A DNA stretch of 64,000 nt from Candidatus Nomurabacteria bacterium (lineage in GTDB: Bacteria; Patescibacteriota; Minisyncoccia; Phycocordibacterales; UBA9973). The stretch is taken from assembly GCA_023267215.1 (NCBI GenBank), contig JAHFNS010000001.1, forward strand, positions 22,043 to 86,042. The letters are read 5' to 3'. The notes below the pieces were generated by a model. It was not told the origin of the DNA. It did no database searches and saw nothing but the letters and a program-made list of their open reading frames with translations. Shown here one piece after another: positions 1 to 64,000 of this stretch; within the stretch, counting starts at the first letter, position 1, and the number at the start of each line of letters is the position of its first letter. The position numbers and the translations under genes are program-made.

Positions 1-4
1 TATT

Positions 5-1564
5 TTGAAGTCTGAAGGTATTCACACAAGTATAGCCGAGAAATTCAAAGGTGTACCAGAAGATGTTATGTCTTATATGAAAGATCTGTCTATTAAGGCA
101 TCCAGTGAATTTGCAAAAGCTCAAGGTTTAGATAGAGAGTTGCAAAAACTTAAATCTAAACCTGAAGCTGAGGCTTTGTTGGTAAATAAAACTGCAGAAG
201 AAAATTCTGAAGAATTTGGGATTGTTAATTTTAAATCTGATTTTGTGTCCAACAAAAAAGAAGTTTCTTTTGTAATGGCAAAATATTTTGTTAGTAAATA
301 TCATATTAAAACAATTGGTCAAAAAATTCGTGATATTTATATATATGAAAATGGTGTTTATGTATTAGGTCAAAATATAATAACGTCTGAAATTCAATTA
401 ATACTTGAAAAAAATGCTGACAGTAAATGCAAAAACCATATCCTAGAAATGATTAAGGATTTAACCTTAACAAATAGAGAAGATTTTAAGGTGGACAAAA
501 ATTTGATCAACTTAAATAACGGAATCTTGAATATAGAAACTGAAGAATTAATCCCTCATAGTCCAGAATATTTATTTTTTACCAAAATACCCATCAATTA
601 CAATAAAGATGCCCAATGTCCTATAATTCAAAGATTCTTAAATGAAATACTACCAGAAGAGCATGTAAAAATAGTTTTTGAATGGTTTGGGTACTGTCTT
701 TACAGGTCTTATTTTATTAAAAAAGCCATTATATTTGTTGGTGAAAGAGATACTGGAAAATCTACTCTTATAAAATTATTTGTAAGGTTAATTGGTGTTG
801 AAAATACCTCGGTGGTATCTTTACAAAAAATATCTTCTGATAAATTTGCTTCGTCTAATTTATATAATAAACATATAAATGTTTATGATGATCTTGAAGC
901 TAAGGATGTGAATGATAATGGTATGTTTAAAATAGCTACTGGTGATGGAATAATAACTGGTGAAAAAAAGTTTAATGAACAATTTCAATTTCAGAATTAT
1001 GCAAAATTAACTTTTGCTTGTAATAAAATCCCGGAAGTAAAAGATATTAATGATCCAGCATATTTTAGTCGATGGATTATTATACCGTTTACAGCACGAA
1101 TAGAAAAAGTAGATAAATCTCTTAGCGACAAAATTAATACACCAGAAGAATTATCTGGCTTATTAAACATGGCTATTCTTGGTCTATCTGAGATCTTAGC
1201 AAAACAAGATTTTAGTTATAACAAGACGCCAGATGAAATAAAAATAGAAATGTTGCTTTCTGGATCTACAATAGCTAATTTTGCATATGAATGCCTTGAG
1301 GAGGATATTGGTTCATGGGTTAGTAAGGATGATATGTATGAAGAATATTCAAAATATGCTCAATCTAATAACTTACCAGTATTTGATAAAACAATGTTAG
1401 GCAGGAAACTTCCTGATCATAGTGGATATATTATCCATGGAACAAAACTAATAGGCAAAAAACAAGTTCAAGGCTGGAAAAATGTAAAAATTAAAGGAAA
1501 AAAAGAAACTTCTGACCAAGAGGGATATGAGGGTGATTTATCAATGTTTAATACAAATAATTAA
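5..1564 (+). CDS. Phage/plasmid primase, P4-family C-terminal NTPase (D5-like), 5'-truncated by the window edge.
   Basis: Walker A motif VGERDTGKSTL followed by DDLE (Walker B-like). The ORF is open at the window start. Confidence 0.55.
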   Translation: MKSEGIHTSIAEKFKGVPEDVMSYMKDLSIKASSEFAKAQGLDRELQKLKSKPEAEALLVNKTAEENSEEFGIVNFKSDFVSNKKEVSFVMAKYFVSKYHIKTIGQKIRDIYIYENGVYVLGQNIITSEIQLILEKNADSKCKNHILEMIKDLTLTNREDFKVDKNLINLNNGILNIETEELIPHSPEYLFFTKIPINYNKDAQCPIIQRFLNEILPEEHVKIVFEWFGYCLYRSYFIKKAIIFVGERDTGKSTLIKLFVRLIGVENTSVVSLQKISSDKFASSNLYNKHINVYDDLEAKDVNDNGMFKIATGDGIITGEKKFNEQFQFQNYAKLTFACNKIPEVKDINDPAYFSRWIIIPFTARIEKVDKSLSDKINTPEELSGLLNMAILGLSEILAKQDFSYNKTPDEIKIEMLLSGSTIANFAYECLEEDIGSWVSKDDMYEEYSKYAQSNNLPVFDKTMLGRKLPDHSGYIIHGTKLIGKKQVQGWKNVKIKGKKETSDQEGYEGDLSMFNTNN

Positions 1565-1693
1565 TTATATGAATATAAAATTTCTAATATATGACTTTAA
1601 ATTTACTATCTTATCTCTCTTTTGGAAAATAAAAAAATGAAAAAAGATGAAATACCCCCTTTTAAGGGTTCATTAATTTAAAAAGTAAAACAT

Positions 1694-2005
1694 ATGGAAA
1701 CAACTACTAAAACTACTAAAACTCCGAAAGCAAAGCAAAAATGGGGAAGATTCAAGTTTCCTTCAAGGCCAGAAGTGTACGAAAAATTCTCAAAATGGAT
1801 GGCCTATCCACCGTCAACTAGAGATCCAAAAACTCAAGGAGAATTTGCAAAATTGAATGAAGTTTCCCCTGACACATTGAGCGACTATAAAAAGAGACCA
1901 GAATTTTGGAAACTTGTAGCAGATAATAAGCAAAAACTACAATGGGAAATTGAAAGCAACCAATTATTGGATCGGGCTTTTAAGGATATGGAAAAAGAAA
2001 GTTAA
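1694..2005 (+). CDS. Hypothetical protein (mobile-element cargo)
   Basis: 103-aa ORF co-oriented with the primase and recombinase. No recognisable motif. Confidence 0.3.
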   Translation: METTTKTTKTPKAKQKWGRFKFPSRPEVYEKFSKWMAYPPSTRDPKTQGEFAKLNEVSPDTLSDYKKRPEFWKLVADNKQKLQWEIESNQLLDRAFKDMEKES

Positions 2006-2018
2006 TTAAAAACATTCA

Positions 2019-2210
2019 ATGCTGATCCAAGACATAACAAAAGAAAAAGTACGAATTAGACGGCCTAAAAGGCTAATAGTACCAACTTTGTCTTTTCATA
2101 TGGTTGAGGGAGCATCAGAAGGGGAGATTCAGCGAAGATTAGACAGCGCTTTTAATATTCTTTTTACAGAAGTTTTTAAAAATAACAAGGGTGTGGATAA
2201 ACCCATTTGA
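2019..2210 (+). CDS. Hypothetical small protein
   Basis: 63-aa ORF within the element. Its end overlaps the next ORF by 4 nt (ATGA-type coupling). Confidence 0.2.
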   Translation: MLIQDITKEKVRIRRPKRLIVPTLSFHMVEGASEGEIQRRLDSAFNILFTEVFKNNKGVDKPI

Positions 2211-2425
2211 CAATTATAGACAACTTCGTATATACTTTATTTATGGAATTTTTAACACGAAAAGAAGTAGCAAAATATTTTAGGGTTCACGAAAGAACCG
2301 TTGATCGCTGGATTGAAAGCGGTGTTTTAAAGAGCTATAAACTTGGAGATGGTAGAACATCACTTTTACGAATACCAAAATCTGAAATTAAAAAGTTTTT
2401 AGATAAAAGTAAAAATAAAAAATGA
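2207..2425 (+). CDS. Helix-turn-helix DNA-binding protein, excisionase (Xis)/MerR-like
   Basis: The segment TRKEVAKYFRVHERTVDRWIESGVLKSYKLG is a typical excisionase-family HTH. It sits immediately upstream of the recombinase and overlaps it by 4 nt. Confidence 0.55.
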   Translation: MTIIDNFVYTLFMEFLTRKEVAKYFRVHERTVDRWIESGVLKSYKLGDGRTSLLRIPKSEIKKFLDKSKNKK

Positions 2426-4077
2426 TAGAAGAAATTAAAAAACAAAATAAACTGATAGCAGTTTATGGAAGAGTCTCAACTTCAAACCAAGAAAATGAAG
2501 GCACTATTGAAACTCAACTTTCGGCCGTAAATCAATTTGCTGAAAAGAGTGGTTTTACTATTGTTCAAAAATATATTGATAACGGGTGGAGTGGCGATTC
2601 ACTTGCTCGTCCGGCCCTAGATCAGATGCGTGGAGATGCGAAAAAGAAAATCTGGGATGCGGTTTTAATCTATGACCCTGATCGTCTGGCCCGCCGATAT
2701 TCTTATCAAGAATTAGTAATGGATGAGTTAAAAGAAGCGGGCGTTGATGTGCTTTTTGTTACTATTCCGGAAGCTAAAAATGATGAAGATAAAATAATGT
2801 ATGGAATGAGAGGTTTATTTTCTCAATATGAAAGAATGAAAATAGCTGAACGATTTAGGCTTGGCAAGGTTCGCAAGGCAAGAGAAGGGCATATTATCGT
2901 GAGCGAGGCGCCTTATGGCTATACCTTTATATTAAAGAAGGGAAAAAGAGGGGACGCGGATTTTCTTCAAGGCCATTATGTGATTAATGAATACGAGGCG
3001 CAGATAGTTAAAAATATATTTTCTTGGGTAGACGATGAAGGATTGAGACTAAGAGGGATTGTTAAAAAACTTCAAGAACTTGGTATTCCTCCTCGTAAAA
3101 GTAAAAGAGGCGTTTGGAATACAAGCACCTTGAGTACTCTGTTAAGAAATAGAACTTATATTGGCGAAGGACACTATGGAGCGTCCTATGCCACTGTGCC
3201 AGTGAATCCAATTAAAAAAGAAGGTTACAGGAAAATTAAAAAAACTAGCCGAAGAATGAAACCAGAAAATGAATGGATCATAATAAAAACACCTAAAATT
3301 TTGGATAAAGATTTATTTGATAGAGTTGGGCAAAAGTTAAAAACAAATTTTCTATTGTCTTCTAGAAACACTAAGAATGAATATCTTTTGGCTGGTAAGA
3401 TTTGGTGTAATTGTGGTAAAAGGCGAGCCGGCGAGGGTCCACAAAGAGGAAAGCATTTATACTATCGCTGTACTGATCGAATTAAAAGTTTTCCTTTAGA
3501 ACATAAATGTAAAGAGAAGGGTTTAAATGCAAAGATATTAGATCCCCTTGTTTGGCAAGGACTTGTGAATCTTATGAGTTCTCCGAATCTATTGGTTAAA
3601 CAAATGGAAAGCTGGTTTAGTAGCCAGAATAAAGGAACCAGTACTTCAATAATAAATATTAAGGAAACAAAAAAGGAAATTGTGAAGCTAGAAGATCAAG
3701 TGAGTCGTTACGCCAAAGCTTATGGAGTTGGAACAATTAATCTTGATCAGCTTAAAGAATATACAAACCCTATTAAAGAAAGTATATCTTTATTTAATAA
3801 TCAGATAACTAAGGCAGAATCAGAGAGCGGACAAACATACGAGGCATTATCACCGAAATTAAATGAGATAGAAAACCTTGCGAAAGCATCAGAAGGACTC
3901 CGTAACTTGAAATTTGAGGCAAAAAAGGCGATAGTTAGAGATATTATAGATAGAGTGGTCGGAACAAGAGAAAATTTACAAGTTTATGGATATATTCCAA
4001 TAGTATCAAATATCAATGTCTTCTCTTTCAATCGGAATTGTGGGGTTGCCAAATGTCGGGAAATCAACGCTATTTAA
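2422..4077 (+). CDS. Large serine recombinase (integrase)
   Basis: N-terminal resolvase catalytic domain (AVYGRVSTSNQ with the catalytic Ser, then DNGWSGDSLARP), recombinase domain, Cys-rich zinc ribbon (CNCGKR...YYRCTD) and C-terminal coiled coil. GC content is higher than flanking genes. Confidence 0.85.
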   Translation: MIEEIKKQNKLIAVYGRVSTSNQENEGTIETQLSAVNQFAEKSGFTIVQKYIDNGWSGDSLARPALDQMRGDAKKKIWDAVLIYDPDRLARRYSYQELVMDELKEAGVDVLFVTIPEAKNDEDKIMYGMRGLFSQYERMKIAERFRLGKVRKAREGHIIVSEAPYGYTFILKKGKRGDADFLQGHYVINEYEAQIVKNIFSWVDDEGLRLRGIVKKLQELGIPPRKSKRGVWNTSTLSTLLRNRTYIGEGHYGASYATVPVNPIKKEGYRKIKKTSRRMKPENEWIIIKTPKILDKDLFDRVGQKLKTNFLLSSRNTKNEYLLAGKIWCNCGKRRAGEGPQRGKHLYYRCTDRIKSFPLEHKCKEKGLNAKILDPLVWQGLVNLMSSPNLLVKQMESWFSSQNKGTSTSIINIKETKKEIVKLEDQVSRYAKAYGVGTINLDQLKEYTNPIKESISLFNNQITKAESESGQTYEALSPKLNEIENLAKASEGLRNLKFEAKKAIVRDIIDRVVGTRENLQVYGYIPIVSNINVFSFNRNCGVAKCREINAI

Positions 4078-5014
4078 TGCGCTGACCAAAAAGAGCGTAC
4101 CGGCGGAAAATTATCCTTTTTGTACTATTGATCCATCAGTAGGTATCGTGCCTGTGCCAGATGAAAGAGTGCAAAAACTTTCAGATTTTTCAAAATCTAA
4201 AAAAACCATTCCGGCTGTTATAGAATTTGTGGATATAGCAGGACTTGTAGCTGGAGCATCAAAGGGAGAAGGTTTAGGAAATAAATTTCTGACTAATATA
4301 CGTGAAGTAGATGCTATCGCACATGTCGTGCGTACTTTCGAAGACAATTCTGTCATTCATGTTGCAAACAAAGTAGATCCAATGCAAGACATTGGAGTTA
4401 TAAATCTAGAACTCGTCTTGGCTGATTTTGAAACCATTACGAAAAGAATGGGAACCTTGGGGAAAGATCTAAAGAAGGGAGACAAAGAGGCTATTCTCGA
4501 AGAAGCTATTTTGAAAAAGTTAGCAAAGGTTTTTGAAGAAGGGAAAATGGCAACTGAAGCAAATTTAAATGATGATGAAAGATTTAAAATAAAATCTTTA
4601 AATTTGCTCACCTTGAAACCAATGCTTTATGTTTTGAATGTTTCAGAGGCGAACGAAAATATGGAAGTAGAGTTACCGAAAGGAAGTTTGTCAGTAAAGG
4701 TAGATCCAGTGTTTGAAAAAGGTTTTGATGAATTGATAAAACAAAGTTACACCCTTTTAGGTTTGGAGACTTTTCTTACTACAGGAGAAGATGAGACTCG
4801 CGCTTGGACTATAAAGATTGGTTCTACAGCACCTGTCGCAGGTATGGCTATACATACAGATTTCAAAGATAAATTTATACGGGCAGAAGTGATAGGCTGG
4901 GAGAAATTATTAGAAGCTGGTTCGAGAGCAAAGGCAAAAGAAAAAGGCTGGGTTAGAACAGAAGGGAAAGAGTATATTGTAAAAGACGGTGACGTTATAG
5001 AATTTTTGATATAA
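4016..5014 (+). CDS. ychF: Ribosome-binding ATPase YchF
   Basis: G1 motif GIVGLPNVGKSTLFNALT near the N-terminus, a G-domain and a C-terminal TGS-like region. Confidence 0.85.
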   Translation: MSSLSIGIVGLPNVGKSTLFNALTKKSVPAENYPFCTIDPSVGIVPVPDERVQKLSDFSKSKKTIPAVIEFVDIAGLVAGASKGEGLGNKFLTNIREVDAIAHVVRTFEDNSVIHVANKVDPMQDIGVINLELVLADFETITKRMGTLGKDLKKGDKEAILEEAILKKLAKVFEEGKMATEANLNDDERFKIKSLNLLTLKPMLYVLNVSEANENMEVELPKGSLSVKVDPVFEKGFDELIKQSYTLLGLETFLTTGEDETRAWTIKIGSTAPVAGMAIHTDFKDKFIRAEVIGWEKLLEAGSRAKAKEKGWVRTEGKEYIVKDGDVIEFLI

Positions 5015-5018
5015 ATGT

Positions 5019-6128
5019 ATGTTTAAGCGAATTTATTTTTTCTTTTTTACTTATATGTCGGCAATGTATTTTGCTCAAACATTGCTTGTCTTTTGGATTT
5101 TTAAAAATGGTTTTGGTTTTTCTGATCTGATTATTTTTTACTTAATTTCTTATGTGGTTGCTTTATTTTTTATTTTTCTTTTTCCACATTATAAATTTAA
5201 ATCAAAAAATTCTATTTTATATGGTGCTATATTTAGCGCTTTCAGTGTTTTAGTTTTAATAAAAATATTTAACCCTACTCAACTTTACCTTTCAGCAATT
5301 TTTAGTGGATTAAATATTATATTCTTCTGGATACCTTACAATATTATGCATTTTAAATATAGCGATGAAGAGAAAAGAGGTAGGCACAGTGGAATATATT
5401 TTTTAGCCACACCTATTATTGGTATTACTTTACAGCCTTTGACGGGAATCGTAGCAGAAAAGTTTGGTTTTGAAGTTATGTTTTTGATAGGAATTTTATT
5501 ATATTCTGTTCCCATATTTTTAATTAGATATCTTCCTCAATTTGAATGGGATTTAAATATAAAAAAAGAATTTTTGGCTCTCAAATTTAATTTCTCAACT
5601 TTTTTTCAAGGTATAACCTCTAGGGTTAGTTGGACATTGATTCCAATTTTTACTTTATTTTTTATAAAAACACCAAGCCAATTTGGTAGATTTTTCGGAT
5701 ATCTTGCATTGGTGACAGCTATTGCATCTGTGATTAATGGACATATTTCTGACAAAATGAAAAATAGAAGATATTTTTTCTATTTTTTTAGCTCTTTAGC
5801 GGTACTTAGTTTTCTACCTTTAGCTTTTGTGGAAAATTCATACTGTTGGGGTATTTTTGCTGGAATAAGTAGTTTATGTTTAAGTTTAGCAAATCCTTCT
5901 TGGCTCACATTTAATTTAGATTATTACAAAGAATTAGGGGTAGAAAAAAGTATAGTATTAAGAGAAGTTTTTCTAAATTTAGGTTATTTTTTTAATTTAT
6001 TTTTAGTATCTTTAATTTTTTATTTTACTTCTTCAACCAAGATTAGTTTATTGGTGATCTCTATATTGTGTTGTCTTTTGCCAGTTGTTTCTTATCTACA
6101 AGGGGTTTATCATGCTAAGATTAATTAA
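5019..6128 (+). CDS. Polytopic membrane protein, possibly an MFS-like transporter
   Basis: About 10-12 hydrophobic segments and a GRHSG motif between helices. Confidence 0.35.
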   Translation: MFKRIYFFFFTYMSAMYFAQTLLVFWIFKNGFGFSDLIIFYLISYVVALFFIFLFPHYKFKSKNSILYGAIFSAFSVLVLIKIFNPTQLYLSAIFSGLNIIFFWIPYNIMHFKYSDEEKRGRHSGIYFLATPIIGITLQPLTGIVAEKFGFEVMFLIGILLYSVPIFLIRYLPQFEWDLNIKKEFLALKFNFSTFFQGITSRVSWTLIPIFTLFFIKTPSQFGRFFGYLALVTAIASVINGHISDKMKNRRYFFYFFSSLAVLSFLPLAFVENSYCWGIFAGISSLCLSLANPSWLTFNLDYYKELGVEKSIVLREVFLNLGYFFNLFLVSLIFYFTSSTKISLLVISILCCLLPVVSYLQGVYHAKIN

Positions 6129-6130
6129 AT

Positions 6131-7069
6131 ATGAAAAACAAAATGAAAAAAGAAATTAAAATTTTTTGTGCAAAAGATTGGTCCGATTATGAAATGCTCG
6201 ATACTGGGGATGGGGAGAAGTTGGAACGTTTTGGTCCACATGTTTTTGTGCGTCCTTATGAAGATGCTGTTTGGAAAAAAACTTTGAGTGAAAAAGAATG
6301 GGGGAAAGCAGATGGAAAATTCTGGAGTTCTAAAGTTGGGGCGAAAGCTGGATGGAAATTTACCAAGGGGAACCCTTGGGGAAACTCTCTTAAGGGTTCC
6401 CCTTTAAAATGGGAGATGGAATACAAGGGTATAAAATTTTTAGCTTCGCCTACGCCTTTTCGACATTTGAGTTTTTTTCCTGAACAGGCAAGTCATTGGG
6501 ATTTTATCGAAAAAGAAATTTCCCGAGGGTTATCCTCGGGAAGAAGAATTAAATTTCTGAATTTATTTGGTTATACGGGTGTTGCGAGTTTATTTGCTTT
6601 GCGAGCTGGTGCGGAAGTGACACACATAGATGCTTCCAAACAAACATTGGAACAAGTAAAAGAAAATCAAAAGCTCAATGGTTTTGAAAAAATGCCTATG
6701 CGAATTATCTTGGATGATGTTATGAAATTCTTGGAACGTGAAATAAAAAGAGGAAATAAATATGACGCTGTGATAATGGATCCACCAAAATTTGGACGTG
6801 GTCCAAAAGGGGAAATTTGGAAAATAGAAAAAGACTTACCGAAACTTCTTGGAGAAGTACGAAAAGTTTTGAGTGACAAACCTCTTTTTGTAATATTAAA
6901 TTCTTATGCCATAGATTCATCTTCGCTTTCACTTGGTTATGCGCTAGAAGATGCCATGAAGGGGCTCAAAGGGGAAGTCACATCTGGCGAGCTTTGTTTA
7001 CTAGAAAAATCTAACGGCAGAAATATCTCTCTTTCAAATACAGCCATTTGGGAAAATTATGACAATTAA
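6131..7069 (+). CDS. Class I SAM-dependent RNA methyltransferase (RlmI/YccW-like)
   Basis: FGYTGVASLFALRAGA (motif I) and DAVIMDPPKF (DPPKF motif IV), as in RlmI-family methyltransferases. Confidence 0.6.
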   Translation: MKNKMKKEIKIFCAKDWSDYEMLDTGDGEKLERFGPHVFVRPYEDAVWKKTLSEKEWGKADGKFWSSKVGAKAGWKFTKGNPWGNSLKGSPLKWEMEYKGIKFLASPTPFRHLSFFPEQASHWDFIEKEISRGLSSGRRIKFLNLFGYTGVASLFALRAGAEVTHIDASKQTLEQVKENQKLNGFEKMPMRIILDDVMKFLEREIKRGNKYDAVIMDPPKFGRGPKGEIWKIEKDLPKLLGEVRKVLSDKPLFVILNSYAIDSSSLSLGYALEDAMKGLKGEVTSGELCLLEKSNGRNISLSNTAIWENYDN

Positions 7070-7161
7070 AAGATTTTAAGAGTCGTGTTGGTTCCCTGTC
7101 CTCACGGACTCCGAGGGCGAAGGCTCAGAAATCTTTTGAATTATGATAATTTTCATAATTT

Positions 7162-7728
7162 TTGTGTTATAATATTTATATGGAAACAAAACCAAAAGTC
7201 TTAAAGTGGGCTCTTATTATAGGTATTGTAGTGGTTTTAAATTTATTCTTTAATTATACTATTTCTCTATTTTATAAAGAGCCAGATTATAATGCTTATT
7301 TTCCACAGCAACAGGTCATTGAGCCGATAACTACTAGAGAAGCTTGTCTTGCTGTCGGTGGGCAATGGACAGAAAATCCGACTTATTATAAAGAGGGAAC
7401 AAACATTCCAGTTCCAGCTGGTTCTTCTCAAGTAAACAGTTATTGCAATCCTGATTTTACTAAACAGCAACAATTCAGTGAGGCACAGAAAGTTTATCAA
7501 AGAACGATTTTTATAATCCTTGTTATTTTGGGAGTGCTTTCACTTGTCACAGGAGCATTTATTGCTAATGAAATCGTTACCTTGGGCTTATCTTGGGGTG
7601 GAGTGCTCTCACTTGTCATCGCTTCTATGCGATATTGGTCTTCAGCTGACAATTTGATTAGAGTTTTGATTCTTGGTTTTGCTCTGGCAATACTCATTTG
7701 GTTAGCAGTTAAAAAATTTGGGAAATAA
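7162..7728 (+). CDS. Hypothetical membrane protein
   Basis: N-terminal TM helix plus C-terminal hydrophobic segments. Confidence 0.3.
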   Translation: MCYNIYMETKPKVLKWALIIGIVVVLNLFFNYTISLFYKEPDYNAYFPQQQVIEPITTREACLAVGGQWTENPTYYKEGTNIPVPAGSSQVNSYCNPDFTKQQQFSEAQKVYQRTIFIILVILGVLSLVTGAFIANEIVTLGLSWGGVLSLVIASMRYWSSADNLIRVLILGFALAILIWLAVKKFGK

Positions 7729-7751
7729 AACATTCTGACATTCTCAAGAAT

Positions 7752-10175
7752 GTGAGAATAAAAATTTGTATGAAGAATTACGATCATAAAAAAATTGAAA
7801 AGAAAATCCAAAAAGAGTGGGAAAAGAAAAAGATATATTCTGCTTCCGATAAATCTAAAAAGCCAAAATTTTATTCTTTAATCGAATTTCCATATCCATC
7901 TGGTGATGGACTTCACATTGGACATCCTAGACCATATACTGCAATGGATATTATTTCTCGTAAACGTAGAATGGAAGGATTTAACGTCCTTTTTCCTATT
8001 GGTTGGGATGCCTTTGGTCTACCGACTGAAAATTATGCAATAAAAACTGGTAAAAAGCCGGCAGTTGTTACAAAGAAAAATATAATTACATTTACTCGAC
8101 AAATAAAATCACTCGGTATTTCTTTTGATTGGTCTAGGGAAATTAATACAACTGACCCAGCTTATTACAAGTGGACGCAATGGATATTTTTGCAGTTCTA
8201 TAAAAAAGGTTTAGCTTATAAGGCCAAATCTTATATTAACTGGTGTCCAAAGGATAAGATTGGTCTTGCTAATGAAGAAGCGATAGGTGGTGTCTGTGAG
8301 CGTTGTGGAAGTGCTACAGAAAAGCGTGAAAAAGAGCAATGGATGCTTGCTATCACAAAATATGCAGACAGGCTCGATAAAGACTTAGACTTGGTGGATT
8401 ATCCAGAGAGAGTAAAATCACAACAAAGAAATTGGATAGGGAAATCAGAGGGAAGTGAATTGGAATTTAGCTTTTGTCCGTGTGCAAAAGAAAATTTACC
8501 AAATCTAAAAGAAGGAATAAAAGTGTTTACTACTCGTGCAGATACTCTTTTTGGTGTTACGTATGTTGTACTTGCTCCAGAACATGAATTGATTTCAAAA
8601 ATTCAATCAAGAATTACAAATTGGGATGAAGTTGAAAAATATATAAAAGATACAAAGAAAAAATCGGAGATGGAAAGGATGGCAGAAGATAAAACGAAAA
8701 CTGGGGTAGAGCTTAAAGGTGTGAAAGCAATCAATCCTGCTAATAATGAAGAAGTGCCAATTTGGATTGCAGATTATGTCTTAGTAGAATACGGCACAGG
8801 GGCTGTGATGGCAGTGCCAATGCACGACAAAAGGGATAGAGATTTTTCAGAAAAATACAATTTGCCCATCATAGATAGGCCACTTGTTGATGCGAAAGAA
8901 ATTACACAGAAGGTAGGAGGAAAAATTGTTACAAAATTTAAATTACGAGATTGGGTTTTTTCACGTCAGAGATATTGGGGTGAACCTATACCATTAGTCA
9001 ATTGTGAAAAGTGTGGACTCGTACCGATAGGAGAAAAAGATTTGCCAGTAAAGTTGCCGGAAGTAAAAAGTTATACACCGACAGATAATGGAGAATCACC
9101 ACTTGCGGGTATATCAAAATGGGTAAATACAAAATGTCCAAAATGTGGTGGTCCTGCTAAAAGAGAAACAGATACAATGCCAAACTGGGCAGGTAGCTCT
9201 TGGTATTATTTGAGGTATACAGATCCCAAAAATAGTAAAGAATTTGCAAGTAAAAAGAATTTAAAATATTGGACGCCGGTAGATTGGTACAATGGTGGAA
9301 TGGAACACACAACTCTCCACTTACTGTACTCACGTTTTTGGCATAAATTTTTATATGATTTGAAACTTGTGCCGACATCTGAACCTTACAAAAAAAGAAC
9401 TTCTCATGGAATGATATTAGGTGAAGGTGGAGTAAAAATGTCTAAGTCTTTAGGGAATGTTATAAACCCAGATGATATTGTAAAAACATATGGGGCAGAT
9501 ACATTACGTGTTTATGAAATGTTTATAGGTCCATTTGAAGAGGCTGCTCAATGGAGTACTGAGAGTATCATCGGCTCAAGGAGATTTATAGAAAAAGTTT
9601 GGAGGATAGGGGAGAAGATTTCAAAAAAGCTGCTTTCTCACGGCTCGCACTCGAACTTGAATGTGGTTAACGAATCTAATATTGCGTATGCCGAAAAAAG
9701 TTCTGCTTCGCAATCTCCTGTTTTAAAACTTTTACACAAAACAATCAAAAAAGTTTCAGAAGATATTGAAGATATGCGTTTTAATACTGCGATTTCTGCG
9801 ATGATGATACTTGCGACGGAGATGGAAAAAATTAACTTTATTGATTTAGAAGATTATAAAAAATTCTTACAAATTTTAAATCCATTTGCTCCGCACATTG
9901 CAGAATATATTTGGTTTGAGTTAGGGGAGAAGAAAAGTATAAACTTGTCTAGTTGGCCGAAATGGGATGAAAGTTTAATTAAGGATAAGGAAGTAAAAAT
10001 TGCTGTGCAGATAAATGGTAAAGTTAGAACTGAAATAACGATCCAAATGGATGAAAAAGAAGAGGAAGTAAAAAAGAAGGCTTTCGCTAACCAAATTGTT
10101 TTAAAATATATAGGACAACAAGAACCTAAAAAGATAATTTATGTCAAGAATAGAGTTATTAACATATTGAATTAA
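7752..10175 (+). CDS. leuS: Leucyl-tRNA synthetase
   Basis: HIGH-region (PYPSGDGLHIGHP), KMSKS, and C-terminal anticodon-binding region FNTAISAMM. The true start may be the internal Met at ~7770. Confidence 0.9.
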   Translation: MRIKICMKNYDHKKIEKKIQKEWEKKKIYSASDKSKKPKFYSLIEFPYPSGDGLHIGHPRPYTAMDIISRKRRMEGFNVLFPIGWDAFGLPTENYAIKTGKKPAVVTKKNIITFTRQIKSLGISFDWSREINTTDPAYYKWTQWIFLQFYKKGLAYKAKSYINWCPKDKIGLANEEAIGGVCERCGSATEKREKEQWMLAITKYADRLDKDLDLVDYPERVKSQQRNWIGKSEGSELEFSFCPCAKENLPNLKEGIKVFTTRADTLFGVTYVVLAPEHELISKIQSRITNWDEVEKYIKDTKKKSEMERMAEDKTKTGVELKGVKAINPANNEEVPIWIADYVLVEYGTGAVMAVPMHDKRDRDFSEKYNLPIIDRPLVDAKEITQKVGGKIVTKFKLRDWVFSRQRYWGEPIPLVNCEKCGLVPIGEKDLPVKLPEVKSYTPTDNGESPLAGISKWVNTKCPKCGGPAKRETDTMPNWAGSSWYYLRYTDPKNSKEFASKKNLKYWTPVDWYNGGMEHTTLHLLYSRFWHKFLYDLKLVPTSEPYKKRTSHGMILGEGGVKMSKSLGNVINPDDIVKTYGADTLRVYEMFIGPFEEAAQWSTESIIGSRRFIEKVWRIGEKISKKLLSHGSHSNLNVVNESNIAYAEKSSASQSPVLKLLHKTIKKVSEDIEDMRFNTAISAMMILATEMEKINFIDLEDYKKFLQILNPFAPHIAEYIWFELGEKKSINLSSWPKWDESLIKDKEVKIAVQINGKVRTEITIQMDEKEEEVKKKAFANQIVLKYIGQQEPKKIIYVKNRVINILN
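9639..9693 (+). repeat. 55-bp repeat core (about 87% identical to the core at 44895..44949), translated in-frame within leuS
   Basis: CACGGCTCGCACTCGAACTTGAATGTGGTTAACGAATCTAATATTGCGTATGCCG aligned to CACGGCTCGCACTCCAACCTGATAGTGGTTTACGAAATTAATATTGCGTATGCCG. Encodes part of ...SHGSHSNLNVVNESNIAYAEK... in the variable linker of LeuS. Confidence 0.8.
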
Positions 10176-10277
10176 AATAGTTGTTGTTAAACTTGATTAG
10201 TTTGTAGTATGATATAGATATTAATAAAGTCGTTATATTTATTAGTTTTTTTAATAGTAATTTAAAGTAAAAAATAT

Positions 10278-12410
10278 ATGTTATCAAATATTTTAGATAG
10301 AGTTTCTTTTTGGGCACTCTTTGCTGTTATTGTCTTATTACCAGTTTTCTTTTTACCTTTTAGTCAAATTCCAATTGAGACATCAAAAGGTTTACTTTTA
10401 GTGATGGGGTTGGTTGTTTCAATCATCTTTTGGATTGCTGCTAGATTTTCAGATGGTAAAATTAGTCTGCCTAGATCTCTATTTTTATTTTCTGGTTTAT
10501 GCTTACTCTTGGTTTTTCTTGTTTCTGCTTTGTTTTCTTCAGCCTCTCCAGTTTCTTTTTTCGGAATTATGTTTGATATAGGTACTTTTTATTTTATGTT
10601 GGGAGCATTTCTTTTAATGCTTATTTCTTCTGTTGTTCTAAAAGATAAAAAGAATGCAAAAACAGTCTTTTGGGGAGTAATTATTTCTTCTTTTGTCCTA
10701 TTTTTATTTCAAAGCTTACGTTTCTTTATGCCTGAGGCTTTATCCTTTGGTGTTTTGGGTGGAAAAACAGATAACCTTTTAGGGTCTTGGAACGCTCTTG
10801 GACTTTTCACTGGATTTTCTGTCATTATTTCTCTCTTTATACTTGAATTTTTCTCAGTTTCAAAATTAATTAAGTGGCTCCTAGGAATCTTGATTCTTTT
10901 TTCGATTTTATTGTGTGCAGCTGTTAATTTTGCTCTAGTCTGGGAGCTTCTAGGAGTTTTCTCTTTAATCATTTTCGTTTATAAAATTTCGTTTTCTTTT
11001 ACTAGAAAACAAAATGAAAATGAAAAAAAATATTTTCCAATTTTTTCCTTTGCAGTAGTTATGATATCTCTTTTGTTTTTTATGTCTAGTCAATTTATCG
11101 GTAGTATTTTACCAAATACTTTAGGATTATCGAATACAGAAGTTGGACCATCTTTTTCAACAACTATGTCTGTTACTGGTGGAGCTCTAATGAAGAATCC
11201 AGTTTTGGGTGTAGGTCCAAACAAATTTGGAGAAGTTTGGGCAATGTATAAACCATTATCTATCAATATGACACAGTTTTGGGATACTTCTTTTAACTCT
11301 GGTTCTGGATTATTACCGACTTTTGCTTCTACGACAGGAATATTGGGTATTTTAGCTTGGATCGCATTCTTTGTGTTATTTATGATTACTGGTTTGAGAT
11401 ATCTCTTTTTCAGTCTTAAGAATAATGCTGGTTGGGAAATAGTTATCTTTTTTGTAGGCTCTTTATATTTATTTATCTGTTCCTTCTTTTATTCGACAGG
11501 TGGAGTTGTATTTTTATTAGCTTTTGCTTTCACGGGTGTATTTATCGGTCTTTCTTCTTCTAGTCTCTCAAATGGAGAAATTCATATTTCTTTATTAGAT
11601 GATCCAAAGAGAAGTTTCTTCTCTGTACTTTCACTAGTTGTTTTGATGATTATTTCTGCTGCAGCTGGATTCAAATATATAGAACGCCTTGCTTCTGTTT
11701 CATATTTTGGTAGTGCTTTTTCTAGTCAGACAGTTGCACAAGCTGAAAACTCTATAGCAAAGGCAGTCTCTTTATATCAAAATGATTTATATTTGCGTAC
11801 TTATGCTCAAGTTTATCTTACCAAAATAAATACTATTGTCTCTAAAGGAGCTTCTTCTTTGTCTGATGCAGATAAAACAGAATTACAAACGGACATCAGT
11901 CAAGTTATTAATAGTTCACAAATGGCAGTTGATTACGATAAAACAAATTATTTGAACTATAGTTCTTTAGGTGTTGCTTATAATACCGTGGGGCTACTTG
12001 GAGTGAAAGATGCTAATGATAAATCAATTGAAGCTTATAAAACAGCATCAACTCTTAACCCATTTAATCCTGGTATTAAGCTTTCTATCGCTAGGGTTTA
12101 TTTGTCAGATAACAAAACAAAAGAAGCAAGAGATTTTGCCAAAGAAGCTGTTGCCTTAAAATCTGATTACGTTGAAGCTTATATCACTCTTTCCCAAATA
12201 GAAAAAGTTGATGGTAATAATTCTGCTGCTATTTCTTATGCAGAGACTGCTCTTTCTTTAGTTCCTGATAATAAAGATTTGATTCAATACGTAGCTTCTC
12301 TTAAAAATGGAAGTTCAGCCCCTGCTCCTACTATTGCTGCCCCTGGTACTACTCCTTCTTCTGCCCCTATTGTTCCTACTCCAAAAACTAATTCTAAAAC
12401 GAAACAATAA
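10278..12410 (+). CDS. O-antigen ligase-like polytopic membrane protein with C-terminal TPR repeats
   Basis: Many TM helices, then a soluble repeat-rich C-terminus ending in a Pro/Ala-rich tail. Confidence 0.45.
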   Translation: MLSNILDRVSFWALFAVIVLLPVFFLPFSQIPIETSKGLLLVMGLVVSIIFWIAARFSDGKISLPRSLFLFSGLCLLLVFLVSALFSSASPVSFFGIMFDIGTFYFMLGAFLLMLISSVVLKDKKNAKTVFWGVIISSFVLFLFQSLRFFMPEALSFGVLGGKTDNLLGSWNALGLFTGFSVIISLFILEFFSVSKLIKWLLGILILFSILLCAAVNFALVWELLGVFSLIIFVYKISFSFTRKQNENEKKYFPIFSFAVVMISLLFFMSSQFIGSILPNTLGLSNTEVGPSFSTTMSVTGGALMKNPVLGVGPNKFGEVWAMYKPLSINMTQFWDTSFNSGSGLLPTFASTTGILGILAWIAFFVLFMITGLRYLFFSLKNNAGWEIVIFFVGSLYLFICSFFYSTGGVVFLLAFAFTGVFIGLSSSSLSNGEIHISLLDDPKRSFFSVLSLVVLMIISAAAGFKYIERLASVSYFGSAFSSQTVAQAENSIAKAVSLYQNDLYLRTYAQVYLTKINTIVSKGASSLSDADKTELQTDISQVINSSQMAVDYDKTNYLNYSSLGVAYNTVGLLGVKDANDKSIEAYKTASTLNPFNPGIKLSIARVYLSDNKTKEARDFAKEAVALKSDYVEAYITLSQIEKVDGNNSAAISYAETALSLVPDNKDLIQYVASLKNGSSAPAPTIAAPGTTPSSAPIVPTPKTNSKTKQ

Positions 12411-12429
12411 TAATCTAATTTAATAAAAG

Positions 12430-14109
12430 ATGCAGAGAATCTTGAAAATTTTCAGTAAAGAATACGGAAACATAAATCAAGCTGCACTTTTGATGGGAGG
12501 TTTTACTCTTCTTTCTCAAATTTTAGCGCTCTTTCGTGATAGATTTATTGCCCATTTTATCGGTCCATCACCAGAACTTGATGCATATTATGCGGCTTTT
12601 CGAGTACCTGATTTGATATTTATTTCTATTGCCTCTCTTGCTTCTATTACTGTACTTATTCCTTTCATCGTAGAAAAAATGAGTGGAGAAACAGTTACGA
12701 AAGAAGCGCGTAAATTGTTGAATGACGTTTTTACTGTTTTTTTGGCAGCAATGGTTTTTATTTCCTTGGTAGCTTTTTTAATTATGCCTTATTTGGTATT
12801 TTTCATTGCACCAGGATTTACACCTTTAATGCAGGCGAAAGTAATTTTATTTTCTAGAATAATGCTTCTTTCTCCGATCTTAATGGGTCTCTCAAATTTA
12901 TTTGGCACAATTACTCAGCTCTTCCGTAAATTTTTTATTTATTCCCTAAGTCCAATTTTTTATAATTTTGGCATAATAACTGGTATTGTTCTTTTATATC
13001 CTATTTTTGGTATCAATGGTTTAGTCTTTGGTGTTGCACTTGGAGCTTTTCTACATTTTTCGATTCAGGCTTTTGCTTCTTTTCAATGTGGATTTACTCC
13101 CAGGTTTTCGTTCTCGATTGATTTTAAAGAAATAAAAAAAATAGCTCTTATTTCTCTTCCGAGAACCCTAGGTTTATCTTTTAATAGTATTTCTCTTATT
13201 TCGATTATTGCTTTTGCTTCCTATCTATCAAGTGGATCAATTTCAATTTTCAATTTTTCATTTAATCTTCAATCAGTACCTCTTAATATTATTGGTATAT
13301 CTTATGCTGTGGCAGCCTTTCCGACTTTAGTAAAATCTTTTAACAATCAGAAAAAAGATGAATTTAGAAATCATTTGAAATCTACTGGAAGACAAATAGT
13401 ATTTTGGTCACTCCCGATTATTTTTCTCTTTATTGTTCTTCGAGCACAAATAGTTCGAGTAATACTTGGTTCTGGTTCTTTTTCTTGGGAGAATACTCGA
13501 CTCGTAGCAGCTTCAGTTGCAGTTTTTTCTATTTCGATTTTAGCACAAGGAATGACGGCCCTACTTTCTCGTGCTTATTATGCGGCAGGTGATACAAAAA
13601 GACCCTTAACTGTCAATTTATTTTGTTCAATTTTAATTATAATTTTATCTTATGTTTTTTTACATATTTTTGAGAATGTTCCATTATTTCATTATTTTAT
13701 AGAATCATTATTGAAAGTTGAAAATATTCCTGGAACAGAAGTATTAATGCTCCCACTTGCATATTCTGTTGGTACAATTTTAAATTTTGTTTTGCATTGG
13801 TATTTTGTCCGCAGAGATTTCATGAAACACGAATCTTTTATTACTAAAACTTTTTTCCAAAGTTTAGGTGCTTCATTTTTTATTGGATTAGTGTCTTATT
13901 TAGGGCTAAATATTTTTTCCCCAATTTTTGGTACGACGACTGGCTGGGGAGTGTTCTTGCAAGGTTTTATTTCTGGTATCATGGGTGTTATAGCTGGTAT
14001 TATTATTCTTTACTTGCTAAAGAGTGAAGAACTGGCTGATTTAATAAAAGTTTTCAAAACCAAATTTTGGCGTACAGATGTCATTGTTTCTCCCCAAGAA
14101 GAACTTTAA
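12430..14109 (+). CDS. murJ: Lipid II flippase MurJ (MviN)
   Basis: N-terminus LLMGGFTLLSQILALFRDRFIAHFIGPSPELDAYYAAFRVPD is characteristic of MurJ. About 14 TM helices. Confidence 0.8.
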   Translation: MQRILKIFSKEYGNINQAALLMGGFTLLSQILALFRDRFIAHFIGPSPELDAYYAAFRVPDLIFISIASLASITVLIPFIVEKMSGETVTKEARKLLNDVFTVFLAAMVFISLVAFLIMPYLVFFIAPGFTPLMQAKVILFSRIMLLSPILMGLSNLFGTITQLFRKFFIYSLSPIFYNFGIITGIVLLYPIFGINGLVFGVALGAFLHFSIQAFASFQCGFTPRFSFSIDFKEIKKIALISLPRTLGLSFNSISLISIIAFASYLSSGSISIFNFSFNLQSVPLNIIGISYAVAAFPTLVKSFNNQKKDEFRNHLKSTGRQIVFWSLPIIFLFIVLRAQIVRVILGSGSFSWENTRLVAASVAVFSISILAQGMTALLSRAYYAAGDTKRPLTVNLFCSILIIILSYVFLHIFENVPLFHYFIESLLKVENIPGTEVLMLPLAYSVGTILNFVLHWYFVRRDFMKHESFITKTFFQSLGASFFIGLVSYLGLNIFSPIFGTTTGWGVFLQGFISGIMGVIAGIIILYLLKSEELADLIKVFKTKFWRTDVIVSPQEEL

Positions 14110-14178
14110 AATATTGACAACTAAAAAAAGAATCCGCTTTCTCTAGAAGATAATAGTATTTTCTGATAAGATAGGTTT

Positions 14179-16071
14179 ATGGATTTACAATATATACGAA
14201 ATTTCAGCATCATAGCTCATATAGACCATGGTAAGAGCACTTTGGCAGATAGAATGCTTGAAATAACACATACCATAGAGGCTCGTAAAATGCGTGACCA
14301 ATTTTTGGATAATATGGAGCTTGAACGAGAAAGGGGTATAACTATTAAGATGCAACCCGTACGTATGGAATTTACCCCAAATTCCCCGAAGCCCAGCTTA
14401 GGAGAAGTTTCCTTAAGCTGGGCTTCGGGGGAAGGCGAAACTTTTATTTTAAACCTTATAGACACGCCAGGCCACATAGACTTCTCTTATGAAGTATCTC
14501 GTGCCTTAAAGGCCGTAGAAGGCTCTATATTGCTCGTAGATGCAACTCAGGGTGTCCAAGCACAAACATTGACTACTTTAGAAATGGCTCGAGAAAGCGG
14601 GCTTGTTCTCATCCCTGTTTTATCAAAAATAGATTCACCATTAGCTCGAGTAGATGAAATAAAAATGGAAGTGGCAGTTTTGCTTGATATAAATCCTGAT
14701 ACAATTTTAGAAGTATCTGGAAAAACAGGGGAAGGTGTAGAGAATTTATTAGAAGAAATAATAAAAAAAATACCGCCACCTTCTTTGGATGAAAAATTAA
14801 TTCCTGATACTTTGCAAAATGTACGAGGAGAAGAAAGTTGTCGGGCTTTAGTTTTTGACTTTAAATATGATAGTCATAGAGGAGTTATTGTCTATGTTCG
14901 TCTTTTCAACGGTTCAATAAAAAAAGGGGACAATCTTCTTTTTTCTGTTTCGGGAGAAAGATTTATCGCACTAGAAGTCGGAATATTCTCACCAGAAGAG
15001 AATCCAAAAAGTTCAATTGGAATTGGAGAAATAGGTTATATTATAACCGGAATTAAAAAGCCTGGTATTGCTTCTGTCGGAGACACCATCACTTTTAATA
15101 AAAAACCACTACCTGCTTTACCCGGATATATGAATCCAAAACCGGTTGTCTGGGCTTCGGTTTATCCAGAAGATGCAGATGATTTTCCAAATTTAAAACT
15201 TGCTTTAAGTCGTTTAAAACTTTCTGATTCTGCTTTTTCTTACGAAGAAGAATCTTCTGGTACGCTTGGTAAAGGTTTTCGTTGTGGTTTTTTAGGAATG
15301 CTGCATCTTGAAATAATTACAGAACGCTTAAAAAGAGAATTTAATTTAAATTTGGTGGTGACGATGCCTTCTATTACCTATAAAGTAATTTTGAGAAATA
15401 ACAAAGAGTTGATGATATATTCTCCTCATTTTTTTCCAGATGATAGTCAAATCATAAAAGTTTATGAACCCTGGGTGTCAGTCAAAGTTATTACTCCACA
15501 AATGTATACCAGTGTATTAATGCCTTTTCTTTTTGACCATGAAGCAGAAGTACATATGACTGATAGCTTTGGAGACAACCGTTCAGTAATAAATCTAGAT
15601 ATGCCCTTGCGTGAATTAATGCGTAATTTTTTCGATGATTTAAAAAGTATTACTTCTGGTTATGCCTCCATTTCTTACGAAATTGGTAAATATAGAGATG
15701 CAGATGTTGTTCGATTAGATATCTTAGTGGCGGATGAATCTATGCCAGCTTTCTGTAGAGTTGTCTCAAGACGTAGGGTAGAAGAAGAAGCCCACAACCA
15801 AGTTGAAAAATTAAAAAAAATTATTCCACGACAACAATTTCCTTTTAAAATACAAGGTAAAGCATTAGGAAGAATTATTGCCTCCGAATCTGTCTCTGCT
15901 TTTCGAAAAGATGTTTTGATGCATGGTAGTAAAGTTGTTGGTGGAGGAGATGTTAGTCGAAAAAAGAAACTTCTAGAAAAGCAAAAAAGAGGAAAAGCTA
16001 GAATGAAAGAAAACGCAAAAGTAAACATTACTCAAGATGTTTTTCTAAAAATGATGCGTAGAGGGGAATAG
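14179..16071 (+). CDS. lepA: Elongation factor 4 (LepA)
   Basis: NFSIIAHIDHGKSTLADR, DTPGHIDF, and the LepA-specific C-terminal domain. Contains an in-frame 47-bp palindrome insertion at 14384..14430. Confidence 0.9.
   Translation: MDLQYIRNFSIIAHIDHGKSTLADRMLEITHTIEARKMRDQFLDNMELERERGITIKMQPVRMEFTPNSPKPSLGEVSLSWASGEGETFILNLIDTPGHIDFSYEVSRALKAVEGSILLVDATQGVQAQTLTTLEMARESGLVLIPVLSKIDSPLARVDEIKMEVAVLLDINPDTILEVSGKTGEGVENLLEEIIKKIPPPSLDEKLIPDTLQNVRGEESCRALVFDFKYDSHRGVIVYVRLFNGSIKKGDNLLFSVSGERFIALEVGIFSPEENPKSSIGIGEIGYIITGIKKPGIASVGDTITFNKKPLPALPGYMNPKPVVWASVYPEDADDFPNLKLALSRLKLSDSAFSYEEESSGTLGKGFRCGFLGMLHLEIITERLKREFNLNLVVTMPSITYKVILRNNKELMIYSPHFFPDDSQIIKVYEPWVSVKVITPQMYTSVLMPFLFDHEAEVHMTDSFGDNRSVINLDMPLRELMRNFFDDLKSITSGYASISYEIGKYRDADVVRLDILVADESMPAFCRVVSRRRVEEEAHNQVEKLKKIIPRQQFPFKIQGKALGRIIASESVSAFRKDVLMHGSKVVGGGDVSRKKKLLEKQKRGKARMKENAKVNITQDVFLKMMRRGE
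14384..14430 (+). repeat. 47-bp perfect-arm palindrome inside lepA (in-frame)
   Basis: CCCCGAAGCCCAGCTTA - 13-nt centre (GGAGAAGTTTCCT) - TAAGCTGGGCTTCGGGG. Confidence 0.9.
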
Positions 16072-16214
16072 AGTTCTATATTATTTGAGTCTAAATATTG
16101 GGGAATAGAGCAAAATCATACTTATTATAATCAGTACGCATACTATCGCCCAAACAACTTGAATTTTCTTTTGGTGTTTTTTATTGAAAAACATATAATG
16201 TATAATATCATATA

Positions 16215-16592
16215 ATGAGAAATTTTCAAAAAAAAGGAAAATGGAGCCAAATAATACAATCAAAATTTTTTTTGATATTTTTAGGTATGATTATTTTTAT
16301 TTTTATTTTTAGTATGTTTAGTTTGGTGTCAAAAATGGAAGAAACTATTCAAAACAAAAAAATAATAGCGAATAAAATTAAAGAATTGGAAAAAACAAGA
16401 AAAAATCTTAATTCGGAAATTGATAAATTAAAGACCAGTGAGGGAGTAGAAGAAAGTATAAGAGAAAAATTTGGTTTAGCGAAAAATGGAGAAAATATGA
16501 TTATGGTGGTAGATGACAAAAACAAGACAAAATCAGAAGAGAATACTACCTCTAATGGCTTTTTTAGTTTTTTAAAAAATTGGTTTAAATAA
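16215..16592 (+). CDS. Septum formation initiator, FtsB/DivIC-like
   Basis: Single TM helix, coiled coil, then the EESIREKFGLAKNGE motif. Confidence 0.5.
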   Translation: MRNFQKKGKWSQIIQSKFFLIFLGMIIFIFIFSMFSLVSKMEETIQNKKIIANKIKELEKTRKNLNSEIDKLKTSEGVEESIREKFGLAKNGENMIMVVDDKNKTKSEENTTSNGFFSFLKNWFK

Positions 16593-16612
16593 ATATGTTA
16601 TAATCATCGAAT

Positions 16613-17533
16613 ATGGATACAGGGATTAATTTAAAACAAAAAATAGCAGTGATTGGAGCTGGAGCAGTCGGCTCGACTGTTGCTTATACTTTGATGGCTA
16701 AAAATTTGGGTGGAGAGATTATACTGATAGACATTAATAAAGAAAAAGTTGAAGGCGAAGTTTTAGATATTAATGACGGGATCTCTTTTTCGGAGATAGA
16801 AAATATAAAAGTTGGTAGTTTTAAAGATGTAAGTAGCGCAGATATAATAGTTTTGACAGCGGGTGTTGCTCAAAAAACAGGTGAAACTAGACTCAATTTA
16901 GTAACAAAAAATAAAGAAATTGTCGATTCTATATTTAAAGAAATTGGACCGATTCAATCATCTGCTATTATTATTGTTGTAAGTAATCCAGTGGATATTA
17001 TAACTTATCTTGTACAAGAAATTTCTGGTTTACCCAAAAATCAAGTTTTTGGAACGGGTATGGGGCTTGATTCTGCCAGATTACGTTCAAAATTAGCTAA
17101 ACATTTTGCTATTGATAGCAAACAAATAGAAGGTTTTACTATAGGGGAACATGGCGATAGTGAATTTGTAGCTTGGAGTACTGTCAGTATCGGAGGAAAA
17201 ATGGTTGAAGATATGCTTGAACCAGAAGAAATGAATGATATTGAAGAAACAGTTAAAAAAGAAGCTTATGAAATAATTAATCGAAAAGGGGCGACTTATT
17301 ATGGCATAGCCATGGTAGTAGCAGATATTATTGAAGCTATTTTTTTTGATCAAAATAAAATCATACCCATTTCTCATCGTTTAAATAATTGGAATGGAGT
17401 AAGTGATATCTGTTTAGGAGCGCCAGCAGTTTTAGGAAAAAATGGAATCGTTAAAACTTGGGCTATTGAATTAACTTCAGAAGAAAAGGAGAAATTAAAA
17501 AAATCAGCAGAAATAATTAAGCAATATTTATAA
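16613..17533 (+). CDS. ldh: L-lactate dehydrogenase (LDH/MDH family; Gln at the substrate-specificity position)
   Basis: KIAVIGAGAVGST Rossmann motif, AGVAQKTGETR with Q rather than R, and IGEHGDS. Confidence 0.75.
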   Translation: MDTGINLKQKIAVIGAGAVGSTVAYTLMAKNLGGEIILIDINKEKVEGEVLDINDGISFSEIENIKVGSFKDVSSADIIVLTAGVAQKTGETRLNLVTKNKEIVDSIFKEIGPIQSSAIIIVVSNPVDIITYLVQEISGLPKNQVFGTGMGLDSARLRSKLAKHFAIDSKQIEGFTIGEHGDSEFVAWSTVSIGGKMVEDMLEPEEMNDIEETVKKEAYEIINRKGATYYGIAMVVADIIEAIFFDQNKIIPISHRLNNWNGVSDICLGAPAVLGKNGIVKTWAIELTSEEKEKLKKSAEIIKQYL

Positions 17534-17539
17534 AATAAT

Positions 17540-18856
17540 ATGGAATTACACAGTATCAAAAATTTTAATGAGCTTGCAACGACAGAAAATCGTAAAATAG
17601 CACTAGAGATAATTGAAGCTGGTATGGATGCCATAAATACAGAAAAGGTGATAAAATCATCAGTCATTTTGAAGAGTGATGTTTTGTCGATAGGAGATAA
17701 AGATTTTGATTTATCAAAATATAAAAATATAAAAGTCATAGGTTTCGGCAAATCTTCACCTGATGCAGCTCTAGTGCTAGAAGATGTACTGGGGTCCAAG
17801 ATTACGAAAGGAGCTGTCGTCGGCCTTAAAAAAGTTCCGTGTAGATATATAGAGACATTCATTGGTACACATCCCAGACCTTCGAGAGAGAACATAGAAG
17901 CCGGGAATAAAATATTTGAATTATTGGATGGATCCACTGCTCAGGATTTGATCATTGTTTTAGTTTCTGGTGGAGGTTCAGCATTGCTTTGCTATGGGGA
18001 GGGTGAATGCACAGAAGGTGCGAAGCTATATGATAACTTTTTATCTCTCGGTAAGACTATATCTGAAATGAATACAGTTAGAAAACATCTGTCTCTTTTC
18101 AAAGGAGGAGGATTGGCAAAAATAGCGTATCCAGCCACGGTCATAGGACTTATTTTTTCTGATGTTCCAGGGGGCGATTTTGCTAGTGTGGCTTCTGGTC
18201 CGACTTACAAAGATGAAACGAGTATAAAAGATGCTCAAAAGATAATAATAGAAAATAATTTAGGAAATTTTGATCTGATTGAAACACCTAAAGAAGATAA
18301 ATATTTTGAAAATGTTTTTAACTTTGTAGTTGTGTCGAATGAAATCGCAATAAACAAAATGGTAGAGAAAGCAAAGGAATTTAATTTTGAAACAAATATC
18401 GTTTCGACTGAATTATACGATGAGACGAACATAGCGCTTGATAAAATATTCCAAACGATGCCCCAAAGACGGTCTTCGGGGAATTCCCCGAAGACCGTCT
18501 TTGGGGTGGGTTCTGTTGTTCTAGCTGCTGGAGAGCCAAGTATTACTGTGACAAAAAGCGGGGGAAAGGGAGGGAGAAATTTACACATGGGACTTTTGTC
18601 TATAGAGAAAAATTTAATAGACGATGATTCAGTATTTATATCTTTTGCATCTGATGGTATGGACAATAGTGATGCAGCTGGGACAGTAGTCGATAAAAAT
18701 ACAGTGGAGAAAATAAATAAATTAGGTATAAATGTAAAAGATGCACTAGAAAATTTTGATTCGTATCCAGTATTTGAAAAGTCAGGCGATATCATAATGA
18801 CAGGTCCCACCGGAGCAAACGTGTCAGACTTGATGTTGCTTTTAAAGAGAAAATAA
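17540..18856 (+). CDS. Glycerate 2-kinase (MOFRL family)
   Basis: LVSGGGSALL and the overall MOFRL layout. Contains an in-frame 46-bp perfect palindrome at 18461..18506. Confidence 0.7.
   Translation: MELHSIKNFNELATTENRKIALEIIEAGMDAINTEKVIKSSVILKSDVLSIGDKDFDLSKYKNIKVIGFGKSSPDAALVLEDVLGSKITKGAVVGLKKVPCRYIETFIGTHPRPSRENIEAGNKIFELLDGSTAQDLIIVLVSGGGSALLCYGEGECTEGAKLYDNFLSLGKTISEMNTVRKHLSLFKGGGLAKIAYPATVIGLIFSDVPGGDFASVASGPTYKDETSIKDAQKIIIENNLGNFDLIETPKEDKYFENVFNFVVVSNEIAINKMVEKAKEFNFETNIVSTELYDETNIALDKIFQTMPQRRSSGNSPKTVFGVGSVVLAAGEPSITVTKSGGKGGRNLHMGLLSIEKNLIDDDSVFISFASDGMDNSDAAGTVVDKNTVEKINKLGINVKDALENFDSYPVFEKSGDIIMTGPTGANVSDLMLLLKRK
18461..18506 (+). repeat. 46-bp perfect palindrome inside the glycerate kinase gene (in-frame)
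   Basis: CCCCAAAGACGGTCTTCGGGG-AATT-CCCCGAAGACCGTCTTTGGGG. Confidence 0.9.
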
Positions 18857-18908
18857 AAAACTGTCTGTCACCGATGAATATCAGTGGCAGTTAATATTAA
18901 TAATAAGG

Positions 18909-19331
18909 TTATGGCAATAAATCTTTTAAGATCCTATCTCCTTCTTCAGAATTTTTTATTTCTGCCATATCTACAAAAACAGGAAAGAAATGTGGAAAAT
19001 TACCACATCTTTCTCCGTGTACATCATAAGCGATAGTGCCTGTCCTTTTTGTCTTCCAACCGACTTTCCAATAACTATCTAAACCAGAATTAGTTATAAA
19101 AACTTCATCCTTCATTCTTTCTGGGTGACGCTTGTTTGAATAAGCATAGAAAGAATATATTAAATAAATGCCGCGAGAGAAAAAGATTATTATTGTGAAC
19201 AATACTGTAAAAAACAGAAATGTATAATTCCATTTTACAATTAAGATAGCAGATGCTATTTCACTTAGAAACAGAAAGATGCCTGTCATTATAAACGAAT
19301 ACCCTTTTTGTTCTTTGTTGAGTTTTTTCAT
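18909..19331 (-). CDS. Hypothetical membrane protein
   Basis: Two or three TM helices. No motif. Confidence 0.3.
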   Translation of the reverse strand: MKKLNKEQKGYSFIMTGIFLFLSEIASAILIVKWNYTFLFFTVLFTIIIFFSRGIYLIYSFYAYSNKRHPERMKDEVFITNSGLDSYWKVGWKTKRTGTIAYDVHGERCGNFPHFFPVFVDMAEIKNSEEGDRILKDLLP

Positions 19332-19632
19332 TATTGACCTCTATATTGTTTATTGTTGTTGTTGAGTTATTTTTATCTCTAAGATTTAGAAGCAAAAATA
19401 ACCCAACAAATTATAAAAGAGGAATAGTTTTCAGAGATCAAAAGTCTGTGTATATAATACACCTTTTAATATAAAAAGTCAAGAGTTATGTAGTTAGTAA
19501 AATATAGTATAATTTATAATGAGGATTGTCTAAAAAAACGAAAACCCCTTGTGGGGGTTTCTCGGGGCTTTCGACAAGGAAAGCATTTACGAATAAAGTA
19601 TAGCAAATTATAGATAACTGTCAAGCAAAATT

Positions 19633-20850
19633 ATGCAAAACAAAATTACAAAAATTTGGGCGGAAGAGATAAAAGATTCTCGAGGGAATCCGACTATTAA
19701 AGTGACAGTCTGGTCTGAAGAAAAGTTCGATAGTTTTTCTGTACCTTCTGGCGCTTCTACGGGTCTCCATGAAGCACATGAATTACGAGATGCAGATGGT
19801 AAAGGTGTGAATGATGCAATAAATAAAATAAACAATATCATCGCTCCTGCATTAGTTGGTCAAGATATTTCAAATCAAAAAGAAATAGATAGAATAATGC
19901 TAGCCCTCGACGGTACACCTAATAAAGACAACTTAGGTGGCAATTCTACCATTGGTGTTTCCATAGCTTGCGCTAAAGCGGGAGCTAGGGCAACAGGTTT
20001 GGAAGTATTTGAACATCTACGCATGTTGAGTGAGATGAAGCCTTCCAGACGCATTCCGCATCTCTATATGAATCTGATAAACGGAGGTAAGCATGCCAAG
20101 AACAATTTAGCTTTTCAAGAATATCACGTTGTCTCAAATACAGAAGATGCGAGAGAGGCGGTAGAGATGGGAGTAAAGATACAAAATACATTGAAAAAAA
20201 TAATAACAAGAGAGCTGGGTGAAGATTCTCTAGTTTTAGGAGATGAAGGTGGCTATGCTCCGCTTGTGAGTGACATAGAAAAGCCACTTTTGTATTTAGT
20301 AGAAGCTATTAAAGAAAATAAATTGACAGGGAAGGTACGGCTTGCACTTGATGTCGCCAGTACCTCTTTTTATAATGATGGATTTTACAAAGTTGATGGT
20401 AAAGATATTTCAAAAGAAGATTTGAAAAATAAATATGAATATTTAATAAAAGATTTTAAATTGCTTTCCATAGAAGATCCTTTTTATGAAGAAGATTTTA
20501 CTAGTTTCAGAATATTGAAAGAAGACAATTCTCCTCTTCTTGTCGTCGGTGATGATCTGACGGTGACGAATACTTTGCTTCTAGATAAAGCGATAAATGA
20601 AAGTAGTATCAACGCGATGATAATAAAACCAAACCAAATAGGCACTCTCTCAGAGACGCTAGACACGATGAGAAAAGCTCGAGAAAATGGTATAGAGCTC
20701 ATAGTTTCTCATAGGAGTGGCGAGACAGATGATGATTTTATTGCAGACCTGGCTTACGCCTTTGGATGTTTTGGTCTCAAATCTGGCGCCCCATTAAAAC
20801 CTGAAAGAAAAGTGAAATATGATAGATTAATCAAAATTTCAGAGGGATAG
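19633..20850 (+). CDS. eno: Enolase
   Basis: SHRSGETDDDFIADLA and the overall enolase signature. Confidence 0.92.
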   Translation: MQNKITKIWAEEIKDSRGNPTIKVTVWSEEKFDSFSVPSGASTGLHEAHELRDADGKGVNDAINKINNIIAPALVGQDISNQKEIDRIMLALDGTPNKDNLGGNSTIGVSIACAKAGARATGLEVFEHLRMLSEMKPSRRIPHLYMNLINGGKHAKNNLAFQEYHVVSNTEDAREAVEMGVKIQNTLKKIITRELGEDSLVLGDEGGYAPLVSDIEKPLLYLVEAIKENKLTGKVRLALDVASTSFYNDGFYKVDGKDISKEDLKNKYEYLIKDFKLLSIEDPFYEEDFTSFRILKEDNSPLLVVGDDLTVTNTLLLDKAINESSINAMIIKPNQIGTLSETLDTMRKARENGIELIVSHRSGETDDDFIADLAYAFGCFGLKSGAPLKPERKVKYDRLIKISEG

Positions 20851-20881
20851 TTTCTGTTAAAATATGTTATAATAACCTTAT

Positions 20882-23314
20882 ATGGAAGAAAATAAAAATT
20901 TTGTAAAATGGTTTTCTGAAGTAGGAATCGAAGATGTTCCTATCGTTGGAGGTAAAAATGCTGCTTTGGGAGAAATGTTTCAAAATCTGGTGCCTCTTGG
21001 TGTAAATATTCCAGATGGTTTCGCTTTGACAGCCGATGCATACAGACATTTTTTTCAGAATACAGGACTTGATGAAAAAATAAAAAAAGTTCTTGCTGAT
21101 TTAGATACAAAAAATATAAAAAATTTACAAGTTCGTGGCAAACTCGTTCGTGAAGCTATCCTAAAAGCAAAATTACCAGAAGATCTTAAAGAAATAATTA
21201 CAAAGTCTTATGCGACGCTAGGAGAAAAATATGGGAAAGACAGAGCCGTGGCTGTACGTTCATCCGCAACAGCAGAAGATCTTCCAGGGGCTTCCTTTGC
21301 GGGGCAACAAGAGACATATCTAAATGTTCATGGTATTGAAAATATTCTCGTTGCTACAAAAAAGTGCATCGCTTCACTTTTCACCGACCGAGCTATTTCA
21401 TACAGGGCAGACAAAGGATTTTCACATTTTGATGCCGCTTTATCTGTCGGTATTCAATGTATGGTGCATTCCGATCTTTCTTCTTCAGGTGTCGCATTTA
21501 CAATAGACACAGAAACAGGTTTTGATAAAGTGATTGTCATCACGGGCATATATGGCTTGGGTGAATTCATTGTGCAAGGTAAAGTTATTCCTGATGAATT
21601 TATGATCTTTAAACCAGCTTTAGATAAAGGAAATAAAAACCCTATCATTGCGAAAAATATCGGAAAGAAAAATATAAAACTTATTTATGCGAAGAATGGT
21701 ACAAAAGAAGAAAAAGTTTCCTTGGAAGAGCAACAGAAATTCTCTCTGACAGACGAAGAAGTAGTAAAACTCGGTAAATGGTGTTATGAGATAGAAAAAT
21801 ATTTTTCAAAAAAGCACAACCATTATCAGCCGATGGATATCGAATGGGCCAAAGATGGTAAGACGGGGGAGCTTTTCATAGTGCAAGCACGCCCAGAGAC
21901 AGTCGCCTCCCTCCAAGATAAAAATGTCTTAAAAGAATATCAATTAGAGAAAAAGAGTAAAATATTGGTTTCTGGTATCGCTGTCGGTTCTAAAATAGGT
22001 AGCGGAAAGGTCCGTGTTTTATCTAGTGCAAAAAATATAAATTCTTTTGAAAAAGGAGAAGTTTTGGTGACAGAAATTACCGACCCAGATTGGGAGCCTA
22101 TCATGAAGATAGCTAGTGCTATCGTCACAGATAAAGGAGGACGCACTTCTCATGCCGCTATTGTCTCACGCGAGCTCGGTATACCTTGTATCGTAGGTTC
22201 TAATGATGCGACAAAGGTACTAAAAAATGGACAAGAGGTGACGGTGGATTCTTCAGGGGGCCAAATTGGTAACGTTTTCGAAGGAATTATCCCATTCAAG
22301 ATAATAGAACACCATTTAGACAAAATACCGAAAGTGGATACCAAGATAATGGTAAATATTGGTTCACCAGATGAAGCATTCAAGAATTTTAATCTTCCTG
22401 TGGACGGAGTAGGTTTGGGAAGATTAGAGTTTATTATTGCTTCGCACATTGGCGTACATCCAAATATTTTGCTTGATTATAAAAAATTAAAAGAAGAAAA
22501 TAAGGGAAAGAAAAATCCAGAATTAAAAAAAGTACTTGATAAGATTGATGAATTAACTCCTCTATATGAAGATAAGGCACAATATTATGTAGATAATCTC
22601 GCGAGGGGTATTGCGAAAATTGCCGCCACTTTTTATCCAAATAAAGTTATTATTCGTCTTTCTGATTTTAAAACAAATGAATATCGCACATTGCTTGGTG
22701 GAGATATGTATGAACCACATGAAGAGAATCCAATGTTGGGTTGGCGTGGAGCATCTCGGTATTATGATCCGAAATTCAAAGAATCTTTTGGTCTTGAGTG
22801 TAAAGCTATGAAGATTGTACGAGAAGATATGGGACTTACCAATATGATTCCAATGGTTCCTTTTTGCAGAACACCAGAAGAGGGGAAACAAGTTATAGAT
22901 ATAATGAAAGAATATGGACTAGATAGAGAAAAAGATAAAGAGCTCAAAGTCTATGTCATGTGCGAGATACCTTCCAATATTCTTTTGGCTGATGAATTTC
23001 TAGAAGTTTTTGACGGTATGTCTATAGGTTCCAATGATTTGACTCAGCTCACCTTAGGGCTTGATCGTGATTCTGGAATTGTCACGCATATTGCTAATGA
23101 AAATAATCCTGCAGTTAAAAAATTAGTGGCAGAGATTATTAAAAAATGTAAAGAAAAAGGTAAATATATAGGTATTTGTGGACAGGCTCCATCAGACTAT
23201 CCAGAGTTTGCAAAGTTCTTAGTAGATGAAGGAATAGAGAGTATGTCACTCAATCCAGATACTGTTATCAAAATTATTATGGCACTTGCAGAGAACAGTA
23301 ATAAAAAAGTATAA
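20882..23314 (+). CDS. ppsA: Phosphoenolpyruvate synthase (pyruvate, water dikinase)
   Basis: About 810 aa with the PEP-utilizing enzyme mobile domain (GGRTSHAAIVSRELGIP) and a C-terminal PEP-binding TIM barrel. Confidence 0.9.
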   Translation: MEENKNFVKWFSEVGIEDVPIVGGKNAALGEMFQNLVPLGVNIPDGFALTADAYRHFFQNTGLDEKIKKVLADLDTKNIKNLQVRGKLVREAILKAKLPEDLKEIITKSYATLGEKYGKDRAVAVRSSATAEDLPGASFAGQQETYLNVHGIENILVATKKCIASLFTDRAISYRADKGFSHFDAALSVGIQCMVHSDLSSSGVAFTIDTETGFDKVIVITGIYGLGEFIVQGKVIPDEFMIFKPALDKGNKNPIIAKNIGKKNIKLIYAKNGTKEEKVSLEEQQKFSLTDEEVVKLGKWCYEIEKYFSKKHNHYQPMDIEWAKDGKTGELFIVQARPETVASLQDKNVLKEYQLEKKSKILVSGIAVGSKIGSGKVRVLSSAKNINSFEKGEVLVTEITDPDWEPIMKIASAIVTDKGGRTSHAAIVSRELGIPCIVGSNDATKVLKNGQEVTVDSSGGQIGNVFEGIIPFKIIEHHLDKIPKVDTKIMVNIGSPDEAFKNFNLPVDGVGLGRLEFIIASHIGVHPNILLDYKKLKEENKGKKNPELKKVLDKIDELTPLYEDKAQYYVDNLARGIAKIAATFYPNKVIIRLSDFKTNEYRTLLGGDMYEPHEENPMLGWRGASRYYDPKFKESFGLECKAMKIVREDMGLTNMIPMVPFCRTPEEGKQVIDIMKEYGLDREKDKELKVYVMCEIPSNILLADEFLEVFDGMSIGSNDLTQLTLGLDRDSGIVTHIANENNPAVKKLVAEIIKKCKEKGKYIGICGQAPSDYPEFAKFLVDEGIESMSLNPDTVIKIIMALAENSNKKV

Positions 23315-23325
23315 TACACGTCTAT

Positions 23326-23529
23326 ATGCTTGTAGTCTCACAAACAATATTTTATTTAGTTTCATCAATAGCAATAATAGCTGTCGGGGCACTGTTGGTG
23401 ATTGTTATGTATTACTTGATTTGTATCTTGAAAGATACTCGCAATATAACAGATGATGTAAGTCAGACTTATAATAAAGTAAAGAGAAGTATTAAAAAAA
23501 TTATTAGCTCATTAACGAAAAAAAAGTAA
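23326..23529 (+). CDS. Small membrane protein
   Basis: 67 aa with one TM helix. Confidence 0.25.
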   Translation: MLVVSQTIFYLVSSIAIIAVGALLVIVMYYLICILKDTRNITDDVSQTYNKVKRSIKKIISSLTKKK

Positions 23530-23533
23530 AATT

Positions 23534-23857
23534 ATGGCAAAGAAAACAAAAAAAAGTTCAAAGTTTTTAAGTGGTGCATTAGTTGGGGCTACTCTTGGTA
23601 TAGCGGCAGGGATTTTTGCTAATTCAGCAAAAGGTAAGGAATTAAAAAAAGAAGTTAAAGATAAAATGGCAGATTTTTATAAAACAATTGCTCCGAAATT
23701 AAAAAATATGAAAGAAGTAGGAGAGAAAGAATATAAAACATTTATAAACAAAGCATTGGCTGATTACAATAAAAATGGCAAGTTTGATAAAGAAGATTTA
23801 AAAAATCTAGCCAAGCAAGCTCATGCTTCTTGGAAACATCTAAAGAAGCATTTGTAA
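23534..23857 (+). CDS. YtxH-like protein
   Basis: N-terminal GALVGATLGIAAGIF helix followed by a Lys/Glu-rich region. Confidence 0.4.
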   Translation: MAKKTKKSSKFLSGALVGATLGIAAGIFANSAKGKELKKEVKDKMADFYKTIAPKLKNMKEVGEKEYKTFINKALADYNKNGKFDKEDLKNLAKQAHASWKHLKKHL

Positions 23858-23876
23858 AAACTTATTTAAAAGCAAT

Positions 23877-23910
23877 AAAGCGGTTTGCTATAGAATAGCA
23901 AACCGCTTTT
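23877..23910. terminator. Rho-independent terminator hairpin (bidirectional, between convergent genes)
   Basis: GCGGTTTGCT-ATAGAAT-AGCAAACCGC followed by TTTT, with AAA before the stem. Confidence 0.7.
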
Positions 23911-23950
23911 GTTTGACCACAGTTGTTGAGAATTTCTCTTCGTGTTTTTT

Positions 23951-24439
23951 TTATAGCACTCCTTTAGTAATTTCTTTCGCTACTATTTTAAATGCATATG
24001 AAGAAAGTACTTTGTCGATTTTTTCCTTTAATATTTGTAGTGTAAAAGGTTTAATAATATAATCATTAATACATGGATTTTTACTACTAATTTCATCTTT
24101 CATTCCACGCGTTATGACCATAAGTATTGGTAAATTTAATAATTTTTCATTGCTACGTATTTTTTTTACCAATTCAAATCCAGAAATTCCTGGCATATTC
24201 CAGTCCGTAATGACGAAATTAATTGTTTTATCGTCAAATAGTTTTGCAAGGGCTGTTTCTCCATCATCAGTTTCAATAAAATTGTTATAGTCAAGCTGTT
24301 TTAATGAATTGATGAGTATTCTGCGCATTACGATAGAGTCATCAACAAGTAAGAATTTAAGATTAGGGATTTCTTTTTTGGGACCAAACTCGTCAAACCC
24401 CTTTAAATCATTATTTTTTGGACGGTATAACATAAGCAC
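23951..24439 (-). CDS. CheY-like single-domain response regulator
   Basis: LVDDS..., ITDWNMPGISG and the overall receiver layout. Confidence 0.7.
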   Translation of the reverse strand: MLMLYRPKNNDLKGFDEFGPKKEIPNLKFLLVDDSIVMRRILINSLKQLDYNNFIETDDGETALAKLFDDKTINFVITDWNMPGISGFELVKKIRSNEKLLNLPILMVITRGMKDEISSKNPCINDYIIKPFTLQILKEKIDKVLSSYAFKIVAKEITKGVL

Positions 24440-24521
24440 TCCTTTTATATTTTCAATGAAGTTAATTAAAAGTTGGTTTAATTATTTTCCTTTATACTAC
24501 AATAAAGCATAAAAAAAGCAA

Positions 24522-24561
24522 GAATTCCCTCATATACGCCATGGCTGATATGGGGGAATTT
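24522..24561. repeat. 40-bp GC-rich palindromic element (GGGGAATT/AATTCCC family), intergenic
   Basis: GAATTCCCTCATAT-ACGCCATGGCTG-ATATGGGGGAATT: 13-bp arms with one mismatch and a CCATGG centre. Confidence 0.55.
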
Positions 24562-24604
24562 TATTTTCTATATATTATAAAAATATGATAAAGTATAAAG
24601 TATT

Positions 24605-24675
24605 GCGGGATTAGTTTAGTGGCAGAATGAGTCCTTCCCAAGGATTAGACGGGGTTTCGATTACCCCATCCCGCA
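24605..24675 (+). tRNA. tRNA-Gly (anticodon CCC)
   Basis: Cloverleaf with acceptor GCGGGAT/ATCCCGC, anticodon loop TTCCCAA, T-arm GGGGT-TTCGATT-ACCCC. No encoded CCA. Confidence 0.75.
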
Positions 24676-24752
24676 CAAATTTTATAAAATAGGCAAAATT
24701 TTAGCCCTACAAAAAAGTAGGGCTATGGTGTCCTTTTAACACCGTTAATTTT

Positions 24753-26003
24753 TTATTTAATCAAAATCATTTTCTTAGTCTGGCTGAAATTTCCAGACTT
24801 TATTGTGTACACATACATACCGCTTGTTAGTTTTGAAGCATCGAATGTTGCTTCATGTTTACCAGCAGATTTTTGTTCATTAACTAGCATTGCAACTTCC
24901 TTACCAAGTATGTCGTAAATTTTTATATTTACGAATCCAGCATTCGGAAGTGAATAGCTGATTGTTGTTGTAGGATTGAACGGATTCGGATAATTTTGTT
25001 CTAGTTTGAATTCTGTTGGGACAGCAGCAGTTTTTTCTTGAACGGCAGTAGTCGTGGAAGAAATTTTTAATAATCTTCCTTCGTTTACAGTACCTGATAA
25101 TTCGACAGGAGCATTGGCAATTAGGATTGGGTTATTTACAGAATAATTTTGGTTTATAAAATAGATTTTTTTATCTATTTGTTTAAACATAGAACCAGTT
25201 CCGGAAATTTTTGCTGTTGTATTTTTAGCAATTAAATCACCGTTAGTAATTTTTTCTGTAGAAAATAAACCATATTTATTACCAAACTTTCTCCATTCTG
25301 CATTTACTGGAGTTGAAACAACTTTTCCAACGGCATTAATGTTTCCAAATATTGGCCAATAAGCATTTGAATCTACTATTTTGTCCAATAACAATTGCAT
25401 GTCCCAACTTTCTATTAAACTACCATTACCAGACAAACTGAGACAAACGGCAATTGTATCATTAGCAGGTATTGTACCAACGAAAGGGAATGCTTTTATG
25501 GCATCGCTAATATCTAATGGTTTATCACTTTTGTTTACATGCCCATATCTGTTGTAGGGTATATCCAATACTTTAAAATATGAGTTGGTATATCCCCAGT
25601 TTTCTCCATCAAACAAACTTGTTGACAGATTAGAATATTGCAGAAATGGCATATTCGAGATAAATAATTTAAGTTTTCCAATGTTTTCAGAATTGATATA
25701 CATTGGATTTCCGACAGCAGCAACCTTAAATGGATTTGAAAAATAAGGAGATGATGAAGGAGTCCAATTGTTTTGATAAAGTATTTCTCCTGATTCAAAA
25801 TATTCTATACCAAAATAACTTGAGGTACTTTCAATTTGGATTCCTTTGAAGTACCCATTTACGAATACATTAGCATTTACATGAGTTCCAAGTCCGATAG
25901 CTCTCCCAGGGATAAATATTTGAGGTTGAGTTGGTATAACCTGAGCAATGATATTACTCAGTGAAAATAATAGTACAACGAAAAGTAAAGATAACTTCTT
26001 CAT
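24753..26003 (-). CDS. Secreted protein with a T9SS-type C-terminal sorting domain (Por_Secre_tail)
   Basis: Signal peptide MKKLSLLFVVLLFSLSNIIAQ. C-terminus NYPNPFNPTTTISYSL...KIYDILGKEVAMLVNEQKSAGKHEATFDASKLTSGMYVYTIKSGNFSQTKKMILIK matches the T9SS C-terminal domain consensus. Confidence 0.6.
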   Translation of the reverse strand: MKKLSLLFVVLLFSLSNIIAQVIPTQPQIFIPGRAIGLGTHVNANVFVNGYFKGIQIESTSSYFGIEYFESGEILYQNNWTPSSSPYFSNPFKVAAVGNPMYINSENIGKLKLFISNMPFLQYSNLSTSLFDGENWGYTNSYFKVLDIPYNRYGHVNKSDKPLDISDAIKAFPFVGTIPANDTIAVCLSLSGNGSLIESWDMQLLLDKIVDSNAYWPIFGNINAVGKVVSTPVNAEWRKFGNKYGLFSTEKITNGDLIAKNTTAKISGTGSMFKQIDKKIYFINQNYSVNNPILIANAPVELSGTVNEGRLLKISSTTTAVQEKTAAVPTEFKLEQNYPNPFNPTTTISYSLPNAGFVNIKIYDILGKEVAMLVNEQKSAGKHEATFDASKLTSGMYVYTIKSGNFSQTKKMILIK

Positions 26004-26267
26004 TTTGAATCTCCTCTTAATGTTGAATGATTTTTGATTTTATTTTTAGGGAATTTTTCCCACTAATTTAAGGGCAAAAAGGGGATTTGACCCGCAAATT
26101 AGTGAGAATATACCCTTTATTGTCAAAGAATTTTTACTTGTGTATATTAGCACTTTTTAATAGAAAAGTCAAGACTTTTAACTTGACCCATATGATATAC
26201 TATAAAAGTGATTAATAATTAATTTTTCAGCCCTAGGCTGGATATCCGCTTTGGGCGGGAAAAACAT

Positions 26268-26504
26268 ATGAAAAATGTAACAATTTATTCGACACCAACT
26301 TGCCATTTTTGCCATTTAGCAAAAGATTTTTTTAAAGAAAAAAATATAGCTTATACAGAATATGATGTGATGAGTAATTTAGAAAAAAGACAGGAAATGG
26401 TAGAAAAAAGCGGACAGATGGGAGTGCCAGTTATTTTGATAGACAATGAAGTAATTGTAGGTTTTGATAAACCTGAAATTTCTAAAACACTAGGATTGAT
26501 TTAA
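26268..26504 (+). CDS. Glutaredoxin/NrdH-like redoxin
   Basis: 78 aa with the CHFC (CxxC) motif at the N-terminus of a thioredoxin fold. Confidence 0.7.
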   Translation: MKNVTIYSTPTCHFCHLAKDFFKEKNIAYTEYDVMSNLEKRQEMVEKSGQMGVPVILIDNEVIVGFDKPEISKTLGLI

Positions 26505-26544
26505 CGTTTTTAATGAGTTACTCCGTAAACAGAAGAGGGGTTAT

Positions 26545-27507
26545 GTGGTGATTAAAACCATGAAAAAAATATTTAGAATTATTGTTGTTTTAATTGCACT
26601 AGGTGTATTGTTTTTTTTGTCTCAATATCGAATTACACAAATTTTATCAATCGTACAGAATAAATACTCACCTTGTAGTCAGCCGATAACATATTCTCTT
26701 GGTTCTTTTGATACTAGATTTAATATATCCAAAGAAGAATTTTTAAAAAAGGTTAATATCGCAGAAAGTACCTGGGAACAATCTATAAATAAAGAACTTT
26801 TTACATATAAGCCAAATGGTGATGGTGTTTTAAAAATAAATCTTGTTTATGATGTTCGACAAGAAGCTAGTCAAAAATTAAAGGATATAGGTATTACGGT
26901 TAATGATAGTCGTACATCTTATGATGATTTAAAATTAAAATATGACTCCATGCAAAGCGCCTATATTAAATTTAAGAAAGATTTTGAATCAAGGGTTGTC
27001 TTGTTTCAGGATCGTCAAAATGTTTATGCCAAAGAAGTTGAATATTCAAATGCAAACGGGGGTGCTTCTAAAGAAGACTTTGATCGTTTGAATAAAGAGA
27101 AAGATTATTTAGATATAGAATTTGCAAGAATAAATAAATTACAAGAAGAAATTAATTCAAAAGTGGAAAATATTAATGCAATAGTTATTGTTTTAAATAG
27201 ACTTGTTTCTTCTTTGAATATCGAAGTTAAGAAATTTAATACTATTGGTAGTCAACTGGGTGGAGAATTTGAAGAAGGTACATATCAAGAAACTTCTAAC
27301 GGTAAAGAAATTGATATTTATCAATTTGATAATAAGGGCAAACTAGCAAGGGTTTTAACTCACGAATTTGGTCACGCCTTAGGTTTAGGTCATTTAGAAA
27401 ATCCTAAGGCTGTAATGTATCGACTAAATAATGGGGTTAATGAAAAATTAACGAGCGAGGACATCTTGGCATTAAAAACACATTGCGGTGTATCTATCTC
27501 ATTATAA
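26545..27507 (+). CDS. Secreted zinc metalloprotease (metzincin/matrixin-like)
   Basis: N-terminal TM/signal segment, coiled-coil middle region, and HEFGHALGLGH (HExxHxxGxxH) near the C-terminus. Confidence 0.6.
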   Translation: MVIKTMKKIFRIIVVLIALGVLFFLSQYRITQILSIVQNKYSPCSQPITYSLGSFDTRFNISKEEFLKKVNIAESTWEQSINKELFTYKPNGDGVLKINLVYDVRQEASQKLKDIGITVNDSRTSYDDLKLKYDSMQSAYIKFKKDFESRVVLFQDRQNVYAKEVEYSNANGGASKEDFDRLNKEKDYLDIEFARINKLQEEINSKVENINAIVIVLNRLVSSLNIEVKKFNTIGSQLGGEFEEGTYQETSNGKEIDIYQFDNKGKLARVLTHEFGHALGLGHLENPKAVMYRLNNGVNEKLTSEDILALKTHCGVSISL

Positions 27508-27514
27508 TATCTTG

Positions 27515-27586
27515 TGCCCTCACTCCGAATCGAACGGGGATCTATTCCTTAGGACGGAACTGTTCTATCCATTGAACTATGAGGGC
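27515..27586 (-). tRNA. tRNA-Arg (anticodon CCT)
   Basis: Reverse complement folds as a cloverleaf: acceptor GCCCTCA/TGAGGGC, anticodon loop GTCCTAA, T-arm CCCCG-TTCGATT-CGGAG. Confidence 0.7.
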
Positions 27587-27692
27587 ATTCTTATTAAAAC
27601 TATTATAATTTAACATAAAAAAGTCAAATTTGAAAACTTGTCCCGCCTAGCTTAGGCGGGGTGAATTGGCTTTTTAGTGAAGCTATGATAAA

Positions 27693-27968
27693 ATGTGCTC
27701 TATGGACCCTGAATCCAAACAATTACTTCAAAACACACTAGCTCTCGCTGAAGAAAACAATAAATTACTTCATAAAATAAGAGGTGTTCAAAGAAGAGAA
27801 GCTATTTGGGGTACATTAAAAATTATCGTGATAATAGCGATAGCCCTAGGGTCACTTTATTATATAGAACCATATTTAGATAAAATATTAAATCTATATA
27901 ATTCAGTTACAGGGATAGAACAAAAAGTAAACAGCAGTCCTTTGCAAGATTTGTTAAAGAAATTTTAG
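27693..27968 (+). CDS. Hypothetical small membrane-anchored protein
   Basis: 91 aa with one central TM helix. Confidence 0.3.
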   Translation: MCSMDPESKQLLQNTLALAEENNKLLHKIRGVQRREAIWGTLKIIVIIAIALGSLYYIEPYLDKILNLYNSVTGIEQKVNSSPLQDLLKKF

Positions 27969-27979
27969 AATTAAAATAT

Positions 27980-28051
27980 GCCTAGGTAGCTCAGTAGTAG
28001 AGCGTTCCCCTGAAGAGGGACAGGTCGGGTGTGCGATCCACCCCCTAGGCA
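27980..28051 (+). tRNA. tRNA-Phe (anticodon GAA) with an unusual T-loop (G at position 55)
   Basis: Perfect acceptor (GCCTAGG/CCTAGGC), D stem (GCTC/GAGC) and T stem (GGGTG/CACCC). Anticodon loop CTGAAGA. T-loop TGCGATC instead of TTCGAWT. Confidence 0.6.
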
Positions 28052-28053
28052 CA
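28016..28053 (+). repeat. Direct repeat copy 1 (38 bp; 3' half of tRNA-Phe from the anticodon stem to the discriminator)
   Basis: AGGGACAGGTCGGGTGTGCGATCCACCCCCTAGGCACA is identical to 28412..28449. Confidence 0.9.
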
Positions 28054-28107
28054 TGAAAAATAAAATAAACTTAACTCAACTAAAGAAATATAATTAGATA
28101 TAATTAT

Positions 28108-28410
28108 ATGTCTTGTTATGTTTATATGATAAAAAGCATAAAAGATAACAGTTATTATGTTGGTATTTCAGAAGATCCTATTAGGAGATTGAAGGAACAT
28201 AATAGCGGTAAATTAAAAAGAACAGCTAAAAATAAACCACATAAGATTGTATTTATAAAAGAACACTTAGATTATAAAAAGGCGAGAATACACGAGATTT
28301 GGCTTAAGAAGAAAAATAAAGAATATAAGGACAAAGTGGCTGATTTCGATGCGAAAAATAAAAATTATGTAGAGCATTCCCCCTTGCCCCGCCCATTACG
28401 GGCGGGGTGA
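28108..28410 (+). CDS. GIY-YIG nuclease family protein (YhbQ/UPF0213-like)
   Basis: CYVYMIKSIKDNSYYVGISEDPIRRLKEHNSG parallels E. coli YhbQ [31 protein letters not shown]: GIY...YIG spacing and conserved Arg/Glu/Asn. Confidence 0.8.
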   Translation: MSCYVYMIKSIKDNSYYVGISEDPIRRLKEHNSGKLKRTAKNKPHKIVFIKEHLDYKKARIHEIWLKKKNKEYKDKVADFDAKNKNYVEHSPLPRPLRAG

Positions 28411-28411
28411 A

Positions 28412-28449
28412 AGGGACAGGTCGGGTGTGCGATCCACCCCCTAGGCACA
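28412..28449 (+). repeat. Direct repeat copy 2 (displaced duplicate of the tRNA-Phe 3' half)
   Basis: Exact 38/38 match to 28016..28053. Preceded by the hairpin CCCGCCCATTACGGGCGGG. Confidence 0.9.
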
Positions 28450-28452
28450 AAA

Positions 28453-28932
28453 TTAGATAGATCTAATCTTAATGGTGTTCTTTTTTTCTTTATCTACTTT
28501 TTGGATTTTAATAGTTAAAAGTCCGTGTTTTTCTGTAGCTTCTACTTCTTCTGGTTCTACTTCCTGGGGGAGAAGAATAGTGCGAGAAAATTTACCCCAA
28601 TAAAGCTCTTTAACAAAATAATTTTCTTCATCAATATTTCTGTTTTCCTCTCTCTTACCTTTGATGGTTATCAAATCTCTTCCTATCGTAAGTTCTAAGT
28701 CATCTGGTTTTACACCAGCGACCATTGTTTGCACGATGATATCTGTTGGTGTTTGATAGACATCGACAGTTAATTCCATTTCTTCATTTTCTTCTTCCAT
28801 CCAATCGTTCCCATTGCCATTTTTTTTATCTGCTCTTCCCGGCAAATCTTTTATCTCTTCATACTCTTCTTCAACCCGAATACTACCCGTTAATCTATCT
28901 AAAAAACTTCTTTTTTTATTTTGTGTATTCAT
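28453..28932 (-). CDS. Hsp20/alpha-crystallin family small heat-shock protein
   Basis: Alpha-crystallin domain: ...ITIKGKREE...FSRTILLPQEVEPEEVEATEKHGLLTIKI. Confidence 0.85.
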   Translation of the reverse strand: MNTQNKKRSFLDRLTGSIRVEEEYEEIKDLPGRADKKNGNGNDWMEEENEEMELTVDVYQTPTDIIVQTMVAGVKPDDLELTIGRDLITIKGKREENRNIDEENYFVKELYWGKFSRTILLPQEVEPEEVEATEKHGLLTIKIQKVDKEKKNTIKIRSI

Positions 28933-29006
28933 CCTATTAAAAATTTTAATTAATAAACCATTTAGATTATAACCTGTCCGTTGAATTTTTAACGGGACAA
29001 GTAATT

Positions 29007-29699
29007 TTAATTTTTCACGCTCATTCTTCTTAATTTTTCAAAAACTAGTATTATAATAATTGTAACGACCCAAAGAAAACCTAAAATTCCCAAAATATTA
29101 TTTCCACTATTATTCATTATAAAAAAATTAAAGATACTATGCAAGGTGATAGCGAGTAAAAGTCCTACCAATAAATATATTTTTTTTATAAATTTCCCCA
29201 TAAAAAAGGAGAGCCCTAAAGCAACACCTATAATACCACTCGATACAGCATGAAGAAGAGTAGAACCTAAAAATCTTAATTGCCCAGTAAGTAAGCCCAC
29301 GGTAGTTTCATTTAAAGAGAGTGGTTTAATCAAAAACATTGAATTTTCTAGGGCAGCGAATCCTAAACCAGCGGTGATTAAAAAAATTGGCCAATCTATT
29401 GGTTCATCGATTCGGTTTGATTTGTAAAGTAAAATTAATACACTTAAATATTTAATTAATTCTTCTGCACTTGCCCAACTTATTATTTGCCATTGAGATG
29501 AAAGCACATGACTTTGAATAAATTTTTGAATTGGAATGACAAAAATAACAGAAATCATTCCAATAATAAATATAGTTGCGATAAGTTTTTTTGGTTCTGG
29601 TTTTTGATTATCTTCTTTTAGCCAAAACCAAAGCCAAAGTAGGGCCGGAGTTATTCCTCCCAAAAGTGCTAAACCTAAAATTTTAGGATCGCTAATCAT
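29007..29699 (-). CDS. PrsW-family intramembrane protease-like membrane protein
   Basis: Polytopic membrane protein with an EELIKY (EExxK-like) motif and GFAALENSMF (FxxxE-like) resembling PrsW/CPBP motifs. Confidence 0.45.
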   Translation of the reverse strand: MISDPKILGLALLGGITPALLWLWFWLKEDNQKPEPKKLIATIFIIGMISVIFVIPIQKFIQSHVLSSQWQIISWASAEELIKYLSVLILLYKSNRIDEPIDWPIFLITAGLGFAALENSMFLIKPLSLNETTVGLLTGQLRFLGSTLLHAVSSGIIGVALGLSFFMGKFIKKIYLLVGLLLAITLHSIFNFFIMNNSGNNILGILGFLWVVTIIIILVFEKLRRMSVKN

Positions 29700-31899
29700 C
29701 GATTCTATTTTTACTGTTATCTAAAGGCCATTTTTCGACTAATAATAATTTTTTATTTATAGTAGATAAGATTAACCAAATTTCTTCAGTGATGAATGGT
29801 ATAAATGGGTGAAGTGCTTTAAGAAGAGTTGTAAGTTGTATATAAAGTATTGCTTTAGCGGAATCAGCATTCTTATTTTCTAGTATTTTTTTCTTTGATC
29901 TTTCAATAATAATATCGGCAAAAGTGTGCCAGAAATAATGGTAGAGTTTTTCTGCTACGATAGAATATCTGAATTCATCCATTTCTTTGGAAATTTCAAT
30001 GATTAAGTCTTCTAGCTCTTTCTCATTTATTTTATCTTCTTCGTCTAAGTTTGGTAAGTTTGATATATCAAGATCTTTAGTTTGTTCAATAACAAATCTT
30101 GATGCATTCCAAATTTTGTTAGCAAATTTTGAGTATCCACGAATATCATTTTCATTTAGTTTTAAATCATTTCCAGGAGTGTTTCCTACAATCATTGCCA
30201 TACGAAGTGCATCATTTCCATATTTTTTTATAATATCGAGTGGGTCTGTAGCTTTTTCACCTAACGATTTAGACATCTTTTTTCCGTCAGCTGTACGTAC
30301 CATTCCATGAAAATAAACATTTTTAAATGGAATTTCTCCCATTATGTATTGAGACATTAAAATCATTCGAGCAATCCAAAAGAAAATAAGGTCATACATT
30401 GTTTCAAGTACGGTTGTAGGATGGTATGTTTTTAGATCTCCAGTTTTTTCTGGTTTACCCGCTATGGTTTTAACGGCGGTGGGCCAACCTAGCGTAGAGA
30501 AAGTCCAAAGCCCAGAAGAAAACCATGTATCTAAAGTATCTTCATCTTGAGTCCACCCAGCTTCTTTTGGAGCTTCTATGTCGCAATATATTTCATTGTT
30601 ACGATACCAAACAGGAATTCTGTGTCCATACCATATTTGACGAGAGATACACCAATCACGTAAATTTTCGATCCAATTATAATAAACTTTTTCAAAATGA
30701 CCTGGTAGAATTTTTATTTTTCCATCTCGCACAGGTTCTAACATGAGTTCTTTCAAACTTTTATTTTCCCTAGAAGGGATTTTTTTATTTACATCTATAA
30801 ACCATTGGAGCATTATTTGTGGTTCTATCATTCCACCAGTTCTTTCAGCTGTGGCTACTCTGTTTATATAATTTTCATCAATTGATACAAGTAATCCCTT
30901 TTCTTTTAATTTTTCTACTATTTTTTCACGAGCATCATTTATTTTCATTCCTGCAAATTCTCCTGCTATTCCAAGTAGTTTTCCATATTTATCAATAATT
31001 TGTTCTTTGTCTAATTTATATTTTTCTGCAAGAGCAAAATCTTCGTGTGAATGCCAAGGGGTGATGGTCATAACTCCAGTACCGAATTCCATATCAATCA
31101 TTTTATCTTTTATTACAGTAGCTTCTATTGGTCCATTAATCCATTCTAAATTTATTTTTTGTCCATGTTTCCAGTCTAGGTATCTTTTATCATCTGGATG
31201 CATTACTACATATTTGTCTCCAAATTTTGTTTCTGGTCGAGCGGTGGCTATTTCAAATGGGCCATATTTAAAAGTATAGAATTTATTTTTTCTTTCTTCA
31301 TAGACAACCTCGTCATCAGAAATAACTGTTTGACCTTTAGGATCCCAATTTACTATACGATGTCCTCGATAAATAAGACCATCATCATACATTTGTTTAA
31401 AAGTTGTTCTTACAGCTAAATTCCTTTTTTCATCTAGGGTATATGCTTCTCGAGACCAATCTAAAGATGCTCCCATTTTTTTACATTGATTGACAATAGT
31501 GTCATGAGAATCTTGCGCAAATTTTTCTACTCGTTTTAAAAATTCTTCACGTCCAAGGTCACTTTTGCGGATACCTTCTTTTTCTAAAAGTTTTTCTACT
31601 TTTGATTGAGTAGCTATGGCAGCGTGATCAGTACCTGGGAGCCATAGGGTTCTTTTTCCCTGCATTCTTGCATGACGAGTCATTATGTCTTCAATTATTA
31701 AAACGAGGGCATGCCCTGTGTGAAGATTACCCGTCACGTTTGGTGGGGGGAGTACCATAGAAAAAACTGGAGCATCAGGTTTGGTTACTCCTTTTTCTAT
31801 ACATATATCAGGGTTAAAAAAACCGCTCTCTTCCCAGATTTTATAAATTTTATCTTCCGTTTCTTTTGGATCGTAGGGCTTTAGTAATCTTTCATCCAT
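29692..31899 (-). CDS. valS: Valyl-tRNA synthetase
   Basis: PPPNVTGNLHTGHAL (HIGH region) and KMSKSLGE. Class I editing synthetase layout. Compact at 735 aa. Confidence 0.85.
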   Translation of the reverse strand: MDERLLKPYDPKETEDKIYKIWEESGFFNPDICIEKGVTKPDAPVFSMVLPPPNVTGNLHTGHALVLIIEDIMTRHARMQGKRTLWLPGTDHAAIATQSKVEKLLEKEGIRKSDLGREEFLKRVEKFAQDSHDTIVNQCKKMGASLDWSREAYTLDEKRNLAVRTTFKQMYDDGLIYRGHRIVNWDPKGQTVISDDEVVYEERKNKFYTFKYGPFEIATARPETKFGDKYVVMHPDDKRYLDWKHGQKINLEWINGPIEATVIKDKMIDMEFGTGVMTITPWHSHEDFALAEKYKLDKEQIIDKYGKLLGIAGEFAGMKINDAREKIVEKLKEKGLLVSIDENYINRVATAERTGGMIEPQIMLQWFIDVNKKIPSRENKSLKELMLEPVRDGKIKILPGHFEKVYYNWIENLRDWCISRQIWYGHRIPVWYRNNEIYCDIEAPKEAGWTQDEDTLDTWFSSGLWTFSTLGWPTAVKTIAGKPEKTGDLKTYHPTTVLETMYDLIFFWIARMILMSQYIMGEIPFKNVYFHGMVRTADGKKMSKSLGEKATDPLDIIKKYGNDALRMAMIVGNTPGNDLKLNENDIRGYSKFANKIWNASRFVIEQTKDLDISNLPNLDEEDKINEKELEDLIIEISKEMDEFRYSIVAEKLYHYFWHTFADIIIERSKKKILENKNADSAKAILYIQLTTLLKALHPFIPFITEEIWLILSTINKKLLLVEKWPLDNSKNRIDD

Positions 31900-32011
31900 C
31901 TTTAAATTATATCATTTTATTGATGTTTTTAGACCTTGACTTTTTAAAAAATACTTATATAATGGGGTATAGAAAAGAACATTAAGTTCTTTCACAAATT
32001 ACCAACTTACT

Positions 32012-32497
32012 GTGATAGTAAGTGATTTAAAACAATCAATTCGACGAAAGGTCGAGGAGGTAAAAATGGCTACTGTAAATAACGAAAAGACAGAGAATGG
32101 TTTTCTGAAAAAAAGAGAAATTCATAATATTGATTTCTCAATTTCGGCTGTTGTTTGTTTTTTAGATCAGGTTATCCAACCTATCCAAGGAAAAAGAATT
32201 AAATTAATTAGCGGAGGATTTAATGCTTGTATAATAAACGGATGTACTTTAAAAGGTGGTGCATTAAATTTTCTCATAGAGATAAAACCGTTTTCTTGGG
32301 AAAAAGGGTATTCTGTTATTATCAGGCTAATGAAAATTGATAGTAGCTTTAATTGGTGGCTATGTTATATTGGTTTTCGTTTCATCGATAAATGCGATGA
32401 AACTTTTAGAGTAGAACATCCAGTGTGTTATATTAATTTTTCGAAAGTTCTCGTAGAAGAATGCAGAACTTTTTTGACCAATATCTTAAAGAATTAA
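32012..32497 (+). CDS. Hypothetical Cys-rich protein
   Basis: 161-aa ORF divergent from valS. No motif recognised. Confidence 0.25.
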   Translation: MIVSDLKQSIRRKVEEVKMATVNNEKTENGFLKKREIHNIDFSISAVVCFLDQVIQPIQGKRIKLISGGFNACIINGCTLKGGALNFLIEIKPFSWEKGYSVIIRLMKIDSSFNWWLCYIGFRFIDKCDETFRVEHPVCYINFSKVLVEECRTFLTNILKN

Positions 32498-33723
32498 TTT
32501 TTTCCTAGTTTTAAGTTTCCATCGGCCCGTATTTCTTTTTTTGGAATGCGGGCTTTATTCTTTATATAATTTAAATATCCAGCTACGCCTATCATTATAG
32601 AATTATCTCCAGTTAATGCTTTTTCGGGGAAAAGTAATGTTGTCTTTTTATCTATCGTTTTTTCCATTTGTCTTCTTAAGTGTTCGTTGCAAGAGACTCC
32701 ACCGGCTACTATTATTGTTTTTACTTTAAATTTTTCTGCTGCCTTTGTTGTTTTGTGAATGAGAACATCAACTACAGCATTTTCAAATTCTAGTGCTATT
32801 TTTTGTTTTATTTCTTCTTTTTCTAAGATATTTGGATTTTCTTTTTTTAAATCACGTATCAAATACAAAACGGCAGTTTTTAATCCAGAAAAAGAAAAAT
32901 CAAAATTTTTACTATACATCATAGGGCGGGGAAGAACTGCAGAAAAATCAATCTTTTTGGGGTCGCTGTCTCCGCTTACTAGCGGAGCGCTGCCTCTCGG
33001 CCCGTCGGCCTGCGAGACACCCCATAAAGATTGTTTTTCTGCAGTTCTGACTTCCTCTGCTAACCTTGAAATTTCTGGTCCACCAGGATATTTTAGACCC
33101 ATCATTCTCGCTACCTTATCATAGGCTTCTCCAGCGGCATCATCTAATGTTTGTCCCAATATTTTATATTGTATCCAATTTTTTGAGAGAATGAGTTCAG
33201 TGTGTCCACCTGAGACGAGTAAAGATAATGTAGGGAATTTCATTTTTGGAATTTTAAAACTTCCTTTGTTTTTAGCAAAAACAGAAAATATATGTCCCTC
33301 CATATGATTCACTGGTACGAGAGAGATGTTCCATTTTTTTGCGAGCTCTTTCGCGAAAACTATTCCACTCCAAAGTGAAGGCTCTAGTCCAGGGCCATAT
33401 GTGACGGTTATTAAATCAATTCCAGCTGGATTAGTATCAAAGGCAAGGCCTTTTTGAATTCTTAAGGCCTTGCCTTTTAAAAAAGCCTGGCTTTTGGAGA
33501 ATTTCTTTAAAACTTCTTCTAAAAGTATAGGTAAATTTTTTATGTGTTCTCGTTTTGCAAGGGCAGGGAAGACTCCGCCATATTCTGCGTGTATTTTTAT
33601 TTGTGAATTAGCAGCATTGGCCAATATCTTAAAAGAGGCATTATTATTTTTAATGTCTCCTTTGGCTTCCAATATACTTATTGCTGTGTCGTCGCAACTT
33701 GTTTCAATACTTAAAATTTTCAT
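32494..33723 (-). CDS. tsaD: tRNA N6-adenosine threonylcarbamoyltransferase TsaD, carrying an in-frame repeat-element insertion
   Basis: MKILSIETSCDDTAISI, HMEGH, YPGGP...LPRPM, FDFSFSGLKT. 409 aa versus ~340 typical. The extra segment corresponds to the element at 32933..33048. Confidence 0.85.
   Translation of the reverse strand: MKILSIETSCDDTAISILEAKGDIKNNNASFKILANAANSQIKIHAEYGGVFPALAKREHIKNLPILLEEVLKKFSKSQAFLKGKALRIQKGLAFDTNPAGIDLITVTYGPGLEPSLWSGIVFAKELAKKWNISLVPVNHMEGHIFSVFAKNKGSFKIPKMKFPTLSLLVSGGHTELILSKNWIQYKILGQTLDDAAGEAYDKVARMMGLKYPGGPEISRLAEEVRTAEKQSLWGVSQADGPRGSAPLVSGDSDPKKIDFSAVLPRPMMYSKNFDFSFSGLKTAVLYLIRDLKKENPNILEKEEIKQKIALEFENAVVDVLIHKTTKAAEKFKVKTIIVAGGVSCNEHLRRQMEKTIDKKTTLLFPEKALTGDNSIMIGVAGYLNYIKNKARIPKKEIRADGNLKLGKN
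32933..33048. repeat. ~116-bp inverted-repeat element (26-30-bp AT-rich arms, GC-rich core) inserted in-frame in tsaD
   Basis: AGAACTGCAGAAAAATCAATCTTTTTGGGG - GC-rich core (CTCCGCTTACTAGCGGAG, GGCCCGTCGGCC) - CCCCATAAAGATTGTTTTTCTGCAGTTCT. Arms match with 2 mismatches. Confidence 0.8.
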
Positions 33724-33733
33724 AATATTTTTG

Positions 33734-33806
33734 TGCGCGATACAGGATTCGAACCTGTGACCTACCCCACGTCAAGGGGTCGCTCTACCAACTGAGCTAA
33801 CCGCGC
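33734..33806 (-). tRNA. tRNA-Val (anticodon GAC)
   Basis: Reverse complement: acceptor GCGCGGT/ATCGCGC, D-arm AGCTCAGTTGGTAGAGC, anticodon loop TTGACGT, T-arm CAGGTTCGAATCCTG. Lies 10 bp upstream of tsaD. Confidence 0.85.
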
Positions 33807-33827
33807 ATTAAAATACACAAAACCTGA

Positions 33828-34586
33828 TTATACAGCAAAATCCTCTAATATTTCAAGCTCTTCTTTTGAATTGATAGCCAAGGCTTCACTCGGGTCTATG
33901 TTTATTGATTCTATATTTTCTTTTTCTTCTATCACTTTTTTTACTAAGTCTGTCAAGTAATATTCTTTCTGAGCGTTATTATTTTTTAAATTTCTTAATT
34001 CTTTCAAGAGCCACACAGCATCAAAACAAAAATAACAAGGATTTATTTCTTTTATTTTTTTTTCTTCGTCATTTGCATCTCTAAATTCAACTGATCTTAA
34101 AATTTTTCCATCTGCATCTCTAACTATTCTAGAGAAGTTTGTATAAAAAAAAGCACGCCAATCTTCAAAATCTGGTAAAGAAACTGTCGCCATTGTTATT
34201 TTATTTTTAAATTTTAAATGTTCTTCTGCCAACTTTTTTATAGTTTCTGGGGTTATGTAAGGATTATCTCCATATAATACTAAAACGCCGTCAGTATCAT
34301 CCTTGAGATAATCTTGTGCACAGAGGACTGCATGTCCAGTACCAAGTTGTTCTTCTTGAACAGCATAATCATATTTATCACCAAGTTCTTTCTTTACCAA
34401 TTCTTTACCATAGCCAACGACTATGCATGGTTTTTCACAGACGCCGGATTTTTCTACTGACTCTAGTAGATATTTTATCATTGGTTTTCCTTTTAATGGG
34501 ACTAAAACTTTTGGCAAATCGTGTTTCATTCTTGTGCCTTTACCAGCAGCCAGAATAAGGATCTTAATTTTGTTTTCTTTCTTCAT
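33828..34586 (-). CDS. Sugar-1-phosphate nucleotidyltransferase, GlmU N-terminal-like, without the acetyltransferase domain
   Basis: ILAAGKGTRMKHDLPKVLVPLKGKPMI closely matches the GlmU N-terminus. 252 aa. Confidence 0.65.
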   Translation of the reverse strand: MKKENKIKILILAAGKGTRMKHDLPKVLVPLKGKPMIKYLLESVEKSGVCEKPCIVVGYGKELVKKELGDKYDYAVQEEQLGTGHAVLCAQDYLKDDTDGVLVLYGDNPYITPETIKKLAEEHLKFKNKITMATVSLPDFEDWRAFFYTNFSRIVRDADGKILRSVEFRDANDEEKKIKEINPCYFCFDAVWLLKELRNLKNNNAQKEYYLTDLVKKVIEEKENIESINIDPSEALAINSKEELEILEDFAV

Positions 34587-34727
34587 GTTTTAAGATTATA
34601 CACTAAAAATTCTTTTTTAAAAGAAAGATATTTTTTACCTTGTTGTGTAATTTATATTTAATATAGCCGTCATTATATACGAGTATTCGAACTCAAAATT
34701 ATTAATAATATTAATCAAATAAAATTT

Positions 34728-35405
34728 ATGTTAAAAAATAATAAATTTATGTTCTTAGGAATAATAGGAAGCCTTGTATTTGCTTTAGCTTTTGTTGTTG
34801 CTCCTCTATCTACAAAGGCATCAAGTTATTCACAAATTAATGGTAGTGCAACCTTAAAAGTCGGATCTAGAGGTGTAGATGTAACATCTTTACAACAGTT
34901 TCTAGGTTCCAATGGTGATATTTATCCAGCTGGTTCTGTCACTGGATATTTTGGCTCGATGACCAAAGCGGCAGTTATACAATTTCAACTTGCCAATGAA
35001 CTTTCAGCTGATGGTATTGCAGGTTTAAATACTCGCAATAAAGTAAATAGTGCTATTTTAGCTGGACATGGTATTGATGTTTATGCCCCAAGTATAAGCA
35101 ACTTATCTGTTGTTCCATCTGGAAGAAATGTTAGCTTGTCTTTTAATAGTAATGAATTAGTAAAAGCTACTGTCTTTTATGATGTGAATGCTATTAATTG
35201 GAGTAATTGGGATGATTCAAAAATGTCACTTGCTACTCCTCTAATTTCAGGAACTGCAAACGGAGATAATACTTTTAGTTCAAATAAACAATTTACTTTA
35301 AGTAATCTTTCTGCTGATTCAGTTTACAACTATACAATAACTGCTACAGATCAAAGTGGTAATACTACAGTTATTTGGCCTACTACTTTTAGAACAGGAC
35401 AGTAA
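34728..35405 (+). CDS. Secreted protein with a peptidoglycan-binding (PG_binding_1-like) domain
   Basis: Signal/TM N-terminus. LKVGSRGVDVTSLQQFLG...GYFGSMTKAAVIQFQ resembles the PGBD fold. Confidence 0.5.
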   Translation: MLKNNKFMFLGIIGSLVFALAFVVAPLSTKASSYSQINGSATLKVGSRGVDVTSLQQFLGSNGDIYPAGSVTGYFGSMTKAAVIQFQLANELSADGIAGLNTRNKVNSAILAGHGIDVYAPSISNLSVVPSGRNVSLSFNSNELVKATVFYDVNAINWSNWDDSKMSLATPLISGTANGDNTFSSNKQFTLSNLSADSVYNYTITATDQSGNTTVIWPTTFRTGQ

Positions 35406-35450
35406 AATTCTAATAGTATTAAAAAACACCCCATATGTATAGGGTGTTTT

Positions 35451-35963
35451 TTAATTTTGATATAGTAACTTAAGTTTTTCAAGTCCTCGATGTATTTGTA
35501 CGGCAATAGAATTTTTTGATTGACCAGTAAGGAGAGACATCTCTTTTAATGATAGATCTTGGATGTATCGCATACGCATTACTTTTTGATATATCTTTGG
35601 CAAGCGTACTATCAAAAGAAGAGCCGCTTTTCCATCTAGTGCATTAAAAATATTTTCTGATGAGTCATTAGTTTTTGGTTCAAAACCTTTCTCGATTAAT
35701 AAATCCAAAGAAGTTGTTTTATGTTTTCTATATTGATCCACGATAAGATTATTCAGAACGTGGTACAGAAAAGCTTTCATCATCTCAATTTTTCCTCCTT
35801 TTAGAAGGTAGCTCCATGTTTTAATAAAAGTATCTTGTACTAAATCTTCACTAATCATATGATTGTTTGTTTTAAAAAATGCACGAGCGTTAAGCCCTTT
35901 CTCAAAATCAGAGTGGGCTACAGTCAATTCTGTTTTTATTCTTTTTTCTTGTTTTGGAGTCAT
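35451..35963 (-). CDS. ECF-type RNA polymerase sigma-70 family factor
   Basis: Region 2 (DLVQDTFIKTWSY) and region 4 HTH (LSLKEMSLLTGQSKNSIAVQIHRGLEKLK). Confidence 0.75.
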   Translation of the reverse strand: MTPKQEKRIKTELTVAHSDFEKGLNARAFFKTNNHMISEDLVQDTFIKTWSYLLKGGKIEMMKAFLYHVLNNLIVDQYRKHKTTSLDLLIEKGFEPKTNDSSENIFNALDGKAALLLIVRLPKIYQKVMRMRYIQDLSLKEMSLLTGQSKNSIAVQIHRGLEKLKLLYQN

Positions 35964-36194
35964 ATCTTATTTAATTGAAGCCGAACGCAATGAAGCTTTA
36001 TTACAATAAAATTACAATGATAGATAAATAGTTAGGAAATATAAGTGTAATTAAGAATAGTAAAGAAATATTATATTACACAAGTATTACTAAAATAGCG
36101 ATGCGGAGAAAAAGTTGTATGTACAAAGAATTATAACATTTTCTAGGTTGTATAGCCAATGTAATAGTTTAAGTTTTCTCTCGTCATACTTATC

Positions 36195-37343
36195 ATGAAT
36201 GTACATAAAAATAAAATTAAAAAAAATATTTTGAAAGAATTTCAGAGTCTTCAAAAAAAAGCTCTGAATGAAGCAATACTTTCGAGTATCGGTGATGGAT
36301 TGGTGGTAGTCGACAAAGAAGGGAGAATCACATATGTAAATCAAGCTTTTGAAAAAATGGTTGGTTGGAAATCAGAAGAAGTATTAGGTAGGCGTGTGGT
36401 GGAAGTTGTTCCGCGAGAATCTGAAAAAGGCGAAGTGGTATTGTTTAATGAAAGAATTTTAACTAAAGTTTTATCTGGGGAAGTTGTTATTGCTGATTTG
36501 ACTAATCCTTTTTATTATATACGTAAAGACAAAACTCGTTTTCCGGCTAGTAGTATTGTTAATCCAATTCTTCTTGGAGGAGAGATTATTGGAGTGGTAG
36601 AAACTTTTAGAGATATTACTAAAGAAAAGGAAATTGATAAAGCTAAAACAGAATTCGTTTCTCTGGCTTCACATCAACTTCGTACCCCACTTTCGACTAT
36701 TAGTTGGTATACAGAAATGCTTTTGGCGGGGGATGCTGGAAAACTAAATTCTGAGCAAGCAAAGTATTTAGATGAAGTATATAAAGGCAATCAAAGGATG
36801 ATAAGTTTAGTGAATGCACTTTTGAGTGTTTCTCGTATGGATCTCGGTACTTTTGTCTTAGAACCAGAACCGACAGATGTCGTTTCACTTGTAAAAAGTG
36901 TAGTGATAGAACAAAAACCTCAAATAGATAGAAAAAAAATTAAATTTTCTTTTGAATTTGAAAAAAATATTCCCCTTATACAAGTAGATCCAAAACTTTT
37001 GAGTATGGTGGTGCAAAATCTTTTATCAAACTCAGTTAAATATACTGTAGATAAAGGAAAAATAAAAATATCACTTATTTTAGATAATAAAAAGAAAACT
37101 CTTCTTTTTAAAATTTCTGATAATGGTTATGGTATACCAAAAAACCAACAAGATAAAATATTTACTAAACTTTTTAGAGCAGACAATGTTCGCGGGAAAG
37201 ATACAGAAGGTACAGGTCTCGGACTTTATATCGTCAAAGCTATTATTGATAGTTCTGGTGGAAAAGTTTATTTTGAGTCAAAAGAAGATGAAGGTACTAC
37301 TTTCTATGTGACTTTACCTTGTAATTCATTAATTAAAAAATAA
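36195..37343 (+). CDS. PAS-domain sensor histidine kinase (no obvious TM segment)
   Basis: PAS region, HisKA H-box (FVSLASHQLRTPLSTI) and HATPase_c motifs (N box, DNGYGIP, GTGLGL). Confidence 0.8.
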   Translation: MNVHKNKIKKNILKEFQSLQKKALNEAILSSIGDGLVVVDKEGRITYVNQAFEKMVGWKSEEVLGRRVVEVVPRESEKGEVVLFNERILTKVLSGEVVIADLTNPFYYIRKDKTRFPASSIVNPILLGGEIIGVVETFRDITKEKEIDKAKTEFVSLASHQLRTPLSTISWYTEMLLAGDAGKLNSEQAKYLDEVYKGNQRMISLVNALLSVSRMDLGTFVLEPEPTDVVSLVKSVVIEQKPQIDRKKIKFSFEFEKNIPLIQVDPKLLSMVVQNLLSNSVKYTVDKGKIKISLILDNKKKTLLFKISDNGYGIPKNQQDKIFTKLFRADNVRGKDTEGTGLGLYIVKAIIDSSGGKVYFESKEDEGTTFYVTLPCNSLIKK

Positions 37344-37360
37344 TAATATTTTTAAAAAAT

Positions 37361-37822
37361 ATGATTAAAAAAATAAAAAATAAAAAAACAATATTAGTAA
37401 TTGAAGATGAACGATCTTTACTTCTAGCAATAAAAATAAAACTAGAAAAGAATGATTTTAAAGTTATAACTTCTCGCAGTGTAGAAAGAGCTTTCAGTAC
37501 TCCTATTAAAAAAATTACACTTTCTAGTGTAGAGTTGGCCTTAAAACATCTTGAAGAATTAGAACAAGTTGATGCTATTTGGCTTGATCACAATCTTTTA
37601 GGAGAAGAAGATGGTCTTGATTTTGTAACCAAATTTAAAGCTAATGGTGGTAAATGGAGTACAGTTCCTATTTTTGTTGTTTCTAATACAGCTAGTGCTG
37701 ATCTAGTAAAGACATATAAAAAATTGGGAGTGAATCATTATTATGTAAAAGCTGAATTTCGTTTAGAAAAGATTATAGAAGAAATAAACTTATCTCTCGA
37801 TATAAAAAAGAAAAAAATATGA
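37361..37822 (+). CDS. Stand-alone receiver-like domain protein (divergent)
   Basis: ILVIEDE..., with WLDHNLLG at the phospho-acceptor position. No output domain. Confidence 0.5.
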   Translation: MIKKIKNKKTILVIEDERSLLLAIKIKLEKNDFKVITSRSVERAFSTPIKKITLSSVELALKHLEELEQVDAIWLDHNLLGEEDGLDFVTKFKANGGKWSTVPIFVVSNTASADLVKTYKKLGVNHYYVKAEFRLEKIIEEINLSLDIKKKKI

Positions 37823-38217
37823 TTTTAAAAACAAAAATATCTACAATTTTAATTGTTGAGGATGAAGTGTCATTGAGAAATGCTTTGCGTGATAAATTTA
37901 TTCGAAAAGGTTTTAAAATCCTTCTAGCAAAAGATGGTGAAGCAGGTTTAATTATTGCTGTCCAAGAACAACCAGATTTAATTTTATTAGATATTATTAT
38001 GCCCAAGATGAATGGTATGATAATGCTTAAAAAATTAAGACAGGGAAATAAATGGAGTAAAAATGTTCCTGTAGTTTTACTTTCAAATCTTGGAGCTGAT
38101 GATGAAAAAATGATGAAAGAAATTTCCGAAGATAAATTGGCTTTTTATTTAGTGAAATCAGATTGGTCTCTTGATGGTTTAGTAATAAAAATTAGAGAAA
38201 AAATTTCTTTAATATAA
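37819..38217 (+). CDS. Stand-alone response-regulator receiver domain
   Basis: ILIVEDE, DLILLDIIMPKMNG, and a conserved Lys region. No output domain. Overlaps the upstream gene by 4 nt. Confidence 0.75.
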   Translation: MILKTKISTILIVEDEVSLRNALRDKFIRKGFKILLAKDGEAGLIIAVQEQPDLILLDIIMPKMNGMIMLKKLRQGNKWSKNVPVVLLSNLGADDEKMMKEISEDKLAFYLVKSDWSLDGLVIKIREKISLI

Positions 38218-38310
38218 AAATTATAAAAATGAGAAATAATGTAATATTTATTTCTCTAAAACGGCTATATTATTGTAGGATTTATTATAATTTTTAACAA
38301 ATAAATTTAT

Positions 38311-38565
38311 ATGGGAATTATTATTTGGATTATATTTGGTGGATTGGTTGGTTGGGTTGCTTCTCTTGTTATGGGGACTGATCCAGAACAAGGTATTGTG
38401 TTAAATATCGTTGTTGGAATTATTGGTGCTATTTTAGGTGGATTTGTTATGACTTTTTTTGGTGAAAATGGTGTGACCGGTTTCAATCTCTATAGTTTTA
38501 TAGTTGCCTTACTTGGTGCTATTGTCCTTATTACGGTCGTTAAGGCCTTGAGACATATTACCTAA
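38311..38565 (+). CDS. GlsB/YeaQ/YmgE-family (transglycosylase-associated) membrane protein
   Basis: 84 aa with Gly-rich TM helices: IIFGGLVGWVASLVMG...VVGIIGAILGGFVM. Confidence 0.7.
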   Translation: MGIIIWIIFGGLVGWVASLVMGTDPEQGIVLNIVVGIIGAILGGFVMTFFGENGVTGFNLYSFIVALLGAIVLITVVKALRHIT

Positions 38566-38595
38566 TTAAAAAAGTTATCTATAAATAAAATTATT

Positions 38596-38859
38596 ATGAA
38601 AAAAATAAATATATTATGTATAAAATTAATATCAGCAGGAATTTTTTTCGTAATAGTGTTTATGTTTATAACTATTCAAAAAGTAAATGCAAATGTGCTT
38701 AATTTTACTTCAATAAAACTTAATTTAAATGAAGATTCAATGCCACTTGAACAATTCTTATTTACCAATCCTGTGACTATTGAAGGTCTTCGATCAAATG
38801 TTTCTTATGATTATTATTACCATTTTACTCGGTCGATAAATAAATCAGAGAAACGCTAA
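38596..38859 (+). CDS. Hypothetical small secreted or membrane protein
   Basis: 87 aa with an N-terminal TM/signal segment. Confidence 0.2.
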   Translation: MKKINILCIKLISAGIFFVIVFMFITIQKVNANVLNFTSIKLNLNEDSMPLEQFLFTNPVTIEGLRSNVSYDYYYHFTRSINKSEKR

Positions 38860-38895
38860 AATGTTTTATTAAAAATTTAACAATAATCTAAAATT

Positions 38896-39606
38896 ATGAA
38901 AAAAAATAAATTTGTTTATGTTTTGTCAACAGTATTGATTTTAGGAAGTTTAGCCTTTGTTGGTTTGGTTTCAGCTAATAACAACAACGATAGAAGTGGG
39001 GAAGATAACGGTAATAGTTGGCAAGCCAAAGAGGCTCATGTAAATGGTTCTACTCTAGAGGTGCATATTGGAGATAATGGAAAAGTTCTTGTTCGTGGAG
39101 CGAAAGTAACTGCTATTTCAGGAAATACTATCAGTGCATTTACTTCTTGGGGTTCCGTTAATTTAAATTGGACCGTGAATGTAATGTCTAATTCACAGAT
39201 GGTTAGAAAATTTGGAGGCAATAGTAATCTTTCCGAAATTGCAATTGGGGATTATTTAAGTTTTCAAGGAACATTGGTCACCACCTCTTCTTCTCCTTTT
39301 GTTGTTAATGCCAGTTTTATAAAAAATTGGTCAGCACAAAAGAATTTAACAGTTCGTACTACTATTGAAGGAACTCTTAAATCATTAGTCAGTGTTAATT
39401 CTCCTACCACCATGGTAGTAAATTCTGGTAATAAAGATTATACAGTAAGTATTGCGACGAATACTTCTGTTTTAAATTCATTATGGCTTCGAGCGATATT
39501 AAGTTCATTTACAATTGGTGATAAGGTTAGAGTATATGGCGTAGTCAACACTACAAGTTTGACTATGGATGCGACAGTAGTTAGAAATGTTAGTTTATTG
39601 AAATAA
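38896..39606 (+). CDS. Hypothetical secreted protein
   Basis: Signal peptide followed by a Ser/Thr/Asn/Val-rich, probably beta-rich, sequence. Confidence 0.3.
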   Translation: MKKNKFVYVLSTVLILGSLAFVGLVSANNNNDRSGEDNGNSWQAKEAHVNGSTLEVHIGDNGKVLVRGAKVTAISGNTISAFTSWGSVNLNWTVNVMSNSQMVRKFGGNSNLSEIAIGDYLSFQGTLVTTSSSPFVVNASFIKNWSAQKNLTVRTTIEGTLKSLVSVNSPTTMVVNSGNKDYTVSIATNTSVLNSLWLRAILSSFTIGDKVRVYGVVNTTSLTMDATVVRNVSLLK

Positions 39607-39629
39607 TTTATTTGTTTAAGGTTATATAG

Positions 39630-39657
39630 AAAAAGAGCACAGCAGTGTGCTCTTTTT
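39630..39657. terminator. Bidirectional rho-independent terminator
   Basis: AAAAA-GAGCACA-GCAG-TGTGCTC-TTTTT between the + strand gene and tRNA-Glu on the - strand. Confidence 0.7.
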
Positions 39658-39672
39658 CTAGTAAGTGCTTTG

Positions 39673-39744
39673 TGACCCTACAGAGAATCGAACTCTGATT
39701 ACCGCCTTGAAAAGGCGATGTCCTAACCGTTAGACGATAGGGCC
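39673..39744 (-). tRNA. tRNA-Glu (anticodon TTC)
   Basis: Reverse complement GGCCCTATCGTCTAACGGTTAGGAC-ATCGCC-TTTTCAA-GGCGG...GGTTCGATTCTCTGTAGGGTCA resembles canonical tRNA-Glu. Confidence 0.8.
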
Positions 39745-39813
39745 AAATTTCTAAAACATTTTACATCATAACATTTTTTGAAAAAATCGCAAAAAATGTT
39801 AGATTACTAATAC

Positions 39814-39898
39814 GGAGATGTGGCAGAGTGGTTGAATGCACCGCTTTCGAAAAGCGGCATACCGAAAGGTATCGGGGGTTCGAATCCTCCCATCTCCG
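39814..39898 (+). tRNA. tRNA-Ser (anticodon CGA), long variable arm
   Basis: Acceptor GGAGATG/CATCTCC, D-arm TGGCAGAGTGGTTGAATGCA, anticodon loop TTCGAAA, variable arm CATACCGAAAGGTATCG, T-arm GGGGTTCGAATCCTCC, discriminator G. Confidence 0.85.
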
Positions 39899-39952
39899 CA
39901 AAAATTTTATGTTATAATGTATTTCTTATCAGTTAATATACAAAATAAAAAT

Positions 39953-40372
39953 ATGAAAAATATAAAAACACCTATTGTTATTGCTCTAATTGTAGTTTTA
40001 GTAGGATTATTTTTAGTTTCTAAATATAGTAGAAATGATACAAGTGATACTAATGCCAATATCAATACTAATACCACTGTTAATACCAATACAAACAATA
40101 ACATACCAGTTAAAAAAGTTGTAAAAACAACAACACCAGGTCAATTTACCATGATTGATGTATCTACCCACAATACTGAATCAAGTTGCTGGACAGCCAT
40201 TAACGGCTCTGTGTACGATGTTACAGCTTGGATATCAGCACATCCAGGAGGAAAAAGATCAATTATTGGACTTTGTGGTATAGATGGTTCGGATGCATTT
40301 AATGGTAAACATGGCGGACAAGCCAGACCTGCCTCAGAACTTGCAACCTTTAAAATAGGAATACTAAAATAA
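39953..40372 (+). CDS. Cytochrome b5-like heme-binding domain protein (membrane-anchored)
   Basis: N-terminal TM helix. C-terminal VYDVTAWISAHPGGKRSI...GIDGSDAFNGKHG (HPGG motif). Start trimmed to 39953 because the longer ORF overlaps tRNA-Ser. Confidence 0.6.
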   Translation: MKNIKTPIVIALIVVLVGLFLVSKYSRNDTSDTNANINTNTTVNTNTNNNIPVKKVVKTTTPGQFTMIDVSTHNTESSCWTAINGSVYDVTAWISAHPGGKRSIIGLCGIDGSDAFNGKHGGQARPASELATFKIGILK

Positions 40373-40380
40373 TAAAAAAT

Positions 40381-40421
40381 AAAAGCTCGACATTCTATGA
40401 TTATAATGTCGAGCTTTTTTT
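40381..40421 (+). terminator. Rho-independent terminator
   Basis: AAAAGCTCGACAT-loop-ATGTCGAGC followed by TTTTTTT. Confidence 0.75.
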
Positions 40422-40790
40422 AAATTTTTCTTTTAATAATTGGTCTCTCAAATACCAGAAAAGAGAGGCCAGTAAAATTATAGCAATTCCAACGCTGTAA
40501 AAAATAGCGTTAACAATAATTGCAATAATTATTACTATTATGAAATAATCTTTTATTTTCAAACGACCTCCTTTTTATTTATTTTTTTTCCGAGAACAGT
40601 TAAGATGGAAAAAATTAAAAAAAGTATAATTCCAAAAATTTTATTTTTATTATTTTCAGCTATTATTGAGAATGATAAAAATAAAATCAAAAACCCAAAA
40701 AGTATGGATATCAAATGTTTTTTCATTTTATTTTTCCTTTTTTAAAATCTAAAATTATTATAGCACTAAATAGACTATTTTGTCAAAAAT

Positions 40791-41738
40791 TTATTTAGTA
40801 TGTATATATAGATATATATCTTCAAGTGCGCGGACAGCATCGCCGGCAGCTATATTGTTTTGATGATACAAAATATTAGAACAATCACCAGCAGCCCAGA
40901 TACCTGCGGTTTCCGTTTTTTGATTTAATGGATTTATTTTTATACGTCCTACTTCATCCAAGGGGACTAAATCTTTAACGAAATTAGTATTTGGAATTTG
41001 TCCGATTTCCACGAAAATTCCTGAGATTTTTAATTCTGTATCTTTACCAGTAATTTTATCTTTATAGGTTATTCCTTCTACAAATTTATCACCGGTTATT
41101 TCTAATATTTCAGCATTTTTTACTGCTTTCATTTTGGGATTTTTAAGAACTTTTTCAACTGTGATTTCATCAGCACGAAAGGTATCACTTCTATGTATAA
41201 GTGTTACAGATTTACAATAAGCGAGGAGTTGAGCTGCACTTTCAAAAGCAGCATTACCACCACCAACGACAACAACATCCATATCAGCAAAAAGGGGACC
41301 ATCACAAGAAGCACAATAGGTGAGTCCTTTATGTTCTAACCTATCTGCGCCTTTTACTTCTAATTTTCTATGTCCACTACCTGTAGTTATTAAAATTGTT
41401 TTAGTTAAAAATTCTTCACCAGATTCTGTTTTAACAGAAAAAACATCAGCATTTTTTGTTAGCATATTTACTCTTTCTCCATCTTTGACTTCTAAGGTTT
41501 GTAGGGCTCCAGTATTTTCTAAAACATGTTTTTTTAAATTATTTGCCAGCTCTTGTCCAGAAATAGAAACAGAGCCAACCCAGTTGAAAATCTGTTCTGA
41601 CACGACAGATTGACCACCCCATTCGGAGGTTATAAATAAGGTTTTAAGTCTTTTACGAGCAGCATAAACAGCAGCAGCACTACCTGCTGGACCACCGCCT
41701 ATAATAATCAGATCATAGTTCATGAGTTTATTATACAC
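40791..41738 (-). CDS. trxB: Thioredoxin reductase
   Basis: FAD motif YDLIIIGGGPAGSAAAVYA, redox-active CASCDG, and NAD(P)H motif VVVVGGGNAAFESA. Confidence 0.85.
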   Translation of the reverse strand: MYNKLMNYDLIIIGGGPAGSAAAVYAARKRLKTLFITSEWGGQSVVSEQIFNWVGSVSISGQELANNLKKHVLENTGALQTLEVKDGERVNMLTKNADVFSVKTESGEEFLTKTILITTGSGHRKLEVKGADRLEHKGLTYCASCDGPLFADMDVVVVGGGNAAFESAAQLLAYCKSVTLIHRSDTFRADEITVEKVLKNPKMKAVKNAEILEITGDKFVEGITYKDKITGKDTELKISGIFVEIGQIPNTNFVKDLVPLDEVGRIKINPLNQKTETAGIWAAGDCSNILYHQNNIAAGDAVRALEDIYLYIHTK

Positions 41739-41752
41739 TAAATTTTAGTTTT

Positions 41753-42958
41753 TTAACTTTTTTTACGTCGCAAGAATGCTGGAACAGCACTCCAATCCTC
41801 ATTATCATCATCAATAATTATTTCTTCTACTCCATTAGCCTTTTTTTCCATTTTTTTCATAAAATCATTATTGATACTATTGGAAGAATTTACGTTTTTA
41901 ATAGTATTATGTATTTCTTTTACTGCTTTCTCAACATTTTCTTCTTTCAATATTGTTTGATTTAAAACATTGGTGCCACTAAAAAGATTTTTACGAGGAA
42001 GATCATTAGTAAAACTTGTAGCAATGACTGTCACTTTTAATTCACCTTTTTTTAATTTTTCATCATGAATAGTTCCAAAAATGACTTTAGCGTCTTTATC
42101 TATTGATTCGGTAATTATTTTTGCTGCTTCTTGTATTTCATGAATAGTTATATCGTCTCCACCAGAGATAGCAAAGAGTACTCCTTTAGCACCATTAATT
42201 GAAACTTCAAGAAGAGGGGAATTAATAGCTTGCAAAGCTGCTTTTGCGGCTCTTCCGTCTCCAGAAGCTAAACCTATACCCATAAGAGCACTTCCAGCAT
42301 CTGACATAATGGCTCTAATATCTGCGAAATCGACATTAATAACACCCGGAGTAGTAATAAGATCAGAAATACCTTCCACTGCTTGACGTAAAACATCATC
42401 ACAATTAGCAAAAGCATCTTTGAAGTTTGTGGTTTTATCAGCTAATTGAATTAGTTTATCATTTGGAATAATAATAATGGCATCTACTTCTTTAGCTAAA
42501 TCTTCAATACCTTTTTCTGCAATCTTCATTCTATTATTACCCTCAAAAAAGAAAGGCTTGGTAACGACAGCAACAGTCAAGATGCCTTGTTCTTTAGCAG
42601 CTCGAGCTACAATAGGAGCTGCACCTGTGCCTGTGCCTCCACCCATTCCACATGCGATAAAAATCATGTCGGAACCTTTGATGGTATCTTGAATTTCAGA
42701 TTTAGTTTCTTCAGCAGCTTTTCTTCCGATTTCTGGATTCATTCCAGCTCCAAGTCCCTTTGTAAGGTTTTTTCCAATATGGATTTTTTTCTCAGCTAAA
42801 GAGTGATGCAAATCTTGAGTATCTGTATTCATGCAAATGAAAGAGACTCCCTTAACTTTGGAGTTAATCATGTGGTTAATAGCATTTTTCCCAGATCCTC
42901 CAATTCCGATGACCATTATACGAGCAAAACTTTGTATTTCAGGGTTTAATTTAGGCAT
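41753..42958 (-). CDS. ftsZ: Cell division protein FtsZ
   Basis: GIGGSGKNAINHM, tubulin signature GGGTGTGAAPIVA, C-terminal tail. Confidence 0.9.
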   Translation of the reverse strand: MPKLNPEIQSFARIMVIGIGGSGKNAINHMINSKVKGVSFICMNTDTQDLHHSLAEKKIHIGKNLTKGLGAGMNPEIGRKAAEETKSEIQDTIKGSDMIFIACGMGGGTGTGAAPIVARAAKEQGILTVAVVTKPFFFEGNNRMKIAEKGIEDLAKEVDAIIIIPNDKLIQLADKTTNFKDAFANCDDVLRQAVEGISDLITTPGVINVDFADIRAIMSDAGSALMGIGLASGDGRAAKAALQAINSPLLEVSINGAKGVLFAISGGDDITIHEIQEAAKIITESIDKDAKVIFGTIHDEKLKKGELKVTVIATSFTNDLPRKNLFSGTNVLNQTILKEENVEKAVKEIHNTIKNVNSSNSINNDFMKKMEKKANGVEEIIIDDDNEDWSAVPAFLRRKKS

Positions 42959-43045
42959 ATATTTTAATGTTATTTATTGATAAAATCGGCTCAATTTATA
43001 TATAACCCATAATAGCAGAAAATTTTATTTTGGCTAGTCCCTGAT

Positions 43046-44209
43046 TTATGGCATCAACTGTTTTATGTTTGACTTTAAAATACCTTTCAGATTTTTGAAA
43101 AAATTTTTAAATGATCCATCGGGATAAGAATCGTTACCATCATCTGGAACTATGAGACCAAGAACAGTAAACCAAGATGGATCACGAAGTTTTGTTTTTA
43201 TATTACCAAAAATATCTGTTGAACCTATTTTGGAAGGAAGTCGGAGAGCTTCTTTTGAAAATTCCTCGAGCGACGGAATATTTGCAGAGCCTCCAACAAA
43301 TACAACACCTGCTGGCAAGAGCTCGTTACGTTTTATTTTTTTTAAATGATTTTCTATTAATTCAAAAATATCAAAAAGACGTGCCTCGATAATTTCATCC
43401 AATTTTTTCTTTGAAAATTCTTCGGTAAAATTTCCGAGTTTTAAATGCTCTGCATTCTCTAGAGAAACTTTCATCCCAAGAGCAATATCATTTGTGATAT
43501 CGGCCCCACCGATGGAAAAAGTATGAAAAGAAACTATAGCGCTATCCTCAAAGACAGAAAGGGTGACAGTTTCAGAACCGATATTGACCAAAGCACTTCC
43601 CACCATTTTTTGTTTAGGAGATATGGCAATTCGACTTCCTGCTTCTCCTCCCGCTATTACATCTACTGGTTCTATGCCTGCCAAAATAACGACTTCCATT
43701 AAATCTTCAAAATGTGAGTTGGAACAATTTAAGAAAAGAGCTTTTACCTCGAGTTTTGTTCCACGCATTCCTTCTGGCCTACCCAATATTTCTTTACCAT
43801 CAAGTTTAAAAGAGATAGGAAATGTTTTAATTACTTTTTTATTATTTAAATTTAAATTATCTTCACAATCTTGCAAAGCTTTGTTGATGTCGAGAGTAGT
43901 TACTTCTCCATCTGCTTTGGAGATAATGCTTACACCATTTGCCATATCACCACGTAAAGTTACTCCACCTATTGAAATAAAGGCACGTTTAATTTTCATA
44001 CCAGAATTTTTCTCTGCCATGACGATTGCATTTTTAAGAGAGATGACAGTTTCAGAAACATTTATAATGTATCCATGTCGGACACCTTTTGTTTCACTTT
44101 CTCCTATTCCAATTATCTTTGGATTTTTTTCTCCTTTTAAAAATTCTCCCACCACGACTCTTGTCGTAGTAGAACCGATATCTATACCTATAGAAATGTT
44201 TCTAATCAT
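43046..44209 (-). CDS. ftsA: Cell division protein FtsA
   Basis: Actin-like ATPase: IGIDIGSTTTRVVVGE, internal DIGG..., and position directly upstream of ftsZ. Confidence 0.85.
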   Translation of the reverse strand: MIRNISIGIDIGSTTTRVVVGEFLKGEKNPKIIGIGESETKGVRHGYIINVSETVISLKNAIVMAEKNSGMKIKRAFISIGGVTLRGDMANGVSIISKADGEVTTLDINKALQDCEDNLNLNNKKVIKTFPISFKLDGKEILGRPEGMRGTKLEVKALFLNCSNSHFEDLMEVVILAGIEPVDVIAGGEAGSRIAISPKQKMVGSALVNIGSETVTLSVFEDSAIVSFHTFSIGGADITNDIALGMKVSLENAEHLKLGNFTEEFSKKKLDEIIEARLFDIFELIENHLKKIKRNELLPAGVVFVGGSANIPSLEEFSKEALRLPSKIGSTDIFGNIKTKLRDPSWFTVLGLIVPDDGNDSYPDGSFKNFFKNLKGILKSNIKQLMP

Positions 44210-44257
44210 CCAAGTACTAAAATTTAAATTCTAATATTTGTTATTATATCACTAAAT

Positions 44258-44590
44258 TTAAAATTTAGTACGGGACAAGTATTTTGCTTCCATTTTCTCC
44301 ATTTTTGCACCGTGGTCAAAGCCCTTCAAATGAAGCATTCCATGGACAACTAAAAAGTTTACTAGCTCTGGTAATGTTTTATCAAATTTTTTTAACTCTT
44401 TTTTGATTACATTTTTACACAAGATTATTTCTCCAGCATCTTCATGCAAGGCAAAAGAGAGAACATTGGTTGGCTTATCTATGTTCCTATATTTTTTATT
44501 TATTTCTCTAGATTTTTTTTCGCTCACAAAAGCAACAGACAAAGAGTATTCTTTACCCAATATATCCTGCTTTATTTTATCAAATTTCAT
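44258..44590 (-). CDS. ybeY: rRNA maturation endoribonuclease YbeY
   Basis: HGMLHLKGFDH (HxxxHxxGxxH metal site). 110 aa. Confidence 0.8.
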   Translation of the reverse strand: MKFDKIKQDILGKEYSLSVAFVSEKKSREINKKYRNIDKPTNVLSFALHEDAGEIILCKNVIKKELKKFDKTLPELVNFLVVHGMLHLKGFDHGAKMEKMEAKYLSRTKF

Positions 44591-44617
44591 ATTTTTACCC
44601 CGAGTAAAATAGAGGGG

Positions 44618-44845
44618 TTATTTTATTTTACCGAGTTTGCGAAGTTTTTCTATTTCTTTTCTTCGTCCTAATCTTTTTAGAGTACCTTTTTTAACCGTGA
44701 GTTTTGATTCTTTTCTTTTGTTATATCGAGAACCTTTTACTTTTTGAATTATATTTGATTCTTGAATTTTACGAGAAAAACGACGCAAGATACTTGCATT
44801 ATTTTCGTTTGCGTTTTTATTTACCTCAATTACTGTTTTTGCCAT
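44618..44845 (-). CDS. rpsU: 30S ribosomal protein S21-like
   Basis: ILRRFSRKIQESNIIQKV parallels S21 ALRRFKRSCEKAGVLSEV, followed by a basic tail. Start trimmed to MAKTVIEV. Confidence 0.5.
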   Translation of the reverse strand: MAKTVIEVNKNANENNASILRRFSRKIQESNIIQKVKGSRYNKRKESKLTVKKGTLKRLGRRKEIEKLRKLGKIK

Positions 44846-44870
44846 ATATTGTAAGATATCATAGTTTTTT

Positions 44871-44976
44871 AAAAAATGCAAAATAATACTTTTTCACGGC
44901 TCGCACTCCAACCTGATAGTGGTTTACGAAATTAATATTGCGTATGCCGAAAAAAGTATTATTTTGCATTTTTTAC
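44871..44976. repeat. ~106-bp inverted-repeat element (23-bp AT-rich arms, 55-bp GC-richer core) in the rpsU upstream region
   Basis: AAAATGCAAAATAATACTTTTT-core-AAAAAGTATTATTTTGCATTTT with perfect rc arms. The core CACGGCTCGCAC...GCGTATGCCG is also present in leuS at 9639..9693. Confidence 0.8.
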
Positions 44977-45011
44977 TAGACTTTTTTGCAAAAAAAAGCT
45001 AAGATTATTAT

Positions 45012-45479
45012 ATGAAACAAGCTGGTAATTATATAACTGAAGAAAAAAGAAAAGCCTTAGAAGTTGAATTAGAAGATTTAAAAGGACCTAAAAGAAAAGA
45101 AATTTTAGACGCTTTAGCTTATGCGAAGTCATTAGGTGATCTTTCTGAAAATGCAGAATATCATCAAGCCAGAGAAGATCAAGGCAAGCTTGAAGAACGT
45201 ATTTCAAGAATTGAACAAGTGCTGGGATCATCAGAAGTTGTTTCTGGGGGCGGTGGAGATGTTATCGAGATTGGTTCCAAGGTAGTAGTTATAAAAAATG
45301 GAGAGAAAGAAGAAAAGACTTATCAAATAGTTGGTTCTGAAGAATCAGATATGTCTCAAGGGAAAATTTCTAACAGATCTCCTTTTGGCGAAGCACTCTT
45401 TGGAAAAAAGAAAGGTGATGACGTTTCTTTTAAAACTCCAAACGGAGAAGTAAATTATAAAATAATAAATGTATCTTAA
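45012..45479 (+). CDS. greA: Transcription elongation factor GreA
   Basis: N-terminal coiled coil with SENAEYHQAREDQGKLEERI and a C-terminal FKBP-like domain. Confidence 0.85.
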   Translation: MKQAGNYITEEKRKALEVELEDLKGPKRKEILDALAYAKSLGDLSENAEYHQAREDQGKLEERISRIEQVLGSSEVVSGGGGDVIEIGSKVVVIKNGEKEEKTYQIVGSEESDMSQGKISNRSPFGEALFGKKKGDDVSFKTPNGEVNYKIINVS

Positions 45480-46966
45480 TGTCTTCAATTGATGAAATTA
45501 GGGACGCTAGAATAAAAAAAATTAGCCTCTTAAAAGAAAGAGGTATGGAACCGTACTCATCATTCTCAAAAAGAGAACTGTCTTTAGAAGAAGCTATTAG
45601 TAAATTTGATAGTTTAGAGAAAGAGGCTCTAGCGAAATGGATTGGAGGACGTATTATGTCTATGCGTGGACAGGGAGCAATAATATTTATTACATTAAAT
45701 GATGGTACAGCAACTTTTCAAGGACTCTTAAAAAAAGATGTAATTGGCGAAGAAAAATTAAATTTCTTTAATGAAGCAGTAGACATAGGAGACTTCGTAG
45801 AGATACAAGGAACTTTCTTTACTACAAAAAGGGGAGAGAAAACACTTGAAGCTAAAGATTGGAGGATGCTCTCAAAGAGCTTACTTCCGTTACCTGAAAA
45901 ATGGCATGGCTTACAAGATGTAGAAGAAAGATTTAGAAAAAGATATTTAGAAATTTTAACTGATAAAGAAGTTTTTGATCGTTTTGTTTTGCGTACCAAA
46001 GTAATTAAGGAAATCAGAAAGTTTTTTGATGATTTAGGGTTTTTAGAAATTGAAACACCAATATTAAAAAATAATGCCGGTGGAGCAATGGCAGAACCAT
46101 TCTTAACTCATCACAACGATTTGAATATTGATATGAAGCTTCGCATTTCTTTAGAAATCGAACATAAAATGTTAATGGCAGGTGGTTTTCCGGCTGTATA
46201 TGAGATAGGTAAGAATTTTAGAAATGAAGGTTCAGACCCAACACATATCCAAGAGTTCACTATGATGGAATGGTACAGCGCTTATCACACACTTGAAGAT
46301 AATATTGTTTGGACTGAGAATCTTTTGAAACACTTAGCTAAAAATGTCATTGGTAAAAGTAATTTTATGGTTTATGACAAAAATGGAAATGGAGTAGAAG
46401 TTAATTTTGATACTGTTTGGCCAAGAATAAAATTTAGTGATTTACTTCTTAAGTATGCAAATATTGATATGGCAAATATTTCTTTAGCTGATTTACAGAA
46501 GGAAGCTTTGAAACATGGCATTGAAAAAGATGAATTAGCAAAAACAGGCAGAGCTAATTTATTAGATTTTATATTTAAACATGCAGCTCGTCCTAATCTT
46601 ATTGACCCTGTTTTTGTGATTGATTATCCAGGGGATTTGAAACCATTAGCTAACCAAAATGATGACGGCACCGCAAAAGTTGCACAGCTCATCATCGGTG
46701 GAGCAGAGATCACCAATCAATATTCAGAATTAATTGATCCGATAAAACAAAGAGAACTTTTAGAAGCTCAAGCAAAGGCAAAAAGTGCAGGGGATAAAGA
46801 AGCGATGGAATTTGATGAAGACTTCATCACGGCTCTCGAATATGGTGTGCCTCAGATGACAGGCTTCGGTATGGGTATAGACAGATTGCTTGCAATATTT
46901 TTCGAACAAAAAAATCTTCGCGAAACTATTTTCTTCCCAATAATGCGTCCAAGAAATTTGGAATAA
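45479..46966 (+). CDS. lysS: Lysyl-tRNA synthetase (class II)
   Basis: OB-fold N-terminus, motif 2 (FRNEGSDPTHIQEFTMMEWY) and motif 3 (GFGMGIDRL). Confidence 0.9.
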   Translation: MSSIDEIRDARIKKISLLKERGMEPYSSFSKRELSLEEAISKFDSLEKEALAKWIGGRIMSMRGQGAIIFITLNDGTATFQGLLKKDVIGEEKLNFFNEAVDIGDFVEIQGTFFTTKRGEKTLEAKDWRMLSKSLLPLPEKWHGLQDVEERFRKRYLEILTDKEVFDRFVLRTKVIKEIRKFFDDLGFLEIETPILKNNAGGAMAEPFLTHHNDLNIDMKLRISLEIEHKMLMAGGFPAVYEIGKNFRNEGSDPTHIQEFTMMEWYSAYHTLEDNIVWTENLLKHLAKNVIGKSNFMVYDKNGNGVEVNFDTVWPRIKFSDLLLKYANIDMANISLADLQKEALKHGIEKDELAKTGRANLLDFIFKHAARPNLIDPVFVIDYPGDLKPLANQNDDGTAKVAQLIIGGAEITNQYSELIDPIKQRELLEAQAKAKSAGDKEAMEFDEDFITALEYGVPQMTGFGMGIDRLLAIFFEQKNLRETIFFPIMRPRNLE

Positions 46967-46988
46967 AAATTCCACTATATAAACAAAA

Positions 46989-47011
46989 AGCAGTACTATA
47001 AAATAGTACTG
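46989..47011. terminator. Bidirectional terminator hairpin
   Basis: GCAGTACTAT-AAA-ATAGTACTGC between convergent lysS and the gene at 47024..47341. Confidence 0.6.
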
Positions 47012-47023
47012 CAGGAAAACATT

Positions 47024-47341
47024 TCACTCTTGAACCCAGAAGAAGAGTGTTTCTTTATAAAAACGTAAATCTTCTATTTTTATAAAAGTAACAACAAATT
47101 TTGCCGTACTTTTAGAAGGGTTATCAAAAACAATCATGATGATATCATTGTCATGATTGTTTTCTTGTTCAACTGCCAACACGTGAAAAGAGCAGGAAGT
47201 AAAACTTTTATTGTTTCTTCTAAGCGTATTTATTACTTCTTCAATGTTTGGGGATTTTTGTTTTTTCTCTACCATTTTTTTTATAAAAGAAGAGAGATTT
47301 TTATATCCACCAATATCTGTTAGGATATTATAAAATAACAT
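47024..47341 (-). CDS. Hypothetical protein
   Basis: 105-aa ORF with no motif. Confidence 0.3.
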   Translation of the reverse strand: MLFYNILTDIGGYKNLSSFIKKMVEKKQKSPNIEEVINTLRRNNKSFTSCSFHVLAVEQENNHDNDIIMIVFDNPSKSTAKFVVTFIKIEDLRFYKETLFFWVQE

Positions 47342-47697
47342 TTTAACCTCGATTTGTGAAAGAAATTATTTTATATAATTTAACATTATTGTAACAAATA
47401 AGTCAAGTTTGAAGTTATTAATAAAGAGGAAAAAAAGGGGGAGCAAAAAACGGAAGCTAAAATAATTTAGCTCCCGTTAACCTAACCAGAGGGATTCCAA
47501 AGATCCAGATAGATAAGTTTAACTGTTCATTTTTTGAACAGTATGTTTCTCTATGCCAGCGTCACCCAGATACATCCCGTATCTTTAAGGGTTTAGACAT
47601 AAGGAAATGTGTTTTCTAAAAAACGAAACGAACACTTTCTTGATTAATACAATAAATTATATATAAAATAAGTCAAATTTTGACCATTAATACTTAT

Positions 47698-47829
47698 CTC
47701 CCACACCTATAATACTGTCATTCTGCTTTTTCAATAAGAACACCTAAGATATCATGGTTTTTAGTATAAAAAATATTACTTTTTAATTTTTTAGCAGAAC
47801 AAAAAGTAACAGTATTATAGGTGTGGGAG
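47698..47829. repeat. 132-bp MITE-like element with 20-bp perfect terminal inverted repeats flanked by TTAT direct repeats
   Basis: Left end CTCCCACACCTATAATACTG; right end CAGTATTATAGGTGTGGGAG (exact reverse complement). TTAT immediately outside both ends. Subterminal TCATTCTGC/GCAGAA. Confidence 0.65.
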
Positions 47830-47854
47830 TTATCCACAGATAGGGTTTTGCGTT

Positions 47855-47900
47855 GTGGGGGATAGTGGTTTACAATATATATCAAGTGGGAAAAGGTGGG
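47855..47900 (+). promoter_or_regulatory. Candidate MraZ operator: GTGGG direct repeats upstream of mraZ
   Basis: GTGGG at 47855, 47886 and 47896. The last two are spaced 10 bp apart (AAGTGGGAAAAGGTGGGAAA). A TATAAAAT -10-like box follows at ~47924. Confidence 0.5.
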
Positions 47901-47938
47901 AAATTTTAAAGAGCGTAAGCGACTATAAAATTTCACCA

Positions 47939-47992
47939 CCCCGTTAAATAATTTTTGCAAAGCAAAAATTGCCCAAAGGGCATTTAACGGGG
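47939..47992 (+). ncRNA. Structured leader element upstream of mraZ (11-bp outer stem enclosing two hairpins)
   Basis: CCCCGTTAAAT [ATTTTTGC-AAA-GCAAAAAT] [GCCC-AAA-GGGC] ATTTAACGGGG, 40 bp upstream of the mraZ start. Confidence 0.4.
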
Positions 47993-48032
47993 TAATGATT
48001 TTTATGTTCGCTTTGCTCACTAAAAATCAATT

Positions 48033-48476
48033 ATGCTTATAGGAGAATACATACACACAATAGACGAAAAAAATCGGGTATCTCTACCCGTAAAGTTTCG
48101 CAAAGAGCTCGGCAAAAAAATTATTATCACACCTGGCCTAGACCAGTGTTTGTTTATCTTTACAACTGAAGAATGGAAAAAGGTTTCTAAAAGACTTTCT
48201 GATTCCGATTCAGATCTTTCTTTTCTTAAAGCAGACAAAAGAAGTTTCAATCGATTTATGTTCGGACGAGCAGCCGAAGTAGAAGTGGATGCTATTGGAA
48301 GAATTTTGATTCCTGATTTTTTGAAAGAAAGAATTAAATTAGAAGGTAAAGCAGCAATCATTGGAGTAGAAGATAGAGTTGAAATTTGGAATGACAAGAC
48401 ATGGCTTTCATATAGAGATGTAGTGGAAAAACAAGCAGATCAATTAGCAGAGAAGTTAGGGAATGAGAATTTATAA
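48033..48476 (+). CDS. mraZ: Transcriptional regulator MraZ
   Basis: MLIGEYIHTIDEKNRVSLPVKFRKEL, and a second DxxxR repeat (EVDAIGRILIPDFLKE). Confidence 0.85.
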   Translation: MLIGEYIHTIDEKNRVSLPVKFRKELGKKIIITPGLDQCLFIFTTEEWKKVSKRLSDSDSDLSFLKADKRSFNRFMFGRAAEVEVDAIGRILIPDFLKERIKLEGKAAIIGVEDRVEIWNDKTWLSYRDVVEKQADQLAEKLGNENL

Positions 48477-49392
48477 GATGGCAAAAGAAAGTGTACACAA
48501 GACAGTTCTTTTAAATGAAACAATAGAAGGTTTAGAACTCTCCCGAAGCCTGGCTTCAGAAAAGATTGTTTTAGATTGTACTTTTGGAGGAGGAGGACAT
48601 AGTTTAGAAATTTTAGAAAGATATCCAAAAGTAAAAGTGATTGCTTTAGATCAAGATAAAAGTGCTTGGGAAAAAGCAAAGAATAAATTCAAAGGACGAG
48701 AAAAAAGAATTTCTTTTGTGAATAATAATTTCAGGGATATAGATGAAGCTTTACAAAAGGAAGGAGTAGAAAAAGTAGACGGTATTATTTTTGACTTAGG
48801 TTTGAGTTCGGATCAGTTGGAGAATTCCGGACGAGGATTTTCTTTTATGAAAGATGAGCCATTACAGATGACCATGAAAGAAAATCCTCTGCCAGAAGAT
48901 TTGACGGCAGAAGACATAGTAAACGGCTGGAGCGAAAAAAGTTTAGCCGACATTATCTATGGATATGGTGAAGAAAGGTTTAGTCGAAAAATAGCGAAGG
49001 GGATAGTGGAAAGTAGAAAAAAAGAAAAAATAGAGAGGACAGGTCAGTTGGTGAAGATTATAGGAGAAAATGTTCCGAGTGCATACAGGAAAGGGAGATT
49101 GCACTTTGCTACAAAAACCTTTCAGGCATTAAGAATCGCAGTAAATGATGAATTAGGGTCATTACAGCAAGGATTAGGAAAAGGGTTGGAAGCCCTAAAG
49201 AAAGGAGGTAGGATGTCAGTCATTTCATTTCATAGCTTGGAAGACAGAATAGTAAAAAGATTTTATAAAGAAAAAGAAAAGGAAGAAAAAGTAATTTTAA
49301 TAAATAAAAAACCGATAATAGCGAAAGAAGAAGAAATAAAAAATAACCCGAGATCAAGAAGTGCAAAGTTAAGAATTTTGGAGAAAAAATAA
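48463..49392 (+). CDS. rsmH: 16S rRNA (cytosine1402-N4)-methyltransferase RsmH
   Basis: HKTVLLNE, DCTFGGGGHS, DLGLSSDQL, FHSLEDRIVK. Confidence 0.9.
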   Translation: MRIYKMAKESVHKTVLLNETIEGLELSRSLASEKIVLDCTFGGGGHSLEILERYPKVKVIALDQDKSAWEKAKNKFKGREKRISFVNNNFRDIDEALQKEGVEKVDGIIFDLGLSSDQLENSGRGFSFMKDEPLQMTMKENPLPEDLTAEDIVNGWSEKSLADIIYGYGEERFSRKIAKGIVESRKKEKIERTGQLVKIIGENVPSAYRKGRLHFATKTFQALRIAVNDELGSLQQGLGKGLEALKKGGRMSVISFHSLEDRIVKRFYKEKEKEEKVILINKKPIIAKEEEIKNNPRSRSAKLRILEKK

Positions 49393-49396
49393 AATC

Positions 49397-49762
49397 ATGA
49401 AACAAGCAAGTTTAAAACTAAAAAGTTATGCGAATCATGTAAACACAAATGTGCATATTATTGATAATGGCAACTTACAGCAAAGGATTTTTAAGATTAT
49501 GCTTTGGATGTTGGGAATATTAGCGGTGTTTTATGTTTTATTTTTAGGGAATATGGTTTTCAATATCATAGAACGCAAGTCCATGGAAAATTATGCTCAC
49601 ACCTTATCTAATGAAGTTGGAGGTTTGGAATTAGAATATCTTTCAGAATCTCAGAAAATTGATTTAAATTTAGCAGATTCTTTAGGTTTTAAAGAAATAA
49701 AAACAAAATTTGCAACTCGTAAAACTCTTGGCAGTATAAGTATTGCTAAAAATGAAATATAA
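49397..49762 (+). CDS. FtsL-like cell division protein
   Basis: Small bitopic protein with one TM helix located between rsmH and ftsI. Confidence 0.35.
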   Translation: MKQASLKLKSYANHVNTNVHIIDNGNLQQRIFKIMLWMLGILAVFYVLFLGNMVFNIIERKSMENYAHTLSNEVGGLELEYLSESQKIDLNLADSLGFKEIKTKFATRKTLGSISIAKNEI

Positions 49763-51467
49763 TTTTCTTTCTAGAACTAGAGTCATATTTTTATGTATTT
49801 CAATTTTTGCCACCATTTTAATAGGCAAAATTTTTTTAATACAGGTGGTACATAGTAGTTCTTATTCTGAAAAAGCAGATAGACAATATTCAACTCCTTC
49901 ATCCAATATTTTTGAACGTGGCACTATTTATTTTTCAAGAAAAGATGGTCAACTTGTTTCGGCTGCATTACAGACTACTGGTTTTAAAGTAGCTATAAAC
50001 CCTACTAAAATTCTTGTCAAAGAAAGTGTTTATCAAGAACTCTCTAAAATAATAACTCTTGATTATAATGATTTTATAACAAAAGCTAGTAAAGAAAATG
50101 ATCCATACGAAGAAATAGCAAACCATCTCACTAAAGAAGAAGCAGATGCTATATCTTCATTAAAAATTCCAGGACTTTCTATTTATAAAGAAAAATGGCG
50201 TTTTTATCCTGGAAATTATTTAGCTTCACAAACGCTTGGTTTTGTAGCTTATAAAGGAGATGAACTAGAAGGACGTTATGGTCTTGAAAGACAATATAAT
50301 AGTACTCTCTCTATGAATAAAGATAATCCTTATGTTAATTTTTTTGCTGAAGTTTTTTCGAATATTAGCGATACTATTTTAAATAGCAAAGATGAAGAAG
50401 GAGACATCGTGACAACCATCGAACCAGGAGTTCAGAGTTTTTTAGAAAAAACTTTGCAAGATGTCAAAGATAAATATCAAGCTGACTCTATGGGTGGTAT
50501 AATAATGAATCCAGAAGATGGATCTATTTATGCATTAGGGAGCAAGCCAGATTTTGATTTAAATAATTTTTCAAAAGTTAAAAATAATGCTACTTTTTCA
50601 AATCCATTAGTAGAAAATGTTTTAGAATTTGGATCAGTGGTAAAGCCTCTAGTCATGGCAGCTGCCATTGATAAAGGGGTAGTGACAGCAAATACGACTT
50701 ATGACGATAAAGGTTCAGTGCTAGTTGAAGACCACACTATATATAATTTTGACAAAAAAGGGCGTGGACCAGGTACGACTATGCAAGAAGTATTAAGTCA
50801 ATCACTAAACACCGGTATGGTTTTTGTAGAAAAAAAATTAGGTAAACAAAGTATGCGTGATTATTTTATTTCTTATGGCATTAAAGATAAGACAGGTGTT
50901 GATTTACCAAACGAGACAAGTAATTTGGTTTCTAATTTCTTAATAAGTCCAAGAGAGATTGAAGACGCTAATGCTGCTTTTGGACAAGGAATAGCTTTGA
51001 CACCAATAGGGATGATTCGAGCCTTGGCCTCACTTTCAAACGGTGGGAATTTAGTTGTGCCACATATTGTACAAAAAATAAAATATAATAACGGTACAGA
51101 AAAAGAAATGATTTATGAAAAAAAACCAGTAAAAATATCAAAAACAACTGCAGAAGAAATTACTAGAATGCTTGTGAATGTTATGGATAAAGGAGTAGAA
51201 GGTGGAAAACCACAATTAGAACATTATAGTGTGGCAGTAAAAACAGGTACAGCGCAAGTTGCCAATAATGAAACAGGAGGATATTATGAAGATAGACATA
51301 CTCATTCATTCTTTGGGTATTTCCCAGCTTATAATCCAAAATTTATAATTTTTCTTTATGCGGTGAATCCAAAAGGTGTGCCTTATGCTGTACAGACTTG
51401 GGCGAATCCATTTTTAAGTATCACCAAGTTTTTGATTAATTATTATGAAATTCCACCAGATAGATAA
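49743..51467 (+). CDS. ftsI: Penicillin-binding protein (FtsI-like transpeptidase)
   Basis: N-terminal TM helix. SVVK (SxxK), SLN (SxN) and KTG motifs. Sits in the dcw cluster. Confidence 0.75.
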   Translation: MLKMKYNFLSRTRVIFLCISIFATILIGKIFLIQVVHSSSYSEKADRQYSTPSSNIFERGTIYFSRKDGQLVSAALQTTGFKVAINPTKILVKESVYQELSKIITLDYNDFITKASKENDPYEEIANHLTKEEADAISSLKIPGLSIYKEKWRFYPGNYLASQTLGFVAYKGDELEGRYGLERQYNSTLSMNKDNPYVNFFAEVFSNISDTILNSKDEEGDIVTTIEPGVQSFLEKTLQDVKDKYQADSMGGIIMNPEDGSIYALGSKPDFDLNNFSKVKNNATFSNPLVENVLEFGSVVKPLVMAAAIDKGVVTANTTYDDKGSVLVEDHTIYNFDKKGRGPGTTMQEVLSQSLNTGMVFVEKKLGKQSMRDYFISYGIKDKTGVDLPNETSNLVSNFLISPREIEDANAAFGQGIALTPIGMIRALASLSNGGNLVVPHIVQKIKYNNGTEKEMIYEKKPVKISKTTAEEITRMLVNVMDKGVEGGKPQLEHYSVAVKTGTAQVANNETGGYYEDRHTHSFFGYFPAYNPKFIIFLYAVNPKGVPYAVQTWANPFLSITKFLINYYEIPPDR

Positions 51468-52764
51468 AATGAAGACAACTTTTAAAAAAATAATAACTTA
51501 CATTTTACGAGTAGAATCACAACTCGTTCTTTGGAAATATAAACCGAAGATTGTTGCTATTACTGGAACAGTCGGAAAAACTTCAACCAAAGATGCTGTT
51601 TATGCTGTCGTCTCTGGAATTTCTTATGTTCGAAAAAGTGAAAAAAGTTACAACAGTGAAATAGGTTTACCCTTAACTATTTTAGGAGTGCCTAACGGCT
51701 GGAATAATCCTCTTATTTGGTTTTTAAATATTTTAAAAGGTCTTTGGCTTTTTATTGGGCCTCATAAATATCCCAAATGGCTTGTACTTGAAGTAGGGAT
51801 TAGTAAACCTGGAGATATGCGTCGTACTGCTTCTTGGCTTAAAACAGATGCAGTTATTATAACTATGATAGGTGATACTCCTGCCCACATAGAATTTTTT
51901 GATTCACATAAACATTTAGTAGAAGAAAAGAGCAGTTTAATTAAAACTTTGAAAAAAGATGGGATTTTAATATTAAACAATGACGATGAAGTGGTCAGAG
52001 GAATGAAAGAAAAAACAAAAAATTGTATTGTAACTTTTGGTTTTAAAGAAGATTCAGATTTGAAAGGGTTAGGAGATAATATTTTTTACAATAATCTTGG
52101 AGTTCCAGAAGGATTGATTTTTAGAATAGATGAAAAGGATAATAGTTTTCCCGTTGTCATCGAAGGAGTTTTTGGTAGGAATCATATTTATGCTTCACTT
52201 GCAGCTTTAGCTTTTTCTTCTGGTTTGAAATTCAATATGATTGATGCTATTAGTAAATTGAAAAATTATAGTGTTCCGCCTGGACGTATGCGTCTTTTAG
52301 AAGGTATAAATAATTCTTTTATCATAGACGATACTTACAATTCTTCTCCATTTGCTTTATTGTCGGCACTTAAAACTTTAGGAGAAGTAAAATGTTTGGG
52401 AAAGAAAATAGCTGTTTTAGGTGATATGTTAGAACTTGGTAAACATACTGAAGAAGCACATAAAAATGTAGGTTTAATTGCTAAAGAAAATACAGAAGTG
52501 TTAATTGTTGTTGGTCCAAGAGCACAGAAGATAAAAGAAGGGGCAATAGAGGCGGGAATGAATATAGAAAATATTTTTGAATTTTTGAATTCAAAAGAAG
52601 CAGGGGAATTTCTTAAGACTCTTATACAAAAAGATGATCTTGTGCTTATTAAAGGGTCACAAGGAATGCGCATGGAGTATGCAGTAGAAGCAATACTTTT
52701 AGATAAAAAAAATAAAAAAAATCTCCTTGTTCGTCAGGATGAAGAGTGGAAAAAGAAGAAATAA
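51445..52764 (+). CDS. murF: UDP-N-acetylmuramoyl-tripeptide--D-alanyl-D-alanine ligase (MurF-like Mur ligase)
   Basis: P-loop ITGTVGKTSTKD and a Mur ligase C-terminal domain. 439 aa, immediately after ftsI. Confidence 0.7.
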   Translation: MKFHQIDKMKTTFKKIITYILRVESQLVLWKYKPKIVAITGTVGKTSTKDAVYAVVSGISYVRKSEKSYNSEIGLPLTILGVPNGWNNPLIWFLNILKGLWLFIGPHKYPKWLVLEVGISKPGDMRRTASWLKTDAVIITMIGDTPAHIEFFDSHKHLVEEKSSLIKTLKKDGILILNNDDEVVRGMKEKTKNCIVTFGFKEDSDLKGLGDNIFYNNLGVPEGLIFRIDEKDNSFPVVIEGVFGRNHIYASLAALAFSSGLKFNMIDAISKLKNYSVPPGRMRLLEGINNSFIIDDTYNSSPFALLSALKTLGEVKCLGKKIAVLGDMLELGKHTEEAHKNVGLIAKENTEVLIVVGPRAQKIKEGAIEAGMNIENIFEFLNSKEAGEFLKTLIQKDDLVLIKGSQGMRMEYAVEAILLDKKNKKNLLVRQDEEWKKKK

Positions 52765-52773
52765 AAAGCAAAA

Positions 52774-52804
52774 GGACGAAAGAATAATCTTTCGTCCAGT
52801 TTTA
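52774..52804 (+). terminator. Rho-independent terminator after murF
   Basis: GGACGAAAG-AATAAT-CTTTCGTCC followed by AGTTTTAT. Confidence 0.7.
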
Positions 52805-53193
52805 TGGTCGTGATCAAAATTAGTTTATGGGATAAGGTTGCGTAAGAATTTTTTAAAATTCCAATTACAACTTTTTAATCCTATTTTTATTGCAATAATA
52901 GTTAATATGATTATAACTATGCTTGCAACTTGGTATGGTTCAAGTAAATTTAACTTTTCCCACATAAGAACTCCTAAGGCTGGTTTGGATATTCGTATAT
53001 AAGTATATCATATCTAAAATATTTGTCAAGTATTGATTTATTTTTTAATAAATTGTAATCTATATTTTGGATATGCTCTTTATAGAAAGAAACTTGATTT
53101 TAGTATCAATACTAGGCCTCAAATCCTATTGTATTGAGAAAATACTAAATCAGGGTCTAATATAGACCTTTCTATGCACAATGAGTAATCTAA

Positions 53194-53478
53194 TTGCCTC
53201 GTAAAACAACATGGGGCAATTTTCTTTTAAATTTAAAAATAGTAGGAGGAAATATGTTTATTTTCACGCCATTTTTACCATATATTTATATAGGAATCAT
53301 TCCTTTGTCTTTGATTATTGCTTTTTTAATCAATTATGTTTTGAAGGCTAAAGGAAGAAGAAAAGAATTTAGATTTTTTCTCCAAAAATTCTTTTATATA
53401 TGGCTTTTTAGTTCTATCACAATTTCAATAATTACAAAAATTACTGAAATTTATATAAACGGTTGGAAAGTTTTGTAG
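53194..53478 (+). CDS. Hypothetical small membrane protein
   Basis: 94 aa with 2-3 TM helices. Confidence 0.2.
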   Translation: MPRKTTWGNFLLNLKIVGGNMFIFTPFLPYIYIGIIPLSLIIAFLINYVLKAKGRRKEFRFFLQKFFYIWLFSSITISIITKITEIYINGWKVL

Positions 53479-53494
53479 CACGCATTTATGTGTG

Positions 53495-53986
53495 CTACTT
53501 TTTTATTTCAAATTCTGCTTTGTCTTTTTCTTTTAGTACCTTTATAAAGGCTGTTGAATGTGATGGACTTGAAGTAAAAGAATCGTAAGTTATTTTTTTT
53601 AATCCAGATTTTAGTTCTTCTAATGTTTTAGACTCAAATTCAGCTATCTCACTATTATGTTTTTCACTGTCAAAAATTATTCCGTAAAAAAGCCTATCTT
53701 TTAGATTTTCTAGTGTATAAAATATAACATACTGATCTTCTGTCATAGTGGTAGAAGCTGTTTTGAAATTATTTTTTGCTTCCATCTCAATACTATAATC
53801 TATTAACTCTCTACCGTTTTTAACCCTAGGCTTGTCTTCTTTTGGTCTTGTTCCATTTGTTGGTTCTTTAGCATCCTTTTTTATTTTATAGAAATTTCTA
53901 TTTTCAGGAGGCATTTCATAAATATTAGCCATAAATTTAAAATAAGTTATTAATAAACTACTTGTGTATTGTACAATGAAAATCAA
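53495..53986 (-). CDS. Hypothetical protein
   Basis: 163 aa with no motif. The start could instead be at MANIYEM. Confidence 0.3.
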   Translation of the reverse strand: MIFIVQYTSSLLITYFKFMANIYEMPPENRNFYKIKKDAKEPTNGTRPKEDKPRVKNGRELIDYSIEMEAKNNFKTASTTMTEDQYVIFYTLENLKDRLFYGIIFDSEKHNSEIAEFESKTLEELKSGLKKITYDSFTSSPSHSTAFIKVLKEKDKAEFEIKK

Positions 53987-54004
53987 AATAAATAAACCCT
54001 GTAT

Positions 54005-54256
54005 TTAACGATGAATACAGCCAGCCCAACAGCATGGTCTTCTCATTCCATTTTTTAGTTTTGATAGACCAACTTTTATTCGGCGGTTTCGTGTTCCTAT
54101 TTGCTTTGCAGAAATGACCCAACATATCCATTCATTACGTGCGAGCGGAGTGATGTCTTCCCAGGTAGTGAGTATCTTAGAGTCAGCAAGAAGAGCCTTC
54201 TTAAAATCTGCTGGAATTTTGTGCACCACGCCGGTTGAATTTTTTTCTTTATTCAT
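54005..54256 (-). CDS. YdeI/OmpD-associated family protein
   Basis: ...TTWEDITPLARNEWICWVISAKQIGTRNRRIKVGLSKLKNGMRRPCCWAGC matches the OmdA/YdeI C-terminal consensus. Confidence 0.55.
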   Translation of the reverse strand: MNKEKNSTGVVHKIPADFKKALLADSKILTTWEDITPLARNEWICWVISAKQIGTRNRRIKVGLSKLKNGMRRPCCWAGCIHR

Positions 54257-54337
54257 AAGTTTATTATAGCAAAGTTAAGATGAAGTCAATGAATTATGCG
54301 AGATTGGAACCTGATTTCCAATCAAATTAAGGTGTTT

Positions 54338-55285
54338 TTAAACAATTATGCGTATAGTTTTAAAGTTCTTTGAGTCAAGCCCTTTCATATTGATATTTTC
54401 TTTTACAAATTTAGCAGTTTCTATTTGTTGGGGTGAGTATATGTATTCTATAAAATTATCTCCATTCTTTTTCAAAACCCCTGTTCCAACTTGGAATTGA
54501 ACGACTGATGTTTTTGTTGTTCCTATTGGGATGCTAGTTCTTTTACCAAATGGAGTAGCAGATATTGAAATTCTGTCGGAGGTTTGATGATATGATCTTC
54601 TTTTACTTATAGACATATAAGCGTCATGAATAAGATGATTTTCTTCTAGATTTATCTCCTCTTTTTTGTTTGTTTTAATATTCTCCTGTATTCTTCTTAT
54701 GTCTTTCTCTGTTAATTGGGTTGTTCCATTCTGCTTTAATCTGTTTATTTGGTCATTTAAATCAGCCATAAATTCTTCCTTGGAACTATACCTCTCTCCG
54801 ACAGGACTAAAAGTAAATTTAAAATTTTCAGGCAGATAAGGTTGTATGAATTTTATTAAATCTCTAAACACTTTTTTGTATTTGTTTGTGTCTTCTTCGG
54901 GTATACTGTTCATTAATTCTAAAATTGCATCGTCACCACAAAAATCAAACCATACTCCTTCCTTATATATATCGGTTATAGGTTTAAGCCAGTAAGCATA
55001 ATAAATCATAGCAAAAAGTTCTGCCCAGTCTGGCTCTGGGCTTTCATCAAATTTCCATAATTTATATGAACCAAACGGAATGACAATTTTTATAGGTTCG
55101 TTATTTTTAATATTTAACTCTATTGCTTCACGGATTTTAGGATAAGTTTCTGGGTTTACGCTATATTTTCTAAACTTTTTTGACATTATTGTGTCATATA
55201 TAAAACCAGCAAGATTTCCTTCTTGCTTAACTTTTTTATCTTTTATGCCTTTTAATCTTTGTTCGATATATTCTTGTGCAGTCAT
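54338..55285 (-). CDS. Hypothetical protein with a possible minimal nucleotidyltransferase-like motif
   Basis: IPFGSYKLWKFDESPEPD (GS-x10-ExD) followed by FDFCGDDAI. Speculative assignment. Confidence 0.3.
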   Translation of the reverse strand: MTAQEYIEQRLKGIKDKKVKQEGNLAGFIYDTIMSKKFRKYSVNPETYPKIREAIELNIKNNEPIKIVIPFGSYKLWKFDESPEPDWAELFAMIYYAYWLKPITDIYKEGVWFDFCGDDAILELMNSIPEEDTNKYKKVFRDLIKFIQPYLPENFKFTFSPVGERYSSKEEFMADLNDQINRLKQNGTTQLTEKDIRRIQENIKTNKKEEINLEENHLIHDAYMSISKRRSYHQTSDRISISATPFGKRTSIPIGTTKTSVVQFQVGTGVLKKNGDNFIEYIYSPQQIETAKFVKENINMKGLDSKNFKTIRIIV

Positions 55286-55287
55286 AG

Positions 55288-55357
55288 AGATGTGGGTAGG
55301 AGTTGAACCTACGATTATCCCTTGCGGGGATACGCCTTACCGTTTGGCTACCACATC
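55288..55357 (-). tRNA. tRNA-Cys (anticodon GCA)
   Basis: Reverse complement: acceptor GATGTGG/CCACATC, anticodon stem-loop TATCC-CCGCAAG-GGATA, T-arm GTAGG-TTCAACT-CCTAC. C at position 33 is atypical. Confidence 0.6.
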
Positions 55358-55567
55358 GATTTTATAATATCATAAAAATGTAATATTGAAATGCTTCGCA
55401 TGCAAAATTTATGTGGTCACAAATCACTAAGTATAATTTTTTGCTATGCTCAAATTCTACGTAAGTGTTTGCCGACCCCGGCTCGGCTATTTTTCTACTG
55501 AAAAATTAGGCCTGTGCCTTCACAAATCGCTCACAAATAAAGCAGTTTATTTGCTTTGCACGATTTG

Positions 55568-55639
55568 TGACCCTACAGAGAATCGGACTCTGATTTTATC
55601 CTTGAGAAGGATACGTCCTAGCCGTTAGACGATAGGGCC
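55568..55639 (-). tRNA. tRNA-Glu (anticodon CTC), a paralog of the tRNA-Glu at 39673..39744
   Basis: Reverse complement GGCCCTATCGTCTAACGGCTAGGAC-GTATCC-TTCTCAA-GGATA...GAGTCCGATTCTCTGTAGGGTCA. Confidence 0.8.
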
Positions 55640-56023
55640 ATAAAAAGAATATAACATTTTTTGGTATATAAAAAAATGGCACGATACTTCATTTGAAGCA
55701 CCGTGCTGTAAGTTAGGAAATTAGATGAAGCCTAGTTTTGACAAAGAAGATGAGAGGTCCTTTTCATTAGTAACCTGTAGTGTTTTGATTTTTTCTTTTT
55801 GTTCCTCAGTCAGGGAATTATTTTTAAAAACCCTTTTTAAAGTCGTTCTCATTTTGAGAACCTCTCTTGAACAGCAACTAGTTTTAGCCATAACATGCTC
55901 CAAATAAATTTTTTAGAAAATTTAATTAGCGGACTCAAAGAACATTGAGTTATTGAATCCGAGTATATTATACATTACTTTATTATAAATAGCAAAGAAA
56001 TTGTGGAAAAGTCTTTTAGATTG

Positions 56024-57091
56024 CTAATCTTCCAATTTAGGTTTTTCGATAGATAGGGTAGAGAGTTCAGGTGAAGTGCCAGCAATGCGAAGGACATCTT
56101 TATCTATCTTTTTCAGTTCTTTATTTGATGCATTGTAGTGATTCACGACAGTGCCCAATGCATTACCAAGTTTGTCGTGATATTCATCAAAAGATTTTAG
56201 GTGTTTTCCTAGGTCTTCCACTTTTTTGATTATCTCTTTTGCTGATTCTTCTATTTTAAGAGCCTTGAGTCCTTGCAACACAGTTTGTAAATATGCCAAA
56301 AAAGAAGTTGGCGAAGTGATGATGACTTTATATTTTCCGGCTGCTCTTTGAATCAAATTTTCATTCTCGCTGTCGTTTATATTTGTAGCTCCGACTTTGT
56401 TTGTGAGTAGGTCATAATAAATAGCTTCATGTGGAATAAACATAAAAGCGAAATCTGTCGTGCCTTTACTTGGTTGAATATATTTTGCAGTCTCTGTGAT
56501 TCTATTTTTGAGGTCGTTTACGAAAATAGTTTCCAATTTTTTCTTTTCAGCTATGTTTTGTTCTTCAGCCATCTTATTATAATTTTCAAGAGAGAATTTA
56601 GAATCCACAGGAATTATTTTATCTTTCACGAAAACCACAGCGTCCACGATAGTGCCATCAGGAAAAGGGTATTGCATTTGATAAGATCCGGGAGGAAGAA
56701 CATTTTTTAGAACTGTTTCTAAATAATATTCACCAAGGATTCCACGTTGTTTTGGATTTTTAAGAACATCTTGCAAGCTTTGAAGTTGATCAGCAAAAGA
56801 GATGACCTGTTTATTTGTTTCGTCTAATCTCGTGAGTCTTTCTGTCACATCACGAATTATTTCATTTGATTGAGAAGAATGAAACTTCAAACTTTCTTGC
56901 ACTTGTTTATGTGATTCGCCAAGCTTGTTGTCTACTGTGCGGGAGAGTTCGTTTAATTGAGTTAATATCAAATTTAAACCTGTATCGTTTTGAGTTTGTT
57001 TTTCTTTTTTACCAAATAAAAAATAGGCCAAAAAGAACATACAGATGCTTCCAATTAAAATTCCTATTACTATCAATAATGTATTTTCCAT
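56024..57091 (-). CDS. rmuC: DNA recombination protein RmuC
   Basis: N-terminal TM helix, long coiled coil, and C-terminal RmuC nuclease-like region (DFAFMFIPHEAIYYD). Confidence 0.75.
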   Translation of the reverse strand: MENTLLIVIGILIGSICMFFLAYFLFGKKEKQTQNDTGLNLILTQLNELSRTVDNKLGESHKQVQESLKFHSSQSNEIIRDVTERLTRLDETNKQVISFADQLQSLQDVLKNPKQRGILGEYYLETVLKNVLPPGSYQMQYPFPDGTIVDAVVFVKDKIIPVDSKFSLENYNKMAEEQNIAEKKKLETIFVNDLKNRITETAKYIQPSKGTTDFAFMFIPHEAIYYDLLTNKVGATNINDSENENLIQRAAGKYKVIITSPTSFLAYLQTVLQGLKALKIEESAKEIIKKVEDLGKHLKSFDEYHDKLGNALGTVVNHYNASNKELKKIDKDVLRIAGTSPELSTLSIEKPKLED

Positions 57092-57853
57092 TTATGTTAA
57101 TTTATTTAAATAATGTTTTAATGTATAAATCCAATCTTCATCTCCAGGATTTTCTCTCTCTTTTGTATCCAAAAACCATTGTAGATAGCCACGATCTATT
57201 TTCGAAACATCTTCCACTGTCTTACCAGCGTGTTTGCCGAAAGAGAATGAATGCATTAGTGAAGGCCTAGAAGATATTTCTATCATTTTTTGAATCACTG
57301 GATCTTCTCCCTCCTGCGAAGGGGGAGTACCCTTTAGGGTGAGGGGGTCTTTTTGTGTTTCTTCTTGAATTTTTTTATACAGTCTTTCAAATAATTTTTC
57401 TAACACTAAAACATCGCCGAGTGCATCGTGTGCAGTAGCATCTATTTCTATCTCCAAAAAGTAACGAAGAAATTGGAGCTTATGCTGAGGGAGTTTGTTT
57501 TCTTTGTCTAACGCACGAGCTACACGTAATGTGCAAATGATATTTTTTGGCTTAATTCCTTCTTTTGTTATTATTGCTAAATCAAATTTTGCATTATGTG
57601 CAACTAATATTGAGTTTTTATCTTCAAAAAGAGTTTTTATCTTTTTGAATTCAGGACTTTTCTGAAAAGGCATTTTGTCTTCTACCATTTTGTTTGTGAT
57701 GTGGTGCACAGCAGAAGCTTCTGCTGGGATCTTTATTTCTGGTTTATATAATTCACAAAATATTTCATTATTAGTTTTATAAGCTAATTGACACAAGAAA
57801 TCTGTACTGTCTACTCCTGTCGTTTCCGTATCAAAAAATATAATCTTTTGCAT
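57092..57853 (-). CDS. DnaQ-like (DEDDh) 3'-5' exonuclease
   Basis: FFDTETTGVD (Exo I), HNAKFDL (Exo II) and HDALGD (Exo III). The C-terminal extension contains GC-rich hairpins at 57305..57348. Confidence 0.7.
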   Translation of the reverse strand: MQKIIFFDTETTGVDSTDFLCQLAYKTNNEIFCELYKPEIKIPAEASAVHHITNKMVEDKMPFQKSPEFKKIKTLFEDKNSILVAHNAKFDLAIITKEGIKPKNIICTLRVARALDKENKLPQHKLQFLRYFLEIEIDATAHDALGDVLVLEKLFERLYKKIQEETQKDPLTLKGTPPSQEGEDPVIQKMIEISSRPSLMHSFSFGKHAGKTVEDVSKIDRGYLQWFLDTKERENPGDEDWIYTLKHYLNKLT

Positions 57854-58046
57854 TAGTATATTTTAACATATTTTGTTATAATTTAGTAAGAATATTGTTT
57901 TTAGAAAGTCTTGCGCAGGAGCTTAGAAAATAAAAGCAGTACTCTGCTTATTATTTTCTTGAGTGACGAGCAGTTCGCTGGTAAAGCTTTACCAGATAGA
58001 TTGCTTTATAAAAATAATATTTTACTAAATTATATAAACACACAAT

Positions 58047-58496
58047 ATGCTACATGAAAAAATAAAAAATAGTATAAAAGAAGCAATGTTGGCAAAAAAT
58101 GCAGTTTTGCTGGAAACTTTGCGTGCCATGGTCTCTGCTTTTACTAATGAGTTAGTTTCCAAAAATAGAAAACCAAATGAATTTTTGAATGATGAAGAAG
58201 TTTTGACTGTTATCACTCGCCTTTCAAAACAGAGAAAAGATTCTATTGAACAATTTAAAAAAGGGAATCGCGAAGATTTAGTCAAAGTGGAAGAAGCGCA
58301 GCTTGCTATACTGGAAACTTATTTACCAAAATTGATGGAAAAGAGTGAAATAGAAAAAATAGCTAAGAATAAAAAAGAAGAATTGGGTATTAGTGATGTT
58401 GCAAAGAAAGGAATGTTGATGCAAGCTTTAATGAAAGATTTAAAAGGTAAAGCAGATGGTGGAACAGTGAAAGAGGTTGTAGATGCATTATTTTAA
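58047..58496 (+). CDS. GatB/YqeY domain protein
   Basis: LKEAMLAKNAVLLETLRAMVSAF...LSKQRKDSIEQFKKGNREDLVKVEEAQLAILETYLP. Confidence 0.8.
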   Translation: MLHEKIKNSIKEAMLAKNAVLLETLRAMVSAFTNELVSKNRKPNEFLNDEEVLTVITRLSKQRKDSIEQFKKGNREDLVKVEEAQLAILETYLPKLMEKSEIEKIAKNKKEELGISDVAKKGMLMQALMKDLKGKADGGTVKEVVDALF

Positions 58497-58501
58497 TCTA
58501 T

Positions 58502-59125
58502 ATGTACACAGTCAAATTTTTAACTACCCTCGTAGAACATCATCAAATATTAGCCTATGCTATTATTTTTTTAGGACTTATTCTTGAAGGAGAAGTCGTC
58601 GTCATTACGACGGGTGTTTTGGCTTATCTAGGGGCGCTTGATTTTTGGCTTTCTCTAACTCTTATTTTTGCTGGTAGTTTTGTAAAAACTTTTGTACTTT
58701 ATTATTTAGGAGAACAAATGAATAAGAAATTTAGTCAGAGTAGATTTTTTCAATATGTTGAGAGAAGAGTTCTTTATTTTATGCCACGATTTAAACAAAA
58801 ACCTTTTTGGTCTATTTTTTTGTCAAAATTTATTATGGGAACAAATTATTTAGTAATTATTTTTTCTGGATATAATAGAATTAAATTAAAAACTTTTTTA
58901 AAAGCAGAAATCATTTCGACTATCATCTGGGCACCCGCTCTTTTATCTTTGGGATTTTTCTTTAGCCAGACAGCTATATCTGTCAGTAAAGAAATTAGCA
59001 AATTTTCCATGGTTATATTTATTTTAATCATAGTATTTTTGCTTTTTGATAAGATCGTTTCTTCCTCTTATACTTTTTATGAATATTTAAAAAATGGCAT
59101 TAATGGAAATGGACACAAAGAATAA
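58502..59125 (+). CDS. DedA/SNARE-associated family membrane protein
   Basis: Polytopic. LEGEVVVITTGVLAYLG core. Confidence 0.6.
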   Translation: MYTVKFLTTLVEHHQILAYAIIFLGLILEGEVVVITTGVLAYLGALDFWLSLTLIFAGSFVKTFVLYYLGEQMNKKFSQSRFFQYVERRVLYFMPRFKQKPFWSIFLSKFIMGTNYLVIIFSGYNRIKLKTFLKAEIISTIIWAPALLSLGFFFSQTAISVSKEISKFSMVIFILIIVFLLFDKIVSSSYTFYEYLKNGINGNGHKE

Positions 59126-60014
59126 TAAAATTAAATTAGTCACACACAATGGGTCTTTCCATGCAGATGATATTTTTGCAGCGGCCACGCTTTCTTTGTT
59201 ATTAGAAAAAAAGGGGAAAGCTTTTGAAATAATTCGCACACGAGATATTGAAACTATAAAAGCAGGGGATTATGTTTTTGATGTAGGTGGAATATATGAT
59301 GAAAGTATAAATAGTTTTGATCATCATCAGAAAGAATTCAACAAAAAAAGAGAAAATGGCATTATGTATTCTTCTTTTGGTCTTGTTTGGAAAAAATTTG
59401 GTAAAGAACTAACTGAATCAGATAAAATTGTTGAATTAATAGACAAACATCTTGCCGCTCCGGTGGATGCATCGGACAATGGTTTTGATTTAGTTGAAGC
59501 TAAATATGATATTTTACCGTATTTTATTCAACATTTTTTTTCTTCAATGCGTCCCACTTGGCGTGAGACTAATGTGACGAATGACGAAAGATTTTTAGAA
59601 TGTGTGAAAATTGCAAAAGTGGTTTTATCTAGAGAAATTATTCAAGCCAAAGATTCTGTTTTGGCGGAAGAAAAAGTAATATCAATCTATCAAAATGCAA
59701 AAGATAAAAGAATAATTGTTCTAGATGAAGATTATCCATATCAAGATATTTTAGACAATCTTCCAGAACTTTTATTTATTATTTATCCTAGAAACAACGA
59801 TGATCTTTGGGGGGTGCGAGCTGCCAGAAAAGATAAAACAACTTTCAAAAATAGAAAAGATTTTCCGGAGGGTTGGGCTGGACTTCGAGACCAAGAATTA
59901 CAAAAAGTGACAGGAATATCTGATGCTGTATTCTGCCACAAAGCACTTTTCTTAGCTGTTGCGAAATCTAAAGAAGGAGCTTTCAAATTAGCAGAATTAG
60001 CACTTTTAGTATAA
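59094..60014 (+). CDS. MYG1/UPF0160 family metal-dependent hydrolase
   Basis: THNGSFHADDIFA...IIRTRD...DVGGIYDESINSFDHHQKEF. Confidence 0.65.
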   Translation: MALMEMDTKNNKIKLVTHNGSFHADDIFAAATLSLLLEKKGKAFEIIRTRDIETIKAGDYVFDVGGIYDESINSFDHHQKEFNKKRENGIMYSSFGLVWKKFGKELTESDKIVELIDKHLAAPVDASDNGFDLVEAKYDILPYFIQHFFSSMRPTWRETNVTNDERFLECVKIAKVVLSREIIQAKDSVLAEEKVISIYQNAKDKRIIVLDEDYPYQDILDNLPELLFIIYPRNNDDLWGVRAARKDKTTFKNRKDFPEGWAGLRDQELQKVTGISDAVFCHKALFLAVAKSKEGAFKLAELALLV

Positions 60015-60053
60015 AATTAAGAAAATCAAAAATTTTGGTTTTCTTAATTTTAT

Positions 60054-61085
60054 ATGGCTTTTATAGATGAATTAAAAATATATGGGGAAGCGGGAACCGG
60101 TGGAAACGGCGTTGTTCGTTGGCGACAGGAAAAATTTGTGCCAAAGGGTGGGCCTGCAGGGGGCGACGGTGGCCGTGGTGGCGATTTTTATGCGAGAGCA
60201 GTGCGCGATGTGCACGTACTTTCTAAATACAAAGCAAAGAAAAGTTTCTATGCTGAAAAAGGCGAGGACGGCGGGAACAAAAGTCTGCATGGTAAAAAAG
60301 GGGAAGATTTCTTTTTAGAATTGCCTATCGGTTCCATCATTACAAACTTAGATACAGATGAAAAATGGCAGCTTTTAGAAGAAGGGCAAGAAGTTTTGCT
60401 TTTGAAGGGTGGCTATGGTGGATTTGGTAATGAACACTTCAAGAGTTCGACGAATACTAGCCCGAAAGAATGGCGTCCTGGAGAAACAGGTGAACGCGGT
60501 AATTTTCATATTGAGCTTGAACTTTTTGCAGACATAGGGCTTGTGGGGCTTCCAAATGCTGGTAAGTCATCATTATTGAACGCAGTAACGAATGCTGATG
60601 CAAAAGTGGGGGATTATGCTTTTACGACACTAGACCCCAACCTAGGAGACTTTTACGGCTATACAATAGCAGACATTCCAGGACTCATAGAAGGAGCAAA
60701 TACTGGCAAAGGTCTCGGTGTGAAATTTTTACGACATATCAAACGTACAAAAATGATCGCGCATTTGGTGTCATTTGAAAATTTGTCCAAAGGTTCAACA
60801 GGTATGATGAAAGTTTATAAAGAAATAAGAAAAGAACTCGAAAAATATGATAAAAATTTAGGCTTAGGAGACGAAGGACTTTCTCAAAAAGAAGAAATAA
60901 TAATTCTTACGAAAGCTGACACAGCAGAAGATCAAAAAATTATTGATAAAAAAGTGACAGAGTTTAAAAAATTAAAAAAGCTTGCCCCGGCCAGCAAAGG
61001 CGGGGTATTTGTGCTTTCTTTGTATGACGATAAATCTGTGAAGAAATTCAAAGACGAATTAGTGAAAATTTTAAGTAAAAAATAA
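60054..61085 (+). CDS. obgE: GTPase Obg
   Basis: Gly-rich Obg fold (GGNGVVRWRQEKFVPKGGPAGGDGGRGGD) and G-domain ADIGLVGLPNAGKSSLLNAVT. Confidence 0.9.
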   Translation: MAFIDELKIYGEAGTGGNGVVRWRQEKFVPKGGPAGGDGGRGGDFYARAVRDVHVLSKYKAKKSFYAEKGEDGGNKSLHGKKGEDFFLELPIGSIITNLDTDEKWQLLEEGQEVLLLKGGYGGFGNEHFKSSTNTSPKEWRPGETGERGNFHIELELFADIGLVGLPNAGKSSLLNAVTNADAKVGDYAFTTLDPNLGDFYGYTIADIPGLIEGANTGKGLGVKFLRHIKRTKMIAHLVSFENLSKGSTGMMKVYKEIRKELEKYDKNLGLGDEGLSQKEEIIILTKADTAEDQKIIDKKVTEFKKLKKLAPASKGGVFVLSLYDDKSVKKFKDELVKILSKK

Positions 61086-61353
61086 AAAATGGAGACATTT
61101 AGTTATATCTCCATTAATTCTTTGTCATTATATTAAATGACATATCAGGAACATTAATATTCCTGTTCCCAACAGCCAACATCCAAGAATTATCTGCTGT
61201 CTTTTTTTAGAAGACAAATGTGGCTTTTTTGTTGGTAAATATAATGCTTGCAACATACTATCCTCCAGTTTTTAAATTAATCACATAGATCTCTCTGTTA
61301 TTTATCATACTATTTTTATTTTTTTAGTCAACCTATTAGTAATCGGGTTTATT

Positions 61354-62799
61354 TTGTATAATAAACACATGGCTAAAAAATACTATCCTACAATCGGGCT
61401 CGAAATACATGCAGAATTGAAAACGCAGACGAAAATGTTTTGTGGTTGCAAGAATAATCCTGATGAAGAGAAACCAAATGTAAACATTTGTCCTGTCTGT
61501 ATGGCACATCCTGGGACATTGCCTGTGATAAATAAAAAAGCTATTGAAAATGTTATTAAAGTTGGCTTGGCTATCGGTGGCACGATTGCAGACTTTACAG
61601 AATTTGATCGTAAAAATTATTTTTACCCAGATATTCCGAAAGGTTATCAGATTTCTCAATACAAATATCCGATAGTTTCTGGCGGGCACCTCGCAGGCTT
61701 CGACATCACTCGAGTGCATCTAGAAGAAGATACAGCAAATAACAAACACGATAGAGGGGATTTCTCATTAATTGATTTCAATCGAGCTGGCGTACCTTTG
61801 ATGGAGCTCGTGACAGAGCCAAATACTTTCGATGAGGCAGATGTCGCTGCGAAGACCACTTCGAATTTTGCAAAAGAACTTCAGCTTATCCTTTGGTATC
61901 TCGGAGTATCAGAAGCAAACATGGAAAAAGGTGAAATGCGTGTGGAAGCAAATATTTCTGTTTCAGAGGATAAAAATAAATTAGGTACGAAAGTTGAGGT
62001 GAAAAATTTGAACTCTTTCAAGAGTGTTGAAAAAGCAATTAAGTTTGAATTGGATAGAATGATAGAGCTTCACGAGAGTGGAAAGGGAGAAGAAATAGTG
62101 CAGGAGACTCGGGGCTGGGATGAAAGCAAACAGAAAACATTCTCTCAGAGAAAGAAGGAGTCTAGTCATGATTATAGATATTTTCCAGAGCCAGATTTAC
62201 CAAAAATGTTTTTGCACGAAGCATTTCCATTAGAAAAAATTAAAAAAGAACTAGGGGAGTTGCCTGTCGAAAAACGTACAAGATATAAGAAAGATTTTGG
62301 AATAAAAGATGAGGATATAGAAAGCTATATTAATGATAAAGAATTAGGTGTTTGGTTTGAAGAAGTTGCAAAAATGTTAGATAGTGGAGATAAAACAAAA
62401 ATAGCATCAAATTACATAACTTCTGACTATATGGGTCTCAAGAAAAACAACTTGGAGGCCTTGCCTCCAAGTGCTAGAAATTTTGCAGAACTTATAAATT
62501 TAGTGGCAGATAATAAAATTTCATCTCGCGTAGCGAAGGATATTTTAGCGATGATTATTTTGAAAGACGAGTCACCACTTCAAATTGCGACAGAAAAAAA
62601 TTTATTACAAAAAAATGATGAAGGATCAATAAAGATAATTGTAGAAAAAATAATCAATGAAAATCCTGACGTAGTCTCTATATATAAAGGAGGTAAAGAA
62701 AATGCTATAATGTCTCTAGTTGGTAAAGTTATAAAAGAAAGTAATGGCAGCGCAAATCCTAAAATGGTTATTGAAATGCTAAAAAATTTATTAATTTAA
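61354..62799 (+). CDS. gatB: Asp/Glu-tRNA(Asn/Gln) amidotransferase subunit B
   Basis: YYPTIGLEIHAELKTQTKMFCGCKN...CPVCMAHPGTLP. The start is probably at MAKKYY (61369). Confidence 0.9.
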   Translation: MYNKHMAKKYYPTIGLEIHAELKTQTKMFCGCKNNPDEEKPNVNICPVCMAHPGTLPVINKKAIENVIKVGLAIGGTIADFTEFDRKNYFYPDIPKGYQISQYKYPIVSGGHLAGFDITRVHLEEDTANNKHDRGDFSLIDFNRAGVPLMELVTEPNTFDEADVAAKTTSNFAKELQLILWYLGVSEANMEKGEMRVEANISVSEDKNKLGTKVEVKNLNSFKSVEKAIKFELDRMIELHESGKGEEIVQETRGWDESKQKTFSQRKKESSHDYRYFPEPDLPKMFLHEAFPLEKIKKELGELPVEKRTRYKKDFGIKDEDIESYINDKELGVWFEEVAKMLDSGDKTKIASNYITSDYMGLKKNNLEALPPSARNFAELINLVADNKISSRVAKDILAMIILKDESPLQIATEKNLLQKNDEGSIKIIVEKIINENPDVVSIYKGGKENAIMSLVGKVIKESNGSANPKMVIEMLKNLLI

Positions 62800-62811
62800 A
62801 TTTCTAACAAG

Positions 62812-63672
62812 ATGATAAAAAGTCTACGTGAATATATTAAAGAAGCGGAAGAAAAAAAAGTAGCTATTGGGCACTTTAATATTTCAAATTTAGAAGCTTT
62901 ACATGGTATCTATAATGCAGCTAAAAAACTAAATGTACCTATAATAATTGGTCTTTCGGAAGGAGAAGAAGGTTTTATCGGTAAAGAAGAAGCTGTGGCT
63001 CTTATTCATGCAGTTCGAGAAAGAGATAATTACCCGATATTTTTGAATGCAGATCATCATTATAATTTCGAAAAAGTAAAAGAAGCATTAGATGCCGGAT
63101 ACGATTCTGCAATTGTTGATGCTGTTCAATTACCATTTGAAGAAAATATTATACTTACTAAAAAATGTGTAAAATATGCCAAGAGTTTAAATAAAGATGT
63201 ACTTATTGAAGCAGAGCTTGGTTTCATAGGCACTTCTTCAAAACTTTTAGATAAAATTCCGGATGGAGTCGGGGAAGAAACAATGACAAAAGTTGAAGAT
63301 GCAGTATATTTTGTAAAAGAAACCGAGATTGATTTACTCGCACCATCTGTCGGAAATGTTCATGGAATGGTGAAGGGAGGAAATCCAAAGCTTGATATAA
63401 ATAGAATAAAAAAAATTAAACAGGTTTGTGATGTGCCGCTTGTTTTACATGGTGGTTCTGGAATCTCAGATGATGATTTTAGAGAAGCCATAAAAGCTGG
63501 AATTTCTATTATTCATATAAATACAGAAATTCGTGTTGCTTACAAAGAAGCATTAGAAAAATATTTAAAAGATAATCCAAATGAAGTCGCACCATATAAA
63601 ATATTACAACCTGCCGTAGATGCTATAGAAAAAGTCGTAGAAGCAAGATTAAAATTATTTAATAATTTATAA
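62812..63672 (+). CDS. fba: Class II fructose-bisphosphate aldolase family protein
   Basis: VAIGHFNISNLE, LNADHH, LEAELGFIG, LVLHGGSG. Confidence 0.8.
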   Translation: MIKSLREYIKEAEEKKVAIGHFNISNLEALHGIYNAAKKLNVPIIIGLSEGEEGFIGKEEAVALIHAVRERDNYPIFLNADHHYNFEKVKEALDAGYDSAIVDAVQLPFEENIILTKKCVKYAKSLNKDVLIEAELGFIGTSSKLLDKIPDGVGEETMTKVEDAVYFVKETEIDLLAPSVGNVHGMVKGGNPKLDINRIKKIKQVCDVPLVLHGGSGISDDDFREAIKAGISIIHINTEIRVAYKEALEKYLKDNPNEVAPYKILQPAVDAIEKVVEARLKLFNNL

Positions 63673-63788
63673 TAAATAAAATGTATTTTCAAATATTCAA
63701 TATCATTAAAAATTTTTTGCACTTGGTTCAAATCTTTTTGGATTAGTTAGTATTCTAATATTCTATAGAATTATAGAATAGATAAAAT

Positions 63789-64000
63789 ATGAAAAAGACA
63801 AATAGGGAATTAGAAAGAATAGTGAAGGGGTTTGCAAATCATAGGAGATTACAAGTTTTAGGGCTTTTATATGAAGAACCAGAATTGTCGGTTCAAGAAA
63901 TTTCTGATAAACTAAAGTCAGCATTTAAAAACATATCAGCTCACATAAATAAAATGGCGATTGCTGGATTGGTTATGAAAAGAAATGAGGGAAATATTGT
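63789..64000 (+). CDS. ArsR/SmtB-family HTH transcriptional regulator (3'-truncated by the window end)
   Basis: FANHRRLQVLGLLYEEPELSVQEISDKLKSAFKNISAHINKMAIAGLV is a typical ArsR HTH. Confidence 0.5.
   Translation, partial: MKKTNRELERIVKGFANHRRLQVLGLLYEEPELSVQEISDKLKSAFKNISAHINKMAIAGLVMKRNEGNI

Follow-up and report, generated by a model that had tools for sequence, protein, structure and literature searches.

The stretch of Candidatus Nomurabacteria DNA analysed here (64,000 nt, hereafter the window) carries a block of four hypothetical ORFs between murF and a tRNA-Glu(CTC) gene, and the block abuts a tRNA-Cys gene. The question is what this block encodes and why it adjoins a tRNA. The sequence-only reading proposed a small genomic island at the tRNA-Cys, in which a 315-aa protein would be a minimal pol-beta/CD-NTase-type nucleotidyltransferase with a signalling or defence function. 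The four ORFs, the tRNA-Cys and the motif strings were confirmed at the coordinates it gave, and the tRNA-Cys indeed adjoins the 315-aa ORF, with only 2 nt (CT) between the discriminator base and ATG 55285. The locus is laid out as follows.

52774-52797: murF terminator, the left-hand boundary of the hypervariable gap
52825-52965, minus strand: 46-aa hydrophobic ORF, with an AGGAG Shine-Dalgarno site and a near-consensus sigma-70 promoter (53029-53002)
53194-53478, plus strand: 94-aa ORF (orf94; 94 aa from TTG), a small two-helix membrane ORF
53475-53498: bidirectional terminator, 3' of the 94-aa ORF
53495-53986, minus strand: 163-aa ORF (orf163; 145 aa from ATG 53932), an ORFan
54005-54256, minus strand: 83-aa ORF of the YdeI/OmdA family (Pfam PF13376)
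54338-55285, minus strand: 315-aa ORF (orf315), of a stand-alone Patescibacteria clade, PvcA/IsnA-like, with a predicted class-I-aaRS/CDPS-type Rossmann (HUP) fold
55286..55287, minus strand: 2-nt spacer CU, from discriminator U73 to the AUG
55287-55357 (ARAGORN) or 55288-55357 (Rfam, 54.8 bits), minus strand: tRNA-Cys(GCA)
55364..55372, minus strand: putative extended -10 promoter TGATATTAT, 6 nt upstream of tRNA-Cys G1, predicted from sequence
55568..55639, minus strand: tRNA-Glu(CTC), which bounds the hypervariable gap on the right

The GC content of the block is 30.5%, compared with 32.5% for the window, and the compositional signal is therefore not clear. Synteny was analysed with 51 murF-anchored loci from related Nomurabacteria/Paceibacterota genomes, in 31 of which both anchors were visible. 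The backbone PBP-murF-[gap]-tRNA-Glu(CTC) was conserved in 31 of the 51 loci, usually with RmuC and an exonuclease next. The murF to tRNA-Glu(CTC) gap in these 31 loci ranged from 19 to 9059 bp and contained unrelated cargo, elsewhere including an OLD-family nuclease. None of the 51 murF loci contained orf315, orf163, orf94 or a tRNA-Cys; an OmdA gene was found in the gap of a single locus (L037), without orf315. The block is thus not syntenic, and none of the 51 related loci carries the module at this site, as the synteny comparison was expected to show for an island. The tRNA-Cys had been taken as the integration site; it is absent from that position in every relative and moves with the 315-aa gene, which contradicts this role. 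It is cargo travelling with the 315-aa gene, and the conserved boundary tRNA is the tRNA-Glu(CTC). No integrase or recombinase was found among the four ORFs in Pfam, NCBIfam or PADLOC. The tRNA genes themselves aside, no direct repeat of the tRNA-Cys or tRNA-Glu 3' end was found in the window with up to 3 mismatches; the degenerate tRNA-Cys 3' end suspected in 52810..53190 has no such copy anywhere in the window. The island claim thus stands for the lack of synteny, but not for an integrase or att repeats.

Of the smaller ORFs, the 83-aa one had been assigned to the YdeI/OmpD-associated family, and the profile search agreed (PF13376, E=8e-16 and 58.2 bits, over a cutoff of 25.6). It is probably leaderless, because its own TATAAT box (54263-54268) lies 6 nt upstream of the ATG. 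OmdA homologs also lie directly 3' of the orf315 homolog in L095/L096, and the 83-aa OmdA gene is a loosely associated accessory gene. The sole match of orf163 among 5.8 billion proteins was itself, called as 145 aa; it belongs to no family in Pfam, NCBIfam or PADLOC, and its single-sequence AF2 model has a pLDDT of 39.5. For orf94, the ATG at 53254 (74 aa) is the more likely start over the TTG, judging from the AGGAGG Shine-Dalgarno site that precedes it. The maximum 19-residue Kyte-Doolittle hydropathy of orf94 is 2.33; it had no family match in Pfam, NCBIfam or PADLOC, and no homolog in any fetched locus. The region 52810-53190 had been described as non-coding; it contains the 46-aa membrane ORF with its promoter (11/12 matches, with TG) and Shine-Dalgarno site, and L012 has a 42%-identical counterpart (E=6e-5) at the equivalent place behind murF.

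The best matches of a confident structure model of the 315-aa protein were PvcA and PIsnA, followed by the class I aaRS and CDPS folds. The protein shares the core motifs PI..P..K, PDxAE and Y.PG with PIsnA; it thus has the PvcA fold and core motifs of an isonitrile synthase, as well as a class Ic aaRS-like Rossmann fold. The PF05141 profile (DIT1_PvcA) scored 20.2 bits, below its gathering threshold of 26.4, and covered residues 58-206 only. The pol-beta/CD-NTase identity does not survive this comparison, since the model is PvcA-like and shows no NTase fold; in the profile-HMM check of the block ORFs, neither an NTase nor a CBASS family matched at E<=1 in Pfam, NCBIfam or PADLOC. The strings GS-x10-ExD and FDFCGDD are literally present (G72-S73, 10 residues, E84-P85-D86; then F113-DFCGDD-119), but S73, D118 and D119 are not conserved. 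Position 73 varies between S, A, T and G in the close family, and distant members of the wider superfamily lack D118 and D119. In the model, the GS follows strand 1 and the ExD caps a helix. By its modelled fold, the 315-aa protein is a relative of the isonitrile synthases with a tRNA-synthetase-like fold, and not a nucleotidyltransferase.

An island at the tRNA-Cys with a defence-type nucleotidyltransferase therefore has next to no probability. In its favour are the motif strings, and the non-syntenic block in an accessory hotspot that elsewhere holds the OLD-family nuclease. Besides the PvcA-like fold, the variable motif residues, the lack of NTase or defence matches in the three databases and the missing integrase and att repeats, two further observations argue against it. 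The 315-aa family is strongly conserved (mean column identity 60%, 44 invariant positions), unlike fast-evolving defence genes; and no relatives were found in the viral contigs of IMG/VR, for which reason a viral origin of the gene was also rejected.

Signatures of the neighbouring enzyme classes were looked for in the 315-aa family. The helix that follows strand 1 lacks a HIGH motif and reads PEPDWAEL. The sole KMSKS-like string is GTTKTS (255-260), whose lysine is lost in distant members, and no conserved ATP-binding signature was found in the alignment of close and distant members. The position equivalent to the CDPS catalytic serine after strand 1 is the non-conserved residue 73. No Fe(II)/alpha-KG oxygenase (IsnB/PvcB type) or other isonitrile-tailoring gene was found in the window or in the annotated contexts L001, L002, L007 and L009. 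A distant non-CPR subfamily has no tRNA, and is encoded instead in a sugar-phosphate-type operon with an IF-2B-type isomerase fusion, SDR, and HAD/NUDIX/PRK/SIS genes. The basic N-terminal SKKFRK was considered as a tRNA-binding signature; as this tRNA-less subfamily retains R39 and some of the motif, that role was rejected.

Homologs of the 315-aa protein (38-81% identity) were collected from 87 loci with differing neighbours in Patescibacteria-like genomes. A pattern search that required acceptor pairing located a tRNA-Cys(-like) gene 0-11 nt upstream of the homolog ATG in 76 of the 87 loci, plus 3 remnants; with ARAGORN alone, 61/87 loci had a tRNA-Cys no more than 12 nt from the ATG. About 10% of the family members have no tRNA. 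These members are scattered over the protein tree, which suggests that the linkage is ancestral and was lost several times independently. The gene neighbours differed in all the annotated contexts (an R-M system, nrdD/nrdG, an APH kinase, Dus/GH18). A conserved protein partner for the module was rejected, as nrdD/nrdG flank only the Staskawiczbacteria locus and OmdA lies downstream only in L095/L096. No tRNA of the GATG type was found apart from the 315-aa gene in about 1.7 Mb of related sequence. As a control, 6 of 83 other tRNAs also abutted an ORF, and tRNA-Val(GAC) did so in 4 of 5 cases, with four different genes; whereas the 315-aa family always pairs with Cys. Abutment of tRNAs and ORFs is thus a general expression habit in these genomes, and the tight spacing alone proves nothing.

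The linked tRNA itself is atypical. The window copy has the acceptor stem GAUGUGG/CCACAUC and discriminator U73, and the CCA is not encoded. ARAGORN and Rfam recover the cloverleaf, the GCA anticodon and U73 of a canonical tRNA-Cys; the universal U33 is replaced by C33 in its anticodon loop (C32-C33-G-C-A-A37-G38). Position 33 was C in 46 of 53 linked tRNA-Cys but U in all 79 other tRNAs. The acceptor pairs 1-4 (starting G1-A2-U3-G4) were invariant among 54 unique linked sequences, and the anticodon-stem pairs each showed 3-5 pair types. Over the 65 unique homologous elements used for the element and junction statistics, U73 was found in 65/65, but the extraction pattern demanded T there; the anticodon was GCA in all linked elements except one (L107). 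The window tRNA-Cys has the lowest Rfam score of the 8 tRNAs in the window, and the linked tRNA-Cys of L009 (49.4 bits) is also the lowest there. L009 has an unlinked tRNA-Cys as well, with U33, a different acceptor stem and 65.5 bits; a second, canonical tRNA-Cys beside an element of this kind (class A) was established in this one genome type. Conservation of C74 was not accepted as a special feature, because a C also follows the discriminator in other tRNAs of the window. The linked tRNA is a distinct lineage.

One clade has a further variant (class B), in which the CCA is encoded and both elbow loops are lost (D-loop GG, T-loop TPsiC). Neither ARAGORN nor Rfam, the latter even at E<=1, detected the class B elements. 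Their cloverleaf is nevertheless supported by covariation, with compensatory changes in 11 of 21 pairs. The GCA was kept in 10/11 elements, and the encoded CCA is followed by a spacer before the ATG.

A TAnnnT hexamer ended 6-7 nt upstream of G1 in 42 of the 65 unique elements, and the upstream TG was present in 34 of the 64 elements having a TAnnnT hexamer. The probable transcription start coincides with the mature tRNA-Cys 5' end or lies beside it. The 2-nt spacer is too short to accommodate a ribosome-binding site, and 3' processing of the tRNA would hence give an mRNA with practically no leader. Over the 65 homologous junctions, the spacers measured 1-11 nt. Among 43 long ORFs of the genome, an SD-like motif was found before 2, and a -10 box 5-9 nt upstream of the ATG before 19. 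The members without tRNA have a -10 box 6-11 nt upstream of the ATG. Pairing of the anticodon loop with the mRNA was rejected, since the complement CTTGCGG is absent from the transcript.

We propose, with a probability of about 0.5, that the atypical tRNA-Cys and the PvcA/IsnA-like enzyme form a two-part co-transcribed module, in which the enzyme uses the tRNA as its dedicated partner. A single transcript would start from the extended -10 box, at or next to tRNA position 1, and RNase Z-type cleavage after U73 would yield a free tRNA and a near-leaderless mRNA. Such an mRNA fits the genome, because Shine-Dalgarno sites are essentially lacking. The released tRNA would probably be charged with cysteine, as the CysRS identity elements (U73, GCA) are kept; and with its altered anticodon loop or elbow it should be a poor ribosomal substrate. 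The enzyme most likely would act on the cysteinyl moiety of Cys-tRNA, either by transferring it or by reacting its alpha-amine with a ketose phosphate as IsnA does, and less likely would modify the tRNA itself. The module is cargo, beside ORFans and the OmdA gene, in the hypervariable spot between murF and tRNA-Glu(CTC).

In support of this enzyme-tRNA module are the 76/87 linkage irrespective of neighbours and a tRNA type that occurs nowhere else. The prevalence of C33, the invariant acceptor pairs and the covarying class B cloverleaf also favour it, together with the motifs common with PIsnA and the -10 box before G1 in a genome that is poor in SD sites and rich in leaderless starts; the contrast with the distant subfamily, tRNA-less and in a sugar-phosphate-type operon, points the same way. 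On the other side, the protein-RNA contact is a prediction, and the partly kept SKKFRK is not tRNA-specific. The nearest structural relatives, PvcA and PIsnA, use free amino acids and not aminoacyl-tRNA; the CDPS catalytic Ser and the HIGH/KMSKS motifs are absent; and about 10% of the members manage without the tRNA. A promoterless gene may also make the linkage hard to break. This last point is the core of a rather unlikely alternative, in which the linkage concerns expression only. The protein would work on small molecules as IsnA does, with an amino acid or amine and a ketose phosphate as substrates and no functional tie to tRNA. The tRNA-Cys gene would supply just a promoter and, via 3' processing, a leaderless 5' AUG, and the pair would persist since the enzyme gene lacks its own promoter. 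The dominance of leaderless starts, the other tRNAs that abut ORFs, the -10 boxes of the tRNA-less members, the PvcA core motifs and the distant subfamily working without a tRNA in its operon are all consistent with it. However, it gives no account of why tRNA-Cys is the invariable partner in 76 loci, why no tRNA of this type is found away from the gene, or why the non-canonical anticodon loop CCGCAAG (C33) is conserved. Nor does it account for class B, which keeps GCA, U73 and CCA while losing the elbow, the part recognised by processing enzymes.

The linked RNA might instead be the substrate. By analogy with the aaRS paralog GluQRS, the protein would mature, modify or charge tRNA-Cys specifically, and would rescue a defective C33 tRNA-Cys or charge it by an unusual route. 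The invariant acceptor stem and the conserved unusual anticodon loop would agree with such a role, as would class A elements that are otherwise like functional tRNAs and over the Rfam threshold. It is improbable, considering that HIGH/KMSKS and a conserved ATP-binding signature are lacking, that L009 has a normal U33 tRNA-Cys besides, and that class B has lost the elbow needed on the ribosome, which argues against a translation role. Very improbable is a cis-regulatory mimicry comparable to the thrS operator, where a tRNA-like element kept as the 5' structure of the mRNA would be bound by the protein or CysRS to repress its own translation. The element abuts the start codon, which a bound protein would occlude, and covariation maintains a tRNA-like fold where canonical features are lost; but the encoded CCA and spacer of class B are typical of released, matured RNAs, and most class A elements are fully tRNA-like. 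Given leaderless initiation, an uncleaved acceptor stem at the AUG would also block translation constitutively. Within the proposed enzyme-tRNA module, a more far-reaching version is possible, with the odds against it: an orthogonal enzyme-tRNA pair of Patescibacteria, representing a previously unknown aminoacyl-tRNA-dependent (or tRNA-charging/transforming) class from the isonitrile-synthase/class Ic aaRS fold. The off-ribosome tRNA (C33 or elbow-less) would then be reserved for carrying cysteine into a product made without the ribosome, for instance a low-molecular-weight thiol or a modified cysteinyl compound.

The fusion of a tRNA-Cys gene with a PvcA-like gene suggests an undescribed enzyme-tRNA partnership. 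If functional, it would add a new branch to the enzymes that divert aminoacyl-tRNA (Fem transferases, CDPSs, PEARLs and L/F-transferases), would tie the isonitrile synthases evolutionarily to the tRNA-using enzymes of class I synthetase fold, and would place a dedicated non-canonical tRNA (C33 or elbow-less) in reduced Patescibacteria genomes. Independent of the function, tRNA-Cys annotations in these genomes may conceal a non-translational isoacceptor, an entire class of tRNA-like genes escapes both ARAGORN and Rfam, and Patescibacteria appear to make leaderless mRNAs through tRNA processing. The answer to the original question is a clear negative, both for a CD-NTase and for a classical tRNA-integrated island. 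In the literature searched, no report of a tRNA-Cys gene fused to an isonitrile synthase gene was found. Searches for a link between PvcA-like proteins and tRNA, for tRNA-Cys in Patescibacteria and for C33 in tRNA-Cys returned nothing relevant, and the papers on Parcubacteria SepRS/SepCysS mentioned neither the 315-aa protein nor C33.

Comparison with known systems showed partial similarities. The isonitrile synthases IsnA, PvcA, PIsnA and Dit1 (PF05141; PDB 3E59, 9DH4) share only about 15% identity with the 315-aa protein, which differs from them in being stand-alone, in its restriction to Patescibacteria-like genomes and in its fusion to a tRNA-Cys gene; the oxygenase partner (PvcB/IsnB type) is absent from the window and the four annotated contexts. 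Isonitrile synthases form an isonitrile from the amine of L-Tyr or L-Trp and ribulose-5-phosphate. The likeness to the cyclodipeptide synthases is much weaker than that to PvcA, and the 315-aa protein has an extra C-terminal beta-rich domain and no conserved catalytic serine. The CDPSs depend on aminoacyl-tRNA but use ordinary cellular tRNAs, and their genes are not known to be fused to a tRNA gene. As in tRNA-targeted islands, a variable block lies beside tRNA genes; whereas here there is no integrase or duplicated tRNA 3' end, the tRNA-Cys is cargo, and the tRNA-Glu(CTC) is the conserved flank.

Dedicated non-proteinogenic tRNAs are known from Staphylococcus, where tRNA-Gly isoacceptors serve the non-ribosomal FemXAB transferases. 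The linked tRNA-Cys is similar in keeping its synthetase identity while positions for the ribosome and EF-Tu deviate (C33 or elbow loss), and a canonical isoacceptor occurs beside it in at least one genome (L009). The Fem proteins have a different, GNAT-like fold, and only in the Patescibacteria module are the tRNA and enzyme genes fused. In pylT-pylS, the tRNA-Pyl gene adjoins that of its dedicated synthetase, and PylRS is a class II enzyme with ATP-binding motifs. The present arrangement is comparable, with an unusual tRNA gene adjoining that of a putative cognate enzyme; whereas the 315-aa protein has no synthetase motifs, and the linked tRNA has the sense anticodon GCA. Finally, the junction resembles the tRNA punctuation of mitochondria, as the tRNA abuts the start codon, its 3' processing would generate the 5' end of the mRNA, and the genome has few SD sites. 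Any tRNA serves in the mitochondrial model; whereas the 315-aa family has retained one particular, atypical tRNA through deep divergence.

The sequence-only reading had located the tRNA-Cys and the four ORFs of the block correctly; together with the promoter element found here, these are:

53194-53478, plus strand: orf94
53495-53986, minus strand: orf163
54005-54256, minus strand: OmdA gene (83 aa)
54338-55285, minus strand: orf315 (315 aa)
55288-55357, minus strand: tRNA-Cys (Rfam)
55372-55364, minus strand: extended -10 box TGATATTAT, upstream of the tRNA-Cys

The 315-aa protein has no nucleotidyltransferase (NTase) or defence match in Pfam, NCBIfam or PADLOC. Its sole profile signal is the isonitrile synthase family DIT1_PvcA, at a sub-threshold score (E=4.7e-4, 20.2 bits; cutoff 26.4). 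The strings 'GS...ExD' and 'FDFCGDD', which had been taken as an NTase active site, are PvcA-type motifs; moreover, S73 varies in the family and D118/D119 are missing from distant members. The proposed NTase is therefore refuted. The 909 homologues, mostly from Patescibacteria metagenome bins, show a mean column identity of 60% with 44 invariant positions, and the AlphaFold2 model built on the family alignment is confident (pLDDT 91.3, pTM 0.91). The fold is that of the isonitrile synthases, whose ligands are an amino acid and ribulose-5-phosphate; it is related to the class Ic synthetases and to the cyclodipeptide synthases (CDPSs), which use aminoacyl-tRNA. The protein thus shares the fold of the isonitrile synthases, but it stays below their curated threshold and lacks their genomic partners in the window and in the four annotated contexts; it does not fall among the NTases, CDPSs or class I synthetases.

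A distant subfamily (22-26% identity) occurs in non-Patescibacteria genomes with ordinary Shine-Dalgarno (SD) leaders and no tRNA. Its loci (L142-L146, GC 27-54%) share a conserved operon of the PvcA-like gene, a short-chain dehydrogenase, a SIR2_2/IF-2B fusion (IF-2B alone in L145) and a protein of ~380 aa without assignment, also with HAD, NUDIX, PRK or SIS genes. This operon is apparently undescribed. A recombinase or transposase adjoins it in two cases.

The neighbours of the 315-aa homologues first examined were different each time, including a type III R-M system, nrdD with a radical-SAM gene, an APH kinase, and Dus with GH18; in all of these contexts a tRNA-Cys(GCA) ends exactly at the start codon. 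In the window, two bases (CU) separate the discriminator base from the ATG at 55285. With 80 further loci drawn from metagenomes (38-70% protein identity), 87 loci have upstream sequence, and in 61 of them ARAGORN placed a tRNA-Cys on the same strand, no more than 12 nt from the ATG. Most of the loci negative by ARAGORN have a tRNA-Cys-like element at the junction that the tool missed, and an acceptor-sequence search requiring acceptor pairing found an element in 76/87. Remnants are present in three more loci, internally deleted in L133 and L134 and split by a 1.06-kb insertion in L120. Eight members retain nothing of the tRNA, and their scattered positions on the protein tree imply that the linkage is ancestral and was lost several times. 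Away from the gene, this tRNA type was not found in the Patescibacteria sequence retrieved, about 1.7 Mb in total. In a Staskawiczbacteria genome (L002, 5654-9679; also L003 and L004), the module lies exactly between nrdD and the radical-SAM gene, presumably nrdG, the activase of this anaerobic ribonucleotide reductase, as if inserted into an nrdD/nrdG operon. In another locus (L074, 5903-6060) the tRNA-Cys is intact, but a stop codon interrupts the downstream gene some 18 codons in, and similarity returns from residue 52 on; this is probably a pseudogene or an assembly error.

The linked tRNA-Cys is atypical. Acceptor pairs 1-4 (G-C, A-U, U-A, G-C) are invariant in the 54 unique copies of canonical appearance, in which the anticodon-stem pairs show three to five pair types each. 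Position 33 is C in 46/53 linked copies, whereas the other tRNAs of these loci have U there without exception (79/79). The usual anticodon loop, also that of the window, is C-C-G-C-A-A-G, in which a C32-G38 pair is possible. In Rfam, the linked copy scores below every other tRNA of the window (54.8 bits) and of L009 (49.4 bits); the second tRNA-Cys of L009, unlinked and in a tRNA cluster, has acceptor stem GGCCAGG, U33 and 65.5 bits. This unlinked copy (12530-12602) reads TGCAATT in the T-loop, where position 55 is G instead of the expected Psi. One protein clade has elements (class B) that have lost both the GG of the D-loop and the TPsiC of the T-loop, and these were detected neither by ARAGORN nor by Rfam even at E<=1. 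Compensatory changes in 11/21 pairs nevertheless support their cloverleaf; GCA is kept in 10/11 and U73 in all, and 1-8 nt lie between the genomic CCA and the ATG. In L120, a complete class B element lies at 4873-4942, 1.06 kb upstream of the gene, and only the 3' half is left at the ATG (about 5950-6000). The arrangement suggests that an insertion hit the tRNA-like gene and duplicated its 3' half, so the element itself may be an integration target.

In 42/65 elements an extended -10 box lies upstream of the tRNA, its end 6-7 nt from position 1. SD sites precede only 2/43 long ORFs of the window, and 19/43 have a -10 box whose end is 5-9 nt from the ATG, against a 13% background. These boxes read TAnnnT, often TGnTATAAT (for example at 7179, 16612, 20881, 29691-31899 on the minus strand, and 61368); leaderless transcripts seem to be the norm in this genome. 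The tRNA-less family members have a -10 box 6-11 nt ahead of the ATG. Judging from the box position, the scarcity of SD sites and the leaderless-type starts, a single transcript would begin at the tRNA, and a cut after U73 would yield a free tRNA and a near-leaderless mRNA. Of the tRNAs outside the module, 6/83 abut an ORF; for tRNA-Val(GAC), an ATG-initiated ORF follows within 0-9 nt in 4/5, with a different gene each (409, 252, 155 and 419 aa):

33733-33806, minus strand: tRNA-Val(GAC) of the window; next ORF 32493-33723 (minus strand)
L009 15809-15882, L074 10535-10607 and L139 6045-6117: tRNA-Val(GAC) elsewhere

Tight tRNA-ORF spacing is therefore ordinary in these organisms, and tRNA processing may be a general route to leaderless mRNAs here; what is unusual is a gene family constantly paired with a single odd tRNA. 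At four tRNAs of the window (55567-55639, 39814-39899, 27980-28052 and 55288-55357) the extended -10 box ends only 6-8 nt before position 1, so their 5' leaders would measure 0-2 nt and leave RNase P hardly anything to cut. C follows the discriminator in 8/8 of the window's tRNAs, and the full CCA is encoded in 0/8.

The CysRS identity elements are U73 and GCA. The linked tRNA keeps both and deviates at the decoding-relevant U33 or at the elbow. A mere processing signal is disfavoured because it would not need a conserved anticodon, and a decaying pseudogene because it would not keep a fixed non-canonical loop. As the best reading, we predict, at a probability of about 0.5, that a dedicated cysteine-charged tRNA is the substrate or donor for the PvcA-like enzyme. 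The chief alternative, that the linkage serves expression only, with the enzyme working on small molecules, seems rather unlikely; the distant subfamily, which manages without a tRNA in its dehydrogenase/SIR2_2-IF-2B operon, speaks for it, but the same contrast can be read in reverse, the tRNA being the only constant partner where the operon partners are absent.

The sequence-only reading had also proposed a small island at the tRNA-Cys. The genes and tRNAs of the window were mapped onto 51 MurF-anchored loci of related genomes; where both anchors are visible, the order is PBP-murF, a gap, tRNA-Glu(CTC), and usually then RmuC and an exonuclease. The block (52765-55566) sits in a true hypervariable spot, because the gap from murF to tRNA-Glu(CTC) ranges from 19 to 9059 bp (31 loci showing both anchors) with differing cargo, such as an OLD-family nuclease, an H+-pyrophosphatase, an HI0933-like flavoprotein and unknowns. 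The orf315, orf163, orf94 and tRNA-Cys genes occur in 0/51 of these loci, and the OmdA gene in one (L037). The block holds no integrase and its composition is not distinctive; in the window, no copies of the tRNA-Cys or tRNA-Glu 3' end were found besides the genes, and the conserved boundary tRNA is tRNA-Glu, not tRNA-Cys. Variable cargo thus stands, and integration at the tRNA-Cys does not.

The 83-aa ORF is a YdeI/OmdA-family protein, as proposed (PF13376, E=8e-16). Genes 61-66% identical to it lie in L095 (7125-7355) and L096 (3033-3263), each right behind a distant orf315 homologue (45% identity), and in L037 (10841-11038), which has it in the murF-tRNA-Glu gap but has no orf315; this is a loose association. 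The 163-aa ORF is an ORFan, matching only itself (as 145 aa) among 5.8 billion proteins and no family in Pfam, NCBIfam or PADLOC; its single-sequence model is uninformative (pLDDT 39.5). The product of orf94 is a small membrane protein, and its start is more likely ATG 53254, with an AGGAGG site ahead. The supposedly non-coding stretch beside murF in this AT-rich window (GC 32.5%) holds a gene:

52825-52965, minus strand: 46-aa hydrophobic ORF, with near-consensus promoter and AGGAG site

With its promoter (TTGACA-16-TGtTATACT) it spans 52825-53029 (minus strand), and a 42% identical counterpart occupies the same place after murF in L012. An antisense 54-aa ORF (52838-53002, plus strand) overlaps it. 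This gene and orf94 are among the few SD-bearing genes of the window, which may point to a foreign source or to a small peptide of toxin-like type.

In the open-access papers searched, we found no report of a PvcA-like protein linked to a tRNA, and no description of this tRNA-Cys type or of C33 in a bacterial tRNA-Cys. The conserved tRNA-Cys/PvcA-like enzyme fusion, with its atypical tRNA, is the part worth following. The closest analogies are the pylT-pylS pair and the Fem transferases, which use non-proteinogenic tRNA-Gly isoacceptors.
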